IMG/VR virus record: IMGVR_UViG_2663762992_000006
Source: a virus
Lineage: Duplodnaviria > Heunggongvirae > Uroviricota > Caudoviricetes
Strand: one strand, 5' to 3'
Length of the DNA stretch: 4,966 nt
The position numbers and the translations under genes were made by a program. How positions within the stretch are numbered: position 1 is the stretch's first letter; the number at the start of each line of letters is the position of its first letter. Shown one piece after another: positions 1 through 4,966 of the stretch. The notes beneath the pieces are model-generated. The model was not told the origin of the DNA and made no database searches. It saw nothing but the letters and a program-made list of their open reading frames with translations.

Positions 1-782
1 AAGGTCGTACAACGACGCTTGGCCGTGGAGGCAGCGATTATACGGCAGCCTTGCTGGCGGAGGCTTTACACGCATCTCGTGTTGATATCTGGACCGACGT
101 CCCGGGCATCTACACCACCGATCCACGCGTGGTTTCCGCAGCAAAACGCATTGATGAAATCGCGTTTGCCGAAGCGGCAGAGATGGCAACTTTTGGTGCA
201 AAAGTACTGCATCCGGCAACGTTGCTACCCGCAGTACGCAGCGATATCCCGGTCTTTGTCGGCTCCAGCAAAGACCCACGCGCAGGTGGTACGCTGGTGT
301 GCAATAAAACTGAAAATCCGCCGCTGTTCCGCGCGCTGGCGCTTCGTCGCAATCAGACTCTGCTCACTTTGCACAGCCTGAATATGCTGCATTCTCGCGG
401 TTTCCTCGCGGAAGTTTTCGGCATCCTCGCGCGGCATAATATTTCGGTGGATCTCATCACCACCTCCGAAGTGAGCGTGGCATTAACCCTTGATACCACC
501 GGTTCAACCTCCACTGGCGATACCTTGCTGACGCAATCTCTGCTGATGGAGCTGTCTGCACTATGCCGGGTAGAAGTGGAGGAAGGTCTGGCGCTGGTCG
601 CGTTGATTGGCAATGACCTGTCAAAAGCCTGCGGCGTTGGCAAAGAGGTATTCGGCGTACTGGAACCGTTCAACATTCGCATGATTTGTTACGGCGCATC
701 CAGCCATAACCTGTGCTTCCTGGTGCCAGGCGAAGATGCCGAGCAGGTGGTGCAGAAGCTGCATTTTAATTTGTTTGAGTAA
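1..782 (+). CDS. lysC: Aspartate kinase III (lysine-sensitive aspartokinase), C-terminal portion; 5' end lies outside the window, reading phase starts at nt 3, stop TAA at 780-782
   Basis: Frame-3 translation from nt 3 reads GRTTTLGRGGSDYTAALLAEALHASRVDIWTDVPGIYTTDPRVV... and ends ...GEDAEQVVQKLHFNLFE, which I recognise as the kinase core and C-terminal ACT-domain region of enterobacterial LysC. The ORF is open to the window edge. The other ORFs in the track over 19-682 are out of frame or antisense to it. Confidence 0.93.
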   Translation, partial: GRTTTLGRGGSDYTAALLAEALHASRVDIWTDVPGIYTTDPRVVSAAKRIDEIAFAEAAEMATFGAKVLHPATLLPAVRSDIPVFVGSSKDPRAGGTLVCNKTENPPLFRALALRRNQTLLTLHSLNMLHSRGFLAEVFGILARHNISVDLITTSEVSVALTLDTTGSTSTGDTLLTQSLLMELSALCRVEVEEGLALVALIGNDLSKACGVGKEVFGVLEPFNIRMICYGASSHNLCFLVPGEDAEQVVQKLHFNLFE

Positions 783-794
783 ACGATCAGTAGA

Positions 795-824
795 GGTGAA
801 TAGCGACCCACGACGCTATTCACC
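795..824. terminator. Stem-loop between convergent lysC and the Mor-like gene; possible bidirectional terminator and/or island boundary
   Basis: Perfect 11-bp inverted repeat GGTGAATAGCG (795-805) and CGCTATTCACC (814-824) around an 8-nt loop, 13 nt after the lysC stop and 13 nt before the stop of the minus-strand gene. There is no strong T-tract on either side, so the intrinsic-terminator call is tentative. Confidence 0.4.
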
Positions 825-836
825 ATGCCGGTTCAA

Positions 837-1184
837 TTACGAATTACTGCGGCGCTGTTGCTTTTCCGCATGTACGCGTTTCACTATCTTATAAATCCAT
901 TGCAGCGTCAGATTATATTTCTTCGCTAATTCGGCGTAGTTGCGCCCATCGCACTCGCTATAGATTTGGTAGTCACGCTCCGACGCCCGTCCGGAGATCC
1001 CTTTTGGGAAATAAATGCTTTGCCCGCCCCAGTTGCGCATCATTCGGTCGGCAATGGCAAAGCCCACATTTTCCGCCGATGAACTGTCGAGATTGATGCT
1101 TTCAATCAGAACTTGCGATGCATGAAAAGCCAGGTCGTTAATGATCTCCGGTGTCCGGACCATCTCTTTTGATTTTCGTATCAT
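837..1184 (-). CDS. Mor/C-family phage transcriptional activator (Mu middle/late operon regulator-like), 115 aa
   Basis: Complete ORF with ATG at 1184-1182, preceded by GGAGA (complement of 1191-1195) 7 nt upstream, and stop at 839-837. The C-terminal half carries the signature I recall for Mu Mor and C proteins: ...RNWGGQSIYFPKG... (glycine-rich turn followed by Y-[IF]-P-[KR]-G) then ...DGRNYAELAKKYNLTLQWIYKIVKR (HTH-like). Assignment is by motif recall, not search. Confidence 0.8.
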   Translation of the reverse strand: MIRKSKEMVRTPEIINDLAFHASQVLIESINLDSSSAENVGFAIADRMMRNWGGQSIYFPKGISGRASERDYQIYSECDGRNYAELAKKYNLTLQWIYKIVKRVHAEKQQRRSNS

Positions 1185-1390
1185 TTTTCATCTCCATATA
1201 TCTTGCATCCTGAATAAGACCCGATGCGTGTAAAACCACGGATATACGCTAAGCAGTTGTCATTACTGCTACTCAATACATTCAACAAACAAATAAACAA
1301 TCACCAGAAATATAAATTCTTAATATTAATGAACGCATAAATTCACTAAATAAATATATTGTTTGCGTTATGTTTCTTGTCAACAGGAGT

Positions 1391-1451
1391 ATCATTTTAC
1401 ACGATACTGTATGCACATACAGTATTATTTTTACCTGTAGTGTAAAAAGAT
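1391..1451. repeat. Imperfect 12-bp inverted repeat (11/12) flanking the LexA-box palindrome
   Basis: ATCATTTTACAC (1391-1402) pairs with the reverse complement of GTGTAAAAAGAT (1440-1451); the perfect 8-bp core is TTTTACAC / GTGTAAAA. Each arm contains a TTTACA hexamer resembling a -35 element, one on each strand. Confidence 0.5.
1405..1424. promoter_or_regulatory. Candidate LexA operator (SOS box)
   Basis: TACTGTATGCACATACAGTA matches the enterobacterial LexA consensus TACTG(TA)5CAGTA in both conserved half-sites (TACTGTAT / ATACAGTA, CTGT-N8-ACAG). It differs only at three central, weakly conserved positions and is itself a 10+10 inverted repeat with a 2-bp centre. Location is 221 bp upstream of the Mor-like start and 297 bp upstream of the holin-like start. 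Confidence 0.65.
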
Positions 1452-1720
1452 CGTTTCCCTCACAGTCGCTGACTTTCTTAAACAAACTTTAAAAATCAAA
1501 TAACTACTGACTATTCCTACGATTCACCATCATCTTTTCCCTGCATAATGACGCGCTTATTCGCGAGGTCACCTTTTGCTCTTTAATTGCTGAGTGGATT
1601 TATTAGCGGGCATGTTCATTTATAGAGAATCTATTTTTTAAAGTTATTTATTAAAGCTTTTTTCATTCTTCACTGGCGGGTTCTGGCGACACTAAACGCT
1701 CACTTATCAGGAGATACCGT

Positions 1721-2008
1721 ATGAAAAAAGTCACTCTTCCCCGGCTTTCCGGTTGGCTGGTCGCTTCCGTCGCGCTGTTTGTCGTGATCGGCTGGACCTC
1801 TTCAGCACAGATCCCGGTCGTCATTTATAAACTAAGCCTGGTTTCGCTTTCCGCGGTGCTGGGATACTGGCTCGATCGCAGTTTGTTCCCATGGGCACGG
1901 CCTGACTCTTTTAGCCCATGGAAGGAACCGCGTTGCTGCGCGGCGGCAATGATTCGCCGCGCCATCATCGTTGCCGCCGTCTGTCTTTCCGTCGCCTTAG
2001 GGCTATAG
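1721..2008 (+). CDS. Small integral membrane protein with three predicted TM segments; putative holin or lysis-associated membrane protein, 95 aa
   Basis: ATG at 1721 with AGGAGA (1709-1714) 6 nt upstream; stop TAG at 2006-2008. Hydrophobic stretches LSGWLVASVALFVVIGW, VVIYKLSLVSLSAVLGYWL and AIIVAAVCLSVALGL. It sits immediately upstream of a peptidoglycan-degrading enzyme gene. Atypical for a holin in ending inside the last hydrophobic segment with no charged C-terminal tail. Confidence 0.6.
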   Translation: MKKVTLPRLSGWLVASVALFVVIGWTSSAQIPVVIYKLSLVSLSAVLGYWLDRSLFPWARPDSFSPWKEPRCCAAAMIRRAIIVAAVCLSVALGL

Positions 2009-2010
2009 TG

Positions 2011-2616
2011 ATGTGGCTGAAATATATCGCGTCTATGATTATTTTCGTTCTTTTCCCTCTTAACGCCTCTGAACCGCCGCGAGCCTCTCTGGCATGGCGA
2101 AACGAACTAATTCGTACCGCTCGAGAAGTCTGGGGACTGAACGCCCCAGTGGCCGACTTTGCCGGGCAATTACACCAGGAGTCCGCCTGGCAGCCAATGG
2201 TACGTTCCCCCGTTGGCGCACAAGGCATGGCGCAATTTATGCCTGCCACAGCGACATGGATAAGCCTGTTGTATCCGCAGCTACGTGAAAATAAGCCCTA
2301 TAACCCAACCTGGGCGATTCGCGCACTGGTGCAATATGACCAGCATTTGTGGAAAAACATCTCAGCGAAAAATGATTGTCAGCGTATGGCGTTTACCCTA
2401 AGCGCCTATAACGGCGGTCAGGGATGGGTTAACCGGGATAAAAAACTGGCTGCATCCAAAGGGTTAGATGCCACTAGCTGGTTTGGTCATGTCGAGCGAG
2501 TCAACGCCGGGCGCAGCGCCACGAACTGGCGAGAAAATCGTCGCTATCCGAAGATGATCCTCTATCAACATGCCGCCCGCTACCTACTCTGGGGGCAGGC
2601 AAGCTGTCTTCATTAA
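2011..2616 (+). CDS. Family-1 (SLT-domain) lytic transglycosylase with N-terminal signal peptide or signal-anchor; endolysin-like, 201 aa
   Basis: I place the start at ATG 2011, 3 nt after the holin-like stop; the track ORF starts at 1918, but that upstream extension overlaps the holin gene. The N-terminus MWLKYIASMIIFVLFPLNA-SEPP looks like a Sec signal peptide. SLT motifs are present: catalytic Q-E-S (QESAWQP), GAQGMAQFMPATA, and AYNGG. Stop TAA at 2614-2616. Confidence 0.85.
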   Translation: MWLKYIASMIIFVLFPLNASEPPRASLAWRNELIRTAREVWGLNAPVADFAGQLHQESAWQPMVRSPVGAQGMAQFMPATATWISLLYPQLRENKPYNPTWAIRALVQYDQHLWKNISAKNDCQRMAFTLSAYNGGQGWVNRDKKLAASKGLDATSWFGHVERVNAGRSATNWRENRRYPKMILYQHAARYLLWGQASCLH

Positions 2617-2628
2617 TCAGAGGGGCCG

Positions 2629-2943
2629 ATGAAACTCAGTATCGATTTTTGGGAAGTGATCTCCCTTATGCTTTCCTTCGTTGGATTAATGTTTGCTGCC
2701 GGAAAATTGCTGTTAGCGCAAATTGAAAAAAGACTTAATGAGCGTTTTGAATCTCTGGAAAACGCGCGCCGGGAATCAGAAACAAGTTGGTCGAAACTGG
2801 AAAGAGAATTTCTCGAATTTCGTGCCGAGCTTCCGCTGCATTATGTCCGCAGAGAAGATTATCTTCGTGGCCAGGCAGTATTAGAAGCAAAGCTGGATGC
2901 CTTATATAGCAAAATAGAGCTATTACAACGCGGTAGCTATTAA
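2629..2943 (+). CDS. Membrane-anchored coiled-coil protein; candidate lysis accessory (i-spanin-like or Mu-type lysis-cassette protein), 104 aa
   Basis: ATG at 2629 with GAGGGG upstream. N-terminal hydrophobic helix ISLMLSFVGLMFAAGKLLLA, followed by a highly charged heptad-like region (QIEKRLNERFESLENARRESETSWSKLEREFLEFRAEL...LEAKLDALYSKIELLQ). Its position right after the transglycosylase fits a lysis cassette. No partner outer-membrane lipoprotein (o-spanin) was found. Confidence 0.6.
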   Translation: MKLSIDFWEVISLMLSFVGLMFAAGKLLLAQIEKRLNERFESLENARRESETSWSKLEREFLEFRAELPLHYVRREDYLRGQAVLEAKLDALYSKIELLQRGSY

Positions 2944-3060
2944 ATTCAATTTTTTCTCTAAAGCAGATTAAAAGATTCTCCACCTTCATTACGTCAGAAT
3001 ACATTTCAACGATAACGAAGTGAGCGTTAACGAATCAGCGATAATTAAGGAACACCCTAT

Positions 3061-3516
3061 ATGGAAATTTTATCAGTAATGAATTCTGTTGTGACCAGAT
3101 TACGTGAACAGAATCCCGAAATGGATGTATCTATTTCATCGGTTGATACCCATAAATATATTCCGCAGACGCAGCAAGTTACAGTGATTATTAATTATAG
3201 CGGTTCTCTATTTGCCATGCCTGAAAGCAGTGATGCTCTCGTGCAACAGCAAACGCTCCGCTTAACCGCCACCGTTATTGTTGGCAAAAATTGTGATGCG
3301 TTAAACGCACTGGACCGCATACGCAGCGCATTGGGTGGCCTTCAGCTTCCTGATTGCGATCGTCTTCTTTGGCTTGAAAAAGAAATTAATACGGGTGAGA
3401 GCGGCGGTTTCTGCCGCTACATCCTGGAAATGGCGACCAGCTCGCTGTTTATCGCTGAACAGGAAAACACGGATCTTCCCCTACTTACGGAAGTTAATTA
3501 CGAGGAAACTGAATGA
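3061..3516 (+). CDS. Phage tail-associated protein, likely Mu gp37-like (tail terminator / sheath completion family), 151 aa
   Basis: ATG at 3061 with AAGGAA RBS (3047-3052). Two genes upstream of the sheath gene and translationally coupled to the next ORF through an ATGA overlap at 3513-3516, which matches the Mu gpK-gp38-gpL order as I recall it. Family call rests on synteny and recollection, not measured similarity. Confidence 0.55.
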   Translation: MEILSVMNSVVTRLREQNPEMDVSISSVDTHKYIPQTQQVTVIINYSGSLFAMPESSDALVQQQTLRLTATVIVGKNCDALNALDRIRSALGGLQLPDCDRLLWLEKEINTGESGGFCRYILEMATSSLFIAEQENTDLPLLTEVNYEETE

Positions 3517-3710
3517 AATACATCTACAACGGCCCGGCAAGCGGCGTCACCCTTGCCGACGGACAAGAAATCTTATTGTGGCCGAACAGTGAAATTGATC
3601 TGCCAGAAGACAACGAGTGGGTCATGACCATGATTGCCCGCAATCACCTGACTTCTGTCATCACTCAGGAAGAACAAAATAACGGAGAGGAAATTGTACA
3701 TGGCAGCTAA
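3513..3710 (+). CDS. Small conserved phage protein immediately upstream of the sheath gene (Mu gp38-like position), 65 aa
   Basis: ATG at 3513 overlaps the upstream stop (ATGA); its own stop TAA at 3708-3710 overlaps the sheath start region. Acidic, with no TM segment. Function unknown. Confidence 0.55.
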   Translation: MKYIYNGPASGVTLADGQEILLWPNSEIDLPEDNEWVMTMIARNHLTSVITQEEQNNGEEIVHGS

Positions 3711-4966
3711 TTATCTGCACGGTGTAGAAACCATTGAAATTGAAACCGGCCCGCGTCCCGTTAAAGCGGTAAAATCCGCCGTCATCGCTTTAATCGGTAC
3801 GGCCCCCTGTGGTCCGGTAAATAAACCAACATTATGCCTTTCTGAAAGCGATGCTGCGCAGTTTGGCTCAACTCAGGCTAACTTTACGATCCCACAGGCG
3901 CTGAAGGCGATTTATGACCACGGTGCCGGTACGGTGGTGGTAATTAATGTGCTGGATCCGGTAAAACATGGACTGCATGTTGCCAATGAAACCATTACGT
4001 TCAATAGTGCCGATAAAGCTAAATTAGCTCATCCGGGAGTAAGTTCAGTAATATTAAGACCAGGTACCAGTTCCACTACGTACAAAAATACATCTTACAA
4101 TGTTAATGCCGCAGATGGCGTTATAACCCGTACCGGAACTGAAATCCCGGCAGGGGCGAAGGTTTACGCGACGTATACCTATGTTGATCCTACAAAGGTC
4201 ACCGCAGCCGATATTATCGGTGCCGTAAATACCGCAGGCGACCGCACAGGGATGAAACTCCTTCAGGACACCTATAACCTGTATGGTTTCTACGCCAAAA
4301 TCCTGCTTGCTCCCGTGTTCTGTACGCAAAAATCAGTAACTACCGAGCTGATTGCACAAGCGGAAAAACTCGGTGCGATTACCTACATTGATGCCCCGAT
4401 TGGGACGACATTCCAGCAGGTATTGGCAGGACGCAGTTCGCAAGGCGCTATCAACTTCAATACCAGCTCTGATCGTGCGCGTTTATGTTACCCACACGTC
4501 AAAGTTTACGATGGCATCACTAACCAGGAAGTTCTCGAACCGCTCTCTTCGCGCGCTGCCGGGCTACGTGCCAAAGTAGACCTCGAAAAAGGTTTCTGGT
4601 GGAGCAACTCAAACCAGGAAATTCAGGGTATTACCGGTATTGAACGTTCGCTTTCCGCAATGATTGATGATCCTCAAAGCGAAGTGAATCAGCTCAACGA
4701 AAACGGCATTACCACTATTTTCAATAGTTACGGCTCTGGTCTGCGCTTGTGGGGCAACCGCACAGCGGCATGGCCTACCGTGACCCATATGCGTAACTTT
4801 GAAAACGTCCGCCGGACAGGCGATGTAATTAATGAGTCAATCCGTTATTTCAGTCAGCAGTATATTGATATGCCGATTAATCAGGCGCTGATTGATGCCC
4901 TGACCGAATCAGGCATCATTCAGGATCAACACCGGGCCGCGGATTTCTGTGTCGTCCAACTGTTGC
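3700..4966 (+). CDS. Contractile phage tail sheath protein (Mu gpL-like myovirus sheath), N-terminal about 422 aa; 3'-truncated by window edge
   Basis: ATG at 3700 with GGAGAGG (3685-3691) upstream; I translated by hand to the window end with no stop codon. N-terminus MAANYLHGVETIEIETGPRPVKAV... and the later NSYGSGLRLWGNRTAAWPT (sheath-type G-[LV]-R-[LV]-W-G-x-R-T signature) are characteristic of phage and tailocin sheath proteins. Absent from the ORF track only because it has no in-window stop. Confidence 0.88.
   Translation, partial: MAANYLHGVETIEIETGPRPVKAVKSAVIALIGTAPCGPVNKPTLCLSESDAAQFGSTQANFTIPQALKAIYDHGAGTVVVINVLDPVKHGLHVANETITFNSADKAKLAHPGVSSVILRPGTSSTTYKNTSYNVNAADGVITRTGTEIPAGAKVYATYTYVDPTKVTAADIIGAVNTAGDRTGMKLLQDTYNLYGFYAKILLAPVFCTQKSVTTELIAQAEKLGAITYIDAPIGTTFQQVLAGRSSQGAINFNTSSDRARLCYPHVKVYDGITNQEVLEPLSSRAAGLRAKVDLEKGFWWSNSNQEIQGITGIERSLSAMIDDPQSEVNQLNENGITTIFNSYGSGLRLWGNRTAAWPTVTHMRNFENVRRTGDVINESIRYFSQQYIDMPINQALIDALTESGIIQDQHRAADFCVVQLL

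Follow-up and report, generated by a model that had tools for sequence, protein, structure and literature searches.

The sequence adjoining the 3' end of lysC probably marks where an old R-type tailocin cluster, fixed in the chromosome, begins on the lysC side; this cluster would have descended from a BcepMu-like prophage and been subject to loss and exchange, with a conserved hairpin at the junction acting as a 3'-end stem-loop. The window, i.e. the whole stretch of 4,966 nt that was analysed, is 100% identical over positions 1-4912 to the chromosome of Escherichia coli A10 (NZ_CP028764.1), an isolate from wood-wren faeces. The A10 region was extracted with 20 kb on each side (L001), so that subtracting 20000 from an L001 coordinate gives the window coordinate. 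The end of the window is spliced or chimeric: A10 differs after 4912, and the foreign 54 nt at 4913-4966 match rlmG of other E. coli genomes rather than the continuation of the tail sheath gene.

The 3' part of lysC, encoding the lysine-sensitive aspartokinase III, occupies positions 1-782 on the plus strand (open reading frame 51-782, TAA at 780-782, annotated as lysC in A10), and this part of the window is matched by all 5426 complete E. coli genomes. When the empty-site strain WP3-W18-CRE-03 is compared with A10 by blastn, similarity stops at L001 20784, equivalent to window position 784; positions 783-784 are the last two bases common to E. coli without the element, the break falling between 784 and 785. 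From the lysC stop codon, a 54-nt intergenic spacer leads to the convergent gene mor (837-1184, minus strand), which is divergent from the lysis and tail operon. Its 115-aa product is a Mor/C-family transcription activator, matching Pfam PF08765 over residues 10-112 with 129.5 bits (cut-off 24.9; E = 6e-38), and is 81-91% identical to the protein of the syntenic gene in five other genera. The sequence-only reading had proposed that a phage-derived module abuts lysC without a tRNA, and this is borne out by the Mor-family open reading frame and the negative ARAGORN result: no tRNA is detected at the distal side of the island, the proximal junction being lysC itself. A tRNA and Rfam search of the whole island likewise returned no tRNA, but only two signals that fall well short of the threshold, a 15-nt T-arm-like one (E = 0.065) and a chance hit to SorX. 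A tRNA-targeted integrative island was ruled out, as neither a tRNA or tmRNA at a junction (ARAGORN) nor an annotated integrase is present. The statement that a small gene of the chromosome ordinarily comes after lysC was also correct, since in the empty-site E. coli strain examined lysC is succeeded by a terminator and then by yjbD.

Between mor and the holin gene lies a divergent control region of 536 bp (1185-1720; 34% G+C), which was aligned across eight taxa. SOS-type control had been suggested from the sequence, and a LexA box, TACTGTATGCACATACAGTA, is indeed present at 1405-1424, with CTGT-N8-ACAG retained at the same aligned position in seven of the eight taxa. The box overlaps a promoter-like site identified by a promoter scan (TTTACA at 1396-1401, a 16-nt spacer and TACAGT at 1418-1423 on the plus strand), the same bases forming a TAAAAT -10 element on the mor strand. 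About 65-85 nt upstream of the holin start, an AT-rich block on the plus strand, TTAAAGTTATTTATTAAAG (1638-1656), is near-invariant in seven of the eight taxa while its surroundings are not alignable, and is a candidate for an activator-dependent, presumably Mor-dependent, late promoter region. The simplest circuit would be one in which LexA represses mor and Mor activates the lysis and tail operon.

This operon opens with a lysis cassette (1721-2943, plus strand) composed of genes for a holin (1721-2008; Pfam Holin_2-3, E = 4e-27), an SLT lytic transglycosylase (2011-2616; SLT, E = 8e-15) and an Rz-like membrane protein (2629-2943), in agreement with the A10 annotation and in the order of BcepMu gp21-23. 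The tail module starts on the same strand (3061-4912) with Gp37 (3061-3516; Pfam E = 6e-34), a 65-aa product (3513-3710) and the tail sheath gene, of which the 5' portion is present (3700-4912) up to the cut at 4912, where the window stops matching A10. In A10 itself, about 18 kb is annotated between lysC and yjbD. In order, this consists of mor on the minus strand, the 536-bp control region, the genes for holin, SLT lysin, Rz-like protein, Gp37, the 65-aa protein, sheath, tube, assembly chaperone, tape measure, gpU/X/D-like proteins, baseplate V/W/J/I and tail fibre, then a DUF4376 protein, a 151-aa protein and, in the opposite orientation, genes for a nucleotidyltransferase and a slipin. The contractile-tail set (sheath, tube, tape measure, baseplate and fibre) is complete and accompanied by the lysis cassette, with none of these genes flagged as a pseudogene in A10 and with Pfam matches in related loci. 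The A10 annotation of this interval contains no gene for a capsid, portal, terminase, transposase or integrase, nor any for replication. The G+C content of the module is 49.3%, compared with 50.4% in the flanks.

The closest phages are the transposable phages of the BcepMu type (Bcepmuvirus), namely BcepMu, phiE255, KP12 and PhiKM, to which the full-length sheath taken from L001 is 70-74% identical and Mor 44-50% identical (to gp01). In BcepMu, mor (gp01) occupies the outermost position on the left of the genome and is followed by leftward early genes including the transposase (gp02-18), the holin-SLT-Rz genes (gp21-23), the head genes (gp27-36) and the segment running from Gp37 and gp38 through the sheath to the fibre (gp37-52). 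The chromosomal cluster shares with these phages the order of mor, holin-SLT-Rz and Gp37-gp38-sheath-tube through to the fibre, but differs from them in lacking gp02-20 (GemA, transposase A/B and the repressor region), gp25-36 (terminase, portal and head) and both phage ends. Because mor is terminal at the left end in BcepMu, the lysC-side boundary plausibly descends from a phage end. Relatives of the baseplate J protein at an identity of at least 75% include the named enterobacterial carriers of the cluster, and the next best matches are at most 63% identical.

The anatomy of a tail, a lysis cassette and one activator fits that of an R-type tailocin, predicted here from the genes: the full tail set and lysis cassette are present, head and mobility genes are absent, and the genes evolve under purifying selection at a fixed locus. 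Tailocin activity would be expected on this basis. Pseudomonas R-type tailocins also occupy fixed chromosomal sites, as in the case of the R-pyocins and the Mu-derived R-syringacin between trpE and trpG. The cluster resembles them in combining a headless contractile tail with its own lysis cassette, in having no integrase or replication genes, and in holding one chromosomal slot across species with variable fibres and SOS-linked control. It differs in its BcepMu-type ancestry, in its lysC-yjbD slot, in apparently relying on a LexA box and a Mor-family activator instead of PrtR/PrtN, and in that its activity is predicted.

The literature searched on the lysC-yjbD cluster and on Mu-like or BcepMu-type tailocins of E. 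coli and Salmonella contained no description of the locus, whose genes bear the label of putative phage tail genes in reference genomes. In kind, the cluster matches the Pseudomonas tailocins that occupy conserved chromosomal sites. A tailocin has been associated with ST131, where an R2-pyocin-related tail structure was described in a prophage found across this lineage (PMC9205054); it was dropped as a candidate for the same locus, as nothing there points to lysC.

The sequence-only reading had taken the junction for an insertion at this locus, and this does not survive comparison with other genera, in which the same mor gene and operon, whose presence that reading had itself named as a refutation, were sought and found at the 3' end of lysC. 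A scan with the Mor protein of one genome per species recovers the arrangement pgi-lysC><mor-holin-SLT-Rz-Gp37-sheath-tube in Dryocola, Phytobacter massiliensis and two Superficieibacter species, and look-up adds Salmonella and an assembly bearing the label Enterobacter hormaechei; what was seen of the cluster in Citrobacter gillenii is its distal side only. The lysC-proximal position is identical in every carrier whose lysC side was examined, such that the insertion site does not vary. The distal end lies near yjbD-rluF in three genera, separated from yjbD by an SBF-type transporter gene in Salmonella and by the nucleotidyltransferase-slipin pair and rtcR in C. gillenii, while in Dryocola cluster and yjbD abut directly. 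The tail cluster is absent from the site in Citrobacter braakii, Enterobacter asburiae and Kluyvera.

The cluster recurs at this locus in Salmonella, where the genes around STM4213 of S. Typhimurium LT2, annotated as putative phage tail genes, would represent it beside lysC. In the indexed sequence collection, the baseplate protein of Salmonella occurs in 11,297 blocks. The Salmonella and E. coli copies differ in the presence of a gtr operon between baseplate V and W in the former and none in the latter, and in being followed by the SBF-type transporter gene and by the nucleotidyltransferase-slipin pair respectively. In Salmonella enterica CP066545.1 (L056 6652-9487), this insertion within the tail cluster consists of a three-gene gtr-type operon encoding a GtrA-like protein, a family-2 glycosyltransferase and a GT_STM0557_N protein. 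Some Salmonella (L027, L022 and L023) have mor alone beside lysC, either full-length or truncated; a hexapeptide-repeat acyltransferase gene and others replace the tail genes in one of them (L027 9136-10276), and the contigs of the other two (L022, L023) stop at this point.

The age of the cluster can be gauged from its divergence between E. coli A10 and Salmonella. Identity at third codon positions is 46-73% in the tail genes, compared with 53-70% in lysC, pgi, rluF, pepE and yjbD, while most tail genes are 85-98% identical at codon positions 1 and 2. For codon positions 1/2/3, the values are 93/97/52% for the sheath, 95/98/67% for the tube and 89/94/59% for gpJ, alongside 94/97/53% for lysC and 94/97/53% for rluF. 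As silent-site divergence is as saturated in the tail genes as in the flanking housekeeping genes, the cluster is as old as the genera, and the time over which it has diverged, with purifying selection acting on it, is about that of its hosts. This handful of genera suggests that the common ancestor already had it, in which case the absence of the tail cluster from C. braakii, E. asburiae and Kluyvera requires several losses. Ancient independent gains at one hot spot would be a less likely alternative to ancestral presence.

These comparisons bear directly on the proposal that a prophage recently entered a non-tRNA site downstream of lysC by Mu-type transposition. Several observations agree with it: the relatives are transposable phages of the BcepMu type in which mor is terminal, neither a tRNA nor an integrase is present, and most E. 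coli lack the element. The phage affinity that it implied is upheld, but the mechanism is not, as no transposase, integrase or phage ends are left and the site is the same in at least six genera, unlike that expected of random transposition. Direct or inverted repeats of at least 7 nt flanking the candidate boundaries were not found, nor was similarity to the end sequences of BcepMu, KP12 or PhiKM at the boundaries; a 5-bp target-site duplication would be indistinguishable from chance, since the boundaries are those of replaced sequence and are not base-exact. The transposase A/B genes, 5'-TG...CA-3' ends and varying insertion site of a Mu-like prophage are all missing, the silent-site divergence equals that of the flanking genes, and the empty site differs by replacement rather than by a clean gap. 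Recent Mu-type transposition is thus excluded by these data, and retains only a very small probability in our assessment, whereas an ancient event of this type may have founded the locus.

Within E. coli, the lysC-yjbD slot exists in at least three forms. The mor region is present in 200 of the 5426 complete genomes (3.7%) and absent from 5226, while the 15.7-kb module is matched by 206; in 172 of these, 80% or more of the module is retained, in most cases with an identity of 90-95% to that of A10. The segment on the slipin side is more widespread, occurring in 1632 genomes, and the extra ~1430 (about 26%) have a zeta-toxin configuration, exemplified by E24377A, in which the order is lysC-hairpin-zeta toxin-nucleotidyltransferase-slipin-yjbD. 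The zeta-toxin gene of this strain (L030 1970-3060) occupies the position that mor and the tail cluster have in carriers, with no antitoxin gene annotated beside it. Similarity between the tailocin and zeta-toxin alleles breaks off precisely with the lysC stop codon at the left edge and, at the right edge, with the terminator next to the nucleotidyltransferase gene. The remainder have the 'empty' form, in which a canonical terminator of another sequence is accompanied by a 26-nt relic of the region upstream of slipin; this upstream region is conserved in Citrobacter and Kluyvera, where the nucleotidyltransferase-slipin pair is found at the same locus. No remnants of RtcR or SBF genes could be detected at the protein level in the slipin-yjbD spacer of E. 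coli.

The earlier suggestion that the site has acquired an element is consistent with the 5226 genomes of 5426 that are without it, but not with an empty site formed of replaced sequence rather than a clean target. Loss and whole-allele exchange explain the patchy distribution better than transposition does. Strain MSB1_4I provides a snapshot of IS-mediated decay of the locus: an IS1 lies within the 3' arm of the hairpin (L003 4001-4100), the whole adjacent tail module is deleted, and the nucleotidyltransferase and slipin genes are both pseudogenes, the former disrupted by an IS4 and the latter through an internal stop codon. Comparison of two carriers, A10 and NCTC9699 (L001 17259-40089 against L004), reveals third-codon identities of 76-97% from pgi/lysC through rluF, compared with 97-98% at malK and yjbH; in terms of differences, 6-19% of third positions are changed between lysC and rluF, and 2-3% at the latter two genes. 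This elevated divergence implies that the alleles are old, and the pgi/lysC-rluF stretch of the chromosome comprises unusually deep allelic lineages.

The slipin-nucleotidyltransferase (Band_7-RlaP) pair at the distal side has features of its own. Upstream of it lies a conserved sigma54-type promoter, CTGGCACG.TTCT.GCAATA, after which follows a conserved structured leader of about 130-150 nt with a tRNA-like T-arm, GGGTTCGATTCCC, for which no Rfam family match was obtained (L001 38416-38830, minus strand; L030 5001-5416; L058 16227-16679; L044 8359-8809). In Citrobacter gillenii and Kluyvera, rtcR is divergent from this leader, and the layout looks like that of an RtcR-controlled RNA-repair-type operon with a tRNA-like leader. 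PADLOC gave no credible match for the nucleotidyltransferase, slipin or zeta-toxin proteins.

The hairpin between the convergent lysC and mor genes is a perfect 11-bp stem (795-824) made up of the arms GGTGAATAGCG (795-805) and CGCTATTCACC (814-824) around a loop at 806-813. With its flanks it folds at -23.9 kcal/mol (z = -5.2, with none of 200 shuffles as good), and the core alone at -19.2 kcal/mol (z = -5.3). A stem-loop lies a few bases from the mor stop codon at every lysC-proximal cluster junction, and nine distinct versions, drawn from E. coli, Salmonella, Dryocola, Phytobacter, Superficieibacter and the E. hormaechei-labelled assembly, have folding energies of -17 to -22 kcal/mol. When aligned, 94.8% of the cells of the stem are paired and seven of the 11 pairs have changed on both sides, which none of 500 shuffles equalled, while slid registers pair at 22-46%; the alignment was trimmed to the stem, which favours these counts. 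Loop length ranges between 4 and 9 nt. The compensatory changes in the stem, together with the varying loop, argue for a folded nucleic acid strand and against a protein operator of fixed geometry. Only two wobble pairs among the nine versions bear on which strand is folded; both can form as G-U solely in the lysC-sense orientation, which hints weakly at a role of the lysC transcript.

The structure travels with the mor side of the junction, since in Salmonella a REP-like element lies between it and lysC. It was not found downstream of mor in BcepMu, KP12 or PhiKM, and a scan of viral contigs with the motif GGCGTATANC...GNTATACGCC returned one true relative, on a Salmonella contig, and nine unrelated palindromes, from which it follows that the hairpin is not a dispersed phage element. 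Nor is it the ancestral lysC terminator of all enterics, which is ruled out by the other structures that follow lysC in C. braakii, E. asburiae and Kluyvera.

Two further explanations centre upon this hairpin. It had been supposed to terminate both convergent genes, and an efficient bidirectional intrinsic terminator ending lysC and mor, shielding lysC from SOS-induced transcription, would account for the position of a stable G+C-rich stem between two convergent stop codons, for its conservation with covariation, and for its taking the place of the canonical lysC terminator. The sequence does not back this supposition, as a U-tract was sought on both strands in all nine versions and is absent, with between 0 and 4 T in the next 8 nt. 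A terminator scan fails to call the hairpin while calling the terminator of the empty site, which acted as a positive control, and the lysC terminators found where the element is missing are canonical in the empty E. coli, C. braakii and E. asburiae, the latter two with a T6 tail, with other hairpins in Kluyvera. Hence the structure resembles Rho-independent terminators in being a stable G+C-rich stem-loop right after a stop codon, where relatives have a canonical terminator, but is unlike them in the want of a U-tract on either strand in any taxon, and does not belong to that class. It is probably not an efficient two-way intrinsic terminator, and we regard this as an unlikely explanation.

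The other explanation, to which we accord a slightly lower likelihood still, is that the lysC-yjbD gap is a recombination hot spot, with the hairpin as an att-like site or cassette boundary for the exchange of cargo or its independent capture. The hairpin family is the leftmost piece common to the tailocin and zeta-toxin configurations, following lysC even in the latter, which lacks mor, and it is missing after lysC where there is no cargo, as in C. braakii, E. asburiae, Kluyvera and the empty E. coli; the breaks at the lysC stop codon and at the right-hand terminator also suit such exchange. However, no recombinase is encoded at any locus examined, a stem that drifts with compensatory changes around a loop of varying length fits a folded nucleic acid and not a sequence-specific core site, the motif is confined to the single Salmonella copy among viral contigs, and the tail genes co-diverge with their hosts. 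The hairpin of the zeta-toxin allele may have been left behind by a tailocin since lost, or may be a border that has persisted while cargo was exchanged. On balance, the hairpin is read as a selected 3' stem-loop in place of the lysC terminator, most likely marking and protecting the 3' ends of the lysC and mor transcripts.

The observed anatomy, synteny, age, loss of mobility genes and hairpin covariation can be assembled into the following history of an old tailocin cluster. A BcepMu-like transposable prophage with a mor-terminal left end would once have resided just downstream of lysC, and would then have lost its transposase and early region, its head genes and both phage ends. Left over in the lysC-yjbD slot of several genera would be mor, the LexA-controlled divergent region, the lysis cassette and the complete contractile-tail module. 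Variation of the slot in E. coli would have arisen through deletions, some of them IS-mediated, and through whole-allele exchange by homologous recombination in the flanks, with no new insertion, while the hairpin would block 3'-to-5' exonucleases on lysC and mor transcripts whose termination is inefficient or depends on a factor. A bolder account, which is put forward tentatively as one possibility, is that the slot has kept a working, uncharacterised BcepMu-derived tailocin with a LexA-to-Mor switch since before the split of Escherichia and Salmonella, that in E. coli it is one of several deeply diverged alternatives for the slot, and that the hairpin, covarying and without a U-tract, is both the 3'-end element of lysC and the fixed left border at which cargo is swapped.

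An island junction made by transposition has thus been largely explained away, and the locus becomes an ordinary, modest target for experiment. What it offers is a domesticated phage-tail cluster at one chromosomal address across genera, as with the Pseudomonas tailocins, and a candidate SOS-inducible killing device, seemingly unstudied, in enterics including LT2 (STM4213) and about 4% of E. coli. The hairpin provides a small, clean case of a covarying 3' stem-loop replacing a canonical terminator. More broadly, the distribution of the cluster illustrates that presence in some strains and absence from K-12 can reflect loss rather than gain.

Follow-up and report, generated by a model that had tools for sequence, protein, structure and literature searches.

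A headless BcepMu-type contractile-tail element beside lysC in Escherichia coli: a candidate SOS-inducible R-type tailocin

Tailocins shape the competition between close relatives and are in development as narrow-spectrum antibacterials. The R2 pyocin of Pseudomonas aeruginosa, which is controlled by PrtN/PrtR, and BceTMilo of Burkholderia cenocepacia both descend from P2/KL3-type phages. The Rp4 tailocin (R-syringacin) of Pseudomonas syringae goes back to an SfV-like group of Mu-like phages (cited in PMC4684702), and the ST131 'tailocin' (Tantoso et al.) is a P2-like prophage in which capsid genes are still present. In the literature searched, no native R-type tailocin of E. coli or Salmonella was linked to any defined locus, and no particle, killing or induction results were found for the lysC-side locus described here.

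The same element has been catalogued in Salmonella as the prophage remnant Def4 (PMC5322425; also PMC7380047), present in every S. Typhimurium genome examined (PMC5322425), and about 3% of complete E. coli genomes carry it. The literature searched handles Def4 as a remnant and nowhere as a tailocin, and the sole function given there to the locus is that of gtrABC (PMC7380047, PMC5322425). The sheath orthologue in Salmonella, STM4213, is transcribed and increased about 6-fold with indole in a microarray (PMC3405474). Def4 (STM4198-STM4219 in LT2, 'BTP6' in D23580) is the orthologue of our element, occupying the same site downstream of lysC with the same order, Mor (minus strand), holin, SLT, gp25-like, Gp37, gp38 and sheath through the fibre. 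Most proteins match over their full length at 61-97% identity, the fibre and DUF4376 proteins matching in part only, and the two copies share the LexA box and the late-promoter element; STM4215 (PDB 2GJV) is the Gp37 orthologue. Def4 differs by the presence of gtrABC (STM4204-4206) between gpV and gpW, and by a terminator hairpin after the gp25-like gene, which the lineage studied here has lost. The initial annotation had proposed a candidate enterobacterial Mu-type tailocin at lysC; a candidate does lie there, but it is less new than was thought because its Salmonella copy was already listed as Def4 (PMC5322425).

Among phages, we compared the element with the Bcepmuvirus members Burkholderia phage BcepMu, Escherichia phage PhiKM and Klebsiella phage KP12. 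They have in common with it Mor, a Holin_2-3 holin, SLT, gp25, gp37, gp38, a late-promoter 17-mer and a P2-like block from sheath to fibre in the same order, whereas the transposase with MuB-like and other early genes, the repressor, Rz/Rz1, TerS/TerL, portal, F, G, scaffold, capsid, gp35 and gp36 belong to the phages only. The pyocins do not have the element's control by Mor and a predicted direct LexA operator, and the BceTMilo cassette has spanin genes where the element has none. By description only, Rp4 is alike in being the independently domesticated tail of a Mu-like phage, and unlike in its phage lineage, its host family and its retention of nested spanin genes.

The window, that is, the whole stretch of 4,966 nucleotides analysed here, contains the following features; the earlier gene calls and coordinates were all reproduced (ORFs, Pfam, PHROGs).

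1-782, plus strand: 3' part of lysC (ORF calls), a flank common to Salmonella, Phytobacter, E. albertii and contig L033
837-1184, minus strand: Mor-family transcription activator, 115 aa (Pfam PF08765, E 6e-38; PHROG late transcriptional activator, E 2e-35)
1396-1423, plus strand: candidate sigma-70-like promoter towards the holin (-35 TTTACA 1396-1401, 16-nt spacer, -10 TACAGT 1418-1423)
1405-1424: predicted LexA (SOS) operator TACTGTATGCACATACAGTA, exact CTGT-N8-ACAG
1444-1463, plus strand: conserved non-coding block AAAAAGATCGTTTCCCTCAC from a three-genus alignment, presumed functional
1478-1499, plus strand: conserved non-coding block TTAAACAAACTTTAAAAATCAA from the same alignment, likewise presumed functional
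1633-1657, plus strand: conserved block ATTTTTTAAAGTTATTTATTAAAGC, some 65 nt ahead of the holin start codon (ATG)
1721-2008, plus strand: holin, 95 aa (Pfam Holin_2-3, E 4e-27; PHROG holin, E 7e-35)
2011-2616, plus strand: lytic transglycosylase endolysin (SLT), 201 aa (Pfam SLT, E 8e-15; PHROG endolysin, E 6e-61)
2629-2943, plus strand: BcepMu gp25-like inner-membrane protein, 104 aa, with an N-terminal hydrophobic segment and the rest coiled coil by eye
2944-3060: intergenic gap, 117 bp
2958-2974, plus strand: late-promoter element CTAAAGCAGATTAAAAG, a 17-mer, followed by a conserved -10-like CAGAAT at 2995-3000
3061-3516, plus strand: Gp37 tail terminator, 151 aa (PF09646, E 6e-34)
3513-3710, plus strand: gp38 homologue, 65 aa, small and conserved, in the terminator-sheath interval (PHROG 895, E 4e-34)
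3700-4912, plus strand: tail sheath, first 404 or so of 473 codons (Phage_sheath_1 and Phage_sheath_1C, Pfam, on the full A10 protein)

On its left side the element starts straight after the stop codon of lysC (aspartokinase III), a core-genome flank that ends at nt 782, confirming that no head genes lie on that side. On the right, the window is 100% identical to E. coli A10 over nt 1-4912 and tracks the tail cluster up to that point; its last 56 nt (4911-4966) are rlmG, a core gene with another chromosomal position than the lysC-side tail cluster. The end of the window is thus chimeric or rearranged, and the tail cluster, taken at first to run to the end, stops at nt 4912, so that the sheath gene is cut at about codon 404. 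Of the tail set, the window by itself covers the terminator, gp38 and the larger part of the sheath gene, and nothing more.

The remainder was read in A10, where the sheath is followed by tube, tail-assembly chaperone, tape measure, gpU, gpX, gpD and the gpV spike, then gpW, gpJ, gpI, the fibre, a DUF4376 chaperone-like protein and a 151-aa ORF; beyond come unrelated genes and then yjbD/rluF. The element totals about 15.6 kb and 20 genes, and in window-identical genomes the contractile-tail set is complete (sheath, tube, chaperone, tape measure, hub/spike/wedge, fibre with its chaperone, terminator). The tail genes through fibre and chaperone that had been expected downstream are therefore there, without capsid, portal, terminase, Mu A/B transposase or integrase genes in the A10 element or the other window-identical genomes, and the reported absence of the whole head-morphogenesis block holds in these genomes. 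More broadly, annotation and tblastn maps, with complete relatives as positive control, revealed no head, packaging, replication/transposition or integration genes in A10, Salmonella, Phytobacter, E. albertii or L033. PhiKM Tnp, MuB, gemA, TerS, TerL, portal, F, G, scaffold, capsid, gp35 and gp36 gave zero matches in L001, L004 and L005. A functional Bcepmuvirus prophage, which would need transposase, MuB-like ATPase, repressor and head/packaging module, was ruled out.

Gene-by-gene homology and order relative to BcepMu and PhiKM indicate that the element is derived from a BcepMu-type (Bcepmuvirus) transposable phage. The Mu-lineage origin first proposed stands as far as transposable-phage ancestry is concerned and is to be narrowed to the BcepMu type, whose early, head and neck genes are Mu-like and whose tail is P2-like. 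In complete prophages, found in 14 other Enterobacterales species, the order is SLT-Rz-gp25-TerS-TerL-portal-F-G-scaffold-capsid-gp35-gp36-gp37, and the window has the BcepMu order minus the block between gp25 and gp37. Relative to this ancestor, the early/transposition block, the spanin genes and the entire terminase-portal-capsid-gp36 block were lost, while Mor, holin, SLT, gp25-like, Gp37, gp38 and the full P2-like contractile tail were kept. The headless form occurs in E. coli, E. albertii, Salmonella, Phytobacter and one metagenome contig (L033), every copy beside lysC, and only lysC-linked copies are headless.

The point of deletion still carries its promoter element. The order of activator and lysis cassette, 117-bp gap, and gp37-like, gp38-like and sheath genes was seen again, and in this gap the ancestral late-promoter 17-mer is kept exactly at the site of head-gene removal, before gp37. 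It is present in 5/5 headless lineages; in BcepMu its only occurrences are ahead of the holin and of the scaffold gene, and in PhiKM-type prophages it lies between MuG and the scaffold gene. We regard 2958-3000 as a putative Mor-dependent promoter of the tail operon, with Mor binding to the 17-mer suggested by position only. Downstream, Gp37 has the terminator fold, akin to pyocin R2 and diffocin collar proteins, which bears out the assignment of 3061-3516 to a tail terminator and not a head protein. The gp38 homologue is 47-57% identical to BcepMu and PhiKM gp38, and the sheath 75% identical to that of PhiKM.

In the lysis cassette, the holin is 54-61% identical to the PhiKM and BcepMu holins, and the SLT endolysin, with a hydrophobic N-terminus that its translation suggests is a signal or anchor, 56-64% identical to BcepMu gp22 and PhiKM SLT. 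The third protein, reported earlier as a coiled-coil protein, is indeed present; its identity is that of a BcepMu gp25 homologue (45-50% to BcepMu and PhiKM gp25), and a spanin was ruled out by this homology and by zero match to Rz. Rz/Rz1, which precede gp25 in phages, are absent here, no lipobox ORF was found in the island, and SLT is separated from the gp25-like gene by 12 bp in both E. coli and Salmonella, against 16 bp in Phytobacter. Of the tailocin feature of an own lysis cassette, usually including spanins, holin and SLT endolysin were thus found and Rz/Rz1 were not.

Mor, the only regulator gene in the element, is 49% identical to BcepMu gp01 and 82-89% identical across genera (dN/dS 0.04 against Phytobacter). 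The initial annotation was right to place a Mor/C-family activator beside the lysis genes, but it lies on the opposite strand and diverges from them across a 536-bp spacer of about 34-37% G+C. In this spacer, Salmonella (TACTGTATATATATACAGTT) and Phytobacter carry the LexA box as well, as do E. albertii, contig L033 and further alleles from E. coli, so that five lineages keep it while the surrounding spacer DNA diverged. No such box was detected in non-coding position in either BcepMu or PhiKM, nor in those parts of 14 complete prophages that were sampled, a difference from the Bcepmuvirus phages. SOS-inducibility is predicted from this conserved candidate LexA box, which overlaps a promoter-like site, and putative LexA-controlled promoters can be read on both strands, towards the holin and towards mor. 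By eye, a -10-like TAAAAT on the minus strand (1394-1399), directed towards mor, overlaps the plus-strand promoter candidate. E. coli, Salmonella, Phytobacter and E. albertii all have the block CATTTTACAC (1393-1402) unchanged, and contig L033 departs from it with ATCTTACACC. Closer to the holin, TTAAACAAACTTTAAAAATCAA is similar to an element upstream of the PhiKM holin, and ATTTTTTAAAGTTATTTATTAAAGC is near-invariant in an alignment of three genera in which its flanks diverge. The TAAAG direct repeats of the latter resemble the late-promoter element, yet their spacing is 3 nt wider; it may be a promoter or operator.

Since head, packaging and replication were lost while a complete tail, lysis genes and a predicted DNA-damage switch were kept, the element is probably a phage-tail bacteriocin. 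We read the window, with fair confidence, as the left end of a domesticated BcepMu-type derivative of about 15.6 kb that would act as an SOS-inducible R-type tailocin, and the complete tail set without head, packaging or replication genes supports the earlier proposal of such a candidate. Upon DNA damage, cleavage of LexA would free the promoter or promoters overlapping the box at 1405-1424; Mor would then be produced and switch on the late promoter at 2958-3000, possibly together with another in front of the holin. Tails would be assembled in the cytoplasm, capped by a Gp37 hexamer, and the producer lysed by holin and signal-anchored transglycosylase. Freed particles would bind other strains by a variable fibre tip, contract and kill by membrane depolarisation. 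At least four fibre alleles have 260-310 N-terminal residues in common and differ partly or wholly beyond, with zero C-terminal similarity in 3/6 aligned pairs, and the N-terminus of the DUF4376 protein co-varies with the adjoining fibre allele.

That the tail genes persist by chance or hitch-hiking and yield nothing useful, as the current listing of Def4 as a prophage remnant implies (PMC5322425, PMC7380047), appears rather unlikely. Distribution in E. coli is indeed patchy, the spanin genes are gone, and several of the sampled copies are damaged: in GN25 an IS1 follows straight after the sheath gene and tube through fibre are gone, in strain 500111 the left half is replaced by a resistance transposon, and in IAI39 and MS 21-1 ISEc53 and a ClbS-family gene are inserted inside the LexA box. 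However, each of the 20 genes remains intact when E. coli is compared with Salmonella, at near-saturated synonymous divergence. Over the Salmonella and Phytobacter comparisons, element dS was 0.65-4.4 (with lysC at 1.2 and pgi at 0.7 for comparison) and dN/dS 0.02-0.20 where measurable, Salmonella alone giving 0.03-0.20 (17 genes measured against Phytobacter, two Salmonella comparisons saturated in dS). All element genes are under purifying selection, and the locus is fixed at the same lysC site in five lineages. Losses were selective, touching head, packaging, transposition and spanin genes only and sparing the late promoter between them. A decayed remnant, the alternative first considered, is weakened because the ORFs are intact, selection acts across genera, and conservation extends to the LexA box and further blocks of the spacer.

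A non-bactericidal role, with tails donated to co-resident elements that are tail-less or capsid-only, or with a contractile injection system directed at eukaryotic cells, seems very improbable. The tail set is complete and under selection, the target of the particle is not readable from sequence, and Gp37 is also similar to PVC, Algoriphagus and Anabaena cap proteins; against this, no AAA+ ATPase, toxin cargo or Afp/PVC-type gene was found among the 20 genes, and the fibre is of the P2 phage type (Phage_tail_fib and Phage_fiber_2 repeats) with swappable tips, which ruled out an Afp/PVC-type extracellular system. Moreover, the element lacks gp36, which in the phage is the joining protein on the head side, and no protein of the element has diverged further than Gp37 (56-61% identity); both points are consistent with lost head docking. 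We give equally little weight to retention of the element for gtrABC O-antigen glucosylation with incidental tail genes, since, despite the position of gtrABC within the Salmonella copy and its being the one literature-assigned function, E. coli, E. albertii, Phytobacter and L033 (to its end) have no gtr and still carry intact tail genes over the stretches recovered, and the tail proteins are themselves under selection.

Returning to the SOS-inducible tailocin, a wider version, which we put forward tentatively and consider doubtful as a whole, would make it an ancient lysC-side tailocin dating from before or around the Escherichia-Salmonella split. Host LexA would have replaced the phage repressor as master switch through the retained Mor, particles would exit without spanins, the element would have been lost repeatedly in E. 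coli, and the O-antigen-modifying gtr operon of Salmonella might protect the cell that makes the particles against them. If this were true, two of the best-studied bacteria would hold an unrecognised SOS-induced weapon.

The locus is a concrete and cheap target, with about 15.6 kb, one activator, one predicted LexA operator and natural fibre alleles. It could reveal how the late genes of a phage are rewired to answer to a host repressor, whether particles can be released without spanins, and whether E. coli and Salmonella use tail particles in gut competition. The tailocin reading would alter the treatment of 'Def4' in Salmonella genomics and of the 'incomplete BcepMu' calls that prophage finders may give in E. 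coli.

The genes that the initial annotation had called in the window were reproduced by ORF listing together with Pfam and PHROG scans, in the order given here.

Features of the window
Up to nt 782: 3' part of lysC
837-1184, minus strand: Mor-family activator (Pfam/PHROG)
536 bp between Mor and holin: spacer, G+C about 34-37%
1721-2008: holin
2011-2616: SLT lytic transglycosylase
2629-2943: 104-aa protein with a hydrophobic segment at its N-terminus
117 bp before gp37: gap
3061-3516: Gp37 (PF09646)
3513-3710: 65-aa ORF
From 3700: tail sheath gene

No Rfam match, tRNA gene or significant repeat was found. The match of the window to identical genomes ends at 4912, and the final 56 nt (4911-4966) match rlmG, a core gene from another chromosomal position, at 100% identity, with an overlap of only 2 nt at the sheath gene/rlmG junction. 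The end of the window is therefore a chimeric or rearranged junction cutting the sheath gene: it could be a chimera of the assembly or of the window, or else a genuine rearrangement that broke the sheath gene of the source strain. Seven complete genomes of E. coli share at least 99.9% identity with nt 1-4912. In A10, an E. coli strain identical over this stretch, we found the tail genes that had been predicted to lie downstream (tube, tape measure, baseplate, spike and fibre), together with a chaperone-like DUF4376 protein.

Genes of A10 downstream of the sheath gene
After the sheath gene: tube, tail-assembly chaperone, tape measure (783 aa)
Next: gpU, gpX, gpD, gpV, gpW, gpJ, gpI
End of the cluster: fibre (589 aa), DUF4376 protein, 151-aa ORF
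Beyond the cluster: nucleotidyltransferase/slipin pair on the opposite strand, then the core genes yjbD and rluF

As had also been anticipated, the A10 cluster contains no capsid, portal, terminase, transposase or integrase gene. The tail element, from Mor through the 151-aa ORF, measures about 15.6 kb and replaces part of the lysC-yjbD spacer, which in K-12 is only 252 bp long; comparison with K-12 identified no direct repeats flanking the element. For the 151-aa ORF that closes the cluster (locus L001 36022-36477), conservation within E. coli is 97-99% and identity to STM4198 is 77%; Pfam gave no match, and the label assigned by PHROG, enoyl-CoA hydratase-like moron, is questionable. The tail element is followed, before yjbD, by the nucleotidyltransferase and slipin (SPFH/Band 7) genes (L001 36491-38415). 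Some 1,480 other E. coli genomes carry this pair, at about 93-95% identity, with no tail genes, which makes it a separate module.

The closest complete phages are Bcepmuviruses. The gene order of BcepMu starts with Mor (gp01, minus strand), early genes, transposase and repressor, continues with holin gp21, SLT gp22, Rz/Rz1 gp23/24, gp25 and gp26, then TerS, TerL, portal, F, G, scaffold, capsid, gp35 and gp36, and proceeds through gp37, gp38 and sheath gp39 on to the fibre gp52. Protein comparisons paired all window genes with counterparts in BcepMu or in PhiKM, a second complete Bcepmuvirus; NCBIfam gave no match for the gp25-like protein or gp38. Missing with respect to the phage are the early/transposition block, Rz/Rz1 and all of gp26 to gp36, and blastx detected no coding remnants above noise in the 117-bp gap.

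In BcepMu and PhiKM, Rz/Rz1 separate SLT from gp25; the headless lineages examined have lost them cleanly, and the gap from SLT to the gp25-like gene in these lineages is 12-16 bp (window 2616-2629; Salmonella SARB27 locus L004 21768-21781). The 104-aa protein was considered as a spanin and rejected, as it matches BcepMu gp25 (45-50% identity) and not Rz, and a lipobox scan of all ORFs found no lipoprotein ORF in the island. Without spanins, release may be inefficient, shear-dependent, or aided somehow by the gp25-like protein.

Gp37 had been taken for a tail terminator, and a head protein in its place would have counted against the tailocin reading. The fold of Gp37 is that of a tail terminator, not of a head protein. 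Its identity to PDB 2GJV (STM4215) is 61%, and an AlphaFold model from 11 sequences had a mean pLDDT of 75. The "portal protein" label on Gp37 (PHROG 209; RefSeq BcepMu and phiE255) is an annotation error. Within the cluster, Gp37 evolves fastest, with 56-61% identity between genera compared with 90-93% for the tube, a divergence that fits the loss of its head-side partner gp36.

The distribution of the locus was assessed by scanning one genome per species with the Gp37 alignment as query, which returned 16 loci; an earlier search of representative genomes, in which Gp37 was the only query, gave no match. Salmonella and E. albertii were missed by the alignment-based scan and were added by other routes. 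A tblastn map revealed the complete order, SLT-Rz-gp25-TerS through capsid-gp35-gp36-gp37, in 14 species, including Mixta, Pantoea, Enterobacter, Erwinia and Serratia, and the headless order in E. coli, Salmonella, Phytobacter massiliensis, E. albertii and one metagenome contig (L033). All headless copies found lie immediately downstream of lysC, and the common junctions together with the common site suggest that domestication happened once. The element is carried by only about 3% of complete E. coli genomes. The Salmonella copy corresponds to LT2 STM4198-4219 and has been named prophage remnant Def4, mentioned for its gtrABC cargo alone (PMC5322425; PMC7380047). This O-antigen glucosylation operon (STM4204-4206) is located between Salmonella gpV and gpW (L004 31011-33846, in SARB27). 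O-antigen is a common receptor for tailocins, so that, speculatively, gtrABC could bear on self-protection.

The spacer between Mor and holin contains an exact LexA box, TACTGTATGCACATACAGTA, at 1405-1424, overlapping the sole sigma-70-like plus-strand site found (TTTACA-16 nt-TACAGT). In a three-genus alignment, the box and the neighbouring CATTTTACAC form an identity island amid a diverged spacer. The Salmonella box, TACTGTATATATATACAGTT, agrees with the textbook consensus at 19/20 positions, and a box is present at the same place in Phytobacter, E. albertii, L033 and other E. coli alleles. In L033 the CATTTTACAC block has diverged. Outside coding sequence, no LexA box was found in BcepMu, in PhiKM or in those parts of the complete prophages that were sampled, and the element has no repressor gene, from which we infer that LexA took over the repressor's role. 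The operator would gate a promoter to mor (a minus-strand TAAAAT overlaps the CATTTTACAC block), to holin, or both.

The 117-bp gap carries CTAAAGCAGATTAAAAG at 2958-2974, followed 20 nt on by a conserved CA(G/A)AAT. BcepMu has exactly two sites for this 17-mer, one upstream of holin and one in the interval from G to the scaffold gene; PhiKM-type prophages have it in the interval from MuG to the scaffold gene. Late promoters would be expected at such positions. It is kept before gp37 in 5/5 headless lineages, with a two-base variant in E. albertii and most E. coli, and we predict that the gap is a retained promoter. Loss of head genes on both sides of a promoter that was itself kept is not expected of a passive remnant. 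From the centre of the 17-mer element to the predicted start downstream is about 40 nt, a spacing like that reported for Mor and C of Mu, and Mor is the putative ligand of the element. A hairpin with a T-run precedes the 17-mer in Salmonella, Phytobacter, E. albertii and L033 (e.g., L004 22096-22140 and locus L031 9855-9900); in the window lineage this terminator-like hairpin after the gp25-like gene is lost (2944-2957), with a gap of 117 bp compared with 146-232 bp.

Whether the element is decaying was addressed by codon alignments of A10 with Salmonella, where 20/20 genes are intact, and with Phytobacter, where 17 genes were measured. Gene lengths are equal or nearly so in these comparisons, except for the fibre and DUF4376 genes. 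The dS of the element ranges from 0.65 to 4.4, with 1.2 for the flanking lysC and 0.7 for pgi; the element has diverged to a similar extent as the core genes beside it. Its dN/dS is 0.02-0.20 where computable. Intact genes and low dN/dS indicate long-term purifying selection and not decay. The homologue of gpJ in Phytobacter (L005 18944-19947) matches over 249/371 residues only, without a clean ORF being recovered, perhaps because of a frameshift or insertion in that copy.

Within E. coli, fully intact copies are those of A10, N-01 and PK-F-10122. The GN25 copy (L026 12061-13200) is 100% identical to the window, with IS1 right after the sheath gene and tube through fibre missing. In 500111 (L036 1-7400), a tet(A)/OXA-1/IS26 resistance transposon region stands in place of the left half, to mid tape measure. 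IAI39 carries ISEc53 (ISL3-family) with a ClbS/DfsB-family gene exactly in the middle of the LexA box (L034 905-925, 2800-2825), with an 8-bp target duplication, ATGTACAT; the insertion splits the promoter between its -35 and its -10. MS 21-1 (L021) has ISEc53 and ClbS-family genes at this position and no LexA box; SOS control has probably been lost in both copies. PADLOC and NCBIfam gave no match for the ClbS-like gene, the nucleotidyltransferase/slipin pair or the 151-aa ORF.

The fibre alleles (A10, 589 aa; N-01, 536; PK-F-10122, 608; IAI39 and E67, 526; Salmonella, 486) have 260-310 N-terminal residues in common and are partly or wholly different past those. Three of the six pairs aligned lack similarity beyond the common N-terminal part, and for A10 and PK-F-10122 identity stays at 75% across about 545 residues. 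Variation in the fibre is accompanied by variation in the N-terminus of the adjacent DUF4376 protein. Changing the fibre tip is a way in which tailocins and phages alter their target range. In E67, ws5-3 and MS 21-1, the PGAP annotation splits the fibre into two pseudogene fragments; for E67 we rejected this, since the 526-codon ORF is uninterrupted (L023 14487-16067), and it was therefore not counted as a lesion. The E67 DUF4376 gene is annotated as shorter (197 aa vs 235).

In the literature searched, no functional study of the lysC-linked locus was found, and the published E. coli ST131 "tailocin" (PMC9205054) is another element, a P2-like prophage with capsid genes for which lysC is not mentioned. 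The lysC-linked element does not qualify as a functional prophage or as an Afp/PVC-type system. Apart from a complete lysis cassette, the features of an R-type tailocin that sequence can show appear to be present, SOS inducibility being predicted from the LexA box. We propose that DNA damage would release LexA from its operator, and that Mor would then be made and would fire the tail promoter, possibly the lysis promoter too. Tails would be assembled with Gp37 as cap, the producer would be lysed by the holin and the signal-anchored transglycosylase, and the released particles would kill strains that the fibre tip recognises.

In its proposed function, the element is like R-type pyocins and BceTMilo, the latter also broken exactly at the head-tail boundary, and it resembles the Mu-group-derived Rp4 syringacin. 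It differs in its BcepMu-type ancestor, in being apparently under a direct LexA operator plus Mor, and in having no spanins. In conclusion, the architecture of the element is near certain, and we consider it reasonably probable that it functions as a bactericidal tailocin, in which case it would be a further R-type tailocin.

Follow-up and report, generated by a model that had tools for sequence, protein, structure and literature searches.

In Pectobacterium, DNA damage leads through the small Mor-like activator RdgB to production of a Mu-type tailocin and to lysis. RdgA, the upstream component, is a dedicated cI/LexA-like repressor that is cleaved with the help of RecA. The RdgA/RdgB pair of Pectobacterium was reportedly found by Liu, Chatterjee and Chatterjee in 1994 to control carotovoricin and pectin lyase. 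Carotovoricin is a Mu-type tailocin, described as having a cluster without a dedicated essential repressor (PMC13566846, 2026). The locus analyzed here resembles the RdgA/RdgB system in its predicted course from damage through a Mor-like activator to a Mu-type tail cluster and lysis. It differs in that a dedicated repressor operates there, whereas here a canonical host LexA box was found and no such gene. The homologue of its Mor protein in the BcepMu-like phage phiE255, gp32, is annotated as 'DNA-binding protein RdgB'.

Pyocin control by PrtR and PrtN is similar in having a damage-sensitive repressor, then an activator and then the tail/lysis operon of a chromosomal headless-tail bacteriocin. 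However, PrtR is an S24-family repressor and PrtN is not a Mor protein, whereas LexA would be the first tier here and the activator is of the Mor/C type. A sequence-only reading of the locus had contrasted its wiring with the logic of lambda and of PrtR/PrtN. This distinction is supported, as the annotation from lysC to yjbD shows no dedicated repressor of the S24/cI, PrtR or RdgA type. Judged by its annotated genes, the element is outside the PrtR/PrtN and RdgA/RdgB types, because the dedicated repressor gene that defines them is absent.

In colicin operons, host LexA acts at the promoter of a suicidal release operon without a private repressor, and this is shared by the arrangement predicted here. 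A colicin promoter usually has two LexA boxes that overlap, and no activator is required. In contrast, the present locus has a single box, a Mor-type activator gene and candidate late promoters lacking a −35 element. With one box in place of a tandem pair, its predicted control region is not of the colicin type. The tum gene of coliphage 186 and the Gifsy antirepressors provide another parallel, in which a LexA box on a mobile element connects the SOS response to a lytic program via one small regulatory gene. These genes encode antirepressors that inactivate a phage repressor, whereas here there is no repressor and the candidate target is a transcription activator. LexA control of the Salmonella Gifsy antirepressors is attributed to Lemire et al. 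(2011) in PMC8072944. Mu Mor/C and BcepMu gp01 belong to the same activator family as the protein described here, and their late promoters have a −10 element, no −35 element and a conserved upstream element, a layout that the candidate late promoters here would share. In Mu, according to PMC4390567, a Mor dimer binds a 16-bp element centered at −43.5. The difference is that the early operon in these phages is under the phage's own repressor.

Bacteriocins under SOS induction and mobile elements with LexA boxes are already familiar; the element itself is uncharacterized. In a literature search, no published description was found of the element or of a LexA box paired with a Mor/C activator for a BcepMu-type tailocin. 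A paper on an E. coli ST131 'tailocin' was considered as a description of the element and set aside; it concerns a different, P2-like element.

Gene content and distribution of the element

The window, that is, the whole stretch of 4,966 nucleotides that was analyzed, is E. coli chromosomal DNA. Identity with strain A10 runs to position 4912, where the chimeric end of the window truncates the tail sheath gene. In strain A10 the cluster spans about 15.6 kb (locus L001, 20058-35698), adjoins lysC and stops before yjbD. According to the RefSeq annotation, tube, tape measure, baseplate and tail fiber genes follow the sheath gene. The annotated reading frames are intact from the holin to the tail fiber, and the cluster is complete in this strain. 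No capsid, terminase, integrase, transposase or repressor genes are annotated within the strain A10 element, and the annotation of the same interval contains no genes for packaging, replication or integration. Because the gene content corresponds to a headless contractile-tail module with its own lysis cassette, the cluster is considered a putative R-type tailocin. The coordinates of all features are collected in Table 1.

Of 5426 complete E. coli genomes, about 200 (~4%) carry the element, in every case on the chromosome. Its Salmonella counterpart is the LT2 tail-gene cluster that ends at STM4219, as judged from locus-tag notes in an Infantis record.

The product of the gene next to lysC matches the Pfam Mor family (PF08765) with E = 6e-38 over 103 of 107 profile positions. 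Similarity extends to Mu Mor (1rr7, E = 6e-8) and to Mu C (9l0x, E = 7e-5), and gp01 of Burkholderia phage BcepMu, annotated as 'late transcriptional activator', shares 49.5% identity with the protein. From these matches, assignment of the protein to the Mor/C family is firm. The Gp37, SLT and Holin_2-3 families found in the window are ones that we take to be of BcepMu type as well.

Table 1. Features of the window, with positions, strand and the evidence used
Feature	Position	Strand	Evidence
3' end of lysC, chromosomal flank of the element	1-782	+	
Mor/C-family transcription activator gene (mor), 115 aa	837-1184	-	Pfam Mor
Intergenic region between mor and the holin gene, 536 bp, AT-rich	1185-1720		
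Candidate leftward mor promoter: -10 TAAAAT (1399 to 1394), -35 CTGTAT (1422 to 1417) in the box, A-tract (1425-1433) at the UP position	1394-1433	-	Reading of the alignment
Candidate rightward promoter P1: -35 TTTACA (1396-1401), 16-nt spacer, -10 TACAGT (1418-1423) inside the box	1396-1423	+	Consensus match
Predicted LexA operator (SOS box), TACTGTATGCACATACAGTA	1405-1424	Palindromic	Sequence, heterology index, conservation
Two conserved blocks: AAAAAGATCGTTTCCCTCAC (1444-1463) and CTTTAAAAATCAA (1487-1499)	1444-1499	+	Conservation
Candidate activator-dependent late promoter: ATTTTTTAAAGTTATTTATTAAAGC (1633-1657), T-rich TTTTTTCATTCTTC (1658-1671), -10-like GACACT (1688-1693), no -35 match	1633-1693	+	Conservation
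Lysis cassette: holin (1721-2008), SLT lytic transglycosylase (2011-2616), membrane/spanin-like protein (2629-2943)	1721-2943	+	Pfam Holin_2-3 and SLT; A10 RefSeq annotation
Promoter-like block ahead of the tail genes, the second conserved one: TTTTTTCTCTAAAGCAGATTAAAAGA ... AACGATAACGAAG	2950-3020	+	E. coli/Salmonella conservation
Start of the tail module: Gp37-family protein (3061-3516), 65-aa ORF (3513-3710), tail sheath (3700 onward)	3061-4912	+	Pfam Gp37 and Phage_sheath_1

The predicted LexA operator and its conservation

The sequence-only reading had noted a near-consensus LexA box with both half-sites intact, placed between the Mor-family gene and the holin/lysis/tail operon. Both the site and its placement were confirmed. 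The 20-mer TACTGTATGCACATACAGTA is a perfect 9+2+9 palindrome, and a repeat finder reported fully complementary 10-nt arms (1404-1413 and 1416-1425) separated by 2 nt. Enterobacterales use the LexA motif CTGT-N8-ACAG. An exact match to this motif is present at 1407-1422, and it is the only copy in the window and in the surrounding 41 kb of strain A10. Compared with a TACTG(TA)5CAGTA-like site, all eight flanking and half-site consensus bases agree, and the three mismatches fall at the central low-information positions 9, 10 and 12.

For scoring, a heterology-index matrix was derived from 27 known E. coli LexA sites; its absolute values are approximate. The index was 3.68, in the range of recA (4.53) and sulA (3.64) on the same matrix and within the span of the 27 known sites (1.2-9.7). 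The second-lowest index was 15.1 for the window and 11.2 for the 41 kb around it. A second LexA site elsewhere in the cluster was rejected on these scores, the best remaining candidate having an index of 11.2 or worse; the element thus has a single box and no tandem pair. In random sequence (2 Mb at 30% GC and 2 Mb at 50% GC), no 20-mer reached 3.68, and the lowest values were 4.68 and 4.91, respectively. By sequence, the site is a near-consensus LexA operator, far beyond chance expectation. Two details of the earlier description needed correction. The box had been likened to the sulA type, but it differs from the recA box at two positions and from the sulA box at four. The GC content of the control region, given as roughly 24%, was measured as 27.6% for 1280-1500, 29% for 1250-1520 and 34% for 1185-1720.

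Related loci were collected from species genomes, from contigs encoding homologous Mor proteins and from IMG/VR. A box (heterology index 0.4-5.1) was found at the homologous position in most of them, including 22 of the 25 close IMG/VR relatives. It was also present in genome loci of Salmonella, Dryocola, Phytobacter and Superficieibacter and in several metagenomic lineages; a Salmonella example, TACTGTATATATATACAGTT, is almost consensus. The intergenic DNA around the box averages only 58% identity. At least six alleles of the box occur in E. coli. In a set of nine E. coli-type alleles, each of the four central bases (1413-1416) varies (GCAC, ACAT, ACAC, GTGC, GTGT, ACGT) and the half-sites are invariant. 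The sole change outside the center is A1406G, which gives TGCTGT, a variant known from the box of the lexA gene itself. The same holds across 26 unique sequences from several genera, in which the half-sites are constant and the center varies. Invariant half-sites around a polymorphic center are the pattern expected under purifying selection for LexA binding.

The box is located 219-244 bp upstream of the mor ATG; in two insertion-bearing copies the distance is 291 bp. In most loci this spacing is 219-230 bp; the distance between box and holin gene is more variable (296-347 bp). One lineage (L048-50) carries the same mor/holin/SLT/gp37 module with the box at a site not beside lysC, and therefore the box belongs to the element and not to the lysC locus. 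In another clade (L027/28, L055, L058 and L059) the cluster is intact and the box is absent, with a TATAAT-like plus-strand hexamer in its place; the module can therefore do without LexA control. Apart from this clade and a few decayed copies, all lineages sampled have the box. One Mor protein of this clade carries the name Enterobacter hormaechei in a source. Decayed copies have lost the box or its spacing. Among these are Salmonella remnants that retain mor without tail genes (L025/26), a copy with broken box spacing (L031) and a copy with other sequence in place of the tail genes (L034). Of 197 E. coli genomes, about 11 have an intergenic match that is split near position 1411. In the two split copies that were examined (L020 and L021), an IS element interrupts the box, and ISL3-family insertions have occurred exactly at the palindrome center at least twice. 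Outside the close relatives, the search for LexA-like sites with a heterology index below 10 was negative, both across the first 9 kb of BcepMu and around mor in Pasteurellaceae and other distant Mu-like loci, the Mor proteins of which are about 43-45% identical.

From site strength and conservation, LexA very likely binds 1405-1424 in vivo, and it is likely that the box places the tail/lysis cluster under SOS control. The simplest reading is a connection to host LexA, because the site is near-consensus and positionally conserved and the element has no repressor gene. The host SOS response would then probably fire the cluster directly.

Promoter candidates and conserved blocks in the control region

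The promoter that the box overlaps had been left unassigned in the sequence-only reading. In a consensus scan of 780-1800, P1 was the only promoter-like site reported. Its predicted start is near 1430, toward the holin/tail operon. A hexamer-weight scan of eight orthologues recovered P1 in each of them, with its relative position unchanged. The motif CATTTTACAC, which carries the −35 element of P1, is nearly invariant in the 26 unique sequences. P1 is positionally conserved across the box-bearing lineages except L048-50, where both hexamers are degraded. No terminator was predicted between the box and the holin gene.

A leftward promoter for mor was sought in the alignment as well. In BcepMu the activator gene gp01 stands at the distal end of a leftward early operon, the promoter of which is in the divergent control region. 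Loss of genes 2-16 from such an operon would produce the layout seen here, in which the direct neighbors of mor are lysC and the intergenic region. After this loss, a leftward intergenic promoter would be the expected source of mor transcripts. The best candidate has a predicted start near 1387, and modeled LexA coverage extends from −37 to −18. By our own count its hexamers match 7 of 12 consensus bases, which is below the threshold of the consensus scan. The T-rich plus-strand tract to the right of the box, which forms the minus-strand A-tract, is kept in most lineages. In this E. coli allele there is a second leftward option, with TTTACA (1446 to 1441), 16 nt and TACTGT (1424 to 1419). The rightward and leftward candidates overlap fully, the −35 element of each lying on the −10 element of the other. 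Because of this complete overlap, one LexA dimer would shut both. In L048-50 the box is retained and both modeled promoters lose key bases; neither model is therefore complete.

The direct LexA circuit to the activator that had been suggested from the sequence was borne out in part. SOS wiring without a private repressor is supported by the strength of the site, its positional conservation and the lack of a repressor gene. Repression of mor itself by LexA would go further than these data, as the box is 220 bp from the mor start codon and the sole conserved consensus promoter faces the holin gene. LexA may act via mor, via the lysis/tail operon or via both. Whether control passes through mor is, on the sequence evidence, evenly balanced; in favor of mor as the target are the operon layout of BcepMu and the distance from box to mor, which is better conserved than that from box to holin gene.

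Farther downstream, several blocks are conserved. The blocks at 1444-1463 and 1487-1499 are kept in E. coli, Salmonella, Phytobacter, L045/46 and L048-50 and are altered in the box-less clade. CTTTAAAAATCAA resembles the −10 element of a second rightward promoter, for which the weight scan gives CTGACT-16-AAAAAT and equivalents. An Rfam scan of 780-1800 detected no RNA family at E values up to 1, and therefore no known small RNA or leader accounts for the conserved blocks. By eye, no small ORF downstream of the box is conserved between E. coli and Salmonella. In Salmonella Infantis, the annotation of a 43-aa 'hypothetical protein' across the box looks spurious.

The most conserved stretch of the intergenic region is the block at 1633-1671, consisting of ATTTTTTAAAGTTATTTATTAAAGC and the T-rich segment. 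In each of the 27 loci in which the block and the holin ATG could both be placed, the block is upstream at a distance of 80-81 bp, and the −10-like hexamer that follows, (G/C)A(T/C)ACT, is conserved. This anatomy fits an activator-dependent promoter, at which Mor would act. No second copy of the 20-mer upstream of the holin gene was found in the element, and the full 20-mer is unique in 41 kb. In Salmonella the lysis genes are followed by a hairpin with a T-run, identified by eye, and then by a block of the type at 2950-3020. Inspection of the two late blocks by eye gave no evident common motif and no Mu-like 5-6-5 dyad.

Proposed mechanism, alternatives and implications

The explanation toward which we lean, by a slight degree, is that the element owns a LexA operator over divergent promoters, which would control Mor and through it the late promoters, tails and lysis. 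The element would be a domesticated BcepMu-type (Mu-like) tail/lysis cluster that was stripped of its capsid, transposition and repressor genes and kept one Mor/C activator. The operator would lie in the core of the two overlapping divergent promoter candidates, one toward the holin and tail genes and one toward mor. In the undamaged cell, LexA would occupy the operator and the control region would be silent. DNA damage would bring about RecA-stimulated self-cleavage of LexA, and the Mor-like protein would be made. Mor would then activate the −35-less late promoters before the holin gene and before the tail genes, and their activity would yield tail particles and cell lysis. In this sequence of events we infer the occupancy by LexA, the promoter or promoters that are blocked, the dependence of the late promoters on Mor and the production of particles.

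Transcriptome data from Salmonella bear on the role of mor. In strain 14028, STM14_5073 increased 4.08-fold with nalidixic acid (PMC8072944, Dataset S1). This gene is likely the mor orthologue, because it is 348 bp long and has the position expected beside lysC from the distance to malE. None of the lysis/tail genes STM14_505x-507x is among the regulated genes listed in the same RNA-seq dataset, in a list cut short at its down-regulated end, and STM14_5073 is absent from the 48 SOS loci defined by the authors. The experiment was confounded by growth phase, with ribosomal protein genes up more than 20-fold, and for this reason the 4-fold rise of STM14_5073 is not specific to SOS. In a paper on indole, STM4213 is listed as induced.

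The arrangement could instead work as in colicin operons. LexA would then repress only P1, and thereby the lysis/tail operon, and mor would be expressed from a separate LexA-free promoter and have an auxiliary role, for example at the second promoter before the tail genes. The standing of P1 as the sole promoter of consensus quality over the box, in the same position in each of the eight orthologues, agrees with this account, as does the lack of a terminator-like site from the box to the holin gene. In Dryocola, a substitution in CATTTTACAC spares the plus-strand −35 element and changes the minus-strand −10 element to TAAAGT, and the box-less clade retains its TATAAT-like plus-strand hexamer, which suggests that the rightward promoter is the conserved feature. 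However, a transcript from P1 would have a 290-nt leader, and within it would lie a second promoter-like block that is better conserved and keeps a constant distance to the holin gene. The spacing of the box is also steadier toward mor than toward the holin gene, and in Salmonella it is the mor orthologue that is listed as induced by nalidixic acid and not the holin and tail genes. Stable carriage would moreover be difficult to explain if the activator of a lethal lysis operon were unregulated. We consider exclusive control through P1 unlikely, but it is the main rival account.

It is quite improbable that LexA binds an operator in a decaying prophage remnant with no regulatory consequence that matters to the cell. 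The degraded Salmonella copies, the split E. coli copies with an IS element in the box in both that were examined, the clade without a box and the lack of induction of the Salmonella tail genes would all be compatible with such decay. Against it, intact copies keep the half-sites across genera while flanks and center change freely, indicating purifying selection, and the strain A10 cluster is complete with intact frames from holin to tail fiber. It is harder still to believe that the palindrome serves another dimeric regulator, or is a hairpin or an insertion hotspot, and resembles an SOS box by coincidence. Its perfect symmetry and the repeated ISL3-family insertions at its center could be read in this way, and the adjoining CATTTTACAC motif is conserved too, which LexA does not explain. 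The conserved bases are, however, the LexA-contacted CTGT and ACAG with N8 between them, and the variable ones form the uninformative center. The scores equal those of bona fide SOS boxes, nothing comparable arose by chance and all hosts are Enterobacterales. Given this pattern of selection, both of these accounts are much less likely than exclusive control through P1.

For the preferred reading, with LexA upstream of Mor, we tentatively propose a broader formulation, to which we give a little less than an even chance. The locus would be a repressor-less two-tier switch, in which host LexA gates a Mor/C activator and thereby a conserved, otherwise uncharacterized R-type tailocin of E. coli, Salmonella and related Enterobacteriaceae, and a single host operator over overlapping divergent promoters would have replaced the Mu-like repressor and early operon. 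It would be an example of the domestication of a Mu-like phage, in which the private repressor and early genes were deleted, the activator was kept and a host LexA box became the sensor. The ISL3 insertions in the center of the box and the box-less clade are natural variants that bear on the worth of this wiring to the cell. If the reading is true, the Salmonella SOS regulon would gain a new member, a gene absent from the SOS list of PMC8072944. The element occurs widely in pathogens of importance. An undescribed suicide-and-kill device triggered by DNA damage would, on this reading, be present in about 4% of complete E. coli genomes and in many Salmonella. In carrier strains, quinolones and other antibiotics that induce the SOS response would then bring about lysis and the release of tail particles.

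Insertions and polymorphism at the centre of the LexA box

Two E. coli isolates, AF10 and 648, carried insertion sequences (IS) of the ISL3 family precisely at the centre of the LexA box that lies between mor and the lysis/tail operon. Both insertions were flanked by a target duplication of 8 bp, namely the octamer at the middle of the box (ATGCACAT and ATACATAT), and they represent at least two independent events. To judge from the sequence, LexA binding must be abolished in these isolates, because the IS parts the two half-sites. Of 197 E. coli genomes, about 11 showed a break in the match to the intergenic region near position 1411; an IS was seen in the two that were inspected.

The box centre was also variable in uninterrupted form. 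When nine closely related alleles from E. coli were compared, polymorphism within 300 nt was most densely clustered at the four bases in the middle of the box (window 1413-1416), where six distinct tetramers were found. Two of these, GCAC and GTGC, differ exactly by inversion of the centre of the palindrome. Across the E. coli box alleles the heterology index, whose absolute values are approximate, ranged from 1.8 to 3.8. The pattern suggests template-switch or hairpin-mediated mutation, or a tuning of LexA affinity.

Positions of the insertion sequences, conserved blocks and distal genes
Feature	Isolate or sequence	Position	Strand or orientation	Remarks
ISEc53-like IS (ISL3 family)	AF10	homologous to window 1411-1418		with ClbS/DfsB gene
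ISKox3-like IS (ISL3 family)	648	homologous to window 1411-1418	opposite to AF10 insertion	
IS span	L020 (E. coli locus)	about 1617-3506		
IS span	L021 (E. coli locus)	about 2186-3506		
Conserved block AAAAAGATCGTTTCCCTCAC	window	1444-1463		right of box
Conserved block CTTTAAAAATCAA	window	1487-1499		right of box
Nucleotidyltransferase-domain gene and slipin-family gene	L001 (strain A10 locus)	35712-37636	minus	between last tail gene and yjbD

Related loci with and without the box

Five of the compared loci (L027, L028, L055, L058 and L059) formed one clade in which Mor was 88-90% identical and the lysis and early tail genes were intact. The LexA box was absent from this clade at the position homologous to window 1395-1425. 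A TATAAT-like hexamer occupied the box site, and the TTTACA motif, the -35 element of a candidate rightward promoter, was likewise lost. In the Stanley-type Salmonella loci L025 and L026, mor was intact beside lysC, the tail cluster and the box were gone, and a gene for a hexapeptide-repeat transferase occupied the site of the lysis genes. This arrangement was found in many Salmonella, and the Mor protein cluster comprised 332 member sequences.

To the right of the box in Salmonella, a stretch of about 35 bp holds three Dam sites (GATC), and the first conserved block lies among them, an arrangement that recalls the mom promoter of Mu with its control by Dam and OxyR.

Published evidence on LexA control

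Direct LexA control of carotovoricin may not have been demonstrated, because the work of McEvoy et al. reportedly concerned the rdg locus and not LexA. It is this work that was cited in a 2026 paper in which carotovoricin regulation was ascribed to the "global repressor LexA" (PMC13566846, discussion).

In Salmonella strain 14028 the likely mor orthologue is STM14_5073. In the other Salmonella genomes examined, the counterpart of this gene had a near-consensus LexA box some 226 bp upstream. The published Salmonella SOS regulon of 48 loci does not include STM14_5073 (PMC8072944, Table 1 and Table S1). In the same study's own data, the gene was induced 4.08-fold (PMC8072944, Dataset S1).

Ends of the window and of the element

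Sequence comparison showed the window to be identical to strain A10 up to position 4912. Past this point, in the segment 4911-4966, the core gene rlmG was matched in place of the tail sheath; in E. coli, 5358 of 5426 genomes have rlmG at another location. The 3' end of the window is chimeric, probably through misassembly of the source contig or an artefact of joining. At the far end of the element itself, the nucleotidyltransferase-domain and slipin-family genes may be its cargo, such as a defence pair.

Follow-up and report, generated by a model that had tools for sequence, protein, structure and literature searches.

In the RdgA/RdgB system, a damage-sensing repressor step leads to a Mor-family activator and, through it, to lysis and phage-tail bacteriocin genes. 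The PrtR/PrtN system follows a similar order, with an SOS-cleavable repressor controlling a dedicated activator, which turns on a tailocin and lysis cluster. Among the classical SOS genes, single SOS boxes overlap the promoters (recA, sulA, umuDC) and one box is common to the divergent uvrA and ssb. Compound SOS operators are represented by the double overlapping boxes of the colicins, by LexA with RstR in CTXphi and by LexA with gp7 in GIL01. Control of pectin lyase and carotovoricin by RdgA/RdgB in Pectobacterium was reportedly described by Liu, Chatterjee and Chatterjee in 1994, a paper cited in PMC13566846. RdgA is described there as a pectin-lyase regulator, two-tier tailocin control of the PrtR/PrtN type is the topic of two articles (PMC8609362, PMC12066065), and LexA with gp7 in GIL01 is covered by another (PMC4551915).

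The DNA used for this analysis (the window, 4966 nucleotides) contains, in order, the 3' end of lysC, mor on the minus strand, an intergenic region of 536 bp (34% G+C) and a holin/tail operon on the plus strand; positions 1-4912 are 100% identical to E. coli A10. A first-pass annotation of the intergenic region had proposed that nested palindromes around an SOS box form a compound operator. On balance, our analysis favours one LexA operator placed on a promoter hub, with the outer palindrome being no second operator. The coordinates of the features are collected in Table 1.

Table 1. Features of the window, with position, strand and basis of the assignment.
Feature	Position	Strand	Remarks
Mor/C/RdgB-family transcription activator gene (mor)	837-1184	-	115 aa; Pfam PF08765 Mor, E=6.3e-38; RefSeq: Mor family protein
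Third TTTTACAC copy	1228-1235	-	about 45-50 nt upstream of the mor start codon; repeat finder I11/D4
Outer repeat, left arm ATCATTTTACAC	1391-1402	+	repeat finder I6
Candidate -10 TAAAAT of a leftward (mor-directed) promoter	1394-1399	-	assigned from sequence
Candidate -35 TTTACA of a rightward sigma-70 promoter	1396-1401	+	16-bp spacer to -10 TACAGT (1418-1423) inside the box
Predicted LexA operator (SOS box) TACTGTATGCACATACAGTA	1405-1424	both	17/20 to the textbook LexA consensus TACTGTATATATATACAGTA
Right LexA half-site TACAGTA	1418-1424	both	common to the candidate -10s TACAGT (+) and TACTGT (-)
Outer repeat, right arm GTGTAAAAAGAT	1440-1451	+	repeat finder I6
Block C AAAAAGATCGTTTCCCTCACAG	1444-1465	+	contains GATC; fixed distance to Block A, variable distance to the LexA box
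Block A GATTTTTAAAGTTTGTTTAAGAAAG (minus-strand sequence)	1473-1499	-	conserved; repeat finder I7; only secondary match of the Block B matrix
Block B TATTTTTTAAAGTTATTTATTAAAGCTTTTTTCATTCTTCAC	1632-1673	+	putative Mor-binding/upstream region of the late promoter
Candidate late-promoter -10 GACACT	1688-1693	+	nAnACT in all lineages; no good -35; followed by RBS CAGGAG
Holin, first gene of the lysis/tail operon	1721-2008	+	Pfam Holin_2-3, 4.1e-27; RefSeq
SLT transglycosylase	2011-2616	+	Pfam SLT, 7.7e-15; RefSeq
Membrane protein	2629-2943	+	RefSeq annotation
Gp37	3061-3516	+	Pfam Gp37, 6.1e-34; RefSeq
Tail sheath	from 3700	+	RefSeq annotation

The genes of the window belong to an island between lysC and yjbD for which RefSeq annotation and Pfam matches give mor, holin, SLT, Gp37, sheath, tube, tape measure, baseplate and tail fibres. 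In the RefSeq annotation of the full genome, genes for a capsid, terminase, transposase, integrase or repressor are all missing from the island, and no regulator besides Mor is encoded in it; an S24 repressor of the RdgA kind was found neither between lysC and mor nor elsewhere in the island. The gene content is that of a putative R-type tailocin, namely a complete tail and lysis module with no capsid, packaging, replication or integration genes. The E. coli Mor protein is 49.5% identical to gp01 of BcepMu, its closest phage Mor, and about 50% identical to RdgB-like ORFs of Pectobacterium. BcepMu itself has mor closing a leftward early operon and holin and SLT lying rightward of the repressor gene. 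Because the set of contractile-tail genes is complete, head genes are missing and the modules are BcepMu-like, the island looks like a BcepMu-type prophage minus genes 2-20 and the head genes, i.e. a tailocin-like remnant.

Analysis of complete E. coli genomes revealed the intergenic region in 197 of 5426 (about 3.6%, or about 1 in 27); A10 and ECONIH1 are examples of strains that have the island. A literature search, itself of incomplete coverage, yielded no account of the E. coli island or its control region, no report of a transcription start, LexA binding or SOS induction for the island, and no report of particle production or of killing of related strains by it. Two ORFs that run across the repeat (1370-1492 on the plus strand and 1282-1485 on the minus strand) gave no Pfam match and were rejected as genes because they are not conserved in the alignments. 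An Rfam search of positions 780-2100 at a permissive threshold gave nothing relevant.

For the comparative analysis, relatives of the Mor protein were collected at one genome per species (74 loci), and 25 close loci from IMG/VR as well as further loci from contigs encoding near-identical proteins and from metagenomes were added. In total, the comparison took in about 30 orthologous intergenic regions, all distinct and all of the layout lysC / mor / holin; individual loci are given below by their L numbers. The scan of metagenomes contributed extra alleles and no new lineages.

The SOS box named in the first-pass annotation proved to be real, being the single match to CTGT-N8-ACAG in the 4966 bases of the window (0.07 expected). 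Its mismatches to the consensus are confined to the weakly constrained centre, and a second CTGT-N8-ACAG was not found in the E. coli region even with one mismatch allowed. CTGT and ACAG are invariant in all 15 of the 15 aligned distinct sequences. Dryocola, Phytobacter and Superficieibacter also have the box, as do about 20 loci from IMG/VR or metagenomes; its distance to the mor ATG is 219-244 nt in the box-bearing lineages and 291 nt in one lineage owing to a 61-bp insertion. The box is restricted to close relatives (Mor 81-100% identical) and has been lost in one clade (L082, L105, L108 and L109), and E. hormaechei is without it; lineages lacking the box have TATAAT at the equivalent place, on the same strand as the rightward promoter discussed below. 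In the window, the box lies about 220 nt from the mor start codon and about 296 nt from the holin start codon. Two sets of promoter elements are overlapped by the box, namely the spacer and -10 of a predicted plus-strand promoter that is conserved, and the -35 region of a possible minus-strand one. Overall, these properties suggest a single, strong and ordinary LexA operator at a promoter hub, a prediction that we hold with the same qualified preference as the reading of which it is part.

Natural variation at the box was also observed. The centres of the box are hypervariable among natural variants. An ISL3-family element is inserted precisely at the box centre in eight genomes, and IAI39 and CE10 carry the insertion sequence ISEc53 inside the operator.

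The nested arrangement described in the first-pass annotation was recovered by the repeat finder in full. The LexA palindrome consists of two 10-nt arms (1404-1413 and 1416-1425) that are 100% complementary (I9), and the imperfect outer repeat consists of two 12-nt arms that are complementary at 11 of 12 positions (92%) with a spacing of 37 nt. Each outer arm carries TTTACA, on opposite strands as had been noted (the minus-strand copy runs from 1446 to 1441). The symmetry centres are at 1414.5 for the LexA box and at 1421 for the outer repeat, in agreement with the earlier view that this is not a single extended palindrome. Our analysis further offers a simple reading of the 6.5-bp offset: the midpoint of the outer repeat falls on the right LexA half-site TACAGTA, and the two copies of TTTACA are each exactly 16 bp away from it.

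The chance occurrence of the outer repeat was assessed using dinucleotide shuffles of the 536-bp intergenic region and, with the LexA box held fixed, shuffles of its flanks. Of the dinucleotide shuffles, 9% contained, somewhere in the region, an inverted repeat of 11/12 or better whose loop did not exceed 60 nt. A repeat of at least 11/12 straddling the fixed LexA box appeared in 0.1% of the flank shuffles, a figure that is only nominal because the straddling criterion was chosen after the repeat had been seen. The octamer TTTTACAC is present in three copies in the window, all of them inside the intergenic region, compared with 0.15 expected; other lineages have TTTTACGC or TTTTGCAC near the position of the third copy. 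The repeat finder listed 16 inverted repeats within the 536 bp. Judged by the shuffle frequencies and the three copies of TTTTACAC, the outer repeat is nominally beyond chance in the single sequence, yet it fails the test of conservation described below. Since the straddling repeat is nominally improbable (0.1%) and TTTTACAC occurs three times, the right arm may have a lineage-specific role.

Of the left arm, only nine base pairs (1394-1402, ATTTTACAC) are conserved across lineages, and they are kept at fixed spacing from the LexA box in the orthologous regions. The order CAyTTTACAC, 2-3 nt and box is retained in nearly all box-bearing lineages, and 0 of the 12 sites of this arm are variable among the E. 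coli alleles. We read ATTTTACAC as core-promoter hexamers on both strands, that is, as interdigitated promoter elements abutting the operator. The conservation of A1394, T1395 and C1400 to C1402 is broader than either hexamer.

Promoters were scored with a sigma-70 matrix of Hawley-McClure-type hexamer frequencies, and the promoter scores given here are an aid to ranking only. In a promoter scan of positions 800-2000, TTTACA-16-TACAGT was the sole consensus promoter site. It scores 8.5-9.4 bits and is the top plus-strand match in six of the seven box-bearing lineages scored; an independent scan found it again in Superficieibacter, Phytobacter and L101 (loci L009, L007 and L101, respectively). 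The final T of the -10 is missing in L097 (TACAGC) and in L098-100 (TACAGA). The distance from this promoter to holin is about 290 nt, and no conserved ORF lies in that gap. Overall, the conserved rightward promoter is probably real and repressed by LexA.

For the opposite direction, the candidate -10 TAAAAT would place the LexA box over about -18 to -37 and the A-rich stretch 1425-1435 at the position of an UP element; this leftward promoter scores 5.9-6.1 bits in Phytobacter and L086. Matrix, alignment and scan revealed no mor-directed sigma-70 promoter conserved in position across lineages, and the candidates differ from lineage to lineage. The top-scoring mor-directed candidate in E. coli is TTGACA-19-TATATT (1383 to 1353, 10.9 bits), which lies outside the operator. 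We consider the chances evenly divided as to whether a mor-directed promoter is under LexA control; the options for the hub are not mutually exclusive. The reading that we favour has several observations against it: the long distance from the rightward promoter to holin, the altered -10 in L097 and L098-100, the want of a mor-directed promoter conserved in position, the location of this best E. coli candidate outside the box, and the retention of the box without TTTACA in L098-100.

The right arm is not conserved as a repeat partner. Its outer eight bases are the edge of Block C (AAAAAGATCG...), and its inner GTGT is confined to the E. coli lineage, within which it is polymorphic. The right arm has only AAAAAGAT in common across lineages, and this because Block C, which is conserved separately, starts with it; in other lineages, insertions of 10-40 nt are found between the box and Block C. 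Outside the E. coli group, neither GTGTAAA nor TGTAAAA was found to the right of the box in any orthologue, nor anything there complementary to TTTTACAC, and the best repeats straddling the box reach at most 9/12 at unrelated positions. Within the E. coli group, the right-arm alleles are GAGTAAAAAGAT, GTATAAAAAGAT, GTGTTAAAAGAT and GTGTAAAAATAA. Two sites are variable among the aligned alleles and the alleles of L093, L094 and L139 add more. The changes (GAGT-, GTAT-, GTGTT- and -AATAA) all break pairing and none is compensated; altogether, five right-arm alleles of the E. coli group disrupt pairing without compensation.

By pair counting, 66% of cells are paired in the outer helix and 95% in the LexA helix, and the covariation of the outer helix was not above that of shuffles. 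Pair counting and the search of each orthologue for straddling repeats ruled out the outer repeat as a conserved helix. Judged by the alignments, the complementarity of the arms is not under selection, because the right arm is unconserved, the spacing is variable, the alleles that break pairing are uncompensated and there is no excess of covariation.

The exact 16-bp spacers on both sides and the shared centre of the repeat and TACAGTA (1421) could also be explained, for the E. coli lineage, by a mirror-symmetric bidirectional promoter, in which the arms would serve as -35 elements, TACAGTA as the common -10, and one LexA dimer would gate both directions. The leftward TTTACA-16-TACTGT scores 7.3 bits as against 8.6 bits for the rightward site, variants at 1441, 1442 and 1444, among them the natural alleles T1441A and G1442A, keep 4-5 of 6 matches to TTGACA (TTTACT, TTTATA, TTAACA), and the rarity of a straddling repeat among shuffles is in accordance with such a design. 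However, the TTTACA of the right arm is missing outside the E. coli group, though every lineage needs a mor promoter; no other conserved-looking element near the box is as polymorphic as the right arm; and TACTGT, the leftward -10, agrees with the consensus at just 3 of 6 positions. A mirror promoter of this kind is therefore unlikely, and the narrower proposal of a right-arm -35 restricted to the E. coli lineage is equally doubtful. The first-pass suggestion of promoters on both strands under one operator is plausible and half supported: the predicted rightward TTTACA-16-TACAGT is conserved, and its leftward mirror is limited to the E. coli lineage, where the hexamer is polymorphic.

An extension of the mirror promoter would combine it with Block A as an inverted activator site, so that LexA would gate both mor and the lysis and tail genes and Mor would feed back on itself. 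This combination is less likely still than the mirror promoter as such. If true, the switch would be bistable (all-or-none), and a minority of cells would be committed by it to suicidal release of tailocins.

Pure coincidence would require only that the T-run and ACAC beside the box happen to complement the A-run of Block C in a region of 34% G+C. The eight outer pairs are indeed a T-run against an A-run, the right arm varies freely, and the 16 inverted repeats in 536 bp, together with the finding of a repeat of equal quality somewhere in 9% of the region shuffles, also speak for coincidence. The exact mirror geometry and the frequency of straddling repeats (0.1% of shuffles) count against it, and taken as an account of its own we give coincidence a low chance, below that of either form of the mirror promoter. 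It overlaps the explanation that we favour, since both treat the complementarity as unselected.

Comparison of the intergenic regions also revealed conserved blocks to the right of the box. Block B is the most conserved intergenic stretch in all lineages that keep holin, with one of 41 sites variable among the E. coli alleles; for Blocks C and A together the figure is one of 48. Block B followed by nAnACT, with no -35, fits a late promoter of the Mor/C type. A matrix built from Block B scores 34.3 bits at Block B and 11.0 bits at Block A; the next best match is 1.9 bits and the best match in the arms of the outer repeat is -7.9 bits. Block A is possibly a second site of the same protein, facing mor, which is offered as a lead and not as a finding. 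Two further candidates were rejected. TTAAAG is separated by an equal 31 nt from GACACT in Block B and from AACGAT in inverted Block A, a match that was dropped because AACGAT is poorly conserved; and for the mor leader, where a conserved hairpin (GCACC...GGTGC) had been considered, RNAalifold gave no consensus structure.

These scores bear on the compound operator of the first-pass annotation, in which a further protein, the Mor-like activator or another repressor, would sit on the arms and cooperate or compete with LexA. In its favour are the existence of the repeat, which is nominally unlikely by chance, and the three copies of TTTTACAC in the intergenic region. Against it, the score of -7.9 bits with the matrix from the putative Mor site rejects the arms as Mor-like sites and leaves Block A as the only second site resembling Block B; the island has no further regulator gene; the pairing-breaking alleles are uncompensated, the spacing of the arms is variable and the inner right arm is lineage-specific; and a dimer site measuring 49 bp from centre to centre across the operator of another repressor would be unusual. 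In view of the unconserved right arm, the variable spacing, the uncompensated alleles and the matrix score, a compound operator or second repressor site is not supported by the sequences compared, and we regard it as very improbable.

A role of the repeat as nucleic-acid structure, i.e. a long transcript hairpin or a DNA cruciform acting as attenuator, processing site or transposon target, can be given hardly any credence: a 73-nt fold does nest both helices (-17.8 kcal/mol, z=-3.3, on the plus strand; -15.3 kcal/mol, z=-2.9, on the minus strand) and the ISL3-family insertions fall exactly at the box centre in eight genomes, but the LexA palindrome alone supplies much of the stability, the outer helix is unconserved and shows no covariation, Rfam gave no match, and neither arm lies inside the transcripts predicted from the two promoters at the box.

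Under the favoured reading of one LexA operator on a promoter hub, LexA bound to the box would occlude RNA polymerase at the abutting promoter or promoters. DNA damage would then lead to RecA-stimulated self-cleavage of LexA, and transcription would leave the hub. Mor, once made, would activate the predicted late promoter, which Block B marks and which has a -10 (GACACT) but no -35, and this promoter would in turn switch on the holin, transglycosylase and tail genes. Most likely, the locus is an SOS-gated entry to a cascade from LexA to Mor to the late promoter. Transcription from the rightward promoter would read through the Mor-dependent promoter, which counts against the cascade and makes the role of Mor less plain.

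As a regulatory device the nested palindrome is not conserved, and it is for this reason of little importance in itself. The locus looks like a compact control region wired to the host LexA, serving a BcepMu-derived tailocin in E. coli and several other Enterobacteriaceae. Its natural variants, namely the differing box centres, the clades in which the box has been swapped and the operators bearing insertion sequences, offer material on the SOS thresholds of costly lytic weapons.

Comparison with the known systems places the locus among SOS boxes on promoters and damage-inducible activator cascades of tailocins, a kind that is already well known and of which it is a further case. The box sequence resembles the recA operator. 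Like the classical SOS boxes, it is one 20-bp CTGT-N8-ACAG palindrome over a candidate -10 and spacer or a candidate -35 region in a divergent intergenic region; unlike them, it is far from both start codons (about 220 and 296 nt) and its target promoter is a predicted one. With the compound SOS operators it shares extra symmetry around the LexA box, whereas a second LexA box, a conserved second palindrome and a co-repressor gene are all missing. In common with phage Mu Mor/C and with BcepMu, the locus encodes an activator of the Mor family and has a predicted late promoter, preceded by a conserved block and devoid of a -35, and it further shares the holin, SLT and Gp37 modules with BcepMu; in contrast to BcepMu, the early genes 2-20 (including transposase and phage repressor) and the head genes are gone, and a host operator appears to replace the phage repressor. 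The two-tier logic is that of PrtR/PrtN, with the differences that PrtN is outside the Mor family and PrtR is encoded by the element, while the sensor of the E. coli island is apparently the host LexA.

The nearest characterised relative, by analogy of components and order, is RdgA/RdgB of Pectobacterium, with which the E. coli island shares a Mor-family activator that is about 50% identical. Pectobacterium has its own S24 (cI/LexA-like) repressor gene, rdgA, upstream of rdgB, a pair seen in our L029, and the promoter of rdgB (TTGACA-17-TTAAAT) is surrounded by AACAAC repeats at about 90 nt from the ATG. The E. coli island, in contrast, has no rdgA-like gene; a host LexA box is present instead, at about 220 nt upstream of mor. 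The locus would thus represent a Mor/RdgB-type activator placed under a host repressor and not under one encoded by the element.

Among eight distinct E. coli-group alleles, the four middle bases of the LexA box (window 1413-1416) were found to be polymorphic at every position, while the sequence on either side is almost invariant. Variation at 4/4 of these positions, against 64 variable sites in the 536 bp of the mor/holin intergenic region, gives a hypergeometric P of 2e-4. GCAC, ACAT, GTGC, ACAC and ACGT occur at the centre in this group, and locus L093 carries GTGT. The variable centre could reflect tuning of LexA affinity, or it could be a mutational hot spot.

The exact centre of the box (window 1411-1418) is also the insertion point of ISEc53, an ISL3-family element that bears a ClbS/DfsB-family gene (L004 1605-3502), flanked by an 8-bp target duplication, ATGCACAT. 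Eight complete E. coli genomes, among them IAI39, CE10, MS 21-1 and AR_0013, carry this insertion, as does a single metagenome contig (L146). The operator is thereby split in two, and 1.9 kb comes to lie between mor and the late operon.

Two elements lie upstream of mor on the minus strand. The sigma-70-like site is the top-scoring one in the whole intergenic region and lies immediately outside the LexA box; it is restricted to the E. coli lineage, where some alleles read TTGATA or TTGGCA. Where the window has its third copy of TTTTACAC, other lineages read TTTTACGC or TTTTGCAC at a comparable place.

Minus-strand elements upstream of mor
Feature	Window position	Strand	Remark
Third TTTTACAC copy	1228-1235	-	precedes the mor start by about 45-50 nt
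Sigma-70-like site TTGACA-19-TATATT	1353-1383	-	mor-directed; 10.9 bits

On the late-operon side of the box, the conserved stretches Block C and Block A form a module of about 55 bp (window 1444-1499) with fixed internal spacing, and a conserved GATC lies inside Block C. Read on the minus strand, Block A is the only secondary match to the matrix of Block B (window 1632-1673), the putative late-promoter upstream region. In Superficieibacter, 61 bp are inserted close to mor (L008, about 2890-2830), and a GC-rich palindromic insert separates the LexA box from Block B in L009, L084 and L111. On the holin-directed strand this insert has a weak hairpin of terminator-like form (L009 2564..2549), which, if functional, would halt a rightward transcript ahead of the late promoter.

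Strain A10 is identical to the window over positions 1-4912. The final stretch of some 56 bases (4911-4966) matches not tail sheath but rlmG, a core gene located elsewhere in nearly all E. coli; the window is thus chimeric or concatenated at the 3' end. Two genes on the opposite strand, one with a nucleotidyltransferase domain and one of the slipin family, lie at the island's distal end (L001 36491-38415) and may be cargo or defence genes.

Some loci are without the LexA box. In two from Salmonella (L080/L081) and two of E. coli type (L138/L142), all that is left is lysC, mor and some 115-200 bp of intergenic sequence; unrelated genes, namely a hexapeptide-repeat (Hexapep) protein gene in Salmonella and, in the E. 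coli type, a neighbourhood with a glycosyltransferase, replace the box and the entire tail cluster. In a single clade of E. hormaechei and relatives (L082, L105, L108 and L109) the box is absent from an unchanged island layout. At its place (aligned window about 1370-1430) the holin-directed strand has a sequence containing TATAAT, and a conserved palindrome, TTCATTGAA, lies about 21 bp upstream. This clade may have exchanged the operator for that of a different regulator. In both its Block A and its Block B, TAAAG is changed to GAAA(T/A).

Follow-up and report, generated by a model that had tools for sequence, protein, structure and literature searches.

A 4,966-nt stretch of tailed-phage DNA (IMG/VR record IMGVR_UViG_2663762992_000006, here called the window) carries three consecutive genes for a holin-family protein, an SLT-domain transglycosylase and a small membrane protein, and the genes for both spanin subunits are missing from among them. 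We consider it moderately likely that the three genes form the lysis module heading an SOS-inducible, Mor-activated R-type tailocin operon that descends from a Mu-type prophage resembling BcepMu and has carotovoricin as a relative, a grading that includes the steps of release set out below. The initial annotation had called the genes a lysis cassette, which the matches of the first two to holin and SLT endolysin families bear out, and had described the cassette as atypical in three respects. Two of these, the end of the holin and the exported transglycosylase, are ordinary traits of their families. The loss of the spanins is real. The cluster is a domesticated tail-only element in which the spanin genes were discarded and the neighbouring small membrane protein was kept.

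A tail-only cluster beside lysC

The three ORFs lie at 1721-2008, 2011-2616 and 2629-2943, all on the plus strand, and the RefSeq annotation of E. coli A10 is identical. They stand at the start of a tail-only cluster of about 16 kb, in which a Mor activator gene and a conserved LexA box are found. As annotated in NZ_CP028764 (4617562-4633202), the whole element comprises the Mor gene, the genes of the lysis module and a full set of contractile-tail genes from sheath to fibre, and it lacks head, packaging, transposase, replication, integration and repressor genes; TerS, TerL and gp26 gave no matches in the element in our 80-genome survey. The cluster adjoins lysC, its insertion site after lysC is identical in at least five enterobacterial genera, and the synonymous divergence of the cassette parallels that of lysC.

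Gene order was compared in the same 80 genomes, with Enterobacter added separately. Full prophages have the order holin-SLT-Rz-gp25like-gp26-TerS-TerL, and the tail-only loci of Pectobacterium, Samsonia and Lonsdalea (class B) have holin-SLT-Rz-gp25like-gp26-Gp37-sheath. In E. coli and its relatives (class C), the order is holin-SLT-gp25like-Gp37-sheath, as found in E. coli, Superficieibacter, Phytobacter, Dryocola and Lelliottia and also in Enterobacter. The Gp37-family gene (3061-3516, plus strand; PF09646, E 6e-34), which lies about 8.5 kb downstream of the gp25-like gene in full prophages, here follows the lysis genes directly and opens the tail set. Between it and the sheath gene is a conserved ORF for a 65-aa protein (3513-3710, plus strand; PHROG 895), in an arrangement identical to that of Enterobacter; this protein is acidic and is found in full phages too. 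The window ends within the 5´ part of the sheath gene (3700-4912, plus strand; PF04984, PHROG 23), which is complete in strain A10 and encodes 473 aa. Compared with all complete genomes, the match of the window stops at 4912, and positions 4913-4966 match rlmG instead; this sheath-rlmG junction, if real, would truncate the sheath gene. The window had no match in Rfam, and PADLOC gave no result for the distal genes of the element. A database entry named 'Escherichia phage ECO95 1-6-1' has the order SLT-gp25like-Gp37-sheath as well, and we rejected it as evidence of a phage given that it is an unverified 3.6-kb fragment.

The cluster is subject to strong purifying selection. None of the three ORFs is disrupted in any of six genera, and they are not chance reading frames, because pairwise dN/dS across these genera is 0.03-0.19 for all three genes with dS saturated (0.04-0.19 for the holin gene and 0.025-0.077 for the gp25-like gene). 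The lack of spanin, head and replication genes, the aberrant junction that ends the window's copy, and the small share of complete E. coli genomes that carry the cassette (197 of 5426, or 3.6%) could all point to a decaying, functionless prophage remnant. We find this very improbable in view of the intact and selected ORFs, the conservation of site, gene order and LexA box, and the full set of tail genes. Among the carriers, 196 of the 197 have at least 80% of the length of the cassette, and gene annotation of 15 sampled E. coli carrier rows gave all three genes in 14; the fifteenth, H71, has 75% coverage and no gp25-like gene.

Divergent from the lysis-tail operon, a gene for a 115-aa Mor/C-family transcription activator lies at 837-1184 on the minus strand (PF08765, E 6e-38; PHROG 532 'late transcriptional activator'), and it is equally placed in class C loci of other genera. 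Motif and promoter scans delimited a regulatory region at 1396-1446 with a candidate LexA (SOS) box, TACTGTATGCACATACAGTA, at 1405-1424, which fits CTGT-N8-ACAG perfectly; this pattern occurs once in the window, compared with 0.07 expected occurrences. The box overlaps the -10 element of a sigma70-like promoter that the promoter scan placed on the plus strand (TTTACA at 1396-1401, a gap of 16 nt, and TACAGT at 1418-1423). A mirror-image TTTACA is present on the minus strand at 1446-1441, where the promoter was read by eye. The box is kept 315-366 nt upstream of the holin ATG in five of six class C loci. We infer that the cluster is a candidate for SOS (LexA) control. Carotovoricin, a Mu-type tailocin whose first genes encode a holin and a lytic transglycosylase, is LexA-regulated (PMC13566846, PMC13195805).

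The putative holin and the signal-bearing transglycosylase

The first gene (1721-2008, plus strand) encodes a 95-aa membrane protein with three hydrophobic segments, recognized by hydropathy and by matches to Pfam Holin_2-3 (PF13272; 94.9 bits against a cutoff of 27, E 4e-27) and PHROG 1528 'holin' (E 7e-35). Its stop codon lies 2 nt before the SLT start, which puts the gene directly upstream of the endolysin gene. We regard the product as a putative holin, and PF13272 is itself labelled 'putative'; NCBIfam gave nothing further for this protein or for the 104-aa protein, and no experimental work on PF13272 holins was found in the literature searched. The protein ends in RRAIIVAAVCLSVALGL and indeed has no charged tail, as had been noted initially, but this is no departure from the family. 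In an alignment, the holins of BcepMu (gp21), PhiKM, B3 and JBD25 have the identical ...GL C-terminal end, and a tail-less end is common to every family member examined, those of plaque-forming phages included. By the positive-inside rule the holin is predicted to be N-in/C-out, and therefore no cytoplasmic tail is expected.

The second gene (2011-2616, plus strand) encodes a 201-aa SLT-domain lytic transglycosylase, the predicted endolysin (PF01464, GH23; 54.9 bits against a cutoff of 21.3, E 8e-15; PHROG 669 'endolysin', E 6e-61). In its QES motif, E57 (nt 2179-2181) aligns with E478-S479 of E. coli Slt70, of which E478 is the catalytic glutamate. The N-terminus, MWLKYIASMIIFVLFPLNA followed by SEPP, is a predicted cleavable Sec signal peptide (2011-2067, plus strand), judged by hydropathy and by conservation of the cleavage site in orthologues. 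K4 provides the n-region, a 13-residue strongly hydrophobic core follows, and a Pro at -4 stands before L-N-A and the S of the mature start. Parsed as MWLK, YIASMIIFVLF and PLNA ahead of S, the segment has what sequence criteria ask of a Sec type I signal, namely a positive n-region, a hydrophobic core of 7-15 residues, a helix breaker and small residues at -3 and -1. No 19-residue window exceeds a KD value of 1.6, and the 11-residue peak is 2.6. All 13 orthologues have an AxA-type (-3,-1) small-residue site, always equally far from the conserved mature start, and the sequence of the core is not conserved. This conserved site behind a non-conserved hydrophobic core favours a cleavable Sec signal. 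A SAR (signal-anchor-release) domain is a weakly hydrophobic, membrane-spanning TMD rich in Gly, Ala, Ser and Thr, unlike the E. coli core, in which about 20% of the 13-16 uncharged residues are small and I, I, F, V, L, F and L make for strong hydrophobicity.

Among BcepMu-type endolysins a signal-bearing SLT enzyme is the rule, as it is in the tail-only loci of carotovoricin type that we surveyed. The export signal proposed in the initial annotation is thus upheld as a prediction, but it is not atypical, since it is family-wide. A further suggestion, that the enzyme might remodel peptidoglycan locally in the manner of secretion-system transglycosylases, is unsupported; the enzyme is an orthologue of phage endolysins and its gene adjoins the holin gene. 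The upstream ATG at 1918, which had been raised as an alternative N-terminus, exists and is in frame, but it is not conserved, and orthologues have stops 5-14 codons upstream of the canonical start. We rejected 1918 as an alternative SLT start for this reason.

Absent spanins and the gp25-like protein

In the usual view, phage lysis of Gram-negative cells has a third essential step, which the spanins carry out. BcepMu, PhiKM, B3 and Pectobacterium have Rz/Rz1, and in intact relatives the genes for this pair occupy 0.55-0.65 kb at the junction of the SLT and gp25-like genes. In the window this junction is 12 nt long and contains GAGGGG, a candidate Shine-Dalgarno sequence (2617-2628, plus strand). 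Between the SLT match and the match to the 104-aa protein, class C loci have a gap of 16-31 nt, compared with 519-1047 nt in all class A and B loci but one (L064, 2601 nt). A tblastn search with the Rz proteins of BcepMu and PhiKM as queries found no Rz homologues in class C loci. The absence of an o-spanin, which had been reported from the window, held in a six-frame search for lipobox ORFs, which found no credible lipoprotein in 1700-3100, in the window or in the 16-kb element (L001 20780-38500). The same scan recovered seven positive controls, the embedded Rz1 of BcepMu, PhiKM, B3, Mu and three carotovoricin-type loci. A hidden o-spanin, u-spanin or disruptin was rejected, as no lipobox ORF occurs in the window or the element, and the one further small conserved ORF encodes the acidic 65-aa protein that full phages have too. 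Both subunits are absent, because the 104-aa protein is a homologue of BcepMu gp25 and B3 ORF28 and not an i-spanin. As judged from these sequence comparisons, Rz and Rz1 are both cleanly deleted in this Enterobacteriaceae lineage, which leaves a cassette without either spanin subunit.

The 104-aa protein (2629-2943, plus strand; PHROG 462, E 6e-34; no Pfam match) is a BcepMu gp25-like protein and a candidate lysis accessory. It is 45% identical to BcepMu gp25. Its family has no Pfam entry and, when clustered at 50% identity, comprises 960 clusters. The TMD lies near the N-terminus (about residues 7-30), and a long helix, a conserved loop with LPxxYVRREDYxRGQ and a second helix follow; in the AF2 model (pLDDT 80.6) the helices span residues 7-67 and 75-102. 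Foldseek searches with this model returned one uninformative match in BFVD (E 8.8) and none in PDB. The positive-inside rule predicts an N-out/C-in topology with cytoplasmic helices for 96% of 147 gp25-like members, compared with 100% of DUF2730 members.

In its small size, its N-terminal TMD, its coiled-coil-like helices and the place of its gene after that of the endolysin, the 104-aa protein resembles an Rz-like i-spanin whose lipoprotein partner was lost or never present, and some database records call its homologues 'lipoprotein' or overlap with 'Rz-like spanin' annotations. Synteny and topology led us to reject this identity, which is extremely improbable. A separate Rz with an embedded Rz1 precedes the homologue in BcepMu, B3, PhiKM and the Salmonella, Yersinia and Pectobacterium relatives. 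The helical domain is predicted to be cytoplasmic in the same 96% of members, whereas an Rz is N-in, C-out, and the 'lipoprotein' label comes from a chance LGAC in B3 ORF28 that is unconserved in the gp25-like family. The description of this protein as a TM/coiled-coil protein without a lipoprotein partner is therefore accurate as to the missing o-spanin, but it is not an orphan i-spanin, since it is the homologue of a protein encoded after separate Rz and Rz1.

The gp25-like gene lies after Rz and before gp26/TerS, as do the genes for Mu gp25 and the JBD25 DUF2730 protein. In BcepMu, B3 and PhiKM, and in 60 or more prophage loci, it is found before gp26/TerS and within five genes downstream of the endolysin gene. 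The family occurs with several endolysin types, and DUF2730 is likewise paired with several (PMC9239132). Sequence searches did not turn this likeness into homology. At E <= 10, PF10805 matched none of three proteins, namely the one from the window, its PhiKM homologue and BcepMu gp25, and BLASTP comparison with JBD25 and Mu gp25 found nothing. A PF10805 scan of 150 family representatives gave five sub-threshold matches (best E 0.011), no better than coiled-coil noise. Whether the alignments of the two families were narrow or broad, hhalign of the gp25-like family against DUF2730 gave probabilities of 0.8-10%, the best alignment being co-linear with an E of 0.003. As Pfam, BLASTP and hhalign lent no significant support, DUF2730 membership was rejected. 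The 104-aa protein appears to be a positional and architectural analogue of the Mu releasin, with no demonstrable sequence homology.

The same likeness could indicate a SAR endolysin and releasin as in Mu, in which the SLT N-terminus stays uncleaved and tethers the enzyme to the inner membrane, the 104-aa protein is a true but very divergent releasin that drives its release, and the PF13272 protein is a timing or pinholin component only. The position and topology of the 104-aa protein match those of Mu gp25 and DUF2730, and the N-terminus of BcepMu gp22 is Ala/Gly-rich and more SAR-like than that of the E. coli enzyme. For Mu-like siphophages of Pseudomonas, the homologous SLT endolysins have been classed as SAR enzymes paired with type II DUF2730 (PMC9239132), and in the classification of Chamblee et al. 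they are SAR and not cleaved. The co-linear hhalign alignment (E 0.003, probability 10%) is a weak hint in the same direction. However, the short, strongly hydrophobic E. coli core with its roughly 20% small residues is unlike the Gly/Ala-rich SAR of Mu gp22, the AxA-type site is present in all 13 orthologues, and similarity to DUF2730 is not significant by sequence or profile; we therefore hold such a system to be doubtful. Cleavage of the signal peptide would leave a releasin-type function without an obvious substrate. It is possible, though we would put it forward only tentatively, that the gp25-like family is a second type of releasin-like lysis factor whose sequence has no detectable similarity to DUF2730. 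In the lysC-linked tailocin of E. coli, Enterobacter and relatives, this protein, the Sec-exported transglycosylase and the C-out holin would then suffice to release particles without any spanin, and the cluster would be a three-gene lysis system for the Gram-negative envelope that has been naturally minimised and long maintained.

The 104-aa protein could also be unrelated to lysis and help to build the tail or to regulate genes, perhaps as a factor tethered to the membrane, its gene simply lying at the boundary of the lysis and structural modules. In full phages its gene is always directly upstream of gp26-TerS-TerL, whatever the endolysin type, and the sharply conserved LPxxYVRREDYxRGQxVIEAKLDAL suggests a specific partner. 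Such a role is unlikely, given that the gene is kept under purifying selection in both head-less lineages, which have no terminase or head genes, and that the E. coli lineage has lost gp26 too but retains the gp25-like gene. In addition, the positional counterpart in Mu is a proven lysis protein (PMC9239132).

A model for release and related systems

In the tailocin reading that we prefer, DNA damage would remove LexA from the box at 1405-1424, and the Mor-family activator and the long plus-strand operon would then be expressed; we infer this step from the presence of the box and of promoter-like sites, and from published work on carotovoricin, which LexA controls. The transglycosylase would be exported by Sec throughout morphogenesis, most likely with its signal cleaved, and would wait in the periplasm. 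The export signal is predicted from sequence, and cleavage and latency are presumed. The PF13272 protein would build up in the inner membrane, and its triggering may collapse the membrane potential and so free the exported enzyme, as for secreted and SAR endolysins. The 104-aa protein, N-out/C-in with cytoplasmic helices, may be an accessory or regulator of the holin triggering step, which is the weakest step of the model. Because both Rz and Rz1 are deleted, the outer membrane would not be attacked by spanins, and release could occur by mechanical or osmotic rupture or through a further factor. The literature searched held no report of particle production by E. coli carriers of the cluster, and a review of kosakonicin gave no lysis-gene detail. 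The 'tailocin' of ST131 (PMC9205054) was rejected as the same element, as it is P2-like.

A tailocin that has no spanins and is nevertheless under selection offers a natural test case for outer-membrane breach without spanins, and for the role of the 'gp25-position' proteins of Mu-like phages. Our data indicate that about 3.6% of complete E. coli genomes, as well as the Enterobacter cloacae complex, carry a tailocin that is undescribed and putatively SOS-controlled, and this lysC-linked tailocin may matter for strain competition.

Elements of the model can be recognized in several known systems. In Oenococcus phage fOg44, the endolysin Lys44 is exported by Sec through a signal peptide, its export precedes lysis, and the holin only dissipates the membrane potential. 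Lys44 belongs to another enzyme class and acts in a Gram-positive host. Mu has the order endolysin (the SAR endolysin gp22), spanins (gp23/gp23.1), small N-out/C-in protein (gp25, the DUF2730 releasin), gp26 and TerS, and its gp25, as is predicted for the 104-aa protein, is a membrane protein of about 100 aa with a cytoplasmic helical domain (PMC9239132). In contrast to the cassette, Mu lacks a holin, and the enzyme that it uses as endolysin is a muramidase whose SAR domain is rich in Gly and Ala.

The cassette is closer to BcepMu (gp21 holin, gp22 SLT, gp23 Rz, gp24 Rz1 and gp25) and to the E. coli Bcepmuvirus PhiKM, in which the holin, the signal-bearing SLT and the gp25-like protein are homologous and the order is as here. 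The likeness extends to the C-terminus of the holin and to an export signal before the same conserved mature start. The window cassette differs in having no Rz/Rz1 between SLT and gp25, no gp26, terminase or head genes, and a TM2-TM3 loop in the holin that is about 20 residues shorter.

Carotovoricin, the Mu-type R-tailocin of Pectobacterium, is likewise tail-only and begins with a holin and a lytic transglycosylase. Identity is about 75% for the sheath, 67% for the holin and 65% for the SLT, as measured against the class B loci, which we equate with carotovoricin through its published description and not through the AB045036 sequence. Carotovoricin also has LexA/SOS control, which in our cluster is predicted from the box, and no dedicated repressor (PMC13195805, PMC13566846). 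The cassette can thus be described as a spanin-less form of a known Mu-type tailocin lysis module. In the class B loci of Pectobacterium, Samsonia and Lonsdalea, Rz with the Rz1 lipoprotein embedded in it has been kept, as has a gp26-like gene, and no Mor gene lies alongside, whereas the E. coli/Enterobacter lineage has neither Rz/Rz1 nor gp26, carries the Mor gene and lies next to lysC.

A tail-only element beside lysC

Positions 1-4912 of the window are E. coli chromosome, and strain A10 is 100% identical over that span. The stretch begins with the 3´ end of lysC (51-782), followed by a minus-strand gene for a Mor/C-family activator (837-1184) and a 536-nt AT-rich spacer. The plus-strand genes beyond it encode a 95-aa PF13272 'Holin_2-3' protein (1721-2008; 94.9 bits against a cutoff of 27), a 201-aa SLT-domain protein (2011-2616; SLT E 8e-15, PHROG endolysin E 6e-61), a 104-aa protein with one N-terminal transmembrane domain (TMD; 2629-2943; PHROG 462, E 6e-34), a Gp37-family protein (3061-3516), a 65-aa protein (3513-3710) and the tail sheath (from 3700). 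Every element described in the initial annotation was confirmed in its place, with family matches far above chance; Rfam gave zero family matches across the window.

In the A10 genome, the element is a ~16-kb insertion with lysC on one side and yjbD on the other. Its annotation includes mor, the three cassette genes (1721-2943 in the window) and a complete contractile-tail set (sheath, tube, chaperone, tape measure, baseplate V/W/J/I, fibre and fibre accessory); genes for a head, terminase, transposase, integrase or repressor are absent, which makes the element a tail-only, tailocin-type cluster. At its distal end, before yjbD, lie a nucleotidyltransferase-domain gene and a slipin-family gene on the minus strand (36491-38415 of L001, the locus holding the E. 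coli element), for which PADLOC gave no match. The last 54 nt of the window (4913-4966) match rlmG and depart from the sheath gene, which continues in all complete genomes. In the matching genomes rlmG, a core gene, is annotated elsewhere on the chromosome, at an unrelated position, and the sheath-rlmG junction is absent from every complete E. coli genome. Either the contig end is chimeric or a rearrangement has truncated the sheath gene in the source strain.

Three organisations of the lysis region

Searches of phage genomes with tblastn identified BcepMu gp25 (45%), ORF28 of Pseudomonas phage B3 and the last gene of the PhiKM lysis region as homologues of the 104-aa protein. A tblastn survey with reference proteins, covering 80 species genomes that carry a homologue, revealed three organisations. 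In full BcepMu-like prophages (A), the order is holin-SLT-Rz-gp25like-gp26-TerS-TerL, with Gp37 and the sheath ~8.5-9 kb beyond; the Salmonella and Yersinia homologues lie within full prophages with Rz present. Tail-only loci of 11 Pectobacterium species, Samsonia and Lonsdalea (B) read holin-SLT-Rz-gp25like-gp26-Gp37-sheath. Those of E. coli, two Superficieibacter species, Phytobacter, Dryocola and Lelliottia (C) read holin-SLT-gp25like-Gp37-sheath with Mor upstream, and the gp25-like match starts just 16-31 nt beyond the SLT match; the same organisation is seen at pgi-lysC in a contig from the Enterobacter cloacae complex. Carotovoricin is a Mu-type, LexA-regulated tailocin with holin and lytic transglycosylase genes at the start of its conserved locus (PMC13195805, PMC13566846). 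From the fit to this published description, we infer that organisation B is carotovoricin.

Many full BcepMu-like prophages, and none of the tail-only loci, carry a small ORF with a TraR/DksA-like C4 zinc finger in the lysis region upstream of the gp25-like gene. This ORF follows Rz/Rz1 directly upstream of the gp25-like gene in three comparison loci (L026 9774-10004, L051 9699-10004 and L087 9444-10004, the last in its C-terminal part), has the same neighbour behind structural-looking ORFs in L075 (9729-10004), and is separated from it by one further ORF in L078 (9091-9327). OR845313, 'Escherichia phage ECO95 1-6-1', is an unverified 3.6-kb record reading SLT-gp25like-Gp37-65 aa-sheath; it represents part of a tail-only cluster like the one described here and so probably derives from bacterial DNA.

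Holin, transglycosylase and the gp25-like protein

The initial annotation pointed to three oddities in the cassette, two of which are ordinary family traits. The holin-like protein does have three hydrophobic segments and ends within the third, tail-less (...RRAIIVAAVCLSVALGL), as noted, but this is no departure: the BcepMu, PhiKM, B3 and JBD25 holins and the class C orthologues aligned with it all share this ...GL end point inside the last hydrophobic segment. The TM2-TM3 loop is shorter in the window protein, as it is in B3 and JBD25. Given the basic N-terminus and the invariant RR ahead of the last segment, the family is likely N-in/C-out, with no cytoplasmic tail expected.

The hydrophobic N-terminus of the SLT protein (MWLKYIASMIIFVLFPLNA|SEPP) likewise bears an export-signal pattern, one common to all 13 orthologues drawn from classes A, B and C. 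Each has a short basic n-region, a hydrophobic core of non-conserved sequence and a small-residue (-3,-1) site (LNA, VNA, ANA, ACA, AYS, VQA, VCA, ACA, VHA, VAA, ALA, AEA). A Pro often precedes this site, and the spacing between the site and the conserved mature start PPxA..(Y/W)R.E(L/V)IR does not vary. Cleaved Sec signal peptides typically show such a pattern. In the E. coli enzyme, the core is short and strongly hydrophobic (KD hydropathy at most 1.6 in any 19-residue window; 11-residue peak 2.6), unlike the Gly/Ala-rich signal-anchor-release (SAR) domain of Mu gp22. Homologous Pseudomonas SLT endolysins have been classed as SAR enzymes (Chamblee et al., PMC9239132); on the orthologue site pattern and the character of the core, we favour a cleavable Sec signal here. 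The enzyme looks active, as its E57 aligns with the catalytic Glu478 of Slt70. The canonical SLT start lies directly behind the holin stop in almost every locus examined. An alternative N-terminus from the upstream start at 1918 can be set aside: the ATG is not conserved, and stops occur 5-14 codons upstream of the canonical start in Lelliottia, Pectobacterium and Samsonia. The JBD25 SLT endolysin (L006 3898-4527), from a group treated as SAR in the literature, holds a canonical lipobox (L-S-A-C) in its N-terminus, MKRLLTLGLLGLLSAC. Some full-phage enzymes (PhiKM, L003 1630-2370; L070 8665-9462) have an N-terminal extension with two hydrophobic segments and a basic loop between them, the second segment ending at the conserved AxA site.

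The third oddity, the missing outer-membrane component, is real. Scanned in all six frames for lipoprotein signals, neither the window nor the entire element yielded a credible candidate. With the same script, the embedded o-spanins of BcepMu (gp24), PhiKM, B3, Mu (gp23.1) and the Pectobacterium, Samsonia and Lonsdalea loci were all picked up. The 104-aa protein had been read as a spanin lacking its partner. The partner is indeed absent, but the protein is no spanin: in BcepMu, B3 and PhiKM a separate Rz with embedded Rz1 lies between the SLT gene and its homologue, and Lys/Arg are more numerous after the TMD than before it in 96% of 147 family members, which by the positive-inside rule predicts a cytoplasmic helical domain, opposite to an i-spanin. 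Both spanin subunits are therefore missing from the cassette, and its third gene encodes something different. The 'lipoprotein' label given to PHROG 462 appears to stem from LGAC in B3 ORF28 (L005 3001-3390), a chance lipobox-like sequence whose Cys is not conserved in the family.

The gp25-like family is large (960 clusters at 50% identity, E <= 1e-3), has no Pfam entry and shares a sharply conserved motif, LPxxYVRREDYxRGQxVIEAKLDAL. An AF2 model of the 104-aa protein has a long helix (7-67), a loop and a second helix (75-102); Foldseek returned nothing useful. The gene occupies the slot of Mu gp25 and of the JBD25 DUF2730 gene, behind the spanins and ahead of a gp26-like gene and TerS. Mu gp25 is the 'releasin' required to free the Mu SAR endolysin, and DUF2730 is reported with diverse endolysin types (PMC9239132). 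The two families are similar in length, predicted N-out/C-in topology and diversity of partners, which for the gp25-like family include SLT, GH19-like, amidase and GH24-like endolysins (non-SLT examples: L078 7724-8257, L083 8567-9073, L087 8613-9284). Homology was not demonstrable: BLASTP gave no alignment, the PF10805 (DUF2730) profile did not match the protein, hhalign with progressively broader alignments reached probabilities of 0.8%, 4.8% and 10%, and a PF10805 scan of 150 family representatives gave sub-threshold matches in just 5, amid comparable coiled-coil noise. We thus regard the protein as a positional and architectural analogue of DUF2730, not a member. That both head-less lineages have retained it, including where gp26 and the spanins have been lost, argues for a role in lysis or release rather than in head assembly or packaging.

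Inheritance, regulation and release

The element lies immediately downstream of lysC in five genera (E. coli, two Superficieibacter species, Phytobacter, Dryocola and Enterobacter; L001 19433-22943, L008, L009, L010, L011 and L090). Synonymous divergence (pS) is 0.40-0.93 for the lysis genes and runs parallel to that of lysC (0.45-0.64), with the same closest pair in all four genes. The shared site and this parallel divergence suggest a domesticated element inherited vertically over a long time, with patchy loss. Pairwise dN/dS among six class C genera, with synonymous sites near saturation, was 0.04-0.19 for the holin, 0.045-0.135 for SLT and 0.025-0.077 for the 104-aa gene. Among 5426 complete E. 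coli genomes, 197 (3.6%) carry the cassette, always on the chromosome and over at least 80% of its length in 196; all three genes were annotated in 14 of 15 sampled rows, the exception being H71 (75% covered, gp25-like gene missing). Two allele groups are seen, seven genomes being at least 99% identical to the window and about 190 at ~96%.

A perfect LexA box, TACTGTATGCACATACAGTA, at 1405-1424 is the sole CTGT-N8-ACAG in the window (0.07 expected). Within 1396-1446, the box shares bases with the -10 of a promoter-like site on the plus strand and, as read by eye, with a mirror-image site on the minus strand that faces mor (TTTACA 1446-1441, TACTGT 1424-1419). Five of the six class C loci keep the box, 315-366 nt ahead of the holin ATG. 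In the mechanism we consider most likely, SOS induction would lead to operon expression, and Sec would export the transglycosylase, which would accumulate in the periplasm. Holin triggering would then depolarise the membrane and activate the enzyme, a step that the gp25-like protein may modulate from the cytoplasmic face, and the outer membrane would give way without spanins. The cassette is a tractable system for spanin-independent release and a route to the function of the uncharacterised gp25-like family.

We found no earlier description of the E. coli/Enterobacter cluster in the literature searched. Its putative LexA box is in line with the LexA control published for carotovoricin (PMC13566846). 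Carotovoricin-type relatives retain Rz/Rz1, whereas the lysC-linked enterobacterial cluster does not, so the spanin loss is specific to that lineage. The system is of a known kind, a Mu-type tailocin with a BcepMu-type lysis module, and the lysC-linked lineage is its spanin-less variant.
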